This document shows, one piece after another, positions 1 to 36,893 of a DNA stretch of 36,893 bases. The translations under genes were made by a program, and so were the position numbers. How positions within the stretch are numbered: the stretch's first letter is position 1; each line of letters starts with the position of its first letter. This stretch comes from a virus: the IMG/VR virus record IMGVR_UViG_3300045988_007631, one strand, 5' to 3'. The notes under the pieces were generated by a model that saw only the letters and a list, made by a program, of their open reading frames with translations, was not told the origin of the DNA and did no database searches.

Positions 1-119
1 CATATTGCGAAATAAAAATGCGAGAATGAGGATTGAACACAATTTAAACACAGAAATCAAATTTAACATTGAAATTCAGTGTGTTTAAAAGGGTTCGAAT
101 CCCTCCCACTCCGCCAAAA
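1..119 (+). repeat. Terminal direct repeat, copy 1 (identical to 36775-36893)
   Basis: Read base by base as identical to the last 119 nt. Begins within the final codons (..HIAK stop) of CDS 36322..36789. Confidence 0.9.
91..116 (+). other. attP core: 3-prime fragment of a tRNA gene (not a complete tRNA)
   Basis: GGGTTCGAATCCCTCCCACTCCGCCA = T-loop, T-stem 3-prime strand, 7-nt acceptor strand CCACTCC, discriminator G, CCA. Upstream sequence is AT-rich and not tRNA-like. Implied acceptor GGAGTGG plus G73 would suit a tRNA-Ser-like target, but identity cannot be fixed from the fragment. Confidence 0.75.
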
Positions 120-122
120 AGG

Positions 123-159
123 GAAGCGCAGGAAAATGAATTCCTGCGCTTCTTTTTTA
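123..159 (+). terminator. Intrinsic terminator directly after the tRNA fragment
   Basis: GAAGCGCAGGA (123-133) pairs with TCCTGCGCTTC (142-152), an 11-bp stem, followed by TTTTTT (153-158). Confidence 0.8.
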
Positions 160-233
160 TTTATTGAACGTGGAAATGCGGGGGATGCAGAACAAAACGG
201 GGGAAATGAAAACGAATGCTGAGAAAATGGACT

Positions 234-251
234 TAGCATATCCTAGCATAT
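234..251. repeat. Tandem TAGCATAT x2, candidate integrase/Xis arm-type sites
   Basis: TAGCATAT at 234-241 and 244-251 (10-nt phasing). AGCATATT recurs at 36773-36780 on the other side of the core. Confidence 0.4.
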
Positions 252-308
252 TTAAGCGGGAAAATACATGGGTATGAACACAGTGACCGACACAGTAAAA
301 AGGTGCAA

Positions 309-1331
309 TTAAAATGCCGCGTCCATCTGGGCGGCGACCTTATCAATGCTGGTGTCGAGGATGTCGGTATAGATATCCATAGTGGTGGAGAGTTGGGCGT
401 GGCCGAGAAGCTGCTGGGCGGTTTTGTAGTCGACGCCTGCTTCATGCAGGGCGGTCGCGTAGCCGTGGCGGATCTCGTGCGGGGAGACGGTGACACCGGT
501 GCGCTTCTGGTACTGCGCGTAGTTACGGGATATGATCCAGTCGGGCGAAGGAGACTTGCCGCCGTCGGGGGAGAAGATAAAACCGTGTTTTTTATCCGGG
601 AGGACGGCAGCCAGAGCGGGCAGAAGCGGAACGGAACGGATACCGGCGGCGGTCTTCGGCTCTTTGATCTCCGGCTTGGTGCTGACGTTGTAGACGCTGC
701 GCCTGATGCTGATGCGGTTTTTCACGCGGTCGATATCCTCATACATCAGCCCTTCTGCCTCGCCGCGTCGGCAGCCGGTATAATAGATCAGGAAAGCGAA
801 AAGGCCGAATTCGTCATTTACGTTAGCCTTGATCTTTTGAATCTGGTCGGTGGGCGGCGCGTGCCGCTTCTTCTGTGAGAGGTTCTTCGGGAGCAGGACG
901 GATTCGGCGGGATTGAAGGCAATGTACCCTTCGCGCTGGGCCTTATTCAGAATCTGCCGGATGATCTGCCGCTGGGTGATGACGGTCTTCTTCGCGTGTG
1001 TTTTGGAAAATTGATTGATGTACGTTTCGATCTCCTTGGCCGTGATCGTGGAGACGTCCTCTGGGCCGAACTGCTCGACGGCGCGGTCGTATGCGGGACT
1101 ATAGCCCTTGTGCGTATTTGCGGCAAGCGTTGGCTCGATCTCGTTCCACCAGGCGTGGGCGACGTCGAAGAACGGGACGGTCTTTGGCTTCTCGGCTTCA
1201 GCGCGGTATGCCTTGATCTTGTTCCAGACCTCTCGGTCTGTCTTGCCGCGAAACGCTTTGCGCTTGCCGTTGACTGTGATGATGGATTCATGCAGGCCGT
1301 CCGGCCTGACGTAGTATTTGGGAATTGGCAT
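309..1331 (-). CDS. int: Tyrosine recombinase / phage integrase
   Basis: 340 aa from ATG 1331 (GGAGG about 8 nt upstream; the track ORF extension to 1436 has no RBS). Catalytic boxes YYTGCRRGEA, HEIRHGYATAL and LLGHAQLSTTMDIYTD (R..HxxR..H..Y). Confidence 0.9.
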   Translation of the reverse strand: MPIPKYYVRPDGLHESIITVNGKRKAFRGKTDREVWNKIKAYRAEAEKPKTVPFFDVAHAWWNEIEPTLAANTHKGYSPAYDRAVEQFGPEDVSTITAKEIETYINQFSKTHAKKTVITQRQIIRQILNKAQREGYIAFNPAESVLLPKNLSQKKRHAPPTDQIQKIKANVNDEFGLFAFLIYYTGCRRGEAEGLMYEDIDRVKNRISIRRSVYNVSTKPEIKEPKTAAGIRSVPLLPALAAVLPDKKHGFIFSPDGGKSPSPDWIISRNYAQYQKRTGVTVSPHEIRHGYATALHEAGVDYKTAQQLLGHAQLSTTMDIYTDILDTSIDKVAAQMDAAF

Positions 1332-1383
1332 CGTAAAACCTCCAAGAATACCGCTCCGGCTGATCGGGCCGGGGCGGTAATTT

Positions 1384-1812
1384 TCATGTGCGAATCCAGC
1401 CGATCGATGGGATGAGCACGTCGGCCACAAGCGCAAGGGCGCACAGCAAAAGAATACCCAAGAGGATGAGCGTCACAAGCCGGTGCATGCGCAGGGATTT
1501 CTGCTGCTGGGCAAGCTGCGCACGAAGCGCTGCGGTCTCGGCACGGAGTTTTTCGGCATCGGCAGGCTCGGCAGGCTCGGCAGGATCGGCAGGATCGTCA
1601 TGCGGGATGCCGAAATAATCGTCCATGGAGACACCCATCTCCCGGCAGATCGGGCCGACCGTGTAAACAGACGGATTTTTGATGTCGCCGCGAAAGAACT
1701 GGGAGACGGTGCCGACGGAAAGGTCGGTATTTTCGGCGACGTCCTGATTTGTTTTGTGCGGAGTGATCGTCTGCTTCTGCTCACGGCATAAATCAGATAA
1801 TTTTTCCTTCAA
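1384..1812 (-). CDS. Membrane-tethered XRE-family HTH protein
   Basis: 142 aa, TTG start. HTH NQDVAENTDLSVGTVSQFFRG, acidic Pro/Ala repeat linker (DPADPAEPAEPAD), coiled segment, C-terminal hydrophobic helix LVTLILLGILLLCALALVADVLI. Confidence 0.7.
   Translation of the reverse strand: MKEKLSDLCREQKQTITPHKTNQDVAENTDLSVGTVSQFFRGDIKNPSVYTVGPICREMGVSMDDYFGIPHDDPADPAEPAEPADAEKLRAETAALRAQLAQQQKSLRMHRLVTLILLGILLLCALALVADVLIPSIGWIRT
1561..1596. repeat. 9-bp x4 tandem repeat inside CDS 1384..1812
   Basis: GGCAGGCTC x2 then GGCAGGATC x2. Encodes the PAEPAEPADPAD-type linker on the minus strand. Confidence 0.8.
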
Positions 1813-1930
1813 AACATATCATTCCCCCCAAAAAAGCAAGACGTCTGACTGCAAAAAGCAACTGTCATATCTTTACAAGTCTACCGTGGACAGGCTACAC
1901 TAAAGTTACAGACGGCTCCCGGTCGCCTGC

Positions 1931-1972
1931 GCAAGCAAAAGCCCGCGCCGTTGTTCGGCCAGCGGCGCGGGC
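1931..1972 (-). terminator. Intrinsic terminator after the 2999->1978 gene pair
   Basis: On the minus strand GCCCGCGCCG / CGGCGCGGGC form a 10-bp stem (plus 1963-1972 / 1941-1950), followed by TTTTGCTTGC. Confidence 0.7.
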
Positions 1973-1977
1973 GAACC

Positions 1978-2469
1978 TCAAAAACCGAGCGCGTACATCA
2001 GGCTCGGAATGACACGCAGGATCAAGAAGCAGCCGGTACACAGCGCAAGCGCAACAACGATCACGATCTTTCGCACCTTGCGCGGCCCGGCGACGGCCTC
2101 CTCGTATTCCTCGGGCGTTAAACCATCCGTATACTCGTCATAGAGCGGGTGGCCTGCATCATCTGGAAATTTGTTATCATAGATTCGGCAAAAATCAACC
2201 AGCGTGCCAATGCCACAAAAGCCGAGCGTAAAGAGCCAAAGAAGCCCAGTCCAGATCTTGCCGACATAAAACCGGTGCGCGCCGAAACCGCCGAGGAAGA
2301 TGCAGAGCAGCAAGGCAGTCGAGCGTTTCTTCCGCGCCGGTGCGGCCTGCACCTGCACGCGGGCCTCCGCCTTTGCCTGATCGCGGATATAATTCACGGT
2401 GCCGCAGCCGCAGTGCGGGCATATCAAAGCCTCGTCGTCGATCTCTTTGCCGCATTTGTTACAGTACAT
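1978..2469 (-). CDS. Zinc-ribbon + TM2-like domain membrane protein
   Basis: 163 aa from ATG 2469 (AGGAGGG upstream). CNKCG..CPHCG ribbon; GGFGAHRFYVGK..GLLWLFTLGFCGIGTLVDF resembles the TM2 domain; extra C-terminal TM helix. Confidence 0.7.
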   Translation of the reverse strand: MYCNKCGKEIDDEALICPHCGCGTVNYIRDQAKAEARVQVQAAPARKKRSTALLLCIFLGGFGAHRFYVGKIWTGLLWLFTLGFCGIGTLVDFCRIYDNKFPDDAGHPLYDEYTDGLTPEEYEEAVAGPRKVRKIVIVVALALCTGCFLILRVIPSLMYALGF

Positions 2470-2477
2470 AAACCCTC

Positions 2478-2999
2478 CTACGGATTGCAATCCTTACACG
2501 GCGTATACAGAGCCGCAGCCTCGGCACGGGTGCCGGTGTAGCTGCTGCGGTTTGCATAGTCCATCTGGCGGACGTGGTAGCAGTTTGCAAGATGGAAATA
2601 GCCGCTGGATGTATTTACGATAAACGTCTGCACATTTTCACTCGTCGAGGCGGAGATCTGCGGAGCCTCGGCGGGAAGCGTGCCGGGGATATAGGATACA
2701 AATTTACCGATGATCGGTTCCAGCGGCTCCACATCGAGCGGGTCGCCGCCGATGCTGGCATAATACTCTGCCTGCGCTTCGGCCTGCTCCGCGTCCGTAT
2801 ATTCTCCGCTGCCGGAAAACGCCGGGTCTGCGGCAGGAAGCACAGCGGCATCCGCAGCCGCGCGGAGCTCTGCGGGAGAAGCCCTGTAAGAGCGGGCAGC
2901 GGAAACAACCTCCGCAAGATTCAAAAGCCCAATCCATCCGGCAACGGCCAGTACGCAGCAGACCAGCACAAGCAAAACCTTGCGCCATGCTTGCCTCAT
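2478..2999 (-). CDS. Signal-anchored protein with C-terminal Cys/His motif (Ada-like or sunset-type tail), function unknown
   Basis: 173 aa, GGAGG before ATG 2999. N-terminal VLLVLVCCVLAVAGWIGLL; C-terminal YFHLANCYHV...YTPCKDCNP. Confidence 0.65.
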   Translation of the reverse strand: MRQAWRKVLLVLVCCVLAVAGWIGLLNLAEVVSAARSYRASPAELRAAADAAVLPAADPAFSGSGEYTDAEQAEAQAEYYASIGGDPLDVEPLEPIIGKFVSYIPGTLPAEAPQISASTSENVQTFIVNTSSGYFHLANCYHVRQMDYANRSSYTGTRAEAAALYTPCKDCNP

Positions 3000-3015
3000 G
3001 GCAAAACCTCCAATT

Positions 3016-3046
3016 ATTATAAGATAATTTTATAAAATCTTATAAT
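3016..3046. promoter_or_regulatory. Perfect 10-bp inverted repeat in the AT-rich leader of the leftward membrane cassette (candidate operator)
   Basis: ATTATAAGAT (3016-3025) and ATCTTATAAT (3037-3046) separated by 11 nt, 17-47 nt upstream of ATG 2999. Confidence 0.35.
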
Positions 3047-3189
3047 TGTAATTATAGAACGGATGTTCTATGATAATCGTGCGATGAAAAGGAACATCTT
3101 ATCTAAATTGTAAATCAAATGGAAGCAAACCTCAACGGCAATAATAAACAAAAAATAGAAGAGATTTTTGTGGAAGAATGGAGGCACTT

Positions 3190-3300
3190 ATGGAAATGGA
3201 ACGGAATTTGCTGCTGAAAGAGATCAAACGCCTGCTGCGGCTGGCCACAGATGCGGATCTGGATCTGATCTGGAGATTCGTGCGGAAGTTGGTCACATAG
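3190..3300 (+). CDS. Possible 36-aa micro-ORF convergent with the repressor gene
   Basis: Not in the ORF track (too short). GGAGG 5 nt before ATG 3190. MEMERNLLLKEIKRLLRLATDADLDLIWRFVRKLVT (amphipathic helix). Followed by a terminator. Confidence 0.3.
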   Translation: MEMERNLLLKEIKRLLRLATDADLDLIWRFVRKLVT

Positions 3301-3318
3301 GCGCGGGAATAAAAAATA

Positions 3319-3356
3319 GGCCGGGGACGGTTATTCGTCCTCGGCCCATTTTTTTG
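3319..3356. terminator. Bidirectional terminator shared by the micro-ORF (+) and the repressor gene (-)
   Basis: GGCCGGGGAC (3319-3328) pairs with GTCCTCGGCC (3337-3346; one G-U). T-run 3349-3355 on plus, A-run 3311-3316 giving a U-run on minus. The 3-prime arm lies inside the last repressor codons. Confidence 0.65.
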
Positions 3357-3696
3357 CGATATCCTCGAGCAACTGCCATTCTTCAACATCAAGTTTGCTG
3401 ACGATGGAGATAAACCGCTTGCGCGGCGCGTCATCCGGGTCGCGCATGATGGAAGCCATAAACTCCGCAATCTCCTGATTCCGTGTCAGCTTCTGCTTCA
3501 TCTCGCCTTCGCCGGTGCGGAGCCAGTCTTCACTCACGCCGTATTCCCGGCAGATAGCAAGGATCATGGAGTTGTTCGGCGTTCGGACGCCGCTTTCGTA
3601 GCTGGTAATAGTGTTTGCCTGCACACCGATTCGCTCGCCGAAGTCTTTTTGCGTAAGTCCAAGCGACTTGCGGAGTGCCTTAATACGATCTTGCAT
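3331..3696 (-). CDS. cI-like XRE-family repressor (no S24 peptidase domain visible)
   Basis: 121 aa. HTH LGLTQKDFGERIGVQANTITSYESGVRTP. AAGGAGG upstream of ATG 3696. Divergent from the early operon. Confidence 0.8.
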   Translation of the reverse strand: MQDRIKALRKSLGLTQKDFGERIGVQANTITSYESGVRTPNNSMILAICREYGVSEDWLRTGEGEMKQKLTRNQEIAEFMASIMRDPDDAPRKRFISIVSKLDVEEWQLLEDIAKKWAEDE

Positions 3697-3720
3697 AGTT
3701 TGTTACCTCCTTGTGACTAT

Positions 3721-3749
3721 ATAATATCGCAGCAATATCGCGTTGTCAA
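3721..3749 (-). promoter_or_regulatory. Leftward sigma-70-type promoter for the repressor
   Basis: On minus: TTGACA (plus 3744-3749), 17-nt spacer, TATTAT (plus 3721-3726). Confidence 0.6.
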
Positions 3750-3791
3750 TATTTTTTGCAAAAACGGGCTTGACAAATATCGCATTGCGAT
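3723..3791. promoter_or_regulatory. Candidate operators of the genetic switch
   Basis: AATATCGC at 3723-3730, 3734-3741 and 3776-3783. The third sits in the perfect palindrome ATCGCA-T-TGCGAT (3779-3791), inside the rightward promoter spacer. Confidence 0.5.
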
Positions 3792-3798
3792 GTAATAT
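3770..3798 (+). promoter_or_regulatory. Rightward early promoter
   Basis: TTGACA 3770-3775, 17-nt spacer, TAATAT 3793-3798 (TATAAT also at 3796-3801). Confidence 0.65.
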
Positions 3799-3842
3799 AA
3801 TCACACCGAGAGCAATTTGCAACACATCGAGAGGTGAGAACA

Positions 3843-3989
3843 ATGTCTGAAAAGGAAAAACAGGTCAACGAGAGTTTGACCAAGATCGCAGACAAGCTGA
3901 ACGCGAAAGAGATGCAGCGCCTGAGCGATATCGCCTATGGCATGATGCTGGCGAAGGAATCCAAGCAGGAGGAACGGAAGGAGGCGTGA
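3843..3989 (+). CDS. First early gene, 48-aa hypothetical protein
   Basis: Not in the ORF track. GAGAGGTGAG before ATG 3843. MSEKEKQVNESLTKIADKLNAKEMQRLSDIAYGMMLAKESKQEERKEA. Confidence 0.5.
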   Translation: MSEKEKQVNESLTKIADKLNAKEMQRLSDIAYGMMLAKESKQEERKEA

Positions 3990-3993
3990 GGGG

Positions 3994-4206
3994 ATGCCGA
4001 GAGAGCTGGAAGGATACCGGCCGCAGCTGGAACTGCTGACGGATATGTTTCCGGGCCGGGCGGCGATCGGGATCACGGAATGCCAGGCGGCGCTGGGGAT
4101 CGACCGGCGGACGCTGCTGGCCGACCGGCGGTTCCCGGCCCGGCACATCGGGAACAAGTACACGGTGTCGCTCACGGAGCTGGCACGGTGGATGGTACAG
4201 AGATAG
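3994..4206 (+). CDS. Excisionase/MerR-type HTH DNA-binding protein (Xis or Cro-like role)
   Basis: 70 aa. ITECQAALGIDRRTLL..FPARHIGNKYTVSLTELARWM matches the excisionase-family HTH pattern. GGAAGGAGG upstream. Confidence 0.65.
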   Translation: MPRELEGYRPQLELLTDMFPGRAAIGITECQAALGIDRRTLLADRRFPARHIGNKYTVSLTELARWMVQR

Positions 4207-4219
4207 GAGGCGTGAGACC

Positions 4220-4393
4220 ATGATCGCCGTTTTGTGGAAACGGGGGCCGGACGGGAGATTTCTCCCGGGCCAGACTTTTGAATACAAGCGTCCCGGCGAA
4301 GAAAACGGCGAGCCAGTAATCGACGCATTTGCCCGCTGGGCAGCGGAACGATACCGCCGGGAACAGGAACAGAAGGAGGCGAAGAAGACGTGA
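4220..4393 (+). CDS. Hypothetical 57-aa protein
   Basis: Not in the ORF track. TAGGAGG before ATG 4220. Stop overlaps the next GTG start (GTGA). Confidence 0.5.
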   Translation: MIAVLWKRGPDGRFLPGQTFEYKRPGEENGEPVIDAFARWAAERYRREQEQKEAKKT

Positions 4394-4584
4394 TAGAGCT
4401 GATCGTAGAGGATTATTGCCAAAACTGCCCGCTGTTTGAAGCGACGGTGAAAAAACTGACGGCATACGGGAGCACATGCGAGAGGCACGCTGAGGGCTTC
4501 GCGGATACAGAGATCAGATGTGAGCACGCAGAGCGCTGCGCAGCCATCGCGGGGCGACTCAGAAAGGAGCTTGGGAATGGATGA
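4390..4584 (+). CDS. Hypothetical Cys-rich protein
   Basis: 64 aa, GTG start after AAGGAGG. YCQNCP..C..C..C pattern. Confidence 0.6.
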   Translation: MIELIVEDYCQNCPLFEATVKKLTAYGSTCERHAEGFADTEIRCEHAERCAAIAGRLRKELGNG

Positions 4585-4810
4585 TTTCCTCAAGTTTTTT
4601 GCCGAGAAGGTGAAGACCTACCCGATGCACCTTGAAATCACCTATAGCAAGGTGACGGACTGGGGTGTCCGGGTGTGGCGGAGGGGAACCGCCTACGACG
4701 GGGACGACGAAGAACTCGTCAACGTCCAGGACTGCGACGCGGAGCTGTGCTTCGCAACCGCGCAGGTGCAGCTGAAAAACTGGCTGCTGGAACACGAAGG
4801 AGGCTATTAA
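4577..4810 (+). CDS. Hypothetical protein
   Basis: 77 aa from ATG 4577 (AAAGGAG upstream). The track ORF start 4520 has no RBS. Confidence 0.65.
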   Translation: MDDFLKFFAEKVKTYPMHLEITYSKVTDWGVRVWRRGTAYDGDDEELVNVQDCDAELCFATAQVQLKNWLLEHEGGY

Positions 4811-4812
4811 CC

Positions 4813-5034
4813 ATGGCAAATGCCCGTACATACACCCTGACGCTGGATGCGCAGGAGCTGCACGATCTGATCGAGGCGGCGCTGGTGTGTGAGTGCCAGG
4901 CGGCGCAGATCATCGGCGGGCTCAAGCGCAAGGGGCTTGACATGGACGCGCAGAAGCTCGTTACACAAAACGCCCGTCTGGCGCGGCTCGTCAGGCGGAT
5001 GCAGGAGACGAAGGAGGATAAGCGGAGTGGTTAA
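4813..5034 (+). CDS. Hypothetical helical protein, array member A
   Basis: 73 aa from ATG 4813 (GAAGGAGG upstream). Ends ..RRMQETKEDKRSG. Confidence 0.65.
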   Translation: MANARTYTLTLDAQELHDLIEAALVCECQAAQIIGGLKRKGLDMDAQKLVTQNARLARLVRRMQETKEDKRSG

Positions 5035-5311
5035 GCTGATGCTTACAACTGAGCAATGGGTAAACTTGAAATTTGTGGTGGAAATGGCGTCGATCAGAGC
5101 CAACCTTGCGGCGACCGAGCATGAAAGACGCGCTGCAACGGCAACCGGAGAAAGAAGGCCGCCTGCTGTATATCTCGCGGAAAGCTACAGAAAAGAGGCC
5201 GAAATGTGTGAACGCATGGAGGCGCTGGTAAAATCGGCGGAATTTGTGCCGGAGACGAAGGAGGATAAGCGGAATGCGGAAACTGATTCTCAGCGGAGAC
5301 GATTGGTTTGA
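5027..5311 (+). CDS. Hypothetical helical protein, array member B
   Basis: GTG 5027 sits at the position of ATG 5274 in the repeated junction GGAGACGAAGGAGGATAAGCGGA. ATG 5039 is an alternative start. Confidence 0.55.
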   Translation: MVKLMLTTEQWVNLKFVVEMASIRANLAATEHERRAATATGERRPPAVYLAESYRKEAEMCERMEALVKSAEFVPETKEDKRNAETDSQRRRLV

Positions 5312-5525
5312 GCTGAAGCACACGCTGGAGCTGCTTGTGATCGTGGCAAACAACGCGGCGAATGAGCACGAGAACATGGCTGCACACGCGCAAGTGGCGG
5401 AATTGTCTGAACGGCATGCAAACCTCGCAAAACGCGACAGGGAAAGGACGGAAAACTACAAGCGGCTTATGGCGCTGGTAGAATCGGCAGAACGTCTGCC
5501 GGAGACGAAGGAGGACGCAGAATGA
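5274..5525 (+). CDS. Hypothetical helical protein, array member C (paralog of B)
   Basis: 83 aa. 17 of the first 37 residues identical to B; shared C-terminal ALV.SAE..PETKED. Confidence 0.65.
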   Translation: MRKLILSGDDWFELKHTLELLVIVANNAANEHENMAAHAQVAELSERHANLAKRDRERTENYKRLMALVESAERLPETKEDAE

Positions 5526-5770
5526 GAACCAATCTTGCAGAGCGGCTCGGGGTCGAGCCGGAGGAAGTGACGGAGGAACGGCAGCGGCGGATCTGGGAGG
5601 CTTACCAGACGCGCAAGGCCATGCGGCGGCTGGCCCGGCTGGGGTGCGTGTGGATCTCGGGCGTGGGCTTCGCGCTGTGCATCATTGCGGGCTGCGCCCA
5701 CGCGGCGGAGATCGCCGCCGTCCTCGGCGGCGTGTCGCTGACGACGTTTTTCACAGGGGTGTGCCTGTGA
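5522..5770 (+). CDS. Small membrane protein (two hydrophobic helices)
   Basis: 82 aa. ATGA overlap with the previous stop. CVWISGVGFALCIIAGC and IAAVLGGVSLTTFFTGV. Confidence 0.65.
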   Translation: MRTNLAERLGVEPEEVTEERQRRIWEAYQTRKAMRRLARLGCVWISGVGFALCIIAGCAHAAEIAAVLGGVSLTTFFTGVCL

Positions 5771-5789
5771 TGGAGGTGGAGAACGTGTT

Positions 5790-5847
5790 AAAAATAAAAA
5801 AATTCCCACCAGCGCAAACGGCATGGGACGCCGTTTGCACCAGTGGG
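5790..5847 (-). terminator. Intrinsic terminator for the antisense gene 5858..6109
   Basis: GCAAACGGC (5814-5822) pairs with GCCGTTTGC (5830-5838), plus outer CCCAC/GTGGG (5805-5809 / 5843-5847). The A-tract 5790-5802 gives a U-run on the minus strand. Confidence 0.65.
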
Positions 5848-5857
5848 CGGTGGAACT

Positions 5858-6109
5858 TCAAAGCTGCTCCTCGTACTTGCGAAGCAGGTCAGGCGCTGCT
5901 TGCTTCAGCGCGGCGCGAACTTTCCGGTAGACGCGCTCGCAGTAAGTGTACTGGAAAACAAGCTCTGAGCGGGCCTCGGGTGACATTTTTACGGTATCTG
6001 GCATGGCTTCCCGGCGGCGGGCAAAATCATCCTCGATGTGCATGTAGAGATAAAGCAACTCATTACAGTCAAAGCGGATCTCTTTGTAGCTGACCTCTCT
6101 GGAACTCAA
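5858..6109 (-). CDS. Hypothetical protein encoded opposite to the early operon
   Basis: 83 aa, TTG start with GGAGGTG 7 nt upstream. Own terminator. Possible weak promoter TTGCTC-17-TATTCT on minus within 6110-6175. Confidence 0.6.
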   Translation of the reverse strand: MSSREVSYKEIRFDCNELLYLYMHIEDDFARRREAMPDTVKMSPEARSELVFQYTYCERVYRKVRAALKQAAPDLLRKYEEQL

Positions 6110-6175
6110 TGTTAATCACCTCCTGAGATGAGAATAGCACGAAAAAAATCTTAGAGCAAGGAGAAATTGAAGAAA

Positions 6176-6415
6176 ATGAGAGCGAATGTCGCAGAACAGA
6201 CGGAGCGCAAGATCACGGTCGACTTCCGCCCTGACCAGCTGGCGGACGTGATCGAGGCGGTGAACGCCTACGCGGACGATCTCAAGAATGATCGGGCGCT
6301 CCTGTGCGAAATGCCGCGTGTCGACCACGAAACAACGGACGCGCTGCTGGCGCAGGAGACGCGGCTGCAAAAGCTGGCATACTGGCTCCTGTGCGTGCAG
6401 GACGAAGCACTATGA
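6176..6415 (+). CDS. Hypothetical protein
   Basis: 79 aa from ATG 6176 (AAGGAGA 11 nt upstream). The track start TTG 6167 is too close to the RBS. Confidence 0.65.
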   Translation: MRANVAEQTERKITVDFRPDQLADVIEAVNAYADDLKNDRALLCEMPRVDHETTDALLAQETRLQKLAYWLLCVQDEAL

Positions 6416-6660
6416 CGGCGCAGATCTACCCGCCGCGCATGCGGCAGATCCCGCCGCCGTGCGCGAAGGACTGCCCCGGCCGGGAGCCGGGATGCAGTGC
6501 ACGCTGCTGCAGCTGGACGCTCTATGAGAGCATTCGGAATTACATTTACGACGTCAATCACAAGGACAAACTCAGTCTGGAACCAGACAGAGCCGCCGCC
6601 CGGCAGTTTGAGCGGGCGGCAAACAAAGACAGGAGGGGCAAGAGCTATGCGGCAAAATAG
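6412..6660 (+). CDS. Hypothetical Cys-rich protein
   Basis: 82 aa from ATG 6412 (ATGA overlap). PPCAKDCPGREPGCSARCCSW. Confidence 0.65.
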   Translation: MTAQIYPPRMRQIPPPCAKDCPGREPGCSARCCSWTLYESIRNYIYDVNHKDKLSLEPDRAAARQFERAANKDRRGKSYAAK

Positions 6661-6913
6661 CATCGACTACCCGGGCGAGCGTCCCGCGAGGCGCGCGGAT
6701 ATCGTCGAGCAGCCGGGATATACCGGCAAGCATTATTTCGTGGTGAATTACGCGGGGCGTCAGCTGACCGTCCACGCGGCGGATGAAACGGCGGCCCTTT
6801 TCTGGGCGGCCAAGCGCTGGGGCTACAGTTTCAAGCGGCCGGAATACCACCAGACGGCCAGCGTGGCAAAGCTCGGCTATCAGCCGGACAACAGGCAGGG
6901 GGCGCTGGTATGA
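6647..6913 (+). CDS. Hypothetical protein
   Basis: 88 aa from ATG 6647 (AGGAGGGG upstream). Confidence 0.65.
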   Translation: MRQNSIDYPGERPARRADIVEQPGYTGKHYFVVNYAGRQLTVHAADETAALFWAAKRWGYSFKRPEYHQTASVAKLGYQPDNRQGALV

Positions 6914-7101
6914 GGTTTGTGTGTGACGCCTGCCAGGATATCACCAACATCGAGGCTGACCGGATGGAAATCCAGGGCGAGAAGCTGATGGTGTACAGCC
7001 GCGGGCGGCTGGTGTACGTGGCGGATCTGGGGCAGATCATGCTGGCGAAGCTGACGCCGGGGAGAGAGGACGGCAATGGACTTAGAACAAGCCGCGATTG
7101 A
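6910..7101 (+). CDS. Hypothetical protein
   Basis: 63 aa, ATGA overlap with the previous stop. Overlaps the next gene by 26 nt. Confidence 0.5.
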   Translation: MRFVCDACQDITNIEADRMEIQGEKLMVYSRGRLVYVADLGQIMLAKLTPGREDGNGLRTSRD

Positions 7102-7951
7102 GCGGCTGAAAATGGCCTCGGATATGAGCCTGCGCTTGTACAAGCAGCCACTTGTGATTACGTACTCCGGTGGCAAGGACTCGGACGTGCTGCTGCATCT
7201 GGCGGGCGCGGCAGGAATCCCGTATGAGGCGCTGCACTCGCTGACGACAGCTGATGCGCCGGAGACCGTCTATCATGTGCGGGAAACATTCCGAAGGCTG
7301 GAGCTGGCGGGCGTACCGTGCGATATCGATAAGCACAAGCAGCCGGATGGGACGTACATGACCATGTGGCGACTAATCCCGCTGAAGCTGGTGCCGCCGA
7401 CACGCATTATGCGCTACTGCTGCGCGGCGCTCAAAGAGACCAGCGGACGTGGCAGGTGGATCGCGACCGGCGTCCGCTGGGAGGAATCGCAAAAGCGCAA
7501 ATCCCGTGGCGTTATGGAGGCCCTGCACAGGGATAAATCCAAGCGGCTGACACTGATGAACGACAATGACGAAAGCCGGATGCTGATAGAAAATTGCCAG
7601 CTCAAGGGGACCCGAACGGTCAATCCGATTATCGATTGGCCGACCGAATCCATCTGGGATTACTGCGCAGCAGAAAAGATCTGTATGAATCCGCTTTACG
7701 CCTGCGGCGAAGATCGCGTGGGCTGCATCAATTGCCCGATGGCGGGCAAGCACCGGAAGGTGCAGCTCGCGCGCTACCCCGGATACCGGGATGCCTACAT
7801 CCGGGCTTATGGCCGGATGATCGAGGAGCGCCGCAGCCGCGGCCTGCCGTGCGATTGGCAGACCGGCGAAGACGTCCTGCACTGGAGTCTGGAGGACGGC
7901 GTTTTGCCTGGACAAATGGTTCTTGAAGGAATGGAGGAGGACGCGCTATGA
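7076..7951 (+). CDS. PAPS-reductase-family / PP-loop ATP pyrophosphatase-like protein
   Basis: 291 aa. PP-loop VITYSGGKDSDVLL. C-terminal Cys cluster CGEDRVGCINCP. Confidence 0.8.
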   Translation: MDLEQAAIERLKMASDMSLRLYKQPLVITYSGGKDSDVLLHLAGAAGIPYEALHSLTTADAPETVYHVRETFRRLELAGVPCDIDKHKQPDGTYMTMWRLIPLKLVPPTRIMRYCCAALKETSGRGRWIATGVRWEESQKRKSRGVMEALHRDKSKRLTLMNDNDESRMLIENCQLKGTRTVNPIIDWPTESIWDYCAAEKICMNPLYACGEDRVGCINCPMAGKHRKVQLARYPGYRDAYIRAYGRMIEERRSRGLPCDWQTGEDVLHWSLEDGVLPGQMVLEGMEEDAL

Positions 7952-8799
7952 TCGCCCGCGTATTCCCGCGTAAAACGGCCATGTCGCCGACGGATGCGCT
8001 GGCGTTCTTCGGGCAACCAACCATCGAGAATATCGCCGATTGCATCAAAGCGGGCGTGATAGAGGTACATATCTCCGTAACGTTTACGTGGGATTTCGAA
8101 AAGGCCGAAGATCTGTACTACGCATGGCAGATCCTCGGCGTGCCGGTTGAGGTCGGCGGCCCGGCGTTTGATGATCGCATGGGAGACTTTACGCCTGGGC
8201 TGTATCTGCGGGACGGAATGATCCTCACCTCGCGCGGTTGCACAAAGGATTGCTGGTTCTGCTCCGTGCCGCGCTGCGCGCACGGGGAAATCAAAGAGCT
8301 GCCGATCGTGGATGGATGGAACATCCTTGATGACAATATTCTGGGAACGTCAGAAGCACATTTTCGGGCAGTCTGTGACATGCTCAAGCGGCAGAAGCAC
8401 CCGGCAGTATTCTCAGGCGGACTGGAACCGGCGCTGCTCCAGCAGTGGCAAGCGGATCTTCTGTATGAAGCAAAACCGGCGCGCCTATACACGGCATATG
8501 ACACAAAGGACGATCTGGAACCTCTGATCGAGATGGGAAATAAGCTGCGGACGGCAGGATTTCGCCCAGCGAGCCACACCATGTGCTGCTATGTGCTGTG
8601 CGGCTACGACGGAGATAGCTTTGAGGATGCTGAAAAGCGCCTGACGCAGACCATGCAAGCGGGATTTGTGCCGTATGCCATGCTGTTTCGCGGAGAGGAC
8701 GGAAAGTACGATTCTGAATGGCGGAGATTCCAACGCGAATGGTGCCGCCCGATTATCACTGGGAAAAAGTTCAACGAATTTTGGAAGGAGACGACATGA
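7948..8799 (+). CDS. Radical SAM protein
   Basis: 283 aa. Canonical CxxxCxxC in SRGCTKDCWFCSV. ATGA overlap with the PP-loop gene. Confidence 0.75.
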   Translation: MIARVFPRKTAMSPTDALAFFGQPTIENIADCIKAGVIEVHISVTFTWDFEKAEDLYYAWQILGVPVEVGGPAFDDRMGDFTPGLYLRDGMILTSRGCTKDCWFCSVPRCAHGEIKELPIVDGWNILDDNILGTSEAHFRAVCDMLKRQKHPAVFSGGLEPALLQQWQADLLYEAKPARLYTAYDTKDDLEPLIEMGNKLRTAGFRPASHTMCCYVLCGYDGDSFEDAEKRLTQTMQAGFVPYAMLFRGEDGKYDSEWRRFQREWCRPIITGKKFNEFWKETT

Positions 8800-8993
8800 C
8801 AGAAAAGAAAATCGTGCAGACGCTGCGTCGCACATCTACACCGGGCGGTCTATCCGAAGACTGCACGGGCTGCCCGTATTACCGGAAAGAGAAGCCGCCC
8901 GCGGAACTGATAGAAGAACTGGGAGTGGACACATGTTTGCAGATGTATTGCGCGGCGTACCGGAAGCGCCGGAGGAAGGAGCAATCTGAATGA
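8796..8993 (+). CDS. Hypothetical Cys-rich protein
   Basis: 65 aa from ATG 8796 (GGAAGGAG upstream, ATGA overlap). Confidence 0.6.
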   Translation: MTEKKIVQTLRRTSTPGGLSEDCTGCPYYRKEKPPAELIEELGVDTCLQMYCAAYRKRRRKEQSE

Positions 8994-9484
8994 TTTGCGA
9001 ATGTTGCCCACTTTCTGATCAGGAAGATGTCTGCCCAGAAAATGAGGGTAAATACGGTTATGAAACAAGCGACGGTCGGCTCGGCTGCAAGCATCCTCGG
9101 AGTTGGGTGGAAAAACGAGACAGAGAATACACGGGCGCGATCGGCGATATGGGGTTGGATATGGGCGTCGAGATGAACTTTACGGTGGAAGAATACGCAA
9201 GATTGCTCGAAATCTGCAAGCACATGATCGGGCTTGACCATAAGCGACCGTATCACCGGCATGGAAAGGCATTTTACCGCCCATACCGGAACTACTATGA
9301 AGACACACTTTCCGGAAATCGAATTTTAGACAAAGTGCCGCGTGACGTTGTCCAGAAAGAAGTAGGAATAGTCAGCACATGGTACACGCTCACGGACAAT
9401 GGGCTGAAATGGCTTGGACGCCAACTCCACATTACGATTCTGAACAAAAGGAAAGGATGTAGACGGAATGGAACGACTGACTGA
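8990..9484 (+). CDS. Hypothetical protein
   Basis: 164 aa, ATGA overlap. N-terminal CECC..C..C cluster. Confidence 0.65.
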   Translation: MICECCPLSDQEDVCPENEGKYGYETSDGRLGCKHPRSWVEKRDREYTGAIGDMGLDMGVEMNFTVEEYARLLEICKHMIGLDHKRPYHRHGKAFYRPYRNYYEDTLSGNRILDKVPRDVVQKEVGIVSTWYTLTDNGLKWLGRQLHITILNKRKGCRRNGTTD

Positions 9485-9998
9485 ATGGAATGGCGAACAA
9501 ACCCGTCATGCCTATTATCCGCGCTGCTTTGAGGAACCGTGCTACGGCAGCGGGTGCAAAATCAAGGATTGCCCGTTTGAAACAGCGGTGTGTGAGCGAC
9601 TCGCAGCCTACGAGGACACGGGGCTTGAACCGGAAGCAGTGGAAACGGTTAAGCTTGCGCTATGTGCAAAGCGCATGGTTGATCTCGAAACGCTCAACAA
9701 TACGCCAATCAGCAGGCTTGTAGAGCTTGCCGAGGCCGACAAGGACGGGCGCGTGGTGGTGCTGCCGTGCAAAGTGGGCGAGACGGTTTATTTCGTAAAC
9801 GGCAAGCAGATTCTAGAATTTGCGGTGGTAGGGTACGCGGTGGATGAAACAGGTATCTCATGGGTTCACAGTGAGCACGTCGATAAAATAGGGAATACGA
9901 ATGAGCGCACGTTTAGCCCGGATAGATTCGGAAAGAACACTTTTTTCACCCACGAGGAAGCCGAGAAGGCTTTGCAGGAGATGGAGGGCGCGACATGA
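9468..9998 (+). CDS. Hypothetical protein
   Basis: 176 aa. MERLTEW.., Cys cluster, LAAYEDTGLEPE motif that I recall from other Firmicute phage ORFs of unknown function. Confidence 0.65.
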   Translation: MERLTEWNGEQTRHAYYPRCFEEPCYGSGCKIKDCPFETAVCERLAAYEDTGLEPEAVETVKLALCAKRMVDLETLNNTPISRLVELAEADKDGRVVVLPCKVGETVYFVNGKQILEFAVVGYAVDETGISWVHSEHVDKIGNTNERTFSPDRFGKNTFFTHEEAEKALQEMEGAT

Positions 9999-10246
9999 CC
10001 AGAAAACGCGCAAAGAAGCTGCTGATGTCCATCGGCACGAGCCGGAACCATGCAAACTGGGGGCTGACGGCAAAGCCGCGCTGGAAGACAAATGCCGGTG
10101 TGGTAGAGGATACGCTGACAATCACCCTGTACGCGAAGCTGCTGCGGAAGAAAATGGACGAGGGAGGAATAACGAAGGAATCTGCATTCCATGCGGGAGA
10201 GATGAAGGCAAGTGAACTTTGGTTGAGGGAGGTAAACCATGCCTGA
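9995..10246 (+). CDS. Hypothetical protein
   Basis: 83 aa, ATGA overlap with the previous gene. Confidence 0.6.
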   Translation: MTRKRAKKLLMSIGTSRNHANWGLTAKPRWKTNAGVVEDTLTITLYAKLLRKKMDEGGITKESAFHAGEMKASELWLREVNHA

Positions 10247-10487
10247 GGATTACATCAGCCGCGAAGCGGCACTTATGAAACTAATGCAGGACGGGTGCAG
10301 CGCAAAAAACTTGCAATCCATCTCGGATATGCCCGCCGCCGACGTTGCGCCGGTGGTGCATGGGCGAAAAATTGAAGACGGAGACATAGGGTGTTTTTGG
10401 CTGTGCTCTCTGTGCGGCGGATGTTTGCCGTATGGTGCGAGCTACTGCCCCAACTGCGGCGCGAAGATGGACGGTGCAGCCGAATGA
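10239..10487 (+). CDS. Hypothetical zinc-ribbon protein
   Basis: 82 aa, GGAGG upstream. CSLCGG..YCPNCGAKM. Confidence 0.65.
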   Translation: MPEDYISREAALMKLMQDGCSAKNLQSISDMPAADVAPVVHGRKIEDGDIGCFWLCSLCGGCLPYGASYCPNCGAKMDGAAE

Positions 10488-10918
10488 GCGGGCTGCGGTT
10501 TGAGAGCATGGCGGACATGCCGCCGCGGATGCGGGAGCTTTATGCACGGCAGCAGATGCCGGGGGCTGCCGCGGCGCCGAAGAAGGCCTCGAAGTATCAC
10601 AGCACGCCCGCCGAGCGCGGAGAGCTGCGCTTCGACAGCCAGAAGGAGGCGCGGCGGTACGACGAGCTGATGGTGATGCTGCGGGCCGGCATTATCTCCG
10701 ATCTGCGTCTGCAACCGCAGTTCACGCTGCAGGAATCTTATGTGACAGAAACCGGAGAGCGGATCCGCGCGATCCGGTACACGGCGGACTTTTCGTACAA
10801 ATTCGGCGGCAAGCTCGTCGTCGAAGATGTGAAGTCCAAGCCGACGCGGACAAAGGAGTATCTGCGCAACCGGAAATTCATGCGGTCAAAAAATGGAATC
10901 GACGTACAGGAGATTTAA
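10484..10918 (+). CDS. DUF1064-type protein (restriction-endonuclease-like fold; putative resolvase/nuclease)
   Basis: 144 aa from ATG 10484 (ATGA overlap). KYHS..LRFDSQKEARRYDEL..LRAGIISDLRLQPQFTL..IRYTADFSY..VVEDVKS matches the DUF1064 pattern. Confidence 0.7.
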   Translation: MSGLRFESMADMPPRMRELYARQQMPGAAAAPKKASKYHSTPAERGELRFDSQKEARRYDELMVMLRAGIISDLRLQPQFTLQESYVTETGERIRAIRYTADFSYKFGGKLVVEDVKSKPTRTKEYLRNRKFMRSKNGIDVQEI

Positions 10919-10920
10919 AA

Positions 10921-11115
10921 ATGCCGGAAGAAAAAAATGAAGCCGGCCCGTGCGGGCTGGCGAAAAGCGGGACGGACTGCCGGTGGTCAAAGCTCGCACC
11001 GGAGCTTTGCAGGCGGTGCGGCTGGAACCCGGAGGAGCGGGAGCGGCGCAGAGCGCTGCCGCTGGTCAGGGGTGAAGATGGCCTTTACCACAAGGATATC
11101 CGCCAGGAGACATAG
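10921..11115 (+). CDS. Hypothetical Cys-containing protein
   Basis: 64 aa. C..C...CRRCGWNPEE. Confidence 0.55.
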   Translation: MPEEKNEAGPCGLAKSGTDCRWSKLAPELCRRCGWNPEERERRRALPLVRGEDGLYHKDIRQET

Positions 11116-11204
11116 GCAATCAGCCGGGGTACATATTTTATCGGACTTATGCCGCGGCCGCTCCGCCATGAGACGGCTGCGGGAGGATCACCACGGCCAC
11201 TGCA

Positions 11205-11244
11205 CCCGGCGCACAGGAAGTTCCCTCAAGCTCTGTGCGCCGGG
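11205..11244. repeat. Perfect 12-bp inverted repeat (hairpin, 16-nt loop)
   Basis: CCCGGCGCACAG (11205-11216) pairs with CTGTGCGCCGGG (11233-11244). Loop GAAGTTCCCTCAAGCT. Confidence 0.85.
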
Positions 11245-11450
11245 GATAAAAGGCGCGTGTGGAACGTGCGCGAGAACGGAACCAGTCAACGTTACCCCAC
11301 ACGGGGGTCTCGCATAGCCTCCGTGCATCGCTTGCCTCCTTTTTATAAGCCGCCTGACGGCAGTCAAGGGAGGCTCGCCCGGAAATGCGCAGCGTTTGAC
11401 AAGCGAGCGCGGCGCGCCGGTGCGCAGGCGGTGAAAGCCCGCCCTGCTGC

Positions 11451-11472
11451 GGGGGCCGGAATACCGGCCCCC
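11451..11472 (+). other. GC hairpin with AATA loop just upstream of an RBS
   Basis: GGGGGCCGG-AATA-CCGGCCCCC. No U-tract. Ends 6 nt before AAAGGAGA. Confidence 0.7.
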
Positions 11473-11491
11473 GGACGAAAGGAGAATGGAA

Positions 11492-11905
11492 ATGTCACAC
11501 GTAGTCGATCTGACGGGCACGGATTTTGGATATTTGCACGTTATCGGGCGGGATACCAGCAAAAAAGGAGACACGGCACACTGGATCTGTCGGTGTAAAT
11601 GCGGGACAATCTGCAGCAAGGACGGAAAATACCTCCGGAACGGGCGTACAAAAAGCTGCGGCTGCCTCCGGAAAGAACGCGCGGCCATGCTCGTCACCAA
11701 GAAGGATCCAGACAAAAAGCCAAAAGCCGAACCAAAGAAGAAAAAATTCGGCCGCGGCCCGCAGCGGGCAGGCTCCGGGATCTGTTACAACCCACTCTGC
11801 CCGACGCGCAACAACTACCGCGGCGCCTGGAGCTGCACCGAATGCCGCTTCTGCCCGGAACGCAAATTTACCCGCCAGTCGAGGCGGGAGATCATCACAA
11901 TTTGA
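11492..11905 (+). CDS. Zinc-finger protein (W.C.C.CG...SCGC N-terminal module common in phage DNA-binding/endonuclease-associated proteins)
   Basis: ATG 11492 has 6-nt spacing from GGAGA. The track start 11486 abuts the RBS. HWICRCKCG..KSCGC, Lys-rich linker, second Cys cluster. Confidence 0.65.
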   Translation: MSHVVDLTGTDFGYLHVIGRDTSKKGDTAHWICRCKCGTICSKDGKYLRNGRTKSCGCLRKERAAMLVTKKDPDKKPKAEPKKKKFGRGPQRAGSGICYNPLCPTRNNYRGAWSCTECRFCPERKFTRQSRREIITI

Positions 11906-11918
11906 AGGGAGTATCAAA

Positions 11919-12479
11919 ATGGCAGGGATCATGAAAGGAACTGGAGGCGGCGCAGGAATGACAGACACAAAAAACATCTATTGGTCTGCGATTGAGACAT
12001 TTGGCTATGATTTGCAGATTGCGGTTGCAATAGAAGAAATGGCAGAGCTGACAAAGGAGCTGTGCAAGGCGCAGCGGGTGACGTTTGCGGGCCGCGGTGG
12101 GCTTGGGGACGGACTGATTGACAACTATGACGAGATCGCCGAGGAGATCGCGGACGTGCAGATCGTACTGGATGAAATGATGTGGGCGTTCGGTGTAGCG
12201 GCAGAGGTACAGTACGCCAGAAAGCAAAAACTCGCACGGCTGGAAATGCGGATCGAGAAGGCAAGAGAGGCACGCGGGGATAATCGTGAGCATACCGCAA
12301 ATTGGGAAACGCTGGGCCAGAAAGGGAATCCATGGTATGCAAAGCTGAATGGGCCGGGGCCAGATCCCAAAGGAGCACGAGGCGCGTGGGGGCACTGCCC
12401 GAAATGCGGGGCATCAGATTGTGAATGGGACGCTGAGACAGACGTATGCACATGCAAGGCATGCGGATACACGAACTGA
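11919..12479 (+). CDS. MazG-like nucleotide pyrophosphohydrolase with C-terminal zinc ribbon
   Basis: 186 aa from ATG 11919 (AAGGGAG upstream; the track ORF from 11526 is an out-of-context extension). IAVAIEEMAELTKEL and EEIADVQIVLDEM; HCPKCG..CTCKACG. Confidence 0.65.
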   Translation: MAGIMKGTGGGAGMTDTKNIYWSAIETFGYDLQIAVAIEEMAELTKELCKAQRVTFAGRGGLGDGLIDNYDEIAEEIADVQIVLDEMMWAFGVAAEVQYARKQKLARLEMRIEKAREARGDNREHTANWETLGQKGNPWYAKLNGPGPDPKGARGAWGHCPKCGASDCEWDAETDVCTCKACGYTN

Positions 12480-12550
12480 CCGTTGAAACTGTGGCCGGAA
12501 TTTCCGGCCACGCTTTGAGCGGGCAGAAAAAAACAAAGGAGGGCTACAGC

Positions 12551-13387
12551 ATGCAATGGGAACAGGGATGCTTATTCGACGACAACCCGGAATACGATGC
12601 GTTCACGGAGAAATTCAAACAAAAAAAGACAACGGACGACTGCTACACGCCACCGCTTGTTTATGATGCGATCCGGGATTGGGCGTGCAGTGAATATGGG
12701 ATTGATCCGGCCTGCATCGTGCGGCCATTCTATCCGGGTGGGGATTATGAGCGTTTTGACTATCCGGACGGCTGCGTCGTGCTGGACAACCCGCCTTTTT
12801 CGATTCTTTCAAAAATCTGCGAATTCTACATAGACAGAGGGATTGCGTTCTTTCTTTTTGCGCCATCGCTCACGGTGTTCTCCGGCCGATCAGTTGTGAT
12901 GAGGATGAACCATATCATTTGCGATGCAGGCATCACGTATGAAAACGGCGCAGTCGTTCACACGGCGTTTGTAACAAGTTTCGGAGGAAACATCGCGCAG
13001 AGCGCTCCATCACTCGGAAGGGCAGTCGAGCGGGCAATGCAGCAGATAAAGTCGCAGACGAAACGGAAGTTGCCGAAATATACATATCCGGACCATGTGC
13101 TGACGGCAGCCATGCTGCAGAAATATGCGCACTACGGTGTAGAATTTGCGGTTAAGCGCGAGGACTGCACGTGCGTTACCAAACTAGATAGTCAGCGCGA
13201 AACGGGAAAGACAATCTTTGGTTGCGGACTGCTGCTGTCAAACCGAGCTGCAGCCGAGAAAGCCGCAGCCGAGAAAGCCGCAGCCGAGAAAGCCGCAGCC
13301 GAGAAAGCCGCAGCCGAGAAAGCCGCCGCGCACGTCTGGGAGCTGTCTGAACGTGAAAAGGGCATCATTGCGAGCCTCGGGAAATAA
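12551..13387 (+). CDS. Putative DNA N6-adenine methyltransferase (DNPPF motif)
   Basis: 278 aa from ATG 12551 (AAAGGAGGG upstream). DDCYTPP, VVLDNPPFS. (AAEKA)5 linker before a short C-terminal tail. Confidence 0.55.
   Translation: MQWEQGCLFDDNPEYDAFTEKFKQKKTTDDCYTPPLVYDAIRDWACSEYGIDPACIVRPFYPGGDYERFDYPDGCVVLDNPPFSILSKICEFYIDRGIAFFLFAPSLTVFSGRSVVMRMNHIICDAGITYENGAVVHTAFVTSFGGNIAQSAPSLGRAVERAMQQIKSQTKRKLPKYTYPDHVLTAAMLQKYAHYGVEFAVKREDCTCVTKLDSQRETGKTIFGCGLLLSNRAAAEKAAAEKAAAEKAAAEKAAAEKAAAHVWELSEREKGIIASLGK
13250..13324 (+). repeat. Perfect 15-bp x5 tandem repeat inside the methyltransferase gene
   Basis: GCAGCCGAGAAAGCC five times with no mismatch. In frame, encoding AAEKA repeats. Confidence 0.9.
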
Positions 13388-13405
13388 ACCGAGGCAGGAG
13401 GAGCT

Positions 13406-14173
13406 ATGGTAAAGAGACACAAGCGCCGGAAGTTTTCCGGGAGGGTCTGCGAGCAGATCGTGTACACGGTGGCGGGCGGCACGGATCCGAAGACCAGCCG
13501 GCCGAAGAAGCCGCGGTTCCAGACGCGGGAAGAGCAGGACGAATTCAACCGGAAAATCTCCGAGGGGAAGCTGGAAGCGCTCGTCAATGCCAACTTCGGC
13601 CCGACCAGCCTGTATTCCACGCTGACACTCGACGCCGAGAACGAGGTACATACTGCTGCCGAAATGCGGCAGATTCGGAACAGATTCTATCGCCGCCTAC
13701 TATATAAATACCCAAACGCCAAGATCGTGATTGTCTACGGGCAGGGCAAGTCGACAAGCCGGTTCCATCTGCACATGATCTCGGACGGCATTCCGGAGGA
13801 TGAGATCGGCAGGATCTGGGGCCTCGGCAGCGTGATCGAGGTTCGGCATTTGCGGGAACACAACTATTACATGGACGAAAATGGAAACAAAGTCGACCAC
13901 GGCCGGGATTATAAGGCGCTGGCCGACTACCTGCACGGCCACTGGAAAAAGGAATTCGGAGGGCACCGGTACAAGGCCAGCCGCAGCTGCGTCCGGCCGG
14001 AGCCGGAACCTGCGACCAAGGCCGTGCGCGAGTACAGCCCCAAGCATCCGCCCGTCGCCCCGCGAGGTTATATCCTCGTCGAAGCCCGGACGACGAAGTA
14101 CGGGTATCAATATTATAAGTATGTAGTCGACCCAAGATCAGAGCACAAGCGGAACGGGAGCCGCTTAAATTAA
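13406..14173 (+). CDS. HUH-type rolling-circle replication initiator-like protein
   Basis: 255 aa. Motif order LYSTLTLD (FxTLT-like), RFHLHMISD (HUH), DYKALADYLHGHWKK (Tyr motif). Confidence 0.55.
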   Translation: MVKRHKRRKFSGRVCEQIVYTVAGGTDPKTSRPKKPRFQTREEQDEFNRKISEGKLEALVNANFGPTSLYSTLTLDAENEVHTAAEMRQIRNRFYRRLLYKYPNAKIVIVYGQGKSTSRFHLHMISDGIPEDEIGRIWGLGSVIEVRHLREHNYYMDENGNKVDHGRDYKALADYLHGHWKKEFGGHRYKASRSCVRPEPEPATKAVREYSPKHPPVAPRGYILVEARTTKYGYQYYKYVVDPRSEHKRNGSRLN

Positions 14174-14223
14174 GCCTTGTATATGCGTAAGGTTTTAGCA
14201 CGAAGCAGGAAGGAAGTGGGAAA

Positions 14224-14634
14224 GTGTCAAAGACGAGATATTGGTGGTATTGGAACGTCTGCCGCACCATCGGCGAATTCCCGAAACTGGACAGACAGGT
14301 TCGGGACATGAGCCGTCAGAAGATCACGCCGGGATATTCTGCACAGCCGGGCGGACATTCCTCCGGGCGCGCCGTCGAGGATGTCGCTGTGCGCGTTTTA
14401 TCTTCGCGGGAGTACGAGGACTATGCTGCCGTGCAAGCCGCGATCAATACCGCACAGACATGGCGGGACGGAGCTGACGTGCTGGAGGTCGTGCGCCTGC
14501 ACGCATGGATCTGGCCGAGGGAAAGCCTGGAATCCGCCGCGCGCCGGGTGCATGTCAGCCAGTCGACAGCCAAGCGTATGTACAGCCGTTTTGTATACGA
14601 AGCGGCGCGGGAGCTTGGCTATCGCAAAAATTGA
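14224..14634 (+). CDS. Putative late-gene transcriptional activator (sigma-70 region-4-like HTH)
   Basis: 136 aa, GTG start. C-terminal LESAARRVHVSQSTAKRMYSRFVYEAAREL. Lies immediately upstream of HNH/terminase, as RinA/ArpU-type regulators do. Confidence 0.45.
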   Translation: MSKTRYWWYWNVCRTIGEFPKLDRQVRDMSRQKITPGYSAQPGGHSSGRAVEDVAVRVLSSREYEDYAAVQAAINTAQTWRDGADVLEVVRLHAWIWPRESLESAARRVHVSQSTAKRMYSRFVYEAARELGYRKN

Positions 14635-14692
14635 GCCAACAGGGCCAAGAAAATGTGCTACAGTGATAGCGTGAAGAATTGGAGGGAACAGG

Positions 14693-15025
14693 ATGCAGCC
14701 ATGGGCCGCACGCTTTTACGCATCCGCGCGCTGGAAGAAATGCCGCGCCGGGTATATCAAGTTCCGCAGGACCATCGACGGCGGGCTCTGCGAAGAGTGC
14801 CGGGACAAGCCGGGCTACATCGTCCACCACAAGCGGGCGCTAACACCGGACAACATCACCGACCCGGACATCAGCCTGTCCTACTCCAACCTCGAGTTCG
14901 TCTGCAAGGACTGCCACGATCAGTTTGACGGGCACGGCGTCGCAAAATCTCTGACGCAAAAAATTTTCTTCGACGCCGCCGGCGACCCGATCCCCCCCGT
15001 CGCGCGAGGCCGGGGCGCCGGCTAG
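14693..15025 (+). CDS. HNH endonuclease (terminase-associated type)
   Basis: 110 aa. CEEC..YIVHHKRAL..N..N.LEFVCKDCHD. Confidence 0.8.
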   Translation: MQPWAARFYASARWKKCRAGYIKFRRTIDGGLCEECRDKPGYIVHHKRALTPDNITDPDISLSYSNLEFVCKDCHDQFDGHGVAKSLTQKIFFDAAGDPIPPVARGRGAG

Positions 15026-15156
15026 ATCACCGCACGCCCTACCTCGGAAGAATACGCAGGCCGTTCGCGAGGCCCCCCTACAAAAGTGCGGCGATAAGTA
15101 ATCTACGCGCACGCGCGGACAGACGGCAAAAATCACGCGAAAAGGAGGCGTTTTCT
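15026..15156. promoter_or_regulatory. Candidate cos/packaging-initiation region
   Basis: Positional only: 131-nt gap between HNH and TerS. Contains a CGCGCACGCGCG-type GC repeat. Confidence 0.25.
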
Positions 15157-15537
15157 GTGGCGAATCAGCGTGAAAAGACCAAAGAACAGCGGATCCGCGC
15201 GGAGAAAGCGCGCCTGAAAAAGCTTTACCGGAATCTGCCGAAGGAAGCGGCCGGGACCGTCGCGGGTCTCATCGATCAGGCTGCCTTTATGCGCATCGAG
15301 TGCGAGGACATGGCGGACGACCTGCGGGAAAACGGCTGGACGGAGAAATTCCAGCAGTCGGAGCGGCTCGAGCCATATGACCGCGCCCGGCCCATCGGGC
15401 AGGCGTACAACTCCACGAACGCGAACTACCAGAAGATCATCAAGCAGCTCACGACGCTCCTGCCGAAGCCGGACACCGCGCAGAAGCAGGAGGACGACGG
15501 ATTTGCAAGCTTTGTCCGGGAGCGTGACGAGGAATGA
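15157..15537 (+). CDS. terS: Terminase small subunit
   Basis: 126 aa, GTG start after AAGGAGG. Position before TerL. LIDQAAFMRIECEDMADDLRENG..NANYQKIIKQL resembles P27/Terminase_4-type small subunits. Confidence 0.65.
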   Translation: MANQREKTKEQRIRAEKARLKKLYRNLPKEAAGTVAGLIDQAAFMRIECEDMADDLRENGWTEKFQQSERLEPYDRARPIGQAYNSTNANYQKIIKQLTTLLPKPDTAQKQEDDGFASFVRERDEE

Positions 15538-17291
15538 AGCTCACGCGCTACCCGGAGACCTACAACCCCATCCTCGAGTATTGGGACGCGATCCAGTCTG
15601 GCCGCGAGACTGTCAGCCTGAAAGTGCAGAAGACCTACCAGCACGTGGTGGAGCAGCTGGAAAACACAGATTCCGAGTTTTACTACTCGCCGCGCCGCGC
15701 CAACCACGTCCTCGAATTTTTTGAAAACTACTGCCACCACTCCAAGGGCAAAGCGGGCGGACAGCTCGTCCGGCTGGAGCTATGGGAAAAAGCGCTGCTG
15801 GCGACTGTCTTCGGGTTTATCGACATCGAGGGGAACCGGCAGTACCGCGAAGCCGGCCTCATCGTCGGCAAGAAGAACGGCAAATCGCTGCTGGCATCCG
15901 GCGTCGGCCTATATCTCCAGCTTGCTGACGGCGAGGCTGGCCCAGAGGTTTACGCCGTGGCCACCAAGCGAGACCAGGCGAAGATCATCTGGCAGGAAGC
16001 AAAGCGGATGGTCAAGAAGTCCCCGGCGCTCTGCCGCCGGATGCGCAGTCTGGTCGCTGAGCTGGACAGCGATTTTAACGACGGCGTTTTCAAGCCGCTG
16101 GCCTCTGACAGCGACACCCTCGACGGCCTCAACATCCACGGGGCCATGATGGATGAGATCCACCAGTGGAAGAGCGGGCGCGCCCTGTATGATATCATCG
16201 CAGACGGCGTGACGGCCCGTGAGCAGCCGCTGATCTTTATCACTTCCACCGCGGGCACCATCCGCGAGGACATCTACGACGAAAAATACGAAGAAGCCGA
16301 GCGCATCATAAACGGCTATGAAGATCCGGACGGGTACCACGACCCGCGCCGGATCGCGTTTATTTACGAGCTCGACAAGCGCAGCGAGTGGACCGACCCG
16401 GACTGCTGGAAAAAGGCAAATCCGGGCCTCGGGACGATCAAGAGCTACACGGCGCTGAAAGAGCGGGTCGAGCGGGCGGAGAAAAACCCGGCCCTCGTCC
16501 GAAACCTCGTCTGCAAGGATTTCAACATCCGCGAAACGTCCTCCGAAGCCTGGCTCAATTTTGAGCAGCTGGACAATCGCGACACCTTCCAGCTCGACAA
16601 GGAAAACCGCCGCCTGATCTGGCAGCACCACATGCCGGACGGCAAGACGCAGGAGCGCGTGCTTTCCTACCCGCGATACGGCATCGGCGGCGCGGACCTC
16701 TCCAAGACCACCGACCTGACGGCGGCAAAGGTGCTGTTCCAGGTGCCAGAGCTGCCGGAGATTCTGTTTGTGCTGCAGATGTACTGGCTGCCGCAGGATC
16801 TCTTGGAAAAGCGCGTCACGGAGGACAAAATCCCATACGACAAGTGGAATGAGCGCGGGCTGCTCAGATTGTCAGAGGGAAACAAGATCCGCTATGAGGA
16901 CGTCAAAGCATGGTTTGTCGAGGTGCAGGAAGACCTCGATATTTTTATACCCTTTATCGGCTATGATGCGTGGTCGGCGTCTTACTGGACGGACAGCATG
17001 TCGGACTACTTTGGAGCAGAGGCCATGATCCCCGTGCATCAGGGCGTGAAAACGCTTTCCGAGCCGATGAAGCGATGCGGTAACGATCTGGAATCCAAGC
17101 GGATCGTCTACAACAACAACCCGATTGATAAGTGGTGCATGGCAAACACCGCCTACGACGAGGACAAAAACGGCAATATCCAGCCGCATAAAACGAGCAA
17201 GTCCACGCGCCGCATCGACGGCACGGCGGCCCTGCTAGACGCCTACACGATCTACGATCAGAAGCAGGCAGAATACACCAGTATGCTCTAG
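15534..17291 (+). CDS. terL: Terminase large subunit (Terminase_1-like)
   Basis: 585 aa. LELWEKALLATVFGF..REAGLIVGKKNGKSLL..GPEVYAVATKRDQAKI pattern. ATGA coupling to terS. Confidence 0.9.
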   Translation: MKLTRYPETYNPILEYWDAIQSGRETVSLKVQKTYQHVVEQLENTDSEFYYSPRRANHVLEFFENYCHHSKGKAGGQLVRLELWEKALLATVFGFIDIEGNRQYREAGLIVGKKNGKSLLASGVGLYLQLADGEAGPEVYAVATKRDQAKIIWQEAKRMVKKSPALCRRMRSLVAELDSDFNDGVFKPLASDSDTLDGLNIHGAMMDEIHQWKSGRALYDIIADGVTAREQPLIFITSTAGTIREDIYDEKYEEAERIINGYEDPDGYHDPRRIAFIYELDKRSEWTDPDCWKKANPGLGTIKSYTALKERVERAEKNPALVRNLVCKDFNIRETSSEAWLNFEQLDNRDTFQLDKENRRLIWQHHMPDGKTQERVLSYPRYGIGGADLSKTTDLTAAKVLFQVPELPEILFVLQMYWLPQDLLEKRVTEDKIPYDKWNERGLLRLSEGNKIRYEDVKAWFVEVQEDLDIFIPFIGYDAWSASYWTDSMSDYFGAEAMIPVHQGVKTLSEPMKRCGNDLESKRIVYNNNPIDKWCMANTAYDEDKNGNIQPHKTSKSTRRIDGTAALLDAYTIYDQKQAEYTSML

Positions 17292-17301
17292 GAGTGAGAC
17301 A

Positions 17302-18495
17302 ATGGGATTTTTTAAAAACCTCCTGACGAATATCACGACCACCAAGCGCGTCTCGACCGTCCAGATGGTGCAGGAGCGCGGGAACGGCTTTTACAGCTAC
17401 AACGGCAAAATGTATCAGTCCGATATCGTCCGCGCCTGCATCCGACCCAAGATCAAGGCCATCGGCAAACTGACGGCCAAGCACATCCGGGAGACCATCA
17501 CCGCCCAGACGCGGAAGATCGCTGTAAACCCGGAGCCGTATATCCGGTTCCTGCTCGAGGAACCGAACCAGTACATGACAGGCCAGCTGCTGCAGGAGAA
17601 GCTGGCCGCGCAGCTGGTCCTCAACAACAACGCCTTCGCCGTGATCCTGCGGGATGAAAACGGTCTGCCAAACGCCATTTTCCCGGTCGCGGCCATGCAG
17701 GCCGACGCCGTTTACGACGCAGGCGGGAATCTGTACATGAAATTTTACATGCAGAACGGCAACGTCCTGACATTTGCCTACGACGATGTGATCCACCTGC
17801 GTGGGGATTTTTACGAAAACGACATCTTCGGCGACCCCATTGCTCCGGCCATTGTGCCGCTGATGGAGATTGTCACCACGACAGATCAGGGCATTGTAAA
17901 GGCCATCCGAAACAGCGCCGTGATTCGCTGGTTGCTGATGTTCGCCGCGTCCATGCGCCCGGAGGACGTGAAGCAGCGCGCGCAGGACTTCGCGGACAGT
18001 TTCCTGAACGTGACTAACGGCACGGGCGTCGCGGCCGTCGACGCAAAGGCCGAGGCCAAGCAGATCGACCCCAAGGACTACGTCCCGAACGCCGCCCAGA
18101 TGGATAAGACCACGCAGCGCATCTATGCCCTGTTCAATACCAACCCGCACATCGTCACATCCATTGCGACGGAGGATGAGCAGAACGCCTATTTTGACGC
18201 CGAGATCGAGCCGGTGCTGAAGCAGCTCAGCGGCGAGTACACCCGGAAGCTATTCTCCCGCCGCGAACGCGGCTGCGGCAACCGCATCGTCTTTGAGGCG
18301 TCCGCGTGGGACTTCGCCTCGACCTCGACCAAGCTCAACCTCCTGCAGATGGTCGACCGCGGCGCGCTGACGCCGAATGAATGGCGGCGTGCGTTCAATC
18401 TTGCACCGGTCGACGGCGGAGACAAGCCAATCCGCAGGCTGGACACGCAGCCGGTCGACCGGAACACCACGCAGAAAGGAGATGAAACCACATGA
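17302..18495 (+). CDS. Portal protein (HK97-family-like)
   Basis: 397 aa. Position after TerL, with size and sequence pattern typical of this family. Confidence 0.85.
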   Translation: MGFFKNLLTNITTTKRVSTVQMVQERGNGFYSYNGKMYQSDIVRACIRPKIKAIGKLTAKHIRETITAQTRKIAVNPEPYIRFLLEEPNQYMTGQLLQEKLAAQLVLNNNAFAVILRDENGLPNAIFPVAAMQADAVYDAGGNLYMKFYMQNGNVLTFAYDDVIHLRGDFYENDIFGDPIAPAIVPLMEIVTTTDQGIVKAIRNSAVIRWLLMFAASMRPEDVKQRAQDFADSFLNVTNGTGVAAVDAKAEAKQIDPKDYVPNAAQMDKTTQRIYALFNTNPHIVTSIATEDEQNAYFDAEIEPVLKQLSGEYTRKLFSRRERGCGNRIVFEASAWDFASTSTKLNLLQMVDRGALTPNEWRRAFNLAPVDGGDKPIRRLDTQPVDRNTTQKGDETT

Positions 18496-19187
18496 AGATC
18501 AGCATTCGCGGACCAATCGTATCCAGCAATCAGCACCGCTTTTACCAGTGGTACGGCATGGAGGCGACAAGCCCTAAATCCGTAGCCGACGCACTTGCCA
18601 AGGGCAACGGCGAGCGGGCGGAGGTCGAGATCAATTCCGGCGGCGGCGAGATCTTCGCCGCGAGCGAGATCTATACCGCCCTGCGCAGCTACGCAGGCGG
18701 CGTCCACATCCGCATCGTAGGCCTTGCGGCTTCGGCCGCGTCCATCATCGCCATGGCGGGAGAATCAGAAATGACGCCGACCGGCATGATGATGATCCAC
18801 AACGTGCAGACTGAGGCCAGCGGAGACTACCGCCAGATGGAGCACACCGCCGGGACGTTGCGCGACGCAAATCACGCGATATCCTCGGCCTACGTCGCCA
18901 AAACCGGCAGGCCGGAGGCGGAGATCGCCGCCATGATGGACGCAGAAACATGGATCACAGCGGAGCGGGCCGTAGAACTCGGACTCGTCGACCGCGTGAT
19001 GCAGCCGGATACCGGCCAGAAGCCGATGGCAGCGGATTTTTATTCCGGCATGCTCAGCGAAGACGCGCTCCGGCGCGCGGAAAACTTTTTAAAAGGTCAG
19101 GCCGCAGAGCCTGATTTTTTTATGCCAGAACGGGCGCAGGCAGAAGCAAAACTGAAATTTTTAAAACTCAAAGGAGAATTGAAATGA
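18492..19187 (+). CDS. ClpP-like head maturation protease
   Basis: 231 aa. INSGGGEIFA..GLAASAASIIAMAG..MMMIHN (Ser/His of the S14 family). Confidence 0.85.
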   Translation: MKISIRGPIVSSNQHRFYQWYGMEATSPKSVADALAKGNGERAEVEINSGGGEIFAASEIYTALRSYAGGVHIRIVGLAASAASIIAMAGESEMTPTGMMMIHNVQTEASGDYRQMEHTAGTLRDANHAISSAYVAKTGRPEAEIAAMMDAETWITAERAVELGLVDRVMQPDTGQKPMAADFYSGMLSEDALRRAENFLKGQAAEPDFFMPERAQAEAKLKFLKLKGELK

Positions 19188-20392
19188 CAAAGGAATTTTA
19201 CAACATCCAGCGCCAGAAGCTCATGGACGACGCCCAGAAGCTGCTGGACGAAGGCAAGACCGCAGAGGCGCAGGCCAAGATGAAGGAAGTCGAAGCCCTC
19301 GACGCCAAGTTTGAGGAGGAAGCCAAGATCCAGGCGAACCTCAACGCGCTTGCAGGCCAGAAGGTTGCGGCCCCGGCTGCGGCAGCGCAGTCCGTCGACC
19401 TGTCCGGCGGCGCCAAGACCCCGGACGTGCTCGACCGGTACGACACCGACGAGTACAAGAAAGCCTTTATGAACTACGTCCTGACCGGCAAGAAGATCCC
19501 CGCGGAGCTGACCAACGCGGACGCGAACACCAAGACCTCCGACGTCGGCAGCGTCATCCCGACCACGACCATCCAGAAGATCTACGAGAAGATGGAAGCC
19601 ATCGGCATGATCCTGCCGCGCGTAACACACACGTCCTACGCGGGCGGCGTCCAGGTCCCGACCAGCTCGGCCAAGCCGACGGCCTCCTGGGTCGCCGAGG
19701 GCGAGGGCTCTGACAAGCAGAAGACTTCGACCGGCAAGATCGTCTTTGCGTACCACAAGCTGCGCTGCGCGATCTCCATGTCGCTGGAAGTTTCTATCAT
19801 GGCATACCCGATGTTCGAGGCACAGTTTGTCCGGAACGTCGCAAATGCGATGGTAAAGGCGAAGGAGCAGGCCATCATAAACGGCACCGGTTCCGGCCAG
19901 CCGAAGGGAATCCTTGCGGAGACCGCCCCGACCGGCCAGAACATCAACATTGCCGCCGCGACAACTGCTCTGACCTACAAGGATCTGTGCAAGGCCGAAG
20001 CTGCGCTGCCGCAGGCATATGACGGCGCGGTCTGGTTCATGTCCAAGAAGACCTTCGAGACGCAGATCGTCGGCATGGTCGACAACAACGGCCAGCCCGT
20101 CGCGCGCGTCAACTACGGCATCAACGGCAAGCCCGTCAACTACATCCTCGGCCGAGAGGTCATCCTGACCGGCGACTACCTGCCGGCCTTTGCGGAGTCG
20201 GTCACGGCCGACACCGTCTTCGCATTTATGTTCGATCCGGCGTACTACCTCTGGAACGAGAACATGGGCATGACGGTAAAGCGCTACACCGACGAGGACA
20301 CCGACGACGAGGTCACAAAGGCCATCGAGATCGCCGACGGCGCGTGCGCCGACGTCAACAGCCTCGTCACGCTGACCAAGAAGAAGGCCTGA
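19184..20392 (+). CDS. Major capsid protein (HK97-like, with N-terminal coiled-coil delta region)
   Basis: 402 aa, directly after the protease. Lys/Glu-rich N-terminal helix followed by a capsid-like body. Confidence 0.85.
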   Translation: MTKEFYNIQRQKLMDDAQKLLDEGKTAEAQAKMKEVEALDAKFEEEAKIQANLNALAGQKVAAPAAAAQSVDLSGGAKTPDVLDRYDTDEYKKAFMNYVLTGKKIPAELTNADANTKTSDVGSVIPTTTIQKIYEKMEAIGMILPRVTHTSYAGGVQVPTSSAKPTASWVAEGEGSDKQKTSTGKIVFAYHKLRCAISMSLEVSIMAYPMFEAQFVRNVANAMVKAKEQAIINGTGSGQPKGILAETAPTGQNINIAAATTALTYKDLCKAEAALPQAYDGAVWFMSKKTFETQIVGMVDNNGQPVARVNYGINGKPVNYILGREVILTGDYLPAFAESVTADTVFAFMFDPAYYLWNENMGMTVKRYTDEDTDDEVTKAIEIADGACADVNSLVTLTKKKA

Positions 20393-20422
20393 CGGCGCGC
20401 GGCCAACAGGGAGGGATAACCA

Positions 20423-20728
20423 ATGGCTTTGATCAACGTTGCAAAAACCGCCCTGCGGCTGACAACAAACGCCCTTGACGACGAGCTCAAAGACGAGATC
20501 GACGCCTGCCTCATGCGCCTGCACCTTGCGGGCGCAGAGGGAGCGGACGAAGATCCGCTGGTAAAGGACGCCGTCCGCGCCTACGTCCGCTGGCAGCATG
20601 ATTTCTGCGGACGGGGCGAGGAATGGAAGACCTGCTTTGCAGATATCCGCGACGCCATGGGACTCTCGGACGATTACCGGGAAGTCCCGGCCAGCGGCGG
20701 AGCAGGAGGTGCTTGCTGTGATCTTTGA
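20423..20728 (+). CDS. Head-tail connector (gp6-like)
   Basis: 101 aa. Position, and LRLTTNALDDELKDEIDACLMRL pattern. Confidence 0.7.
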   Translation: MALINVAKTALRLTTNALDDELKDEIDACLMRLHLAGAEGADEDPLVKDAVRAYVRWQHDFCGRGEEWKTCFADIRDAMGLSDDYREVPASGGAGGACCDL

Positions 20729-21020
20729 CACGCAGATCACGCTGCGCCTGTTCTCCTACCCCATCGTAAACGGCCAGACGACGGAAAAGCTCGAGCGGGA
20801 GACCACCGTCTGGGCTGCACGCAAGTCCGTAAACCGTGCCGAGTATTATCAGGCCGCGCAAGCCGGCAAGCGCACGGACGCAATTTTCCGCATGCACAGC
20901 GCGGAATACGGCGGCGAGCAGCAGCTCGTCTGCGGCTCCGACGTCTTTGACGTCGTCCGCAGCTACGGGCAGGAAACAGAGGAAACCGAGCTGACCTGCA
21001 AGCGGAGGGACGGCGCATGA
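20718..21020 (+). CDS. Head closure / head-tail adaptor protein
   Basis: 100 aa from GTG 20718 (AGGAGG 8 nt upstream). The track start 20598 overlaps the connector gene. Confidence 0.65.
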   Translation: MIFDTQITLRLFSYPIVNGQTTEKLERETTVWAARKSVNRAEYYQAAQAGKRTDAIFRMHSAEYGGEQQLVCGSDVFDVVRSYGQETEETELTCKRRDGA

Positions 21021-21340
21021 TGATCTATGAGGCACTGGCAGACCTGGGCATTCCGGTCTGCCACCCGCCCTACAAGGGCGCGGAAGAAACCTACATCACC
21101 TATCAGCTGCTCGGCCAGTCCGGGCAGCTCTACGCCGAGGGCGGCGAGGCCGAGACCGGCGTGCAGTACGCCATTTCCATCTTCGCCGAGGGCTTTGCCG
21201 CCGGACTTTTGAAGCGCGCAAAAGCCGCGCTGGAGACAGCAGGCTACATCGTCACCGTCGACATGGAAATCTACGACAAGGAAACAGGCCGCACGCAGAT
21301 CGCGCTCATCGCCGAAACGGAGGGCGCGGAATATGGCTAG
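21017..21340 (+). CDS. Head-tail joining / tail-completion family protein (uncertain)
   Basis: 107 aa. Assigned mainly by position. Confidence 0.5.
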   Translation: MMIYEALADLGIPVCHPPYKGAEETYITYQLLGQSGQLYAEGGEAETGVQYAISIFAEGFAAGLLKRAKAALETAGYIVTVDMEIYDKETGRTQIALIAETEGAEYG

Positions 21341-21764
21341 GATCTCGTTTTCAGGCACGGATGAGCTCATAGCGACGCTCCAAAAGGCCAACGCATTTGA
21401 CGACGAAACGCAGCAGGAGCTTTTATACGCCGCCGGGGATATCATCGTCGAGGAGCTGCAAAATGCCGTCCGGGCGAGCGGGTTCCGAACGGAAGCCTAC
21501 GCCTCCAGCGTGAAATACCGAAAAACCATCAAGCAGGACAAAAACGGAGATCCGTATATCACTATCACGGCAGTCGGCAAAAACGAGCACGGAACGCGCA
21601 GAGCGACCGTGCTTTTTGTTTTGAATTACGGCCGCAGTGCGGAATACGGAAAAATCGACGGGACTTATTTCTGGACAAAGGGTGTCCGCAGCGCGCAGAA
21701 GCGCGTGAACGCGGAACTCGAAAAAATCCTCACACAAAAGCTGAAAGAAAGGGGCTTACTGTAA
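21333..21764 (+). CDS. HK97 gp10-like tail component
   Basis: 143 aa. Position and pattern (..ELQNAVRASG..). Confidence 0.6.
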   Translation: MARISFSGTDELIATLQKANAFDDETQQELLYAAGDIIVEELQNAVRASGFRTEAYASSVKYRKTIKQDKNGDPYITITAVGKNEHGTRRATVLFVLNYGRSAEYGKIDGTYFWTKGVRSAQKRVNAELEKILTQKLKERGLL

Positions 21765-22324
21765 TGCCTAGTTTTGACTTACGCGGCATCCGGGCGGGAA
21801 AGTATAAAAACACGTCCGGCACCGTGACCTACACAGAGCCGACCGACGTCGGCGACGCCATGAGCGCGCAGCTGGAACTCAAGTTCGCCGAGGGCCGCCT
21901 GTACGCAGAATCCAAGCTTGCCGAGTATATCAAGCTTGCCACCGGCGGCACGATCTCGCTGGCTGTCAAGTACATCAAAAGGGCCGCACAGGCGATGCTC
22001 TACGGCTGCACATCCGATACGAGCAAGGAAAATCTGAAATTCTCGGCAAAAGACATCGCAAACTATGTCGGCGTCGGCTTTTACGCGCCGGATAAGATCG
22101 ACGGAGTGACCAAATACACCTGCGTCTGGGTGCCGAAAGCGCTGTTCGGTCCGCCCTCGCTGTCCTACCAGACCAAGGGCGAGAACATCCAGTTCAACAC
22201 GCCGACCACGACCGGCGAATTCCTCGCAGACGATTCGACCGACGAGCTGCTGCTCGAGACAGAGAGCGTCGACACCGCGGCGGAGGCCGTTGCCTGGATC
22301 AAGGGAAAGCTGGGTGAGACCTGA
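21764..22324 (+). CDS. Major tail protein
   Basis: 186 aa, immediately before the chaperone/tape-measure pair. Confidence 0.75.
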   Translation: MPSFDLRGIRAGKYKNTSGTVTYTEPTDVGDAMSAQLELKFAEGRLYAESKLAEYIKLATGGTISLAVKYIKRAAQAMLYGCTSDTSKENLKFSAKDIANYVGVGFYAPDKIDGVTKYTCVWVPKALFGPPSLSYQTKGENIQFNTPTTTGEFLADDSTDELLLETESVDTAAEAVAWIKGKLGET

Positions 22325-22695
22325 TGGAAACAACCAAGCTGAAAACCGTCGACTACGAATTCGAGGGCCGGAAGTACCGCCTCGAGTGCAACATGAACGT
22401 CATTGCCTACGTGCAGGACGAGTATGACGGGAACCTTCTTCAGGCGCTCGACCGGGTCCGCGGGATCAAAAGTACGCTGGCGTTTCTCGCCGGTATGCTG
22501 ACGGACGCAGCGGATTCACAGGGGATCACCGATGAGAACGGACTGCCGCTGGTATTTACGCGGAAGCAGCTGGGCCGAAAGCTCACGCTCACGCAGACTG
22601 TAGAGGCCGGAAAGCTGATCTATCCGCTGGTCCGGGCCGAAGTATTGAAGAATGCGGGGGCCGAAACGAAACCGCAGGAAAACGAAAAAAACTGA
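22324..22695 (+). CDS. Tail assembly chaperone (G-like, zero-frame product)
   Basis: 123 aa. Ends in slippery GAA AAA AAC TGA. Confidence 0.75.
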   Translation: METTKLKTVDYEFEGRKYRLECNMNVIAYVQDEYDGNLLQALDRVRGIKSTLAFLAGMLTDAADSQGITDENGLPLVFTRKQLGRKLTLTQTVEAGKLIYPLVRAEVLKNAGAETKPQENEKN

Positions 22696-22907
22696 CACAG
22701 CCGGGGGAACCAAAGCAGCTGGGCTTTGATTTCCCCGGCTATCTCGCAATCTGGCTTTTCCGGCTGCATCTGCCGGAGCGGGATTTCTGGAAAACCATGT
22801 CCCCGCGCCGCATAACGCTCCTGCTTGACGCGCTTGCGCCGCAAAAGCAGCCGGAGCAGCAGGAACAGCCGCAGAGCCTGTCGGCCTATCTGAACGGAGG
22901 CACCTAA
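22324..22907 (+). CDS. Tail assembly chaperone GT-like fusion made by -1 frameshift at 22686-22692
   Basis: The -1 frame is open from 22686 to TAA 22905-22907. It encodes KKLTQPGEPKQLGFDFPGYLAIWLFRLHLPERDFWKTMSPRRITLLLDALAPQKQPEQQEQPQSLSAYLNGGT and ends 1 nt before the tape measure ATG. Confidence 0.6.
22686..22692 (+). promoter_or_regulatory. Slippery heptamer A_AAA_AAC for programmed -1 frameshifting
   Basis: Zero-frame codons are GAA AAA AAC followed by TGA. Confidence 0.6.
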
Positions 22908-22908
22908 C

Positions 22909-24756
22909 ATGCCGAACATCAACACAAAATTTACGCTTTCGGGCGAAAAAGAATACAAGCAGGCCATTTCCGAGATCGGCAGCGGCATGAAGGTGCTGGA
23001 CTCGGAAATGCGCAAGGTATCCTCTGCCTACGCGCAGAACGCGGACAGCGTAGAGGCCCTAAACGCCAAGAATGACGTCTTAGAGCGCAAGATTTCCACG
23101 CAGACCGAAAAGATCGAGTATCTGCGTGCCGCCCTGCAGCAGTCCGCAGAAAAATACGGCGAGGCAGACAAGCGCACCATGCAGTGGCAGGCAAGCCTCA
23201 ACAACGCAGAGGCAGATCTAAACAACCTCAACAATCAGGTCGACGAAAACAAGCAGAAGATTGCCGACTCCGGCAAGGAGATGGGCAACCTCGGCGACGT
23301 GGTGAACGGCCTGACGCAGAAACTCGGCATTCAGCTGCCGGACGGCATGAAGTCCTCCATGAACGCCATGGGGAGCCTCGATGCGCAGTCACTGGCGTTG
23401 GCTGGCGGCTTCGCTGCCGTCGCGGCGGCGATCGTAAAAGTCGAAAAGGCCATGATCTCCATGACGAAGGAATCTGCGTCTTTTGCCGACAACATCATCA
23501 CACTTTCCATGCAGACCGGGCAATCGACACAGCAGCTGCAGGAGTTTGCCTATGCGTCAGAGCTGATCGACGTATCCGTCGACACCCTGCAGGGCAGTCT
23601 CCGTAAACTGACCAATAACATGCAGGACACGATGAACGGCACGGGCAATGCGAAGGCATCCTTTGAGGCACTGGGCGTCTCCGTGACCAATGCCGACGGC
23701 AGCATGCGCAGCGCGAACGACGTTTTCTACGAAACGATTGACGCGCTCGGGCAGGTGAAAAATGAAACCGAGCGGGACGCAATGTCCATGGACATTTTCG
23801 GCCGCTCCGCGCAGGATCTGAATCCGCTGATCATCCAGGGATCGAAAACCCTCAAGGCCTACGCTGACGAAGCCCATAACATGGGCTACGTGCTCGACGA
23901 CGAGGCGCTTTCCGCGCTCGGCGCGGTCGACGACGCATACCAGCGCCTGCAAAAGACGCAGGAGGGCGTGAAAAACCAGCTGGCCGTGGAGTTTGCGCCG
24001 TATCTCGAGGAATTCTACGGCGACGTGACCAGCGGCATCAAGTACATCGGCGACGTGCTGCAGCAGTCCGGGCTTGTTGACGCCTTCGGCATGCTGCTCG
24101 AAACGGCGGGCGATATCATCGCGCCGATGGATACCCTGTCCAACGATAAGGTACCGGCGCTGACAAGAGCGCTGCGGCCGCTTGCAGAGCTTATGGCGGC
24201 CATCGCGGACGCGGGGGACTTTGTGTCCGGCCTGCTGTCGCTCGATTTTAACAAGGTCGGAACGGCGCTCGGCCTGAATTACGGCAAGGGCCAGATGTCG
24301 AATGTACAGAAGCTCAATACCAAGTGGATGCAGCAGGATACGAACCGCGCGACCGCCGCGAACGGCTACGGCAGCTACTTCGACACCGATACCGGCAAGG
24401 CCTACGGAAACATGGAGTCCTACGCGAACGCGCAGTATGAATCCCTTGTGCGTGCGGGCGACAGCTCCGTCCTCGGCAAGTCGCAGGATCTGTGGGTGCA
24501 GGAATACCTCAAAAAGCTCCGCGGCAACGCCGCCGGCACCGACAACTGGTCTGGCGGATGGACGCGGGTGAACGAAAACGGTCTCGAGCGGATCTTCCTG
24601 CCGTCCGGATCGCGCATCCAGACAGCAAGCGAAACGCGCTACACCTCCGGCGATACCTACAACACCACCGTCTACGTCGACCACGTCGAAGACCTCGACA
24701 CCATCCTCCGCATCGCCAAAAACGCACGCATCACAGCCAGAATGGGGGCGAAGTAA
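22909..24756 (+). CDS. Tape measure protein
   Basis: 615 aa, coiled-coil-rich N-terminus, position after G/GT. Confidence 0.85.
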   Translation: MPNINTKFTLSGEKEYKQAISEIGSGMKVLDSEMRKVSSAYAQNADSVEALNAKNDVLERKISTQTEKIEYLRAALQQSAEKYGEADKRTMQWQASLNNAEADLNNLNNQVDENKQKIADSGKEMGNLGDVVNGLTQKLGIQLPDGMKSSMNAMGSLDAQSLALAGGFAAVAAAIVKVEKAMISMTKESASFADNIITLSMQTGQSTQQLQEFAYASELIDVSVDTLQGSLRKLTNNMQDTMNGTGNAKASFEALGVSVTNADGSMRSANDVFYETIDALGQVKNETERDAMSMDIFGRSAQDLNPLIIQGSKTLKAYADEAHNMGYVLDDEALSALGAVDDAYQRLQKTQEGVKNQLAVEFAPYLEEFYGDVTSGIKYIGDVLQQSGLVDAFGMLLETAGDIIAPMDTLSNDKVPALTRALRPLAELMAAIADAGDFVSGLLSLDFNKVGTALGLNYGKGQMSNVQKLNTKWMQQDTNRATAANGYGSYFDTDTGKAYGNMESYANAQYESLVRAGDSSVLGKSQDLWVQEYLKKLRGNAAGTDNWSGGWTRVNENGLERIFLPSGSRIQTASETRYTSGDTYNTTVYVDHVEDLDTILRIAKNARITARMGAK

Positions 24757-27054
24757 ATGGGAACGCTTACACTTTACGCGAACGACTCAGCAATCGTAAG
24801 AACTGATAATCCAAATACAAACTATTACAGTGCAACGCAAACCACATCAGACGACTTCGGAAACTATTGCAGAATGCTGATGACGTTTGCACCAACGAGC
24901 GCGCAGCTTGCAGCGCTTAGATACAAAAAAATAACGGCGATAACCTACAATCTTTTCTGCTCACAGATCAATTCTGGCGGAACAACAAACGATCCGGAAA
25001 TATATCTCCTGACGAAAAAGCCGCAGCTCAGGTCGGTTACATACAACACAATGCCGGGGATGGCCTTGAAACTCGCAACGATCCCTAAACCTTATAGCAT
25101 GGAAAACAACAGATACAGAAGCACAGCGACAACAATATCGGCGGCAAACCTAAAAATGCTGCTTGAAAATGGCGCATGCGTGTACCCGAATATGAATGTC
25201 GTGGTGCAATCTGCGAAGGGAAGCAATAAGCCATATATTGTAATTACCTATGAAGACCAGACGACGGTTCCGAAAATCTATCTGACAGAAAGCGGGAAAA
25301 GAGCGTCAGAAATTGCGCAAGAATTCAAGTGGTCCTTGCAGTGGGATTCATATTACACCTATGAGCTCCCAACAGTAGCAAGTCAAACGCTGAAATGGCG
25401 GGTAAAAAACGCGAGCACGGCTAATTCGGTCAGCGTGGGCGCAGACGAAACGAGCGCAACGATGCCAGCAGGGACTCTCCCGGTCGGGAGTTTGGAATGG
25501 ACGATACAACTGACCACAAGCCAAGGGGGGACCGTAACCGCCGCATGGTCGAGCTTCACTGTTGAGAAGCCTGTGATTTCTGCGATGAGTCCCGCAGCTG
25601 GCGCATATACGCCGAAGCACGTTGCGAGTATTTTCTCGTGGGATGTGCAGCAGCAGGATAAGACAATGGTTTCTGTCGAGCAGACACGCGCAACGATCTA
25701 CTGGCGGACAACCGGCACGACGACCACGCACAGCATTGCTGTTTCCGGATCAAAAAAGAGCCACACCGTGCCAGCGGAGACATTTTCCGCCGAGTCCATA
25801 GACTGGATGATCACGGCGATCACAGCGGGCAATCTGACGGCAACGTCCGCATGGCTGACGGTATCAACAACGGAGGCAACACCGTCATGCAAACCAGTCG
25901 CCCCATCAGGCATCGTCATTGACGCGACCATCGTCAACCGCTTCTCGTGGCAGCACATCATTTCCACCGGCACGCCGCAGAGCAAGGCCGATCTGCAATG
26001 GTCCGCCGACGGCACGACATGGAACACGCTCGCGACCGTCACCGGCGAAAATCAGTATTACGACGTTCCGGCGAACAAATTCACAAGCGGAACAAAATAC
26101 TGGCGCGTGCGCACCTACAACACAGACGGCACGCCGTCCGAATGGAGCGACAAGGCAGAGTTTATCGCCATCAACGCCCCGTCCGCACCGTCCATCGTCA
26201 TTCAGTCCACAGGCCCGCGCCCGCGCATCACCTGGCAGACCACCGAGCAGGAAGCCTATCAGCTGACGCTGTCCAGCGGCTATGCCTCCGGCACGGTCTA
26301 CGGCACGGAAAAGGCCTGGCGCTCGCCGGTCTATCTCGCTGACGGCAGCTACACCGTCCGCGTCCGCGTGCAGAACAAGTACGGCATGTGGTCCGAGTGG
26401 AGCGCAGCCGCTCTGCCCGTTTCGCACACAGAGGGCGAGGCCATCACCCTGACCGTCACCGCCGGCCATGAGGCCGCGCTGGCCTGGCAGACCGCAGGCA
26501 GCTATGATTTTTACCTGATCGAGCGGGACGGCGTCGCCATCGCCCGCACCACGCAAAAGCAGTACGTCGACCATACCAGCATCGGCAGCGCGACCTACCG
26601 CGTCCGCGGCTGCTATACAGAAAGCGACAATTACGGCCTGTCCAACACCGTGACCGCAGAGATCCTGCCGGATACTGCCATGATCTGCGATCTGGAGTCA
26701 GGGACATGGCAGCGCCTGCCTTTGTCCGAAACGATCCTTCGCACCAACCGCATCAGCCGCGCCGCCACGATCTCGACAGTACACATGTCCGGCCTCGCCT
26801 ACCCCGTCGCGGAGCGCACAGAATTCCGCGACATGGCCATGCAGATCTCCTGCGCGTTTACGGCCAAAAACCGCGCCGCTGCGCTGGCGCTGGAAGCCCT
26901 CGTCGGGCGGCTCGTCTGCGCGAAGACCACGCAGGGCGATATGGTAACGGGCTATCTGGCCGCGCTGGACAAAAACGCCGACGCGATCATGAGCCGGTAC
27001 TCGTTCGAGCTCCAGAACATCCACCGCGAGGAGGCGATCACCCTTGACCCGTGA
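24757..27054 (+). CDS. Distal tail (Dit-position) protein with long N-terminal extension (AT-rich lectin-like domain plus FN3-like repeats)
   Basis: 765 aa directly after the tape measure. Repeated ..W.S..V.. ~90-aa segments; the C-terminal ~130 aa is Dit-like. The N-terminal ~200 aa is compositionally foreign. Confidence 0.5.
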   Translation: MGTLTLYANDSAIVRTDNPNTNYYSATQTTSDDFGNYCRMLMTFAPTSAQLAALRYKKITAITYNLFCSQINSGGTTNDPEIYLLTKKPQLRSVTYNTMPGMALKLATIPKPYSMENNRYRSTATTISAANLKMLLENGACVYPNMNVVVQSAKGSNKPYIVITYEDQTTVPKIYLTESGKRASEIAQEFKWSLQWDSYYTYELPTVASQTLKWRVKNASTANSVSVGADETSATMPAGTLPVGSLEWTIQLTTSQGGTVTAAWSSFTVEKPVISAMSPAAGAYTPKHVASIFSWDVQQQDKTMVSVEQTRATIYWRTTGTTTTHSIAVSGSKKSHTVPAETFSAESIDWMITAITAGNLTATSAWLTVSTTEATPSCKPVAPSGIVIDATIVNRFSWQHIISTGTPQSKADLQWSADGTTWNTLATVTGENQYYDVPANKFTSGTKYWRVRTYNTDGTPSEWSDKAEFIAINAPSAPSIVIQSTGPRPRITWQTTEQEAYQLTLSSGYASGTVYGTEKAWRSPVYLADGSYTVRVRVQNKYGMWSEWSAAALPVSHTEGEAITLTVTAGHEAALAWQTAGSYDFYLIERDGVAIARTTQKQYVDHTSIGSATYRVRGCYTESDNYGLSNTVTAEILPDTAMICDLESGTWQRLPLSETILRTNRISRAATISTVHMSGLAYPVAERTEFRDMAMQISCAFTAKNRAAALALEALVGRLVCAKTTQGDMVTGYLAALDKNADAIMSRYSFELQNIHREEAITLDP

Positions 27055-28090
27055 CGTAAGCTACCGCATCGACGTGCTCCGGAACGGCGCGCCCATCACG
27101 CAGCTGCAATGGGATACCGGCAGCCCGCCGCAGATCATGAGCGACCGCGCTGCGAACATCCACGGCACGCTCAAAGGAAGCTTTCTTCCCAATGCCGTAG
27201 CGGCGTGGGAATCGGACGAGCTGCGCCCGTGGATCATCGTAAACGGGACGGAGCACTCTCTCGGCATCTATCAGGCCGCGACCGTCAGCAGCAAGGGCGC
27301 AAGCGCCGGCACGCGCATGGAAATAGAAGCCTATGATCGCTGCTGGCGCGTGTATACGCAGAAAACAGAAACGCTCCTGCATCTTGCCGCTGGCTCGTCG
27401 TACATCACCGAAATCCGCAAGCTGCTGACAGCCTGCGGCATCTCGCTCGTGATCGCAACGCCGAACGCCGCTGTGCTGGCGACAGACCGCGAAGACTGGC
27501 CGATTGGAACGAGCTATCTGACAATCGTGAACGCGCTGCTGTCCGAGATCAATTACGAAAGCCTCTGGTTTGACGCCGACGGCGTGTGCCGCCTCGAACC
27601 GTATCAGGAGCCGTCCGCAGCAATCATCGACTGGCGCTACGGCGTGACGGACCTGTTTCTCCCGGAGAAGCATCCGGGCCCGGACTGGTCGGACGAAACG
27701 GACATTTTTGACGCGCCGAACGTCTTCGTCGTGACCTGCAACAACCCGGACATGGACGCGGCCATGGTGGCGACAGCCGTCAACGACAATCCGGCCTCCA
27801 AGAAATCCACCTTTAAGCGCGGAATGCGCATTACCTCCGTCGAGCGGGTAGACAATATCGCCTCGCAGGAGGAGCTGCAGGCCTACGCCGACAAGCGCCG
27901 CAACGAGTCGCTGCTTGCTGCGCGCGCCATTACATTTTACACGCTCAATGAGCCGGGGCACGGCGTCGGCGATATCCTGGCCCTGACGCACGACGAAATC
28001 GGCGGAATTTACCTCGAAACCGGCTGGTCGGTCACGATGCAGGCCGGAAGCCTCATGACACACTCTGCAAAAAGGACGGTGATCGCATAA
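27044..28090 (+). CDS. Tal/baseplate-hub-position tail protein
   Basis: 348 aa, TTG start with GAGGAGG 9 nt upstream. Function assigned by position after Dit. Confidence 0.5.
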   Translation: MTRDVSYRIDVLRNGAPITQLQWDTGSPPQIMSDRAANIHGTLKGSFLPNAVAAWESDELRPWIIVNGTEHSLGIYQAATVSSKGASAGTRMEIEAYDRCWRVYTQKTETLLHLAAGSSYITEIRKLLTACGISLVIATPNAAVLATDREDWPIGTSYLTIVNALLSEINYESLWFDADGVCRLEPYQEPSAAIIDWRYGVTDLFLPEKHPGPDWSDETDIFDAPNVFVVTCNNPDMDAAMVATAVNDNPASKKSTFKRGMRITSVERVDNIASQEELQAYADKRRNESLLAARAITFYTLNEPGHGVGDILALTHDEIGGIYLETGWSVTMQAGSLMTHSAKRTVIA

Positions 28091-28572
28091 TGGAGGGAAT
28101 CGACAGCCTGTTTGTGACGAATATCGAGATGCCGGACGAAAATCTGCCGGAAGCCTTTCTTGCGACCGTCGGCGCGGTCTACGAAGACGGCCTGTCCCTC
28201 ATTTTGGAGGGGCAGACCGAGGCCACGACGAAGCATTACAAGTGCAACACGTCGGCCACCTTCGCCGCGGGCGACCGCGTCAAGGTCGCGCGGATCTCCG
28301 GCAGCTATATCGTCGAGTATGTCGTAGGCCCGCCGAGCAGCGGGGGAAGCGGCGAGTATCAAGACAGGATTGTAAAAGACGGATACGGCATCTGGATGAG
28401 CGGGAGATTTGTAACACCATTATCCAGAAACGAATCAGTCGGAGCGACAAACAACTGGTTTAGAGGAATGTCGGCGGCGGGGTTCTATGTTTGTTACAAC
28501 ACAAATATTCGGGCCGTGCTGGAGTGCAACAGCGCCGGAAAGCTGCTCGTGAACGGCTCAGTGATTGCATAG
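28090..28572 (+). CDS. Tail/baseplate-associated hypothetical protein
   Basis: 160 aa, TAATG coupling. Confidence 0.55.
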   Translation: MEGIDSLFVTNIEMPDENLPEAFLATVGAVYEDGLSLILEGQTEATTKHYKCNTSATFAAGDRVKVARISGSYIVEYVVGPPSSGGSGEYQDRIVKDGYGIWMSGRFVTPLSRNESVGATNNWFRGMSAAGFYVCYNTNIRAVLECNSAGKLLVNGSVIA

Positions 28573-28585
28573 GAGGCGAAATAAC

Positions 28586-29173
28586 ATGATCCAGATCCAC
28601 ATCACCAAAGCCTGTGCGCATCTGTGCTCGCCACCGGAGGTGCTGACGGCGGGCATGGCGAAGGCCGTCAGCGTCGAATTCGCGTTTTCATCCGACTGGG
28701 ACGGGCTGACGAAGACCGCTGTCTTTACAAACGGCAGGGCCACCATCGACGTACTCCCGGCGAAATGGGATGGCGATACCGTGACCGTCCCGCCAGAGAT
28801 TCTCGCCGTGGCGGGGCGCTATGCCCGCGTCGGCGTGTACGGCACGAACGCCTCCGGCGTCGTGCTGCCGACCGTCTGGGTATCGCTCGGCAAGGTGCAG
28901 CCTGCGGCGGAGCCGTCCGGCGATCCTTCGGCGGACCCCACGCTCCCCGTCTGGGCGCAGCTGCAGGAGCAGATCGGCGACCTGAACGACCTCAAGACCT
29001 ACAACAAAGAAACCCTCGTCGCCGCCATCAACGAAGCCCGCCAGTCGGGCGGCGGAGGAGGCGGCGGGGGGATATCATCCGCGCAGATCGACGAGATCCG
29101 CGTGCTGACAAAATCGGACTATGACGCGCTGGACGAAAAGGACGCGCGGACACTGTATCTGTTGGAGGGCTGA
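28586..29173 (+). CDS. Tail fibre-associated protein with Gly8 hinge
   Basis: 195 aa from ATG 28586 (TAGGAGG upstream). ..LVAAINEARQSGGGGGGGGISSAQIDE.. Confidence 0.6.
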   Translation: MIQIHITKACAHLCSPPEVLTAGMAKAVSVEFAFSSDWDGLTKTAVFTNGRATIDVLPAKWDGDTVTVPPEILAVAGRYARVGVYGTNASGVVLPTVWVSLGKVQPAAEPSGDPSADPTLPVWAQLQEQIGDLNDLKTYNKETLVAAINEARQSGGGGGGGGISSAQIDEIRVLTKSDYDALDEKDARTLYLLEG

Positions 29174-29174
29174 C

Positions 29175-29318
29175 ATGCTGGCAGTTGGACTCAAACGCAT
29201 TCTGAAGCTGTTCATCGGCTCCATGGGAATCAAATCCGCCCACCTGGGCACGAAAACCATCTACGAAAGACCGGGCGGATTTTTGTACATTGAACTCACA
29301 AGCGAAGAAAGGGGATAA
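29175..29318 (+). CDS. Small hypothetical protein (47 aa)
   Basis: ATG 29175 is 1 nt after the previous stop. The upstream part of the track ORF overlaps the previous gene. Confidence 0.4.
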   Translation: MLAVGLKRILKLFIGSMGIKSAHLGTKTIYERPGGFLYIELTSEERG

Positions 29319-29324
29319 AACCGA

Positions 29325-29987
29325 ATGGCAAGCTTTTTTAATTTAACGCTGGATACACTGGCCCCTGCCGGTCTATCGATCACACTGAACGACGGCGCAC
29401 AGTACGCGACCAGTGCAACCGTCACCGCGAAGATCTCCGTCACAGACGCGGCGACGACCGGCTACCAGATGAAGATCTGGGGCACAAAGGCGGCGGGAAC
29501 GGAGGCGGCTGCGTCGTGGGAGACATACGCGGCCACAAAATCCATTACGCTCCCGGACGGCGACGGCCTGAAGACGATCTATGTAAAGGTGCGCGACGAC
29601 GTCGGTAACGAATCGGCTGCGGCCAGCGACTCCATCACGCTCAACACCTCGATTCCCGCCGTGACCATCACCGGCCCCGACAAGAGCCGCATTTCCAAGG
29701 TCACAGGCTACGACGCAGCGGCGTTCTCCTTCGTCTGCGATGTGGACTTTGAGGAATACACCGTCCGCGTCGTCCCGGCGACGAGCAGCCTGCACACGGC
29801 GGGCACGCAGATCCCGACGACGGGCGGCTCCACCAACGTCAGCGGCACAGAGGGCGGCTACAAGAAGAACACCGCCATCAACGTCACCGTCAAGGGCGCA
29901 GACCTCGAATCGGCGTCTTCCGGCGACGGCGTGAAGATCGTGAAGGTCTTCGTCAAGAACGCCGCCGGGACGTGGAGCGCAGCCTAA
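29325..29987 (+). CDS. Tail fibre / Ig-like surface protein
   Basis: 220 aa, Thr/Ala/Ser-rich beta-type composition. Confidence 0.6.
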   Translation: MASFFNLTLDTLAPAGLSITLNDGAQYATSATVTAKISVTDAATTGYQMKIWGTKAAGTEAAASWETYAATKSITLPDGDGLKTIYVKVRDDVGNESAAASDSITLNTSIPAVTITGPDKSRISKVTGYDAAAFSFVCDVDFEEYTVRVVPATSSLHTAGTQIPTTGGSTNVSGTEGGYKKNTAINVTVKGADLESASSGDGVKIVKVFVKNAAGTWSAA

Positions 29988-30364
29988 TGGCCGCGCCGGA
30001 GTTGACCTTCTCCATCACCGGAAACAAGATATCGGCAGTCTCGGGATTCGACTCGATCACCGTCACATTCTCGTCGGACATCGCGTATCAGGCATTCGAA
30101 TGCCGCGCGACGAAGTCCGGCGAGGATTGGGGCCGCGGGAAGGGCGCTTTGATTGCGTCCTTCTCCCAGACCCCGGCGGGCACGCAGCGCACCTTTGAGG
30201 TTTACGACGATTTTCTGCTTTCCGGTGATGGAGAATACCGCATTTCGTTGTTCGCGCAGGGCGTGGACGGCAGCTGGAACGACAACTACGGCTTTATCCC
30301 GCTGGGAGAGTCGCAGGCGCTGAAGACCGCAGACGGCGAGGATTTTCTGTGTATGAAGGAGTGA
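29987..30364 (+). CDS. Hypothetical tail-module protein
   Basis: 125 aa from ATG 29987 (TAATG overlap). Confidence 0.55.
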   Translation: MAAPELTFSITGNKISAVSGFDSITVTFSSDIAYQAFECRATKSGEDWGRGKGALIASFSQTPAGTQRTFEVYDDFLLSGDGEYRISLFAQGVDGSWNDNYGFIPLGESQALKTADGEDFLCMKE

Positions 30365-30368
30365 TCGT

Positions 30369-30806
30369 ATGGCTTACAACAGCCAGTTTACCGGCGCGCA
30401 GATCGACGAGGCTATCGCCAATGTGCGCAGCAACAAAGACGCGTGGAACGGAAAGCAAGATGTGATTCTCGCCTCCGGTGCTTCCGTCGGGGACCTGATC
30501 AAGGTTAAGGCGGTGGACGCCAGCGGGAAGCCGACAGCCTGGGCCGTGGCCGTGGCTGGCACGGACTACCTCAAAACCGCACCTGTAACATCGGTCAACG
30601 GCAAAACAGGCGCGGTGAGCGTCAGCAAGTCCAACGTCGGCCTTGGAAATGTGGACAACGTATCCATCAATGCCCGCCTGAACCGCACCACCAACGTGAA
30701 CGCTGCCGATACAAATTACACCGCGCTCATGGTGCGCGGGATGTCGCTGAATGCGTCGGAGACCACACCAGCCGTCAATGGTGCAATCGCTTGGCAGTAC
30801 GAATAA
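30369..30806 (+). CDS. Tail fibre protein
   Basis: 145 aa. FTGAQIDEAI and VTSVNGKTGAVSVSKSNVGLGNVDN motifs, typical of phage fibres. Confidence 0.65.
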   Translation: MAYNSQFTGAQIDEAIANVRSNKDAWNGKQDVILASGASVGDLIKVKAVDASGKPTAWAVAVAGTDYLKTAPVTSVNGKTGAVSVSKSNVGLGNVDNVSINARLNRTTNVNAADTNYTALMVRGMSLNASETTPAVNGAIAWQYE

Positions 30807-30819
30807 GGAGGGACGGCAC

Positions 30820-31245
30820 ATGGCTCATAAGACACTCATTGGCGGCACGGCTTACAACATCAAGGGCGGTCGGGATCTGATCGGAGGCACGGGCTACAGC
30901 AAGAAGAACGGCAAAGTCCTCATCGACGGCACGGTGCACGCAATTGAATTCGTGAAGAAGCTTAGGATCACCATAGTCAACGCCATAGACAGCTCGAACA
31001 TGAGCGGCAGCGTAATTTACAATGGGAAAGCACACACCTCCGGAACGCTGGAGGTAGAGCAAGGAGAGACGGTAACAATTGCGCTGAGAAACGATGGTGG
31101 GAACGGCTGGTGTTTTGTAGGCGTAAACGGAAACGACGTTGCAAGCGGAAGCTCTCATGTGGAGTACACATATACCGTAACAAAAAATGCGAGTATAAGG
31201 TTCGACTCATATGCATACGTCATCGCGCAAATCACAGAAGAATAG
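30820..31245 (+). CDS. Hypothetical tail-module protein
   Basis: 141 aa from ATG 30820 (AAGGAGGG upstream). Repeated LIGGT.Y motif. Confidence 0.55.
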   Translation: MAHKTLIGGTAYNIKGGRDLIGGTGYSKKNGKVLIDGTVHAIEFVKKLRITIVNAIDSSNMSGSVIYNGKAHTSGTLEVEQGETVTIALRNDGGNGWCFVGVNGNDVASGSSHVEYTYTVTKNASIRFDSYAYVIAQITEE

Positions 31246-31254
31246 GAGGTCAAC

Positions 31255-31620
31255 ATGGTCTATTTTAAGACGAATAACACCGAATACCCGGCCAGCATTG
31301 CCGGGAAGGTCACAGACCGGGACTGGGGCAACCGGAAGTCCAAGGCCGTCACGCTGACGACAACATACGAGCAAGCCGCGCAGCTGTTTGTGGACGGGCT
31401 GGTATGGTCGATTGTCCAGCGCGACACCGTGCCGGTCTACGGCAAGGACGGAAACCCCACCGGCGAGACGACCGAACAGGTGCAGGAATGGGACAACTCC
31501 GACTACTGCGTCGCGGGCTCCATCACCGACAACAGAGACGGCACGTGCACCTGCAAGATGGGCAAAAAAACAGCCAGCGACGTGCTGGCGGAACTGGAGG
31601 CTACCTATGACGGAAACTAA
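31255..31620 (+). CDS. Hypothetical protein
   Basis: 121 aa, TAGGAGG upstream. Confidence 0.55.
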   Translation: MVYFKTNNTEYPASIAGKVTDRDWGNRKSKAVTLTTTYEQAAQLFVDGLVWSIVQRDTVPVYGKDGNPTGETTEQVQEWDNSDYCVAGSITDNRDGTCTCKMGKKTASDVLAELEATYDGN

Positions 31621-31933
31621 GCTTACGCAGATCAAATCCGCGATCAAGGACGGCAAGCTGGTACAGGCCGCAGGCGGCATCACGGAGGCCGTCACGCAGT
31701 CGGACAAGCTTGGATATGACTGGCGAAATATCTACGTCAACAAGATCTTGGTTCGCCAGGAGTACGTTGAACAGGCCGTGAAAGCCGGCACGGCGGACAA
31801 CCCCATCGTGTGGAAGGCTGGCATGTCGCTGATCCAGAATGCTTATTACACCAACAACGGCGAAACAAAGATCTGGATGGGCGAGGCCGGAAAGCAAGCC
31901 GAATGGACGGACAGCGCCTTCGTGCCGATCTGA
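31607..31933 (+). CDS. Hypothetical protein
   Basis: 108 aa from ATG 31607 (GGAGG upstream). The rest of the track ORF from 31388 is an Arg/Pro-rich alternative frame. Confidence 0.55.
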   Translation: MTETKLTQIKSAIKDGKLVQAAGGITEAVTQSDKLGYDWRNIYVNKILVRQEYVEQAVKAGTADNPIVWKAGMSLIQNAYYTNNGETKIWMGEAGKQAEWTDSAFVPI

Positions 31934-31954
31934 TAACGCAGAAGGGAGAACACC

Positions 31955-32302
31955 ATGGACACCAAGACCATCATCGTCACCCTCGTCTGCGCCGTGCTCG
32001 GCTCGTCCGCGCTGACGGCGGTCGTCAATGCCGTCGTCGGCGCGATACAGAAAAAGCGCGGCAAGGCCACAACGCAGGAGGCGCACCTAGCCGAGATCGA
32101 CAAAAAGCTCGGGAAAATGCAGGAGCATCAGGATGAGCAATATCTCGCAATTCTCCGTCTGACCATCATGTCGGAGGAAATGCCAATGGCCGAGCGTTTG
32201 ATCGCCGGGCAGAAGTACGTCACACTCGGCGGGAACGGCGACGTGAAGAAGTTTTTACACCAGCTGGAGGCGCAATGCGGGCATAGCAATGGAATTCAGT
32301 AA
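31955..32302 (+). CDS. N-terminally anchored membrane protein (possible lysis regulator/holin-like)
   Basis: 115 aa. TM helix IIVTLVCAVLGSSALTAVVNAVVGA. Confidence 0.5.
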   Translation: MDTKTIIVTLVCAVLGSSALTAVVNAVVGAIQKKRGKATTQEAHLAEIDKKLGKMQEHQDEQYLAILRLTIMSEEMPMAERLIAGQKYVTLGGNGDVKKFLHQLEAQCGHSNGIQ

Positions 32303-32546
32303 AAAGTGGATGATTTGCAGCGCGCTCGTCAGCCTCGCGCTCATCATCGCCTGCGCGGCAGGCGCAGATCTGACGGAGATCACGCTTGCGGTGCTGGCCG
32401 AAACAACGGCCTCCAGCGGTTTTTACCTCTGGAAGGCCAAGAACGAGAACCGCGCGAAGTACGCGCAGAAGTACATGGATAAATGGGCTGAAAAATACGG
32501 CCCGGAAGCGGCAGCACGCATCGCGGAGATCGTGCTGAAAGATTGA
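32289..32546 (+). CDS. Two-TM small membrane protein (holin-like)
   Basis: 85 aa. WMICSALVSLALIIACAAG and ITLAVLAETTASSGFYLW. Confidence 0.5.
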   Translation: MEFSKKWMICSALVSLALIIACAAGADLTEITLAVLAETTASSGFYLWKAKNENRAKYAQKYMDKWAEKYGPEAAARIAEIVLKD

Positions 32547-32559
32547 AAGGAGCATACTT

Positions 32560-32868
32560 ATGGACTACACGCAAATCATCTCGGCAGTAATCGCGCTCAT
32601 CAGCGCGCTCGTCTCTGCATTTTTGATCCCGTGGATCAAGACGAAGATCGACGCGGACAAGCTGCAAACGATCCGCACTTACGTTGAGATCGGCGTAAAG
32701 GCGGCGGAGCAGCTGTACACCGCGACGGACGGCGCAGCGAAAAAGGCGTATGTTGTGAATTTCCTCGCCGAGAAGGGCATTCAATTTGATGTAGAAACGA
32801 TCGACAAGCTGATCGAGGCCGCCGTGCTGCAGCTGCACCACGAGCTGTACGGGAGTGAGCGGGCATGA
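32560..32868 (+). CDS. Holin (LL-H-like)
   Basis: 102 aa. N-terminal TM IISAVIALISALVSAFLIPWI, then a helical tail. ATGA-type overlap with the endolysin. Confidence 0.6.
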   Translation: MDYTQIISAVIALISALVSAFLIPWIKTKIDADKLQTIRTYVEIGVKAAEQLYTATDGAAKKAYVVNFLAEKGIQFDVETIDKLIEAAVLQLHHELYGSERA

Positions 32869-33575
32869 GTATCAAGATCGGACAGGCCAGCCTCGGCGAG
32901 ACGGGCGGCCGGAACCAGCAGCCCGGCAACCAGAACGGGCGGGAGCTGAATATCTCCAACTGGTACAACGGGCGTTGGCTCGGCGTCCTGCGCTACAAGA
33001 GCCGCAAAAAGGCCGAGCGGGCCGCGCAGACGTGCGAGGCGGCCATTAAAAACCGGAACATCGGTTACGATATGAGCGACCGGAACACGGCGTATGAGGC
33101 CGCCAGAGCCGTCGGATGGGACGTGAGCAAGATCACAAAGCCAGTGGAGACGGACTGCTCCGCGCTCATGATGCTCTGCGCCGTGGCCGCAGGCTGCGAG
33201 GCCGTCGCCGCGCTCTACAAAAAGCAGGGGAATTCCTGCACCACCTACTGTATGCTGCACGATTGGCCTGCGACGGGAGACTTCAAGCTGCTGACCGGCA
33301 GCAAGTATCTGACGACGGACGCGAATCTCCTGCGCGGCGACGTGCTGGTAAGCTCGGGCCATACCGTGATGGCCCTCGAAGATGGAAAAAATGCAGAGGA
33401 GGAGACTGAGATGGTAGAAAAGAGCAAAATCATCATGGACGGCAAGGAAGTCGCCGTTGAGCGTATCCTGAAAAACGGTACGAATTACATCAAAGTGCGC
33501 GATTTGGCTGCTGCGCTGGATCTCGAAGTGAGCAGCAAGGGCAATATCGCTGTGCTGAATCACAAGGAAAAGTAA
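32865..33575 (+). CDS. Endolysin: Cys/His papain-like peptidoglycan hydrolase plus C-terminal wall-binding-like domain
   Basis: 236 aa. ETDCSALMM (Cys) and SSGHTVMAL (His). C-terminal MDGKEVAVERILKNGTNYIKVRDLAAALDLEV resembles copper-amine-oxidase-N-type domains. Confidence 0.7.
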   Translation: MSIKIGQASLGETGGRNQQPGNQNGRELNISNWYNGRWLGVLRYKSRKKAERAAQTCEAAIKNRNIGYDMSDRNTAYEAARAVGWDVSKITKPVETDCSALMMLCAVAAGCEAVAALYKKQGNSCTTYCMLHDWPATGDFKLLTGSKYLTTDANLLRGDVLVSSGHTVMALEDGKNAEEETEMVEKSKIIMDGKEVAVERILKNGTNYIKVRDLAAALDLEVSSKGNIAVLNHKEK

Positions 33576-33613
33576 GCCCTGCCCGACGGCGGGCCGAAGG
33601 GAGTGACGAAAGC

Positions 33614-33847
33614 ATAACTGCGCGGCTGGCTCTGCCGAAGGAGCTGGAACACCTCACGCGCAGCGACTGGGAGCGCGTCACTGACGAGGGACTTTTGGAC
33701 GTGATCGATCAGCAGATCGTGAGACTTTATATCGTGCGCAGGCTCCCGCAGATGGACGCGGCCGGTGAAATCGGCATCGACCGCAAGACCATCTCCCGCC
33801 GCCTGCCGCACATCTACAACACCGCCCGCCGTCTGACAGGAGCATAA
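33614..33847 (+). pseudogene. Start-less sigma-70 region-4-like HTH reading frame (truncated gene, non-canonical start, or 48-aa product from GTG 33701)
   Basis: Frame open 33461-33847 with no ATG near its 5-prime end. Encodes ..LPKELEHLTRSDWERVTDEGLLDVIDQQIVRLYIVRRLPQMDAAGEIGIDRKTISRRLPHIYNTARRLTGA. GAGGGA lies 9 nt before GTG 33701. Confidence 0.35.
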
Positions 33848-33852
33848 CGCAA

Positions 33853-33889
33853 AGCACCCGTGGGATTCGTCCCACGGGTGCTTTTGTAT
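33853..33889. terminator. Strong bidirectional terminator between convergent units
   Basis: AGCACCCGTGGGA (33853-33865) pairs with TCCCACGGGTGCT (33870-33882), a 13-bp stem with loop TTCG, followed by TTTGTAT. On the minus strand it is followed by TTTGCGTT. Confidence 0.8.
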
Positions 33890-33900
33890 CAGGCCCGCAG

Positions 33901-34440
33901 TTATCCTGCGGGCTTATTTTGTTGCATGAGCGCGTCCCAGCGGGACCAGAGTTCGCGGTTGCAAGGTTCGCCGTGCAGCGAATTGAGAATATCGGCGACT
34001 TCTGCCGGGCTTTGATAGTACAGGACGCACGTTTCGCCGGTCTGCGTGCGCCGAAATTGCAGCTTTTTCGGCCCTGCCGGAAAATGCGAGGATACTTGCG
34101 TTAAAAGCTCAGGCTGCCCGTAAACCCGCAACCGTGGTGTCCTGATGGGATTGCCACGTACCTTGTGCGGCCAGAGATCAAGGCAAGCTTGCAGCTCCAC
34201 CACACCGCGGCAAAATCCCTGCCAATCCGTCACGTCGGCGAGGGACGGGAGAAGATGCACCTTCGCGGATTTCACAACCCAAAAGGGTTTCTTTCCGTCT
34301 GCACGGTGCTGGAGGTATGGCGCGGTTGGGAAAAGCTCGGCAACCGCGTCGATGTACCACCGATCAACACAGCGCACAAGGAACTTGCCGCAGGTATCAA
34401 CGCCGAGCAGCATGAGGATCGCTTGCTGATAGCCAGTCAT
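33901..34440 (-). CDS. Hypothetical 179-aa protein, last gene of the leftward accessory operon
   Basis: ATG 34440 overlaps the upstream stop (ATGA). The longer 353-aa track ORF is an Arg-rich alternative frame over the HTH gene. Weak, non-catalytic resemblance to a double LAGLIDADG fold (MLLGVDTCG, FCRGVVELQA); speculative. Confidence 0.6.
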   Translation of the reverse strand: MTGYQQAILMLLGVDTCGKFLVRCVDRWYIDAVAELFPTAPYLQHRADGKKPFWVVKSAKVHLLPSLADVTDWQGFCRGVVELQACLDLWPHKVRGNPIRTPRLRVYGQPELLTQVSSHFPAGPKKLQFRRTQTGETCVLYYQSPAEVADILNSLHGEPCNRELWSRWDALMQQNKPAG

Positions 34441-34790
34441 TTTCGATACCTCTGATTGCTCAAGGTTAAAATCTCGGCTGCCATTGTGGCCACATACGGC
34501 GGGCAGGCGCGGTCGCCGAGGCACCAGTGCTGCACGGTACGCAGAGGAACGTTGAAATACTGCGCAAAGCCAGTCTGCGTTAGTCCGTATTTCTCGATTA
34601 GCTCCGGGATCGTGCAGTGCGCGCCGTCCCAGATCCCGCCGAGCAGCGCAATCCGCTCTGCCGGAACATCTGCGTCTTCGGCATCGCCCCAGACGCTGGA
34701 CAGTGCCATATCGGAGATATAGGCGTCGCGGTCGGTGTATGCGCCTGTTTCGGCGTAGAGAGCAGCGCGGATTGCGGGTGTGAGTTTCAT
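34437..34790 (-). CDS. HTH DNA-binding protein (XRE-like C-terminal HTH)
   Basis: 117 aa, GAGGAGGA before ATG 34790. YGLTQTGFAQYFNVPLRTVQHWCLGDRACPPYV. High third-position GC consistent with coding. Confidence 0.75.
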   Translation of the reverse strand: MKLTPAIRAALYAETGAYTDRDAYISDMALSSVWGDAEDADVPAERIALLGGIWDGAHCTIPELIEKYGLTQTGFAQYFNVPLRTVQHWCLGDRACPPYVATMAAEILTLSNQRYRK

Positions 34791-34883
34791 GTGGGTTCCT
34801 CCTCATTTTTGCAATTTTCGGCGTCATCGCCTGCTGGTAGCCGTTCATTCCCGCGTCCTCCTTGCTTGCGTTGGCCGCAATCA

Positions 34884-35087
34884 TCAGCAGATGCGGATGA
34901 AACCATCGCTGCAAGCCTTGAGCGTGTAGCTGGTGCTGTCGTCGTGCGCGTCGGCGATCCACTCTTCTTCATCATCGTCGTACCGGATACTGTCGTAATC
35001 GACGACCAGATCGGCCATCTCCTCTGCATTGTCTGCCAGCCAGTCGCGGATCATGGTGTCCATCATATCCCTGTTCATTTCGTACAT
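34884..35087 (-). CDS. Very acidic 67-aa protein (candidate DNA mimic / anti-defence protein)
   Basis: GGGAGGT before ATG 35087. 14 Asp + 6 Glu versus 5 Lys/Arg. First gene after a consensus promoter. Confidence 0.6.
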   Translation of the reverse strand: MYEMNRDMMDTMIRDWLADNAEEMADLVVDYDSIRYDDDEEEWIADAHDDSTSYTLKACSDGFIRIC

Positions 35088-35132
35088 TTTTGTTACCTCC
35101 CGGCTTATCGCCTTGTTTTATCTTATGGTCTT

Positions 35133-35161
35133 ATTATACGCCCATTGGGCGCAAAAGTCAA
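35133..35161 (-). promoter_or_regulatory. Near-consensus sigma-70 promoter with palindromic operator in its spacer
   Basis: On minus: TTGACT (plus 35156-35161), 17-nt spacer, TATAAT (plus 35133-35138). The spacer holds the perfect palindrome CGCCCA-T-TGGGCG (35139-35151). Confidence 0.7.
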
Positions 35162-35293
35162 GAGGAAAATGCAAAAAAATATAAAAAAATTGGTACACAA
35201 ATGCCCCATAAATGTCCCCCAGAAAAAGCGCGAAGCCGGTAGACTGAGGATAGGAGCTGGCCAGCTTACTTATTTTTACCGGAGGTATTTTTT

Positions 35294-35929
35294 ATGGAAT
35301 ACGCAAGCAAAGGACTCGCGGGGACTGCGCTGGGCTTTGGCATCGGCGGCGCCGCGCTGGGTCTGGCAAACGGCGGGCTCGGAAATCTGCTGGGCGGCCT
35401 CAACCAGAACAACAAGTCGGCAGCCGCTGACATCGCTGCGGCGGTCACGCCTGCCATGACGGTCGCCGCCATGCTCGCCGCACGGCAGCAGGAGCCGACG
35501 TGCAGTGAGAACATGCCGGTCACGCGCTACGATCTTGACCGGGAACAGAAGCTGGCCGCGAAGGACAGCGAGATCGCGCTGCTCAAGGCCAACACGTACA
35601 ACGACGGCAAGATGCTGGAGGTGTACAGTTATATCGACAGGCAGCTCAAGGACGTCCATGAGGCGCTGTGCAAGCAGGCCGTCCACAACCAGCGCACAGA
35701 GGACAGCTTCACGCTGGTCAAGCAGGACGTCGAGTCTGTCCGCAAGGAAGCCCTTGGCGCGGTCAAGATGGAGGCCGAGCGCCGCTGCTGCGGCGACAAC
35801 GCCCTGAAGACCTATGTCAACGCAACCTTTTATCCCAAGCAGGTCGCAGATGTCACCACCGGCACCGCGACCACGGCGCAGACGCTCTACGATCCGCTCC
35901 CGAAGTGCTGCGGCTGCTGCAACAACTAA
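35294..35929 (+). CDS. Glycine-zipper / coiled-coil protein with C-terminal CCGCC tail, function unknown
   Basis: 211 aa, GGAGG 8 nt upstream. GLAGTALGFGIGGAALGLANGGLGNLLGGL, central heptad-like region, RRCCGDN and PKCCGCCNN. Confidence 0.7.
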   Translation: MEYASKGLAGTALGFGIGGAALGLANGGLGNLLGGLNQNNKSAAADIAAAVTPAMTVAAMLAARQQEPTCSENMPVTRYDLDREQKLAAKDSEIALLKANTYNDGKMLEVYSYIDRQLKDVHEALCKQAVHNQRTEDSFTLVKQDVESVRKEALGAVKMEAERRCCGDNALKTYVNATFYPKQVADVTTGTATTAQTLYDPLPKCCGCCNN

Positions 35930-35935
35930 GCCAAA

Positions 35936-35955
35936 GGGGCGGCAATAGCCGCCCC
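35936..35955 (+). other. GC hairpin with AATA loop just upstream of an RBS
   Basis: GGGGCGGC-AATA-GCCGCCCC. No U-tract. Ends 7 nt before AAGGAGG. Confidence 0.7.
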
Positions 35956-35978
35956 ATCCTTAAAGGAGGAAATCTGCA

Positions 35979-36317
35979 ATGACAGTGACGATAGATCAGG
36001 CCATGCGCGGAGCAATGCGCTACGCGGACAATGAGGTCATTCCGCACCTGCCGGGCGGCAAGGGCATCGGGGCCGGGATCATGCTGGCGCTCATCATGGA
36101 GGGCAGCCGCGAAAAGATCCTTGCGCTGCGCGAGAATCCGGCGGTCAAAATGATGCAGATATTCGACGACACCGGAAGCATCGACCTCGACAAGCTCTAT
36201 AACGCGGCGCGTCCGCGCTTTGAGAACAAGCTGACCGTATCCGTCCCGCTGCTGGGCGATATGCGGTTTGACCAAAATGACGTCGATAAACTCTACCGGT
36301 ATATCCAGGAGGCATGA
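35979..36317 (+). CDS. Hypothetical protein
   Basis: 112 aa. Gly-rich hydrophobic stretch GGKGIGAGIMLALIMEG. AAAGGAGGA upstream. Confidence 0.65.
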   Translation: MTVTIDQAMRGAMRYADNEVIPHLPGGKGIGAGIMLALIMEGSREKILALRENPAVKMMQIFDDTGSIDLDKLYNAARPRFENKLTVSVPLLGDMRFDQNDVDKLYRYIQEA

Positions 36318-36321
36318 CACG

Positions 36322-36789
36322 ATGAAAGAATATGTCGAAAAACTTTACACGAAGCTGCACGAGGCCATGGAGAAGCCTGTGACGCTCGGCAGCGCGGAGG
36401 AAGTCGGCCTGTACGCGAAGACGATCCGCAGGCTGGAAAAGCTGGACTGTCGCGAAGACGAACCGGATGCGGCAGAGTTTGACCGAGAGACGGCCATACA
36501 CTGGGCCGAACACATGCAGAACGCCGACGGCTCGACCGGCCCGCACTGGACGATGGAACAGACAACGGCCGTGGCAGAGAGCATGGGCATTCAGGCGCCG
36601 GTGGTCCCGCGCTGGGCGTGGGGTGTGACCATGAACATGATGTACTCGGACTACTACCCGGTCGCTGTAGAATTCGGCCTCAACCGCCCGGAATTCTACG
36701 CCGCCCTGGCAAAGGCGTTTTTGCTCGATAAAGACGGCCCCGGCCCGGAGCGGAAGCTGATGGAATACTATGAGCATATTGCGAAATAA
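36322..36789 (+). CDS. Hypothetical protein, last gene before attP
   Basis: 155 aa from ATG 36322 (CAGGAGG upstream). ..NADGSTGPHWTMEQT..MNMMYSDYY.. The last 15 nt lie inside the terminal repeat. Confidence 0.65.
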   Translation: MKEYVEKLYTKLHEAMEKPVTLGSAEEVGLYAKTIRRLEKLDCREDEPDAAEFDRETAIHWAEHMQNADGSTGPHWTMEQTTAVAESMGIQAPVVPRWAWGVTMNMMYSDYYPVAVEFGLNRPEFYAALAKAFLLDKDGPGPERKLMEYYEHIAK

Positions 36790-36893
36790 AAATGCGAGAA
36801 TGAGGATTGAACACAATTTAAACACAGAAATCAAATTTAACATTGAAATTCAGTGTGTTTAAAAGGGTTCGAATCCCTCCCACTCCGCCAAAA
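36775..36893 (+). repeat. Terminal direct repeat, copy 2 (identical to 1-119)
   Basis: Same 119 nt as the window start. Contains the CDS end, an AT-rich arm and the tRNA 3-prime fragment. Confidence 0.9.
36865..36890 (+). other. Second appearance of the tRNA 3-prime fragment (inside terminal repeat copy 2)
   Basis: Identical to 91-116 because it lies within the 119-nt repeat. Confidence 0.75.

Follow-up and report, generated by a model that had tools for sequence, protein, structure and literature searches.

Many phages, archaeal viruses, and plasmids are reported to encode PAPS-reductase-like proteins (PMC11437467). Those grouped in PHROG 424 carry a PF01507 domain and a PP-loop within approximately 290 amino acids (aa) and are encoded among the early DNA-metabolism genes of temperate phages. 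The same PP-loop superfamily includes DndC of DNA phosphorothioation, which has an iron-sulfur centre and a cysteine dyad (PMC10853773), and BrxP of BREX type 4 (approximately 780 aa): both are associated with DNA modification or defence, and both share the Cys dyad and CxxC iron-sulfur signature with the protein described here. The closest described relatives of the neighbouring radical-SAM (rSAM) protein are the B12-binding-domain radical-SAM enzymes of the COG1032 sector (MgmA, AprD4, TokK, PhpK, HpnR, and others), 420-680 aa in length, in which an N-terminal Rossmann/B12-like domain precedes the rSAM core. The arrangement of a PP-loop protein beside a radical-SAM enzyme is conceptually similar to QueC and QueE, as in phage DNA modification. 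Literature searches found nothing published about this rSAM family or about PAPS/rSAM pairs, only general remarks that phage homologues of PAPS reductase are uncharacterised.

The window (the whole stretch of viral DNA analysed, 36,893 nucleotides in length) encodes one protein of each type in overlapping genes. The best explanation of this locus, to which we assign a joint probability of approximately 0.65, is that the window belongs to a temperate siphophage of gut Oscillospiraceae/Clostridia, that the rSAM protein stands alone and is related, in miniaturised form, to the B12-binding-domain radical-SAM enzymes, and that the PAPS-like and rSAM genes are separate single-gene cargo cassettes lying side by side in an early-operon hot spot. 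The features of the locus are as follows:

7076..7951, + strand: PAPS-reductase-like PP-loop ATP pyrophosphatase of the phrog_424 type, 291 aa, assigned by PF01507 and phrog_424 matches
7166..7183, + strand: PP-loop SGGKDS, residues 31-36 of the PAPS-like protein, read from the sequence
7418..7423, + strand: Cys-Cys dyad C115-C116, with C115 invariant and C116 at least 90% conserved in divergent homologues
7724..7735, + strand: CxxC (C217-I-N-C220), with both cysteines invariant in an alignment of divergent homologues (A3)
7933..7940, + strand: Shine-Dalgarno-like GGAGGAGG for the rSAM gene, read from the sequence within the 3' end of the PAPS-like gene, 7 nt upstream of the ATG at 7948
7948..7951, + strand: ATGA overlap of the PAPS-like stop and the rSAM start, read from the sequence
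7948..8799, + strand: stand-alone small rSAM enzyme of an unnamed phage family (phrog_9298), 283 aa
7948..8172, + strand: putative truncated Rossmann/B12-binding-like N-terminal domain of the rSAM protein, residues 1 to approximately 75, from the AF2 model and weak family matches
8239..8262, + strand: CxxxCxxC (CTKDCWFC), the [4Fe-4S]/SAM cluster motif, with C98 and C105 invariant and C102 at least 90% conserved in 75 homologues
8416..8427, + strand: GGLE, residues 157-160 of the rSAM protein, with G157 and G158 at least 90% conserved in 75 homologues and E160 invariant just among the 13 closer ones
8796..8993, + strand: small Cys-rich ORF (MTEKKIVQ...), 65 aa, ATGA-coupled to the rSAM stop and not a partner of the rSAM protein

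Both ORFs, their motifs, and the ATGA at 7948-7951 read as an earlier note on this DNA had described them. Neither ORF is a product of chance, with 1287 homologues of the rSAM protein and more than 7500 of the PAPS-like protein in the protein database. An integrase, a repressor, an HNH gene, and TerL show that the pair lies within a temperate siphophage's rightward early operon. No strong promoter or terminator that would set the pair apart was found inside this operon. The surroundings are, as proposed earlier, a region of DNA metabolism and modification: the DUF1064 protein, the MazG-like protein (phrog_2245), and the Rep protein (phrog_3584) were all recovered, whereas the DNPPF protein (12446-13387), previously called a methyltransferase, matches phrog_21498, for which no function is assigned.

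The assignment of the upstream protein to the PP-loop, PAPS-reductase-like group is borne out by matches to PF01507 PAPS_reduct (E 1.3e-19; 71.3 bits vs. a cut-off of 22.5) and to phrog_424 (E 1e-36). It is an ordinary member of the phrog_424 type, 91% identical to a cluster of 569 sequences, and nothing substantive distinguishes it from PHROG 424 proteins with respect to domain, PP-loop, size, or genomic position. In divergent homologues, conservation reaches at least 90% at five PP-loop residues (S31, G32, G33, D35, and S36). The C-terminal Cys cluster suggested earlier is retained in part, C217 and C220 being invariant across divergent homologues and C210 variable. CC...CxxC is the [4Fe-4S] ligand pattern of APS reductases, and C115-C116 taken with C217 and C220 fits this iron-sulfur signature. 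A structure model of this protein (pLDDT 49, from an alignment of close homologues only) was not used for fold searches.

The best profile matches of the PAPS-like protein are to BrxP and to archaeal PRK13795-type proteins. The PADLOC BrxP model matches the PAPS domain only (E 1e-20, spanning profile positions 113-338 of 779), and the genomic context differs, being a phage early operon. DndC is matched with an E-value of 1e-7, and its TIGR03183 model scores the window protein at 32 bits vs. a cut-off of 290; every NCBIfam match of this protein is likewise far under its cut-off. The match to the QueC model is confined to 53 residues at the C-terminus (E 4e-5). Among the window ORFs scanned, neither DndA/D/E or BREX genes nor FolE, QueD, or DpdA were recognised. 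These low model scores and the lack of recognised partner genes agree with the earlier view that the pair is neither a Que nor a Dnd system.

The radical-SAM identity of the downstream protein, also proposed earlier, is upheld by the cluster motif, PF04055 matches in family members, a match to phrog_9298 (E 5.7e-14), and the fold of the AF2 model (pLDDT 96.1). The window protein itself scores 23 bits against Pfam Radical_SAM PF04055, under the cut-off of 29.5; 66 of 75 family members match this model at E ≤ 0.1 (best E 1.3e-8). GGLE is presumably the 'GGE' SAM-binding motif known from the radical-SAM superfamily. In Foldseek searches the best PDB matches are MgmA (9ccb; E 7e-7, TMq 0.59) and AprD4 (6fd2; E 1e-5), and all matches with E ≤ 0.001 are radical-SAM enzymes, albeit remote ones (TM 0.55-0.59, 12-14% identity). 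A search of the PDB with the single sequence gave no match, profiles matched just the cluster motif, and the BFVD viral structure library yielded nothing informative (the best match, E 3e-4, is an unnamed protein). Spore photoproduct lyase, QueE, and glycyl-radical activases were rejected as identities: the top 50 structural matches include none of them, and in the family matches spore photoproduct lyase and the activases are each hit, weakly, by 1 of 75 members and QueE does not appear. The family comprises 1008 representatives at 50% identity. In one homologue (P0131) an intein is inserted at C102 of the active-site motif.

Approximately 75 residues precede the rSAM core, and in the AF2 model they form a beta-alpha pattern (E2-6, E19-21, H26-35, E39-43, H47-63, E67-70). 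PF02310 (B12-binding) is weakly matched by 7 of 75 family members, and the weak NCBIfam matches of family members are mostly to B12-binding/rSAM families; the window protein has no NCBIfam match, and the best among its relatives (E 4e-6) is to TIGR04072. Among the nearest structures, MgmA is a B12 enzyme and AprD4 is B12-free. Enzymes of the COG1032 sector, which provide the best structural and the best weak sequence matches, share with the window protein the same domain order and an RGCxxxCxFC motif in the rSAM core. In contrast to these enzymes, the window protein is phage-encoded, stands alone without pathway neighbours, has its N-terminal domain cut to approximately 75 residues, lacks a C-terminal domain, and scores far under the cut-offs of all family models.

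With respect to inheritance, the two genes behave independently in the ±5-8 kb neighbourhoods compared. A full or near-full-length PAPS-like gene is present in 23 of 80 close rSAM loci, and nine more contain only short fragments of it: eight are C-terminal remnants of 22-36 aa beside the rSAM gene, and the ninth is 65 aa in length and lies approximately 580 nt upstream. Conversely, the rSAM gene is present in 7 of 80 close PAPS-like loci. When loci were instead collected by a neutral neighbouring gene as anchor, 63 loci were divided into 3 with both genes, 5 with rSAM only, 21 with PAPS only, and 34 with neither (odds ratio 0.97, p = 1), a test that includes just eight rSAM-positive loci, all from one phage group in which the PAPS-like gene is very common. 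Co-occurrence within this group is thus no greater than chance, which is an outcome that the earlier note had itself named as speaking against its proposal of a DNA-modification module. That relatives usually carry one gene without the other argues for separately shuffled cargo and against a dedicated two-enzyme module, and the lack of co-inheritance sets the pair apart from QueC/QueE. Since most related phages encode just one of the enzymes, each works without the other.

The junctions between these genes support the cassette interpretation. Homology breaks exactly at ORF boundaries, each gene being gained or lost cleanly and singly. In one related locus (L081), the gene directly after a 98.6%-identical PAPS-like gene is the one that lies after rSAM in the window (the MTEK ORF); in another (L004), a 96%-identical rSAM gene is joined directly to orf6910, the gene preceding PAPS. 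ATGA overlaps form these two alternative junctions as well, so the coupling of translation is a general feature here and carries no information specific to the PAPS/rSAM pair. Further ATGA junctions occur in the window at positions 5522, 8796, 8990, 9995, and 15534. The overlap at 7948-7951, previously offered as evidence of a module, loses that meaning: ATGA links whichever cassettes adjoin. Gene fusion was considered as evidence of linkage and rejected: the long rSAM homologues examined are explained by intein insertion, a ResIII fragment, or unannotated extensions, and none contains a PAPS domain.

What remains in favour of a partnership is adjacency. Where both genes are present they are adjacent in 22 of 23 close loci. 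Either order is found in the gut phage group: PAPS precedes rSAM and overlaps it in 10 loci, and follows it in 13 (the commonest gap is 8 nt). Adjacency recurs in the distant lineages L175 (Sedimentisphaerales), L206/L211, and L293, with adjacent rSAM proteins approximately 38-46% identical to the window protein or to the distant query used. In the genome scan, one distant query found nothing. Four of six diverse loci with both genes have them adjacent, where random placement would give approximately 15% (a rough estimate). Adjacency in both orders and in approximately three distant lineages leaves a weak, facultative association.

One reading of this association, that of the earlier note, is a facultative two-step pathway: where both genes are present, the PP-loop and radical-SAM enzymes would act one after the other on a shared nucleobase, nucleotide, or backbone position, by analogy with QueC/QueE or with thiolation followed by methylation. 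Together they would yield an undescribed modification, and each enzyme alone would make a simpler product. We consider this unlikely. It would account for the two gene orders in the gut phage group, for the approximately three independent distant lineages, and for the PAPS-like gene being tied as the most frequent immediate neighbour of diverse rSAM genes, and DNA is a substrate of PAPS-family enzymes such as DndC, with radical chemistry claimed for them (PMC10853773). However, most relatives have just one of the two genes, the odds ratio in the anchor set is approximately 1, PAPS-rSAM fusions are absent from the long homologues examined, and the ATGA coupling is generic. PAPS remnants also adjoin intact rSAM genes, indicating that rSAM is kept after the loss of PAPS. 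Adjacency is equally explained by a narrow shared insertion slot, because both genes are always found 1-2.3 kb upstream of an orf9468 homologue. ASCH, Mom-like, and Dcm genes are found in the same hot-spot slot. ASCH was rejected as a specific partner of the PAPS-like protein: it is simply common in the phage group (62 of 80 anchor loci).

Under the cassette interpretation, the function of each enzyme has to be sought separately. The 246 neighbours at 45 diverse rSAM loci fall into 193 clusters, with no conserved partner; the commonest are DNA methyltransferases and replication genes. Given neighbours such as DNA methyltransferases, ASCH and Mom-like proteins, nucleases, and replication genes, the likeliest role of each enzyme is in nucleic-acid modification or anti-restriction. 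It is plausible, as predicted from these neighbours, that both act on nucleic acid, and we infer their chemistry and substrates as follows. The PAPS-like enzyme would use ATP to adenylate a substrate oxygen, after which a CC...CxxC iron-sulfur site like that of APS reductase or DndC would help in its replacement or reduction. In the rSAM protein, C98, C102, and C105 would hold a [4Fe-4S] cluster that cleaves SAM to the 5'-deoxyadenosyl radical; the short Rossmann-like N-terminal domain may bind a cobamide for methyl transfer, or may just aid substrate binding as in AprD4. A speculative extension, which we hold to be doubtful, is that the rSAM protein represents a widespread minimal B12-binding-like family, serving phages as a stand-alone gene that installs an undescribed modification in DNA or tRNA/rRNA (e.g. 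C-methylation at an unactivated carbon), with the PAPS-like enzyme as an occasional helper that diversifies the product.

It is less probable still that the rSAM protein acts on a protein, a peptide, or a small molecule, for example by MgmA-like methylation of a host or phage protein or by altering a host immune signal or metabolite. MgmA and AprD4, which lie closest in structure, are a protein-glutamine methylase and an aminoglycoside dehydratase, respectively; its weak family matches are to lipid, phosphinate, and protein methylases, and the window protein is acidic (pI 5.2). Against this, the family median pI is 8.8, the structural matches are all remote (in the TM and identity ranges given above), the neighbourhood consists mostly of DNA methyltransferases and replication genes, and no conserved small-peptide or protein partner gene was found at the loci compared. 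The 65-aa Cys-rich ORF was rejected as a peptide substrate or partner: it is present in 6 of 80 close rSAM loci and occurs without rSAM in 11 other loci.

Many virome papers annotate such PAPS-like genes as auxiliary metabolic CysH. That the gene boosts host assimilatory sulfate reduction, with rSAM unrelated, is very improbable, and the protein is no genuine sulfate-assimilation CysH: it does contain a PF01507 domain and is labelled 'phosphoadenosine phosphosulfate reductase' in public sources, but it scores far below the CysH/APS-reductase equivalog cut-offs (TIGR00434, 29 vs. 165 bits; TIGR02055, 30 vs. 235; TIGR02057, 26.5 vs. 254), its translated sequence has no ECGLH-type C-terminal catalytic motif, its best profiles are BrxP and archaeal PRK13795-type, and the gene sits among DNA-modification genes without sulfur-metabolism genes.

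If the pair were a module, it would represent new DNA-modification chemistry in gut phages; the evidence against a fixed module removes most of that appeal. The role of phage PAPS-reductase-like proteins is a long-standing question that this locus makes no more tractable. What the locus does provide is a clean, documented case of ORF-exact cassette shuffling at ATGA junctions, together with a warning that stop/start overlaps between early-operon genes of phages are a poor sign of functional coupling. It also draws attention to a sizeable uncharacterised phage radical-SAM family, approximately 1000 clusters at 50% identity, whose genes lie among those of DNA methyltransferases and which makes a sensible subject for biochemistry.

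Both ORFs are clearly genuine genes, and they overlap in the window as the earlier note described. The PAPS-like protein has more than 7500 homologues in a large protein database and the radical-SAM (rSAM) protein has 1287, none of which carries an informative name. The features concerned are as follows.

Features of the window (ORFs translated from, and short signals read in, the window sequence)
309-1436, minus strand: integrase
3331-3696, minus strand: CI-like repressor
~3720-3800: divergent promoter-like sites
7076-7951, plus strand: PAPS-like ORF, 291 aa
7933-7940, plus strand: ribosome-binding site GGAGGAGG of rSAM's own
7948-7951, plus strand: ATGA, PAPS-like stop overlapping rSAM start
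7948-8799, plus strand: rSAM ORF, 283 aa
7076-9467: cargo hot spot (in relatives' loci L213-L292, 1-2.3 kb upstream of homologues of orf9468)

Besides the pair, the long rightward early operon encodes DUF1064, a MazG-like NTP pyrophosphohydrolase, a DNPPF protein and a Rep-like initiator; HNH and TerL genes come next. The DUF1064, MazG-like and Rep-like neighbours are as previously named, but the label NPPF methyltransferase finds no support: the DNPPF-motif protein (12446-13387) belongs to phrog_21498 (function unknown), has no Pfam methyltransferase match, and closes with an (AAEK)n tandem repeat (~13250-13330). The nearest genomic relatives are prophage regions of Oscillospiraceae/Clostridia metagenome-assembled genomes (MAGs), and the same genes are present on IMG/VR contigs of ~36.9 kb, equal in size to the window. 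An 83-aa minus-strand ORF (5858-6109) is embedded within the operon, and after it comes a terminator-like hairpin (5805-5847, minus strand) whose stem spans 20 bp; together these may constitute an oppositely transcribed moron. HNH-type endonuclease genes are found at 11486-11905 (phrog_374-like, early region) and at 14693-15025 (PF01844, directly upstream of the terminase genes).

In sequence and fold, both proteins show the hallmarks of their superfamilies. The PAPS-like protein, with SGGKDS at residues 31-36, exceeds the cut-off for PF01507 PAPS_reduct (E 1.3e-19) and matches phrog_424 (E 1e-36) and, more weakly, BrxP and DndC in their PAPS domains; it scores far under the cut-offs of the NCBIfam equivalogs CysH, APS reductase, CysD and DndC. 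Aligned with divergent homologues, C115 and C217-x-x-C220 are invariant and C116 is at least 90% conserved. The C-terminal Cys cluster proposed earlier therefore holds for C217 and C220, but not for C210, which is variable. In APS reductases, CC...CxxC is the ligand pattern of a [4Fe-4S] cluster, and C115-C116...C217-x-x-C220 fits this pattern. DndC, too, is described as having an iron-sulfur centre as well as a cysteine dyad (PMC10853773). The window protein is an ordinary member of the phage PAPS-reductase-like family, which is well known though functionally uncharacterised (PMC11437467).

In the rSAM protein, the motifs C98-x3-C102-x2-C105 and GGLE are strongly conserved in family alignments. 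Its score is slightly below the Pfam Radical_SAM cut-off and it matches phrog_9298; PF04055 is matched by 66/75 relatives. A confident AF2 model from a 75-sequence alignment (pLDDT 96.1, pTM 0.90) has an N-terminal beta-alpha domain of ~75 residues, then a radical-SAM partial barrel. Only two enzymes are matched by Foldseek in the PDB at E <= 0.001: MgmA (E 7e-7, TMq 0.59), which C-methylates glutamine in a B12-dependent manner, and AprD4 (E 1e-5), a radical-SAM dehydratase with a B12-like domain without bound B12. Profile searches agree with the structure on the superfamily sector, with weak matches to PF02310 B12-binding (7/75 members), to the B12-binding/rSAM NCBIfams TIGR04072 (22/75), PhpK and MgmA, and to methylthiotransferases; none reached a curated family threshold. 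While this sector of the superfamily is known, the family itself is unnamed and unusually small in architecture. It numbers ~1000 representatives at 50% identity and occurs in phages and prophages of Bacillota, Bacteroidota, Planctomycetota and Pseudomonadota.

In one homologue, P0131, CxxxCxxC is interrupted between K101 and C102 (junctions RGCPNK/CLSG...VHN/CWFC, matching window nt ~8248-8253) by an intein that carries an HNH endonuclease (PF14890, PF13392), a classic placement in an active-site motif. Another homologue (51% identity), in a Pedobacter MAG prophage (L172:5721-10727), lies in the packaging module between the portal gene and TerL, a lambda-type large terminase gpA. A sister family in gut phages (L295-L307, ORFs of ~290-355 aa) is 27-31% identical in the core only; 12/13 of its loci have no PAPS neighbour, and L295 has one weak PP-loop match ~580 nt upstream.

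The PAPS-like gene and rSAM are inherited independently, and by four tests (rSAM-centred, PAPS-centred, neutral anchor and homology breakpoints) the pair is not a module. The rSAM-centred set comprised 80 IMG/VR loci (rSAM identity to the window protein 82-96%); 23 of them have PAPS at full or nearly full length within ±6 kb, and nine more have short fragments alone. In eight of these nine (L013, L016, L019, L020, L040, L041, L043, L051), PAPS C-terminal remnants of 22-36 aa adjoin an intact rSAM directly upstream, and the ninth has a 65-aa fragment ~580 nt upstream; at the remnant loci, the PAPS gene was lost and rSAM retained. Conversely, rSAM is present in 7/80 loci centred on PAPS proteins 72-99% identical to the window's. 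The co-occurrence statistics suggested in the earlier note were obtained within this phage group from 63 loci that have homologues of orf9468 (9468-9998) and extend 4 kb or more upstream of them: both genes occur in 3, rSAM only in 5, PAPS only in 21 and neither in 34 (odds ratio 0.97, Fisher p = 1.0). No PAPS-rSAM fusion was seen among the long rSAM homologues examined.

Homology breaks coincide exactly with ORF boundaries. In the relative L081, similarity stops at the PAPS stop, and PAPS is ATGA-coupled straight to the small Cys-rich MTEK gene (L081:6873-6876), which in the window follows rSAM; in L004, the gene preceding PAPS in the window is ATGA-coupled straight to rSAM (L004:5999-6004). 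ATGA is therefore a generic seam between whichever cassettes adjoin. Further overlaps lie at 5522, 8796, 8990, 9995 and 15534 in the window. Such overlaps mark almost all early-operon cassette boundaries and are re-formed in alternative gene combinations; their recurrence suggests ORF-exact modular exchange. The idea, as posed, that the two genes are coupled and together produce a new modification is mostly not borne out.

Facultative cooperation of the two enzymes would fit a residual association. An iterated PAPS HMM found a PAPS-family gene near rSAM in 6/47 diverse loci, directly adjacent in four (downstream and overlapping in L175; upstream in L206, L211 and L293), which by rough estimate exceeds the ~15% expected from random placement in a 10-kb window. 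Within the gut phage group, either gene may come first where the two adjoin, and the PAPS alleles differ between the two arrangements (72-97% identity upstream of rSAM, 62-68% downstream). However, the four tests speak against a module, and PAPS and rSAM always lie in one narrow slot (1-2.3 kb upstream of the anchor), which they share in varying combinations with ASCH (62/80 loci), Mom-like and Dcm C5-methyltransferase genes. Cooperation, which we consider unlikely, therefore accounts for the adjacency no better than a common insertion hot spot for DNA-modification cargo does.

Across 45 diverse loci (rSAMs 35-69% identical to the query that found them), 246 flanking genes formed 193 clusters, with no conserved partner gene. 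The commonest neighbours were helicase-N6/N4 methyltransferase fusions (7 loci), D12 adenine methyltransferases (4), C5 methyltransferases (3), replication proteins and DUF5131; the small Cys-rich downstream ORF showed no linkage to rSAM.

We favour two independent cargo enzymes, with a probability of roughly 0.65. Each would act on nucleic acid: the PAPS-like enzyme would adenylate its substrate and then carry out a substitution via its iron-sulfur/cysteine site, and rSAM would cleave SAM reductively and then methylate through a cobamide or, alternatively, employ its truncated domain for binding alone. No Que-type or Dnd-type system was recognised among the scanned ORFs of the window. A genuine CysH function of the PAPS-like gene and a non-nucleic-acid substrate for rSAM share the small probability that remains. 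The interest left over is that of an uncharacterised, stand-alone rSAM family.

Follow-up and report, generated by a model that had tools for sequence, protein, structure and literature searches.

The interval between positions 11116 and 11485 of the phage sequence analyzed here (hereafter the window, the whole stretch of 36,893 nt) raises the question of what a phage keeps in 370 nt of its early operon if not a gene for a protein. A first-pass annotation had put forward three answers, namely a structured non-coding RNA, a long regulatory leader of the zinc-finger gene that follows, or a double-strand origin nicked by a Rep-like protein encoded further downstream. The comparative observations described below make it moderately likely that the region is an autonomous structured non-coding RNA gene of the + strand, about 340 nt long, outside the Rfam 15 families and part of the early operon.

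A gene-free interval in the early operon

The gap itself is real, with the upstream ORF stopping at 11115 and the zinc-finger ORF starting at 11486. The locus is organized as follows:

10391..10918, + strand: DUF1064 (PD-(D/E)XK nuclease-like) gene (Pfam PF06356, E = 5.7e-20; phrog_190)
10921..11115, + strand: small Cys-rich ORF of 64 aa with the motif C..CGWN.EE.ERRR..PL...EDGL
11116..11485, + strand: the whole putative structured RNA element, from the base after the upstream ORF stop codon to the Shine-Dalgarno (SD) sequence of the next gene
11486..11905, + strand: zinc-finger ORF with a partial match to the 'HNH endonuclease' phrog_374, the downstream neighbor in the window though not in all clades

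The simplest alternative is that one or more small protein-coding genes were missed here by the ORF scan and the gene callers. In its favor, stop-free runs of up to 123 codons occur in the window and ORFs of 126-175 aa cross the region. However, the three crossing ORFs (10937-11317 and 11149-11598 on the + strand, 11188-11715 on the - strand) are GC-rich, run out of frame and are not genes, as had been suspected. When all frames were compared among relatives none was kept open across clades on either strand, and the open ones change both frame and strand from clade to clade. The indels are not multiples of three (giving lengths of 370, 341, 317 nt etc.), the variable columns lack 3-base periodicity (48/40/35), annotations of independent assemblies likewise have no called gene in the gap, and the changes are instead paired across stems. 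A conserved protein-coding gene at this place, which had been named beforehand as the outcome that would count against a non-coding island, was thus not encountered, and we give a hidden gene practically no credence.

Conservation among related phages

Searches with blastn and nhmmer recovered the full-length element in relatives from IMG/VR, GenBank, metagenomes and Oscillospiraceae MAGs. It is present at the same position in every related phage fetched, amounting to 146 sources including the window and 110 distinct sequences by nhmmer, with lengths of 300-460 nt (typically ~340 nt). In IMG/VR it was found upstream of the zinc-finger gene in 80 of the 80 best relatives, out of 422 contigs that encode a relative of this protein, and it is retained even where the identity of the zinc-finger protein is only 45-76%. 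Outside IMG/VR it occurs in two GenBank fecal phage contigs and 41 metagenome contigs, and the MAGs contributed five loci on four contigs (Oscillospiraceae, Clostridiales, Eubacteriales). Judging from these sequences the element is common to hundreds of human-gut Oscillospiraceae phages. All members belong to one group of related phages and fall into about 12 clades, which is also the effective diversity available for comparison. No element was found in the more distant DUF1064-encoding phages of GenBank (39-46% identity).

A conserved fold

As an RNA, the + strand has a minimum free energy (MFE) of -182.3 kcal/mol, against -158.2 +/- 6.3 for shuffled sequences (z = -3.82; 0 of 100 shuffles as good), while the minus strand folds more weakly (z = -2.1). 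RNAalifold predicted 87 pairs from 63 sequences. Comparative analysis of these relatives shows a fold of ten helices plus a pseudoknot, arranged as a 5' domain, the hairpin H3, an H-type pseudoknot, the hairpin H6 and a 3' domain of H8, H9, H11 and H12. Its elements, all on the + strand, are:

11116..11203: Domain 1, in which P0 and H1 enclose a three-way junction
11116-19 (GCAA) with 11200-03 (UUGC-like): P0, part of Domain 1
11122-29 with 11190-98: H1, part of Domain 1
11135-48, H2 and 11181-90: contents of the junction, namely a U-rich strand with GGAC, the H2 hairpin and the strand GGGAGGAUCA
11152..11182: H2 hairpin (11152-63 / 11170-82), its apical loop carrying a conserved GCCAU (11165-69)
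11205..11244: H3, a long hairpin that varies between clades; its stem measures 12 bp in the window and its loop includes CCUCAAG
11254..11296: H-type pseudoknot, made up of S1, S2 and L3
11254-58 / 11268-72: S1, three pairs changed on both sides
11261-67 (GGAACGU) / 11289-93 + 11295-96 (ACGUU-A-CC): S2, 100% of cells paired
11273-88: L3, A-rich, reduced to AAAA in short-form relatives
11300..11325: H6 hairpin (11300-08 / 11317-25), then a conserved GCAU (11325-28)
11335..11341: CCUCCUU, single-stranded and invariant, anti-Shine-Dalgarno-like (CCUC invariant in alignment A3)
11348..11375: H8 hairpin (11348-55 / 11368-75) with the conserved loop GCAGNCAAG
11376..11424: H9 (11376-82 / 11417-24), with U11421 bulged, enclosing a variable insert
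11425..11447: H11 hairpin, its stem formed by 11427-31 / 11439-43 and its loop of 7 nt T-loop-like, with the consensus KGNRAGN (in the window UGAAAGC)
11451..11472: H12 terminal hairpin, 9 bp, loop AAUA, an exact inverted repeat
11479..11484: AAGGAG, SD of the ORF 11486-11905, at the 3' edge of the element and kept there also when an inserted gene with its own SD comes after

Comparative folding, which the first-pass annotation had recommended, recovered compensatory changes across clades in P0/H1, H2, H3, both pseudoknot stems, H6, H8, H9, H11 and H12, and in each of three domain tests (5', pseudoknot, 3') the covariation score was reached by 0 of 500 shuffles. An unsupervised scan of all column pairs was too noisy at ~12 effective sequences, and its stacked-run version recovered only H8, H11 and S2. 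Several conserved strands are left without a partner.

In the 5' domain (model R1, alignment A6, 40 sequences) 24 pairs are 92.6% paired, ten of them changed on both sides, against 31-45% in slid controls; A6 was fitted to the model structure, so these pair counts are inflated. The same architecture also emerges from single-sequence RNAfold predictions in every clade. H2 has changes on both sides in 7 of its 12 pairs, its stems reading, for example, CCGCGGCCG/CGGCUGCGG, CCGCUGCUG/CGGCAGCGG and CGCAGGCCGCG/CGCGGUCUGCG in different clades. The two GC palindromes to which attention had been drawn, GCGGCCGC (11154-61) and GGCGCGCC (11411-18), are present but turn out to be mere parts of H2 and H9 strands. 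The first hairpin reported from the window alone (11205-16 / 11233-44), whose 12-bp stem is an exact inverted repeat closing a loop of 16 nt, corresponds to H3, which recurs in every clade as a hairpin of 11-14 bp with a different sequence each time. Three compensatory pairs of H3 are already seen inside alignment A1, and the L141 type tolerates an insertion of ~125 nt beside it.

The second of the reported hairpins (11257-67 / 11289-11302) was half right: the pairing exists, but as stem 2 of an H-type pseudoknot and not as a simple bulged hairpin. The loop of stem 1 pairs downstream and each stem displays compensatory change, as expected of this class of RNA pseudoknot. In a MAFFT alignment not fitted to structure (A3), its 12 pairs are 95.8% paired, against 25-54% in slid controls, and two pairs of S2 change solely on both sides (GC 11/AU 5; AU 10/GC 6). 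An earlier model, in which 11257-11275 formed a hairpin containing three G-U pairs in tandem, was given up for the pseudoknot once its loop was seen to covary with AACGUYAYCC. Likewise, a pair of interdigitated T-loops recognizing the tRNA elbow was discarded, since the first 'T-loop' is the paired S2 strand. H6 is found in every clade with 7-9 bp at the same place, with unrelated stem sequences such as ACGGGGG/CCUCCGU, GCCGGG/CCCGGC, GCGCCG/CGGCGC and CUCCCGGG/CCCGGGGG. The loops of H2 (GAGAC) and H6 (GUCUC) could make a kissing contact, but this is confined to the clade of the window and hence probably due to chance. A second tertiary pairing may tentatively be proposed between the CCCC(A) that follows S2 and a GGGG in the H9 insert: it can be drawn in 8 of 13 clade representatives, in the variants CCCC/GGGG, CCCAU/AUGGG and CCAA/UUGG, but is missing in the window's own clade, L110, L103 and L159, and the cognate and non-cognate means are equal.

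In the 3' domain 89.7% of cells are paired and nine pairs are changed on both sides. A hairpin claimed at 11334-39 / 11369-74 is not conserved; it arises only in the window because of an A at 11371 where relatives carry C, and the conserved helix at this place is H8. The latter is 94% paired, with three pairs changed on both sides, and was the top covarying helix in the unsupervised scan. H9 is also 94% paired, again with both sides changed in three pairs (e.g. CGUCUGCG/CGCAGGCG versus CGCCCGCG/CGCGGGCG). The hairpins noted at 11424-11447 and 11451-72 stand as H11 and H12. H11 is 97.6% paired, with pair 98/112 occurring as GC, GU, AU and CG and with position 5 of its loop invariably A. H12, described from the window as a 9-bp stem, is an exact inverted repeat of 9-10 bp with an AAUA loop; in the main clade its loops are GAGA, GAAA, GGGA and GGAA, all of them GNRA tetraloops. 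As no U-tract comes after it, H12 is not an intrinsic terminator, and neither a promoter nor a terminator was predicted at the element.

A probable RNA rather than a DNA origin

Serial hairpins in a non-coding island among replication genes could also suggest a DNA element. It might serve as a double-strand origin, with the Rep-like protein (13406-14173) as the nicking enzyme, or as a single-strand origin folded in the displaced + strand. A candidate initiator is indeed encoded 1.9 kb downstream, where a phrog_3584 'replication initiation protein' shows a weak rolling-circle Rep match, although this falls under the Pfam cut-off (20.6 < 27.8). The kinds of pairs tolerated speak against a double-strand origin: among the paired positions of alignment A1, G-U occurs in 552 cells and A-C in 7, so the complementary strand could not form the stems, and a cruciform or double-strand origin is excluded. 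A rolling-circle double-strand origin would be expected to have a hairpin or cruciform usable in the duplex with a conserved nick site, to lie within reach of its Rep and often to carry iterons. No iterons were found in the element. There is no AT-rich stretch for unwinding, the GC content being about 62%, there is no GC-skew inflection at 11.1 kb, and Rep lies anywhere between 1.0 and 6.9 kb away depending on the clade, with changes in gene order.

The strand specificity is by itself compatible with a single-strand origin, in which folded ssDNA is recognized by RNA polymerase and conserved RSB / CS-6 motifs are typical, and the intergenic region of the Ff phages provides a precedent for strand-specific hairpins. 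The element resembles both the Ff region and the sso of rolling-circle plasmids in being a non-coding island with such hairpins near a Rep-type gene. However, the covarying pseudoknot with its A-rich L3, the GNRA-restricted variation of the H12 loop, the T-loop-like loop of H11, the tRNA that abuts the element in one clade, and the setting in a tailed-phage genome of 37-42 kb with a variable Rep distance point to RNA. An origin of either type appears very improbable. Thus, going by the G-U/A-C asymmetry and the GNRA-restricted H12 loops, the region is most probably a + strand RNA and not a DNA cruciform or rolling-circle origin. It is the first of the three options, the structured phage RNA, that these features, the conservation, and the compensatory changes in nine helices and the pseudoknot uphold.

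Genomic neighborhood and the question of a leader

The DUF1064 gene lies 5-230 nt upstream of the element in 35 of 35 representative loci, including the clade with rearranged gene order, and stays adjacent although the PAPS reductase and other genes switch to the other side. In most clades the Cys-rich ORF, which matched no Pfam or PHROG family, lies between the two; it was not detected in the L109/L130/L114 clade or in L103, and in the former DUF1064 ends 5 nt before the element. The downstream neighbor, in contrast, differs by clade: it may be the ZnF/HNH-like gene, a different Zn-ribbon gene, an unknown of 118 aa, an inserted gene of 110 aa or a tRNA-Met. The fixed upstream gene and the interchangeable downstream gene argue for an autonomous non-coding RNA module of the early transcript and not a leader of the zinc-finger gene. 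Comparison of loci shows an independent module that always travels with the DUF1064 gene and usually also with the small Cys-rich ORF. The linkage to DUF1064 could be mere synteny inside one phage lineage, and the literature yielded nothing that connects DUF1064 to an RNA.

The proposal of a long leader of the zinc-finger gene finds no support in that form, since the downstream gene differs and is at times displaced: in the L058 type an extra gene is inserted after a retained AAGGAGA, and in L103/L104 a tRNA-Met begins 4 nt past the element. Nevertheless, because a + strand gene of some kind invariably comes right after the element, which also carries an invariant CCUCC, a role in translation in cis is plausible. 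Such a riboswitch-like leader or intercistronic translational gate would have CCUCCUU (11335-41) pair with the SD of the next gene (11479-84), closing the 3' domain. The gate would open upon binding of a ligand, protein or tRNA, or upon unfolding of P0/H1 by ribosomes terminating upstream, with CCUCC moving onto the SD-like GGAGGA (11182-87) and thereby freeing the ribosome-binding site.

Several observations suit this mechanism. The CCUC(C) is invariant in all clades, and the CCUCCUU:AAGGAG helix appears in the MFE, the centroid and the RNAalifold consensus. The CCUCC:SD duplex reaches about -9 kcal/mol in most clades with a competing CCUCC:GGAGG (11183-87) of similar strength, so that CCUCCUU is equally able to pair with either. 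L131 alters all three strands together, and the upstream stop codon abuts or overlaps P0/H1. Against it, cognate and non-cognate duplexes are equally stable (-8.9 versus -9.0 for CCUCC:SD; -7.5 versus -7.6 for CCUCC:GGAGG), and no covariation was found for either pairing. By definition, moreover, CCUCC is the complement of any SD. The regulated gene would vary between clades, contrary to the single class of downstream gene expected of a riboswitch or leader, and the next SD may be separated from the element by a tRNA (L103/L104) or by two additional hairpins (L154 type). At 340 nt the element is far above the size of known aptamers, and it lacks a terminator. Riboswitch and T-box models gave no match, even with the cut-off relaxed to E <= 10 for the element of the window and to E <= 5 for six relatives. 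A cis-acting gate is thus a possible but doubtful account of the whole element; on the structural model it is possible that the invariant CCUCCUU masks the following SD as a secondary effect. In the L116 clade the palindrome CUCCUAGGAG is present at the CCUCC site.

Comparison with known RNA families

The recommended covariance-model scan of the whole window against Rfam 15 (4227 models, including riboswitches, T-box, RNase P, tmRNA, group I/II introns, self-cleaving ribozymes, GOLLD, ROOL, HEARO, raiA and OLE) gave no match at the gathering threshold. A permissive search of 10900-11700 returned four chance-level matches only (CRISPR-DR4, Twister-sister, Guanidine-III and STnc420, E 1.1-8.5), Rfam detected nothing but the tRNA of L104 in six divergent relatives, and ARAGORN found no tRNA or tmRNA in the window. 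Resemblances noted by eye to RNase P (GUGGAACG, GGUGAAAGYCC, AGCCGG/CCGGCU), to the cobalamin riboswitch (GGUGAAAG) and to the tRNA T-arm were likewise without a model match. By these searches the element matches no Rfam 15 family; its novelty is stated relative to Rfam and not to the extensive collections in which candidate structured RNAs from gut microbes and phages have been catalogued (PMC8040213 and PMC10690425, the latter a phage catalogue).

The closest parallel, albeit in kind only, is with GOLLD and ROOL. These, too, are RNAs of phages with many helices and with pseudoknots, are conserved at the RNA level only and have no known function. They often lie beside tRNA genes, which is reminiscent of the tRNA-Met abutting our element in L103/L104. 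However, the element does not match their models, is about half their size (~340 nt versus ~580-800 nt), and is located inside an early operon, fixed downstream of the DUF1064 gene. The RNAs of HEARO / IscB (omega-RNA) and IS605-orfB (TnpB) were also first noticed beside nuclease genes, and the element is similarly a conserved structured RNA of ~300 nt in tight linkage with a gene of a nuclease family (DUF1064, PD-(D/E)XK); an HNH-associated zinc-finger ORF often comes next. It differs from them in lacking a model match, transposon ends and evidence of a guide segment, in having small neighbors (about 125-190 aa) without RuvC/HNH catalytic modules, and in that the DUF1064 link is positional only.

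With translational riboswitches and T-boxes the element shares a CCUCC, a downstream SD and a competing GGAGG laid out like an expression platform, but it has no aptamer match, constant regulated gene or covarying sequestering helix and is 2-3 times the size of an aptamer. Finally, the EAR RNA of Bacillus eps operons and the put RNA of phage HK022 are operon RNAs situated between cistrons, with the transcription complex as their target. Like them, the element would be a structured pseudoknot-containing RNA between genes of a long operon that acts as RNA; unlike it, they are 65-120 nt long, and put is located immediately past its promoter. The sequences are not similar, and no downstream + strand terminators needing read-through were found.

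Functional implications

The autonomous RNA that we favor would be read from the + strand within the long early operon from promoters near 3.8 kb and would function independently as an RNA instead of serving a single gene as its leader. Probably it would be released from the polycistronic transcript, with a 5' end at the upstream stop codon and a 3' end before the next SD or tRNA, and it might then act in trans. It might work through a compact tertiary fold together with the invariant exposed motifs GCCAU, CCUCAAG and CCUCC, directed at a protein partner or at the translation machinery.

A more specific version, which we consider unlikely, makes the RNA a subunit of a phage RNP with the DUF1064 and Cys-rich proteins (i.e. 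an RNA-scaffolded or RNA-directed nuclease) or else an anti-SD mimic. The co-occurrence bears on the former in both directions: where the RNA is present DUF1064 is always upstream, and DUF1064 also occurs in distant phages that lack the RNA. In the latter, a novel alternative, the GGAUCACC...ACCUCCUU strands might imitate the 3' end of 16S rRNA and reprogram translation in infection, titrating SD sequences or a factor or toxin that recognizes the anti-SD. Less probable still is an RNA that processes itself as a ribozyme, or directs processing as an RNase entry site, and so splits the early polycistronic transcript into replication/recombination genes and accessory plus late-proximal genes, the two halves differing in stability. 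The location inside a ~7-kb-long operon without a nearby promoter or terminator, the ornate pseudoknotted fold with invariant unpaired nucleotides, and the tRNA, itself an RNase P/Z processing signal, directly abutting the element in one clade would accord with such a function. However, no self-cleaving ribozyme, RNase P or intron model was matched, a conserved candidate cleavage site was not found, and 340 nt is more than simple processing sites need.

Large complex pseudoknotted RNAs are rare, and each one that has been understood (RNase P, riboswitches, omega-RNAs, the ROOL/GOLLD particles) revealed new biochemistry; the ROOL and GOLLD particles have recently been found to be multimeric. 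The hosts of the phages discussed here, the Oscillospiraceae, are a dominant but poorly tractable gut group, and within the early operon the element stands at a constant border between modules, beside a nuclease-like gene. It could serve in anti-defence, in a takeover of translation, in timing the switch from early to late expression or as part of an RNP, and knowing which of these applies would help to explain the control that temperate gut phages exert over infection. The annotation of gut viromes would gain from a covariance model of the element, which at ~340 nt is compact enough for structure probing or cryo-EM.

Coding potential and fold of the intergenic region

The non-coding gap at window positions 11116-11485 noted in the first-pass annotation is real: the surrounding genes overlap or almost abut, and it is bounded by two of them.

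10921-11115, + strand: 64-aa ORF directly upstream of the element
11486-11905, + strand: 139-aa zinc-finger ORF directly downstream of it in the window

The ORFs crossing this region (the element), already suspected not to be credible genes, lack conservation among the clades of relatives. The longest stop-free frame switches frame and strand between clades, the element lengths of different clades differ by non-multiples of three, and codon periodicity is absent from the variable alignment columns (48/40/35); one or more hidden protein-coding genes are thus assigned a small probability. As RNA, the + strand folds at -182.3 kcal/mol versus -158.2 +/- 6.3 for dinucleotide shuffles (z = -3.82, reached by 0/100), the minus-strand fold being weaker (z = -2.12). 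It is very probable that a functional structured RNA of some kind is encoded here.

Distribution in related phages

The element was found in every related phage fetched: 146 sources, the window included, carry it, with 110 distinct sequences (300-461 nt) falling into about 12 clades. Searching with the downstream zinc-finger protein returned 422 IMG/VR contigs, and in 80/80 of those fetched the element lies directly upstream of the zinc-finger gene, the majority form being 341 nt long with ~77% identity and the window-like form (370 nt, 92-97% identity) occurring in a few. On contigs with zinc-finger homologues at 45-76% identity, nhmmer recovered it in the upstream gap. A degenerate pattern of its most conserved core yielded 51 loci on metagenome contigs, 41 of them with the element, and a blastn search of GenBank phages added two faecal phage contigs that lack annotation. 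One genome per species was scanned with a pattern, which recovered five loci on four MAG contigs (labelled Oscillospiraceae, Clostridiales or Eubacteriales) along with three chance matches. Two contigs, IMGVR_UViG_3300045988_031126 (loci L043/L046, 41.7 kb apart) and CAKTTB010000013.1 (L085/L087), each bear two copies of the locus, which suggests a concatemeric or wrap-around assembly of a circularly permuted ~42-kb genome.

Secondary structure and pseudoknot

For the 63 closest sequences RNAalifold predicted 87 pairs, of which 8 have compensatory changes; the architecture below also draws on the divergent clades. In the 5' domain, helix P0 (GCAA/UUGC) is stacked on H1, and both enclose a three-way junction comprising a U-rich strand, hairpin H2 (loop GCCAU) and the strand RRGGAUCA. 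Its 24 pairs are 92.6% paired across 40 sequences, with 10 changed on both sides, in an alignment made by a covariance model and hence fitted to the model structure; the covariation score was reached by 0/500 shuffles, and slid partners were 31-45% paired. The same model found no match in five control loci from other phages. There follows H3, a long hairpin of 11-14 bp with a different sequence in each clade; the hairpin proposed at 11205-16 / 11233-44 is confirmed as an exact 12-bp inverted repeat. Between H1 and H3, one clade (L141:3990-4117; also L162, L144, L115, L136, L123 and L113) has a ~125-nt insertion with two extra hairpins, representing a peripheral expansion or else the insertion of a small element.

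The bulged stem proposed at 11257-67 / 11289-11302 is correct as to the pairing but is not a simple stem, being S2 of an H-type pseudoknot.

11254-58 / 11268-72, + strand: pseudoknot stem S1
11261-67 / 11289-96, + strand: pseudoknot stem S2, GGAACGU in the S1 loop with ACGUU-A-CC

When 16 clade representatives are aligned with plain MAFFT, every S2 cell (100%) is paired and two positions change only in concert (G-C to A-U; A-U to G-C), S1 adding three further pairs of this kind; 0/500 shuffles matched the pseudoknot, and slid controls reached 25-54%. Loop L3 is reduced to AAAA in short-form relatives. H6 is a 7-9 bp hairpin whose stems are unrelated between clades. The 3' domain consists of H8, H9 (enclosing a variable insert), H11 (with a T-loop-like 7-nt loop, KGNRAGN) and H12. 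Across 17 representatives aligned by MAFFT without fitting, its 28 pairs are 89.7% paired, 9 changed on both sides (0/500 shuffles); H8, H9 and H11 are each 94-98% paired, and H12 was mis-registered in one clade. In the window H12 is an exact 10-bp repeat (11450-59 / 11464-73), in agreement with the hairpin called at 11451-72, while the one called at 11334-39 / 11369-74 requires a window-specific A at 11371 and is not conserved. One natural variant, L117:735-1014, lacks the H11 hairpin and is possibly a decaying copy. In L116/L160-type loci, the site equivalent to 11335-11345 has CCUCC inside a perfect 10-nt palindrome, CUCCUAGGAG, which could mediate RNA dimerisation.

A probable RNA rather than a DNA replication origin

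The first-pass annotation had also considered a double-strand origin for a nearby 'Rep'.

13406-14173: 'Rep', a phrog_3584 match

In the 63-sequence alignment the paired columns contain 552 G-U cells versus only 7 A-C; therefore the complementary strand is unable to form the stems, which excludes both a duplex cruciform and a minus-strand function of any sort. The covarying pseudoknot with its A-rich L3 and the T-loop-like loop are RNA hallmarks, and the H12 apical loops of the main clade (GAGA, GAAA, GGGA, GGAA) are all GNRA. The defining features of rolling-circle origins are missing: the element (~62% GC) has neither iterons nor an AT-rich stretch, and cumulative GC skew does not change at 11.1 kb. 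The Pfam rolling-circle match of 'Rep' is under the cut-off (20.6 < 27.8), and its distance from the element varies by clade from 1.0 to 6.9 kb. Given these strand-specific stems, RNA-type motifs, lack of origin features and a 'Rep' of weak match and variable distance, the double-strand origin is unsupported. A single-strand origin on the + strand is unlikely, and any DNA origin here has little probability.

Transcript and gene neighborhood

Strong back-to-back, near-consensus sigma-70-like promoters occur at 3720-3800 (TTGACA-17-TATTAT on the - strand, TTGACA-17-TAATAT on the + strand), probably marking the switch between lysis and lysogeny and the beginning of the early operon that contains the element. 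From 3.8 kb to the element there are two marginal promoter-like and two weak hairpin+T-run matches, about the density in shuffled sequence, and no promoter or terminator was called near it (10.5-12.0 kb). This places it ~7.3 kb from the start of a long early transcript that runs rightward.

Across 35 representative loci (tblastn) the sole invariant neighbor is a gene for a DUF1064 (PD-(D/E)XK nuclease-like) protein ending 5-230 nt upstream, with a small Cys-rich ORF (C..CGWN.EE.ERRR) in between in most clades. PAPS reductase is among the genes that lie downstream in the L154/L116 clade but upstream in the window; even there, DUF1064, the small ORF and the RNA remain together. The downstream gene is interchangeable between clades.

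Window, L099, L103, L109: zinc-finger/HNH-associated ORF
L124: another Zn-ribbon ORF
L155, L131: unrelated 118-aa ORF
L058 type: extra 110-aa gene, inserted exactly past the retained AAGGAGA
L103:1648-1723, L104:1517-1592, same strand: tRNA-Met (anticodon CAT, encoded CCA end)

The canonical tRNA-Met of L103/L104, the most divergent clade, starts 4 nt past the element and precedes the next ORF. Distant DUF1064 phages (39-46% identity) have neither gap nor element; in two of them DUF1064 is directly followed by the late transcriptional activator (phrog_36/248; L163:2322-2843, L164:2319-2855), a family found in the window 3.1 kb further on (ORF 14224-14634). The stretch between DUF1064 and the late activator is thus a variable slot, held by the RNA and the accessory genes that come after it, and the RNA together with the zinc-finger, MazG-like, methyltransferase-like and Rep genes has the look of an accessory insertion.

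Functional considerations and affinities

The suggestion of a structured phage ncRNA is borne out by the conserved, covarying fold: the element is a + strand RNA with a pseudoknot, represents a new family, and belongs to a module with DUF1064, not with the next gene. A dedicated leader of the zinc-finger gene, also suggested earlier, is argued against by the interchangeable downstream gene and by the tRNA, gene or extra hairpins inserted before the next Shine-Dalgarno (SD) sequence. A more general translational gate in cis is the main rival to an autonomous ncRNA, and less probable: structure predictions pair the invariant CCUCCUU (11335-41) with the next SD, and the SD-like GGAGGA (11182-87) could compete for it, but cognate and non-cognate strands form equally stable duplexes and CCUCC is by definition complementary to any SD. 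We lean towards an autonomous ncRNA. Such an RNA would function in its own right, probably once it has been cut out of the early transcript; where the tRNA abuts it (L103/L104), its 3' end would be set by RNase P processing of that tRNA. A processing ribozyme has only a slight probability. It may act via its fold and the invariant unpaired motifs GCCAU, CCUCAAG, CCUCC and GCAGACAAG on a protein or the translation apparatus. Separately, GGAUCACC (11181-11190) and (G/A)CCUCCUU (11333-11342) jointly resemble the 16S rRNA 3' end (GGAUCACCUCCUUA), either by chance in GC-rich sequence or by mimicry.

No Rfam 15 family reached its gathering threshold, the window and six divergent relatives showed no weak match that recurred, and ARAGORN found neither tRNA nor tmRNA in the window. 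Closest in kind are GOLLD and ROOL, large phage-borne RNAs of unknown function, and the HEARO and IS605-orfB RNAs, first noticed beside nuclease genes, but the element fails every test of homology to them. Unlike riboswitch leaders, it has no conserved regulated gene and no known aptamer. Large catalogues of candidate structured RNAs from gut microbes and phages exist (PMC8040213, PMC10690425); we rate the element as a new family relative to Rfam 15, within a known general kind. Its abundance, compactness and well-defined structure make it of interest to RNA and phage biologists.

Other features of the window

117-158: terminator-like, very long bidirectional hairpin (18 bp)
5805-5847: terminator-like, very long hairpin (20 bp) whose T-run is on the - strand
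7076-8799: neighboring genes of the early region, PAPS-reductase-like and radical-SAM-like, which may form a module for DNA or nucleotide modification
12446-13387: methyltransferase-like ORF (NPPF motif), a phrog_21498 match
13240-13330: five-fold tandem AAAEK repeat (15-nt unit) near the C-terminus of that ORF

What the first reader, a model, noticed from the sequence alone, without database searches (positions are those of the whole stretch)
33853..35161. Self-contained leftward operon: consensus promoter with operator, very acidic protein, HTH, 179-aa protein, terminator (acr/aca-like)
This unit is transcribed opposite to the structural genes and bounded by a near-consensus promoter (TTGACT-17-TATAAT, 35161-35133) and a 13-bp-stem terminator (33853-33889). 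The promoter spacer is filled by a perfect palindrome, CGCCCA-T-TGGGCG (35139-35151), the same operator-in-spacer design as the main switch but a different sequence. Gene 1 encodes a 67-aa protein with 20 acidic and 5 basic residues, which is DNA-mimic-like. Gene 2 is an HTH protein. Gene 3 (179 aa) is ATGA-coupled to it. A strong promoter, small acidic protein and autoregulating HTH is the established architecture of anti-CRISPR/aca and other anti-defence loci. The third gene has no analog I recognise, so the unit could equally be a new prophage-encoded defence or toxin-regulator system.
Basis: partly seen in the sequence, partly recalled or inferred. Interest (0 to 1): 0.75.

Follow-up and report, generated by a model that had tools for sequence, protein, structure and literature searches.

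The report
Self-regulated phage anti-defence-type operon
A gut prophage carries a small operon built like an anti-CRISPR locus: a strong promoter shut off by its own helix-turn-helix protein and a slot for small acidic proteins (a proven anti-CRISPR family in relatives), plus an unexpected, apparently non-cutting relative of homing endonucleases.

Summary
A near-consensus promoter with a 6-1-6 palindrome in its spacer drives three leftward genes that end at a 15-bp hairpin. The window is a temperate phage of a gut Clostridia host, and the operon lies behind the lysis genes.

In about 110 related contigs the operon is a mosaic cassette. The promoter module occurs once or twice per phage, and gene order and content vary.

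- **Gene 2 (Xre-type HTH)** is the constant element. Four palindrome half-sites pair 1:1 with four versions of its recognition segment, in 93 loci and 38 distinct proteins. Distant homologues follow the same pairing. It is almost certainly the autorepressor, playing the role of an Aca.
- **The slot of gene 1** holds other small proteins, mostly of pI 4.0-4.5, in relatives. In six phages it holds an AcrIC5 homologue (Pfam 1e-24). Gene 1 itself matches no known family or fold.
- **Gene 3** has a confident LAGLIDADG fold (pLDDT 95) but lacks both catalytic acids. Distant relatives carry HTH or Zn-ribbon domains. It is optional cargo, absent from 60 of 80 gene-2 cassettes.

Verdict: an acr-aca-type anti-defence operon with a new regulator family and a new degenerate LAGLIDADG family. 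No function was tested.

The parts
35133..35161 (-). Sigma-70-type promoter TTGACT-17-TATAAT (-35 at 35156-35161, -10 at 35133-35138), preceded by an AT-rich stretch
   Evidence: It matches 11 of 12 positions. It is one of only 2 sites within one mismatch of consensus in the window, against 0.02 expected. The whole module is conserved and repeated once or twice per phage in relatives.
35139..35151 (.). Operator: palindrome CGCCCA-N-TGGGCG filling the promoter spacer and abutting the -10 box
   Evidence: Sequence read. The same position holds CGCTCA/TGAGCG, CACGCA/TGCGTG, CACCCA/TGGGTG, TACGGTA/TACCGTA and other palindromes in relatives. Each type goes with a matching regulator variant.
35088..35126 (-). 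5' leader with conserved initial transcribed block (A)CCATAAGATAAA and a GGGAGG ribosome-binding site
   Evidence: The block is conserved across operator types A, B and C, and is present with or without gene 3. It has little predicted structure. The transcription start site is inferred, not mapped.
34884..35087 (-). Gene 1: 67-aa acidic protein (pI 4.05) in the variable first slot; candidate anti-defence protein
   Evidence: Composition. Only 12 close homologue clusters exist. No family match. The AF2 model (pLDDT 75.7) is a helix plus 4 strands with no PDB fold match. The slot holds AcrIC5 homologues in L045-L051.
34826..34848 (-). Remnant of the first 23 nt of gene 3 (ATGAACGGCTACCAGCAGGCGAT) between genes 1 and 2; a recombination scar
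   Evidence: In L006 the same sequence after gene 1 continues into an intact gene 3. P0012 begins with the same leader peptide.
34437..34790 (-). Gene 2: 117-aa regulator with a conserved N-terminal domain (DRDAYISDMALSSVWGD) and a C-terminal Xre-type HTH; inferred autorepressor (Aca-like)
   Evidence: Family hits. At least 100 homologue clusters exist. It is the constant gene of the cassette. It covaries with the operator.
34506..34553 (-). Codons 80-95 of gene 2: the specificity segment NV..TVQ-H-WC-L-G-D-R-A-C
   Evidence: The only alignment columns that separate operator type A from type B are residues 80, 81, 88, 91, 93 and 95. The 1:1 mapping to operator half-sites holds in 93 loci and 38 distinct proteins.
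33901..34440 (-). Gene 3: 179-aa two-domain LAGLIDADG-fold protein lacking the canonical catalytic acids; optional cargo, probably a nucleic-acid-binding protein
   Evidence: AF2 pLDDT 94.9 with alpha-beta-beta-alpha-beta-beta x2 topology. Foldseek top hits are I-Tsp061I, I-AniI, I-OnuI and WhiA and phage LAGLIDADG endonucleases. No Pfam or PDB sequence hit. Motif positions. Domain fusions.
33891..33915 (.). Hairpin 1, covering the stop codon of gene 3
33851..33884 (.). Hairpin 2: 15-bp perfect stem with a 4-nt loop; bidirectional terminator shared with the convergent + strand gene
   Evidence: Arms located. Fold z = -8.2 on the - strand and -9.7 on the + strand. The T-tract is better on the + strand.

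Best explanation
The unit is an accessory operon of the anti-defence (acr-aca) type, sitting behind the lysis genes of a temperate phage that infects gut Clostridia.

Proposed mechanism:
- A very strong sigma-70 promoter fires on entry or induction and drives the cargo genes.
- Gene 2, an Xre-type HTH protein, then builds up. It binds the 6-1-6 palindrome lying between the -35 and -10 boxes (presumably as a dimer) and shuts the promoter down, as Aca proteins do.
- Gene 1 occupies the exchangeable first slot. It is most likely a small acidic inhibitor of a host defence component.
- Gene 3 is a second, optional cargo gene. It is a compact LAGLIDADG-fold protein that has lost both catalytic acids. 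Most likely it binds a specific nucleic-acid sequence rather than cutting it, in the manner of WhiA or LAGLIDADG maturases. Its target is unknown.

Shown here: the anatomy, the mosaic cassette structure, the operator/HTH covariation, the AcrIC5 homologue in the same slot of relatives, and the fold and motif state of gene 3.

Inferred: repression, the anti-defence activity of gene 1, and DNA or RNA binding by gene 3.
For: 1. Strength of the signals. The promoter matches 11 of 12 positions and is one of two such sites in 36.9 kb, against 0.02 expected. The terminator folds at z = -8.2.

2. A modular cassette. The module of terminator, promoter, palindrome and leader is repeated once or twice per phage. 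It drives different first genes: gene 1, ETK87, KQY72 or an AcrIC5 homologue.

3. Operator and regulator covary one-to-one.
- CGCCCA pairs with TVQHWCLGDRAC, CGCTCA with TVQGWCLGERAC, CACGCA with TVQDWCGGRRGC, and CACCCA with TVQNWCGGQREC. This holds in 93 loci and 38 distinct gene 2 proteins.
- The only gene 2 alignment columns that separate type A from type B lie in residues 80-95, while gene 3 has none.
- L050 carries the symmetric double change in both of its promoter copies.
- Homologues only 45-52% identical keep the same pairing: D88 with CACGCA and N88 with CACCC.
- Where gene 2 is replaced by a ribbon-helix-helix protein, the palindrome changes again.

4. Gene 2 is the constant 3' gene. 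It sits behind varied small ORFs that mostly have no known family.

5. A validated anti-CRISPR in the same slot. In L045-L051 the first gene is an AcrIC5 homologue (PF22147 at 1e-24; 7yhr_A at 4.7e-9). AcrIC5 is an experimentally validated type I-C inhibitor with homologues in gut Firmicutes and Actinobacteria (PMC7913775). It is described as small, highly acidic and blocking target-DNA binding. The first-slot proteins gene 1, ETK87 and the AcrIC5 homologue have pI 4.05-4.06 and other cargo proteins 4.05-4.5; KQY72 (pI 6.05) is the exception.

6. Gene 3 is a conserved, non-canonical LAGLIDADG protein.
- The fold is confident.
- The family-wide motifs are xLGIIWxxG and AYIE-x-H/Q-G, so the catalytic position 8 is hydrophobic in motif 1 and H or Q in motif 2.
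- Invariant basic and polar residues lie on the beta-strands: R23, K50, K57, R103, R105, K125 and Q128.
- Relatives are fused to HTH_3, sigma-region-4-like HTH or Zn-ribbon domains.
Against: - No activity was tested for any of the three proteins.
- Gene 1 has no similarity in sequence or predicted fold to any known anti-defence protein. Its model is only moderately confident. Acidic composition alone is weak evidence.
- Only one known Acr family was found among the many cargo genes.
- Covariation could partly reflect linkage. The operator and the gene 2 HTH segment lie within 0.3-1.5 kb of each other in a recombining region.
- The half-site spacing of 7 bp centre to centre is short for a classical HTH dimer.
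- A His or Gln at the catalytic position, together with the invariant E82 and D88, leaves a non-canonical nuclease activity of gene 3 possible.
- The host and its defence repertoire are unknown.
Confidence: 0.6

Rival explanations
1. Gene 3 is an active, free-standing homing endonuclease or nickase with a non-canonical active site (E82, Q/H84, D88). The mosaic structure of the region would then reflect its mobility, with the neighbouring small genes hitch-hiking.
For: - It has the LAGLIDADG fold.
- Its distribution among near-identical phages is patchy: 20 of 80 gene 2 cassettes carry it.
- Gene order varies and the cassette is inverted in some phages.
- A remnant of its 5' end marks a recombination junction.
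- Distant relatives carry N-terminal HTH modules, and one carries a 'homing endonuclease associated repeat' (PF18780), the usual architecture of homing endonucleases.
- Invariant lysines K50 and K125 could correspond to the active-site lysines of two-domain enzymes. This is inference only.
Against: - The acid at position 8 of both LAGLIDADG motifs is missing across the sampled family members, about 80 aligned out of 170 representatives. In characterised enzymes that change abolishes cleavage (established knowledge for I-CreI D20 and its equivalents).
- There is no sequence match to any LAGLIDADG Pfam family.
- The gene always lies inside a regulated operon behind small ORFs, mostly acidic, not between conserved essential genes.
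Confidence: 0.15
2. The operon is a prophage-encoded toxin-antitoxin, abortive-infection or superinfection-exclusion module. Gene 2 (possibly with acidic gene 1) would act as the autoregulating antitoxin and gene 3 as a nuclease-like toxin or effector that protects the lysogen.
For: - The layout resembles type II TA loci: an autoregulated promoter with a palindromic operator and an Xre/HigA-type HTH.
- Relatives carry a Zn-ribbon-HTH protein with weak MqsA-antitoxin similarity, 9.5e-6 and below the Pfam cut-off.
- The genes overlap by ATGA in the window.
- The location, at the prophage end behind the lysis genes, is typical of morons that protect the lysogen.
Against: - Gene 2 occurs without gene 3 in 60 of 80 cassettes, and gene 3 occurs with ribbon-helix-helix partners instead, so they are not an obligate pair.
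- The ATGA overlap is derived and confined to two loci.
- Gene 3 lacks catalytic residues.
- PADLOC gives no hit for any of the three genes.
- An anti-CRISPR homologue sits in the same slot in relatives.
Confidence: 0.1
3. Gene 3 works together with the HTH or RHH protein as a split, WhiA-like transcription factor. It would control phage or host genes, and the small acidic genes are unrelated to defence. On this reading the unit is a generic regulated moron.
For: - WhiA is among the fold hits (3hyi at 1e-4).
- HTH_3-gene 3 fusions exist (P0183), as do sigma-region-4-like HTH fusions.
- A DNA-binding partner gene lies next to gene 3 in the divergent loci examined.
- A sigma-region-4-like gene is a constant neighbour of the cassette.
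Against: - Gene 3 shows no residue that covaries with the operator.
- The conserved leader motif does not depend on its presence.
- It is dispensable for the cassette.
- No common candidate binding site was found.
Confidence: 0.12

Closest known systems
acr-aca operons (anti-CRISPR genes with an Aca HTH autorepressor, for example the aca1- and aca2-associated loci; AcrIC5 was found next to aca1, PMC7913775)
   Same: Both have a strong promoter with an inverted-repeat operator overlapping the core promoter. Both have one or more small, fast-evolving and mostly acidic first genes, with a conserved HTH gene at the 3' end. The cargo can be exchanged between related phages. An AcrIC5 homologue occupies the slot in six relatives.
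   Different: The regulator is a family with no name. It has a conserved ~55-aa N-terminal domain and no detectable link to a described Aca, although no Aca library was available to test this. The operator lies wholly inside the 17-bp spacer as a 6-1-6 palindrome. The promoter module is often duplicated within one phage. Many cassettes add a degenerate LAGLIDADG protein or Zn-ribbon proteins. The hosts are gut Clostridia, and no Acr activity has been shown.
WhiA (DUF199; PDB 3hyi and 3hyj): degenerate LAGLIDADG domains plus an HTH
   Same: Both have a two-domain LAGLIDADG scaffold without catalytic acids that is associated with a small HTH domain. Foldseek E-values are 1e-4 to 5e-4.
   Different: There is no sequence similarity. 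In the window the HTH is a separate protein. In fused relatives it is N-terminal, not C-terminal. The window protein is 179 aa against about 300 aa for WhiA. It is phage accessory cargo, not a conserved cellular gene.
Monomeric LAGLIDADG homing endonucleases (I-Tsp061I 2dch, I-AniI, I-DmoI/I-OnuI class) and LAGLIDADG maturases (bI3, 2ab5)
   Same: The fold and pseudo-dimeric topology match, with TM-scores up to 0.68. The small residue at motif position 3 and the acid at position 6 of motif 2 are kept. The distribution is patchy.
   Different: Position 8 is hydrophobic in motif 1 and Q or H in motif 2 in every family member examined. No Pfam LAGLIDADG hit was found. The gene is not in an intron or intein. 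Maturases share the loss of catalytic residues, but they bind intron RNA.
Fused regulator-inhibitor anti-CRISPRs (AcrIIA1, AcrIF24); from my own knowledge, not tested here
   Same: An HTH is fused to a second domain in relatives of gene 3 (P0183 and others). This would fit a regulator plus effector protein.
   Different: There is no sequence or fold relationship, and the second domain here is a DNA-binding-type fold.

Membership tests
acr-aca operon | Promoter with an inverted-repeat operator overlapping the core promoter elements | tested here: met
   A 6-1-6 palindrome fills the spacer and abuts the -10 box. The same design, with other palindromes, is found in relatives wherever a promoter was detected.
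acr-aca operon | A conserved HTH (Aca) gene in the operon whose product recognises that operator | tested here: met
   The evidence is comparative only. There is a 1:1 mapping of four half-sites to four recognition segments in 93 loci and 38 proteins. The discriminating columns are confined to residues 80-95. Distant homologues obey the same pairing. Physical binding was not tested.
acr-aca operon | The Aca protein represses the acr promoter (negative autoregulation) | not testable with these tools
   This needs a reporter assay or EMSA. Repression is inferred from the operator position between near-consensus -35 and -10 boxes with an optimal 17-bp spacer.
acr-aca operon | The upstream small gene(s) inhibit CRISPR-Cas | tested here: inconclusive
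   Gene 1 has no hit to any family or fold. The homologous slot holds an AcrIC5 homologue in L045-L051. That is guilt by association only.
acr-aca operon | Gene 2 belongs to a described Aca family (Aca1-Aca13 and so on) | not testable with these tools
   No Aca profile library was available. Pfam, NCBIfam and PHROGs give only generic Xre-HTH hits or families of unknown function.
AcrIC5 (PF22147) | Gene 1 matches the family profile or fold | tested here: not met
   No Pfam hit at E <= 1. No PDB fold match, best E 0.44.
LAGLIDADG homing endonuclease | Alpha-beta-beta-alpha-beta-beta-alpha core fold, here duplicated in one chain | tested here: met
   pLDDT 94.9 with matching topology. Forty-two PDB matches at E <= 1e-3; the 50 best matches listed are all LAGLIDADG enzymes, a maturase or WhiA. 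BFVD gives phage LAGLIDADG proteins.
LAGLIDADG homing endonuclease | Recognisable LAGLIDADG sequence motif or Pfam family membership | tested here: not met
   None of 32 members hit a LAGLIDADG Pfam model at E <= 10. The PDB profile search gave nothing. hhalign against I-CreI gave probability 0.4%.
LAGLIDADG homing endonuclease | Acidic catalytic residue (D or E) at the C-terminal end of each LAGLIDADG helix (motif position 8) | tested here: not met
   The helix ends are L12-G13 and Q84-A/G85. Family-wide the residue is hydrophobic in motif 1 and H or Q in motif 2. Placement rests on the AF2 secondary structure, not on a superposition.
LAGLIDADG homing endonuclease | Mobile, patchy distribution at a defined insertion site | tested here: inconclusive
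   The distribution is patchy (20 of 80) and there is a junction scar. No empty target site was defined.
WhiA-like regulators | Degenerate LAGLIDADG domain joined to a C-terminal HTH in one polypeptide, with WhiA Pfam domains | tested here: not met
   There is no WhiA Pfam hit. The HTH is a separate gene in the window and is N-terminal in fused relatives. Only the fold resembles WhiA.
Type II toxin-antitoxin (Xre/HigA/MqsA-type antitoxin with a cognate toxin) | Obligate, conserved pairing of the HTH gene with one toxin gene | tested here: not met
   Gene 2 occurs without gene 3 in 60 of 80 cassettes, and gene 3 occurs with RHH partners. No toxin family hit was found.

The most novel reading that the evidence does not exclude
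Gene 3 would found a new class of phage accessory proteins. It would be a LAGLIDADG homing-endonuclease scaffold that has lost cleavage and been re-used as a sequence-specific DNA or RNA binder inside anti-defence cassettes. One example would be silencing or occluding a host immunity locus, such as a CRISPR array, leader or cas promoter. Another would be acting as a second, non-HTH 'Aca'. Gene 2 would then be a new Aca family whose operator specificity can be read from four residues (88, 91, 93, 95). That would make it an anchor for finding many new anti-defence genes in gut Clostridia phages.
Probability: 0.15. Interest if true: 0.8.

Novelty: new variant of a known kind. Interest (0 to 1): 0.62.

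Why it matters
Anti-defence genes of phages that infect the dominant gut Clostridia are almost unknown. The guilt-by-association anchors (aca genes) used to find them come mostly from Proteobacteria.

- **A new anchor.** Gene 2 is a widespread, unnamed regulator with at least 100 clusters at 90% identity. It sits behind a recognisable promoter-operator module and in front of a terminator. Every gene between them is a candidate anti-defence gene: gene 1, ETK87, KQY72, TSV119, P125 and others.
- **A natural specificity series.** The operator/recognition-helix series (H, G, D or N at residue 88 against CGCCCA, CGCTCA, CACGCA or CACCCA) can be tested directly. It also yields orthogonal repressor-operator pairs.
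- **A new LAGLIDADG family.** The degenerate LAGLIDADG family (170 representatives at 50% identity) extends the short list of non-catalytic LAGLIDADG proteins (WhiA, maturases) to phage accessory regions.

Tried and rejected
- **Family searches for genes 1 and 3.** Pfam, PHROGs, PADLOC and NCBIfam gave nothing useful.
- **Other cargo proteins.** Pfam and PHROGs on about 25 proteins returned only AcrIC5, generic HTH or Zn-ribbon domains and families of unknown function.
- **Sequence link of gene 3 to LAGLIDADG.** The relation is by fold only.
- **Fold of gene 1.** A PDB fold search gave no match, best E 0.44. The DNA-mimic idea therefore remains untested.
Rejected, because no gene 3 column tracks operator type.
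- **The conserved leader block CCATAAGATAAA as a gene 3 site.** Rejected as specific to gene 3, because it is present in cassettes without gene 3.
- **Annotated GenBank phages.** Gene 3 has no tblastn hit. Gene 2 hits only unannotated faecal contigs.
- **Literature.** No paper links LAGLIDADG proteins to acr loci.
- **The 353-aa ORF at 33901-34962.** It is gene 3 read through into an alternative frame of gene 2, and is not a gene.
- **Host genome search.** It gave only 3 loci (Agathobaculum hominis, a Ruminococcus MAG and a Eubacteriales MAG). This suggests the host clade only loosely.
Full report
**1. The observation**

- The promoter TTGACT-17-TATAAT lies at 35161-35133 on the minus strand and matches 11 of 12 positions.
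- Only two sites in the whole 36.9-kb window lie within one mismatch of TTGACA-N17-TATAAT, against 0.02 expected from shuffles. The other site is the lysis/lysogeny switch at 3721-3749.
- The spacer is filled by the palindrome CGCCCA-N-TGGGCG at 35139-35151, which abuts the -10 box.
- Gene 1 (34884-35087) encodes 67 aa with 20 acidic and 5 basic residues and a pI of 4.05.
- Gene 2 (34437-34790, 117 aa) has a C-terminal Xre-type HTH.
- Gene 3 (33901-34440, 179 aa) overlaps gene 2 by ATGA.
- The terminator is a 15-bp perfect hairpin at 33851-33884. A second hairpin at 33891-33915 precedes it and covers the stop codon of gene 3. The pair folds far better than shuffles, at z = -8.2 on the operon strand and -9.7 on the other strand.
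- The T-tract is better on the + strand. The terminator is therefore bidirectional and shared with a convergent gene.

**2. Context**

The window is a nearly complete temperate phage.
- It carries an integrase (309-1436, minus strand), a large terminase, a major head protein, a holin (32560-32868) and a lysin-like protein (32865-33575).
- The operon lies behind the lysis genes near the right end, the classical place for accessory genes (morons).
- Near-identical contigs come from human-gut viromes.
- The few cellular hits are an Agathobaculum hominis genome, a Ruminococcus MAG and a Eubacteriales MAG.

**3. The operon is a mosaic cassette**

I collected 54 loci through gene 3 and 80 through gene 2. 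Together they represent about 110 distinct contigs.
- Gene order varies: 1-2-3 (window and L004), 2-1-3, 3-2, 2-X-3, and gene 3 without gene 2.
- The module of about 100 bp (upstream terminator, AT-rich tract, promoter with palindrome, conserved leader) occurs once or twice per phage. It drives different first genes: gene 1, an 87-aa protein (ETK87), a 72-aa protein (KQY72) and others.
- In some phages the whole cassette runs in the same direction as the lysis genes. In the window it is inverted.
- Two details of the window are derived states. The ATGA overlap arose by loss of the gene 2 stop codon and spacer. A 23-nt remnant of the gene 3 start lies between genes 1 and 2 at 34826-34848.

**4. 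Which protein reads the palindrome**

In every locus where a promoter was detected, a palindrome lies in the promoter spacer against the -10 box, but its sequence differs between groups.

Among loci with a gene 2 homologue, four half-sites pair one-to-one with four versions of the HTH recognition segment:

| Operator half-site | Gene 2 recognition segment |
|---|---|
| CGCCCA | TVQ-H-WC-L-G-D-R-A-C |
| CGCTCA | TVQ-G-WC-L-G-E-R-A-C |
| CACGCA | TVQ-D-WC-G-G-R-R-G-C |
| CACCCA | TVQ-N-WC-G-G-Q-R-E-C |

- This mapping holds in 93 loci and 38 distinct gene 2 proteins, with essentially no exceptions.
- The rest of gene 2 is itself mosaic. The same N-terminal variants occur with different operators.
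- The only alignment columns that fully separate type A from type B are residues 80, 81, 88, 91, 93 and 95. Gene 3 has no such column.
- L050 carries the symmetric double substitution (CGCTCA/TGAGCG) in both of its promoter copies.
- Homologues only 45-52% identical still obey the pairing, D88 with CACGCA and N88 with CACCC.
- Where gene 2 is replaced by a 60-aa ribbon-helix-helix protein, the palindrome is different again (TACGGTA-A-TACCGTA).

I conclude that gene 2 binds the palindrome. The operator lies between near-consensus -35 and -10 boxes at the optimal 17-bp spacing, so binding should repress. Both steps are inferred, not shown.

**5. Which gene is constant**

- In the gene-2-anchored sample, 60 of 80 cassettes lack gene 3. 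A typical cassette there is promoter, ETK87, P125, gene 2, terminator.
- In distant loci gene 2 is again the last gene, behind varied small proteins, many of them acidic, and Zn-ribbon proteins with no known family.
- This is how aca genes behave. Genes 1 and 3 are independent, optional cargo.

**6. The first slot**

- In six phages (L045-L051) the first gene behind the equivalent promoter is a 66-aa protein. It matches Pfam PF22147 (AcrIC5) at 1e-24 and 86.9 bits, against a cut-off of 27. It also matches the solved AcrIC5 chain 7yhr_A at 4.7e-9.
- AcrIC5 is a validated type I-C anti-CRISPR with homologues in gut Firmicutes and Actinobacteria. It is active against the Eggerthella lenta I-C system (PMC7913775).
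- It is described as small, highly acidic and blocking target-DNA binding.
- Most of the alternative cargo proteins have a pI of 4.0-4.5, like gene 1; KQY72 (pI 6.05) is the exception.
- Gene 1 itself has only 12 close homologue clusters and no family hit.
- Its AF2 model is of moderate confidence (pLDDT 75.7; one helix and four strands). It matches no solved structure, best E 0.44.
- Its anti-defence role therefore rests on position and composition only.

**7. Gene 3**

Gene 3 belongs to a small family, with 46 clusters at 90% identity and 170 representatives among 1.84 billion proteins.

Fold:
- AF2 gives a very confident model (pLDDT 94.9, pTM 0.89) with the alpha-beta-beta-alpha-beta-beta topology twice in one chain.
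- The 50 best PDB matches listed are all LAGLIDADG proteins: I-Tsp061I (4.6e-6), I-AniI, I-OnuI and relatives, the bI3 maturase, and WhiA.
- The viral structure library gives phage LAGLIDADG endonucleases.
- No sequence method sees the relation.

Active site:
- The two motif helices end at L12-G13 and Q84-A/G85.
- Across the family the motifs read xLGIIWxxG and AYIE-x-(H/Q)-(G/S). The small residue at position 3 and the acid at position 6 of motif 2 are kept.
- Position 8, the catalytic acid in all characterised enzymes, is hydrophobic in motif 1 and H or Q in motif 2.
- Invariant basic and polar residues lie on the beta-strands that form the DNA-binding saddle in this fold: R23, K50, K57, R103, R105, K125 and Q128.

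Fusions and neighbours:
- Distant relatives carry N-terminal HTH_3, one or two sigma-region-4-like HTH domains, or a 'homing endonuclease associated repeat'. Closer relatives carry Zn ribbons.
- In the divergent loci examined the gene lies in a prophage accessory region. In most it sits behind small ORFs, often acidic, and beside an HTH or RHH gene.

I read gene 3 as a non-catalytic, sequence-specific nucleic-acid-binding protein, resembling WhiA or a maturase in principle. Its target is unknown. A non-canonical nuclease using E82, Q/H84 and D88 cannot be excluded.

**8. Mechanism and rivals**

Best explanation (confidence 0.6): an acr-aca-type anti-defence operon.
- The promoter gives a burst of cargo expression.
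- Gene 2 then closes the promoter through the spacer palindrome.
- Gene 1 is a candidate inhibitor of a host defence component.
- Gene 3 is optional DNA- or RNA-binding cargo.

Rivals:
- Gene 3 is an active homing endonuclease that explains the mosaic structure (0.15). This is weakened by the family-wide loss of the catalytic acids.
- The unit is a toxin-antitoxin or exclusion module (0.10). This is weakened because genes 2 and 3 are not an obligate pair and PADLOC finds nothing.
- Gene 3 and the HTH form a split WhiA-like regulator unrelated to defence (0.12). This is weakened by the lack of covariation and by gene 3 being dispensable.

**9. Comparison with known systems**

- The unit works like an acr-aca operon and meets the architectural criteria that could be tested. 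Activity criteria could not be tested.
- Membership of gene 2 in a described Aca family could not be checked.
- Gene 3 shares the fold of LAGLIDADG homing endonucleases but fails the motif and catalytic-residue criteria. I do not file it as an endonuclease.
- It resembles WhiA in principle but fails WhiA's architecture and sequence criteria.

**10. Novelty and score**

This is a new variant of a known kind. The new elements are:
- an unnamed regulator family with a readable operator code;
- a set of uncharacterised candidate anti-defence proteins in gut Clostridia phages;
- a new degenerate LAGLIDADG family tied to these cassettes.

Nothing was shown functionally, so I score interest at 0.62.

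Noticed in passing
window 34826-34848 (-): The first 23 nt of gene 3 (ATGAACGGCTACCAGCAGGCGAT, with its own ribosome-binding site) sit between genes 1 and 2 as a dead-end 5' remnant. In L006 the same sequence continues into an intact gene 3. This points to a past gene 1-gene 3 arrangement that was broken by recombination.
   Followed up: yes
window 33597-33847 (+): The convergent neighbour encodes a sigma-70 region-4-like HTH protein, related at about 42% identity to the 82-aa 'sig82' that flanks the cassette in many relatives. It has no ATG, GTG or TTG start before codon 46. A GAAGGGAG ribosome-binding site is followed by ATA at 33615, so it may use a non-canonical start or be decaying.
   Followed up: partly
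L005 2571-3176, L025 5033-5638; P0028, P0029, P0044: A 201-aa protein with three CxxC...CxxC zinc ribbons and a gene-2-like HTH occurs in many cassettes. It has weak MqsA similarity, 9.5e-6 and below the Pfam cut-off. The same kind of Zn-ribbon domain is fused to the N-terminus of some gene 3 homologues. Zn ribbon, HTH and the LAGLIDADG-like domain therefore look like interchangeable partners.
   Followed up: partly
window 35110-35126 (-), and the equivalent position in L003, L028, L045 and L084: The initial transcribed block (A)CCATAAGATAAA just after the -10 box is conserved across operator types A, B and C, although the sequence upstream differs. It is present with or without gene 3. Its function is unknown; it could be a start-site context or a second control element.
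   Followed up: partly
window 3721-3798: The only other near-consensus promoter in the window (TTGACA-17-TATTAT, minus strand) faces a divergent TTGACA-17-TAATAT promoter. Its spacer contains a direct repeat of GCGATATT rather than a palindrome.
   Followed up: no
L015, L016, L028 and others, compared with the window: In many relatives the cassette is co-directional with the lysis genes (holin, lysin, sig82, cassette, then a 127-aa protein of phrog_3754). In the window group it is inverted and convergent. The whole unit has been flipped or re-inserted during evolution.
   Followed up: partly
L003 5900-5965 (Agathobaculum hominis): This locus has a second, partial copy of its operator (CGCCAAAATGGC) just upstream of the -35 box, in addition to the spacer copy (ACGCCA-AAA-TGGCGT). 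Gene 3 comes directly behind the promoter, with the gene 2 homologue downstream.
   Followed up: no
window 35294-35929 (+): The divergent neighbour encodes a 211-aa protein with a Gly/Ala-rich N-terminus and a C-terminal CCGCCNN motif. It has no PHROG or NCBIfam match.
   Followed up: no
window 33901-34962 (-): The ORF list shows a 353-aa open frame that runs from gene 1 through gene 2, in another frame, into gene 3. It is an artefact of the high G+C content and the gene 3 frame, not a gene.
   Followed up: yes
gene 2 residues 14-55 (window 34626-34751): The N-terminal domain of gene 2 (YTDRDAYISDMALSSVWGDAED..P.ER...LG.IWD) is more conserved across the family than the HTH. It matches no known domain. 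It may serve for dimerisation or sensing.
   Followed up: no
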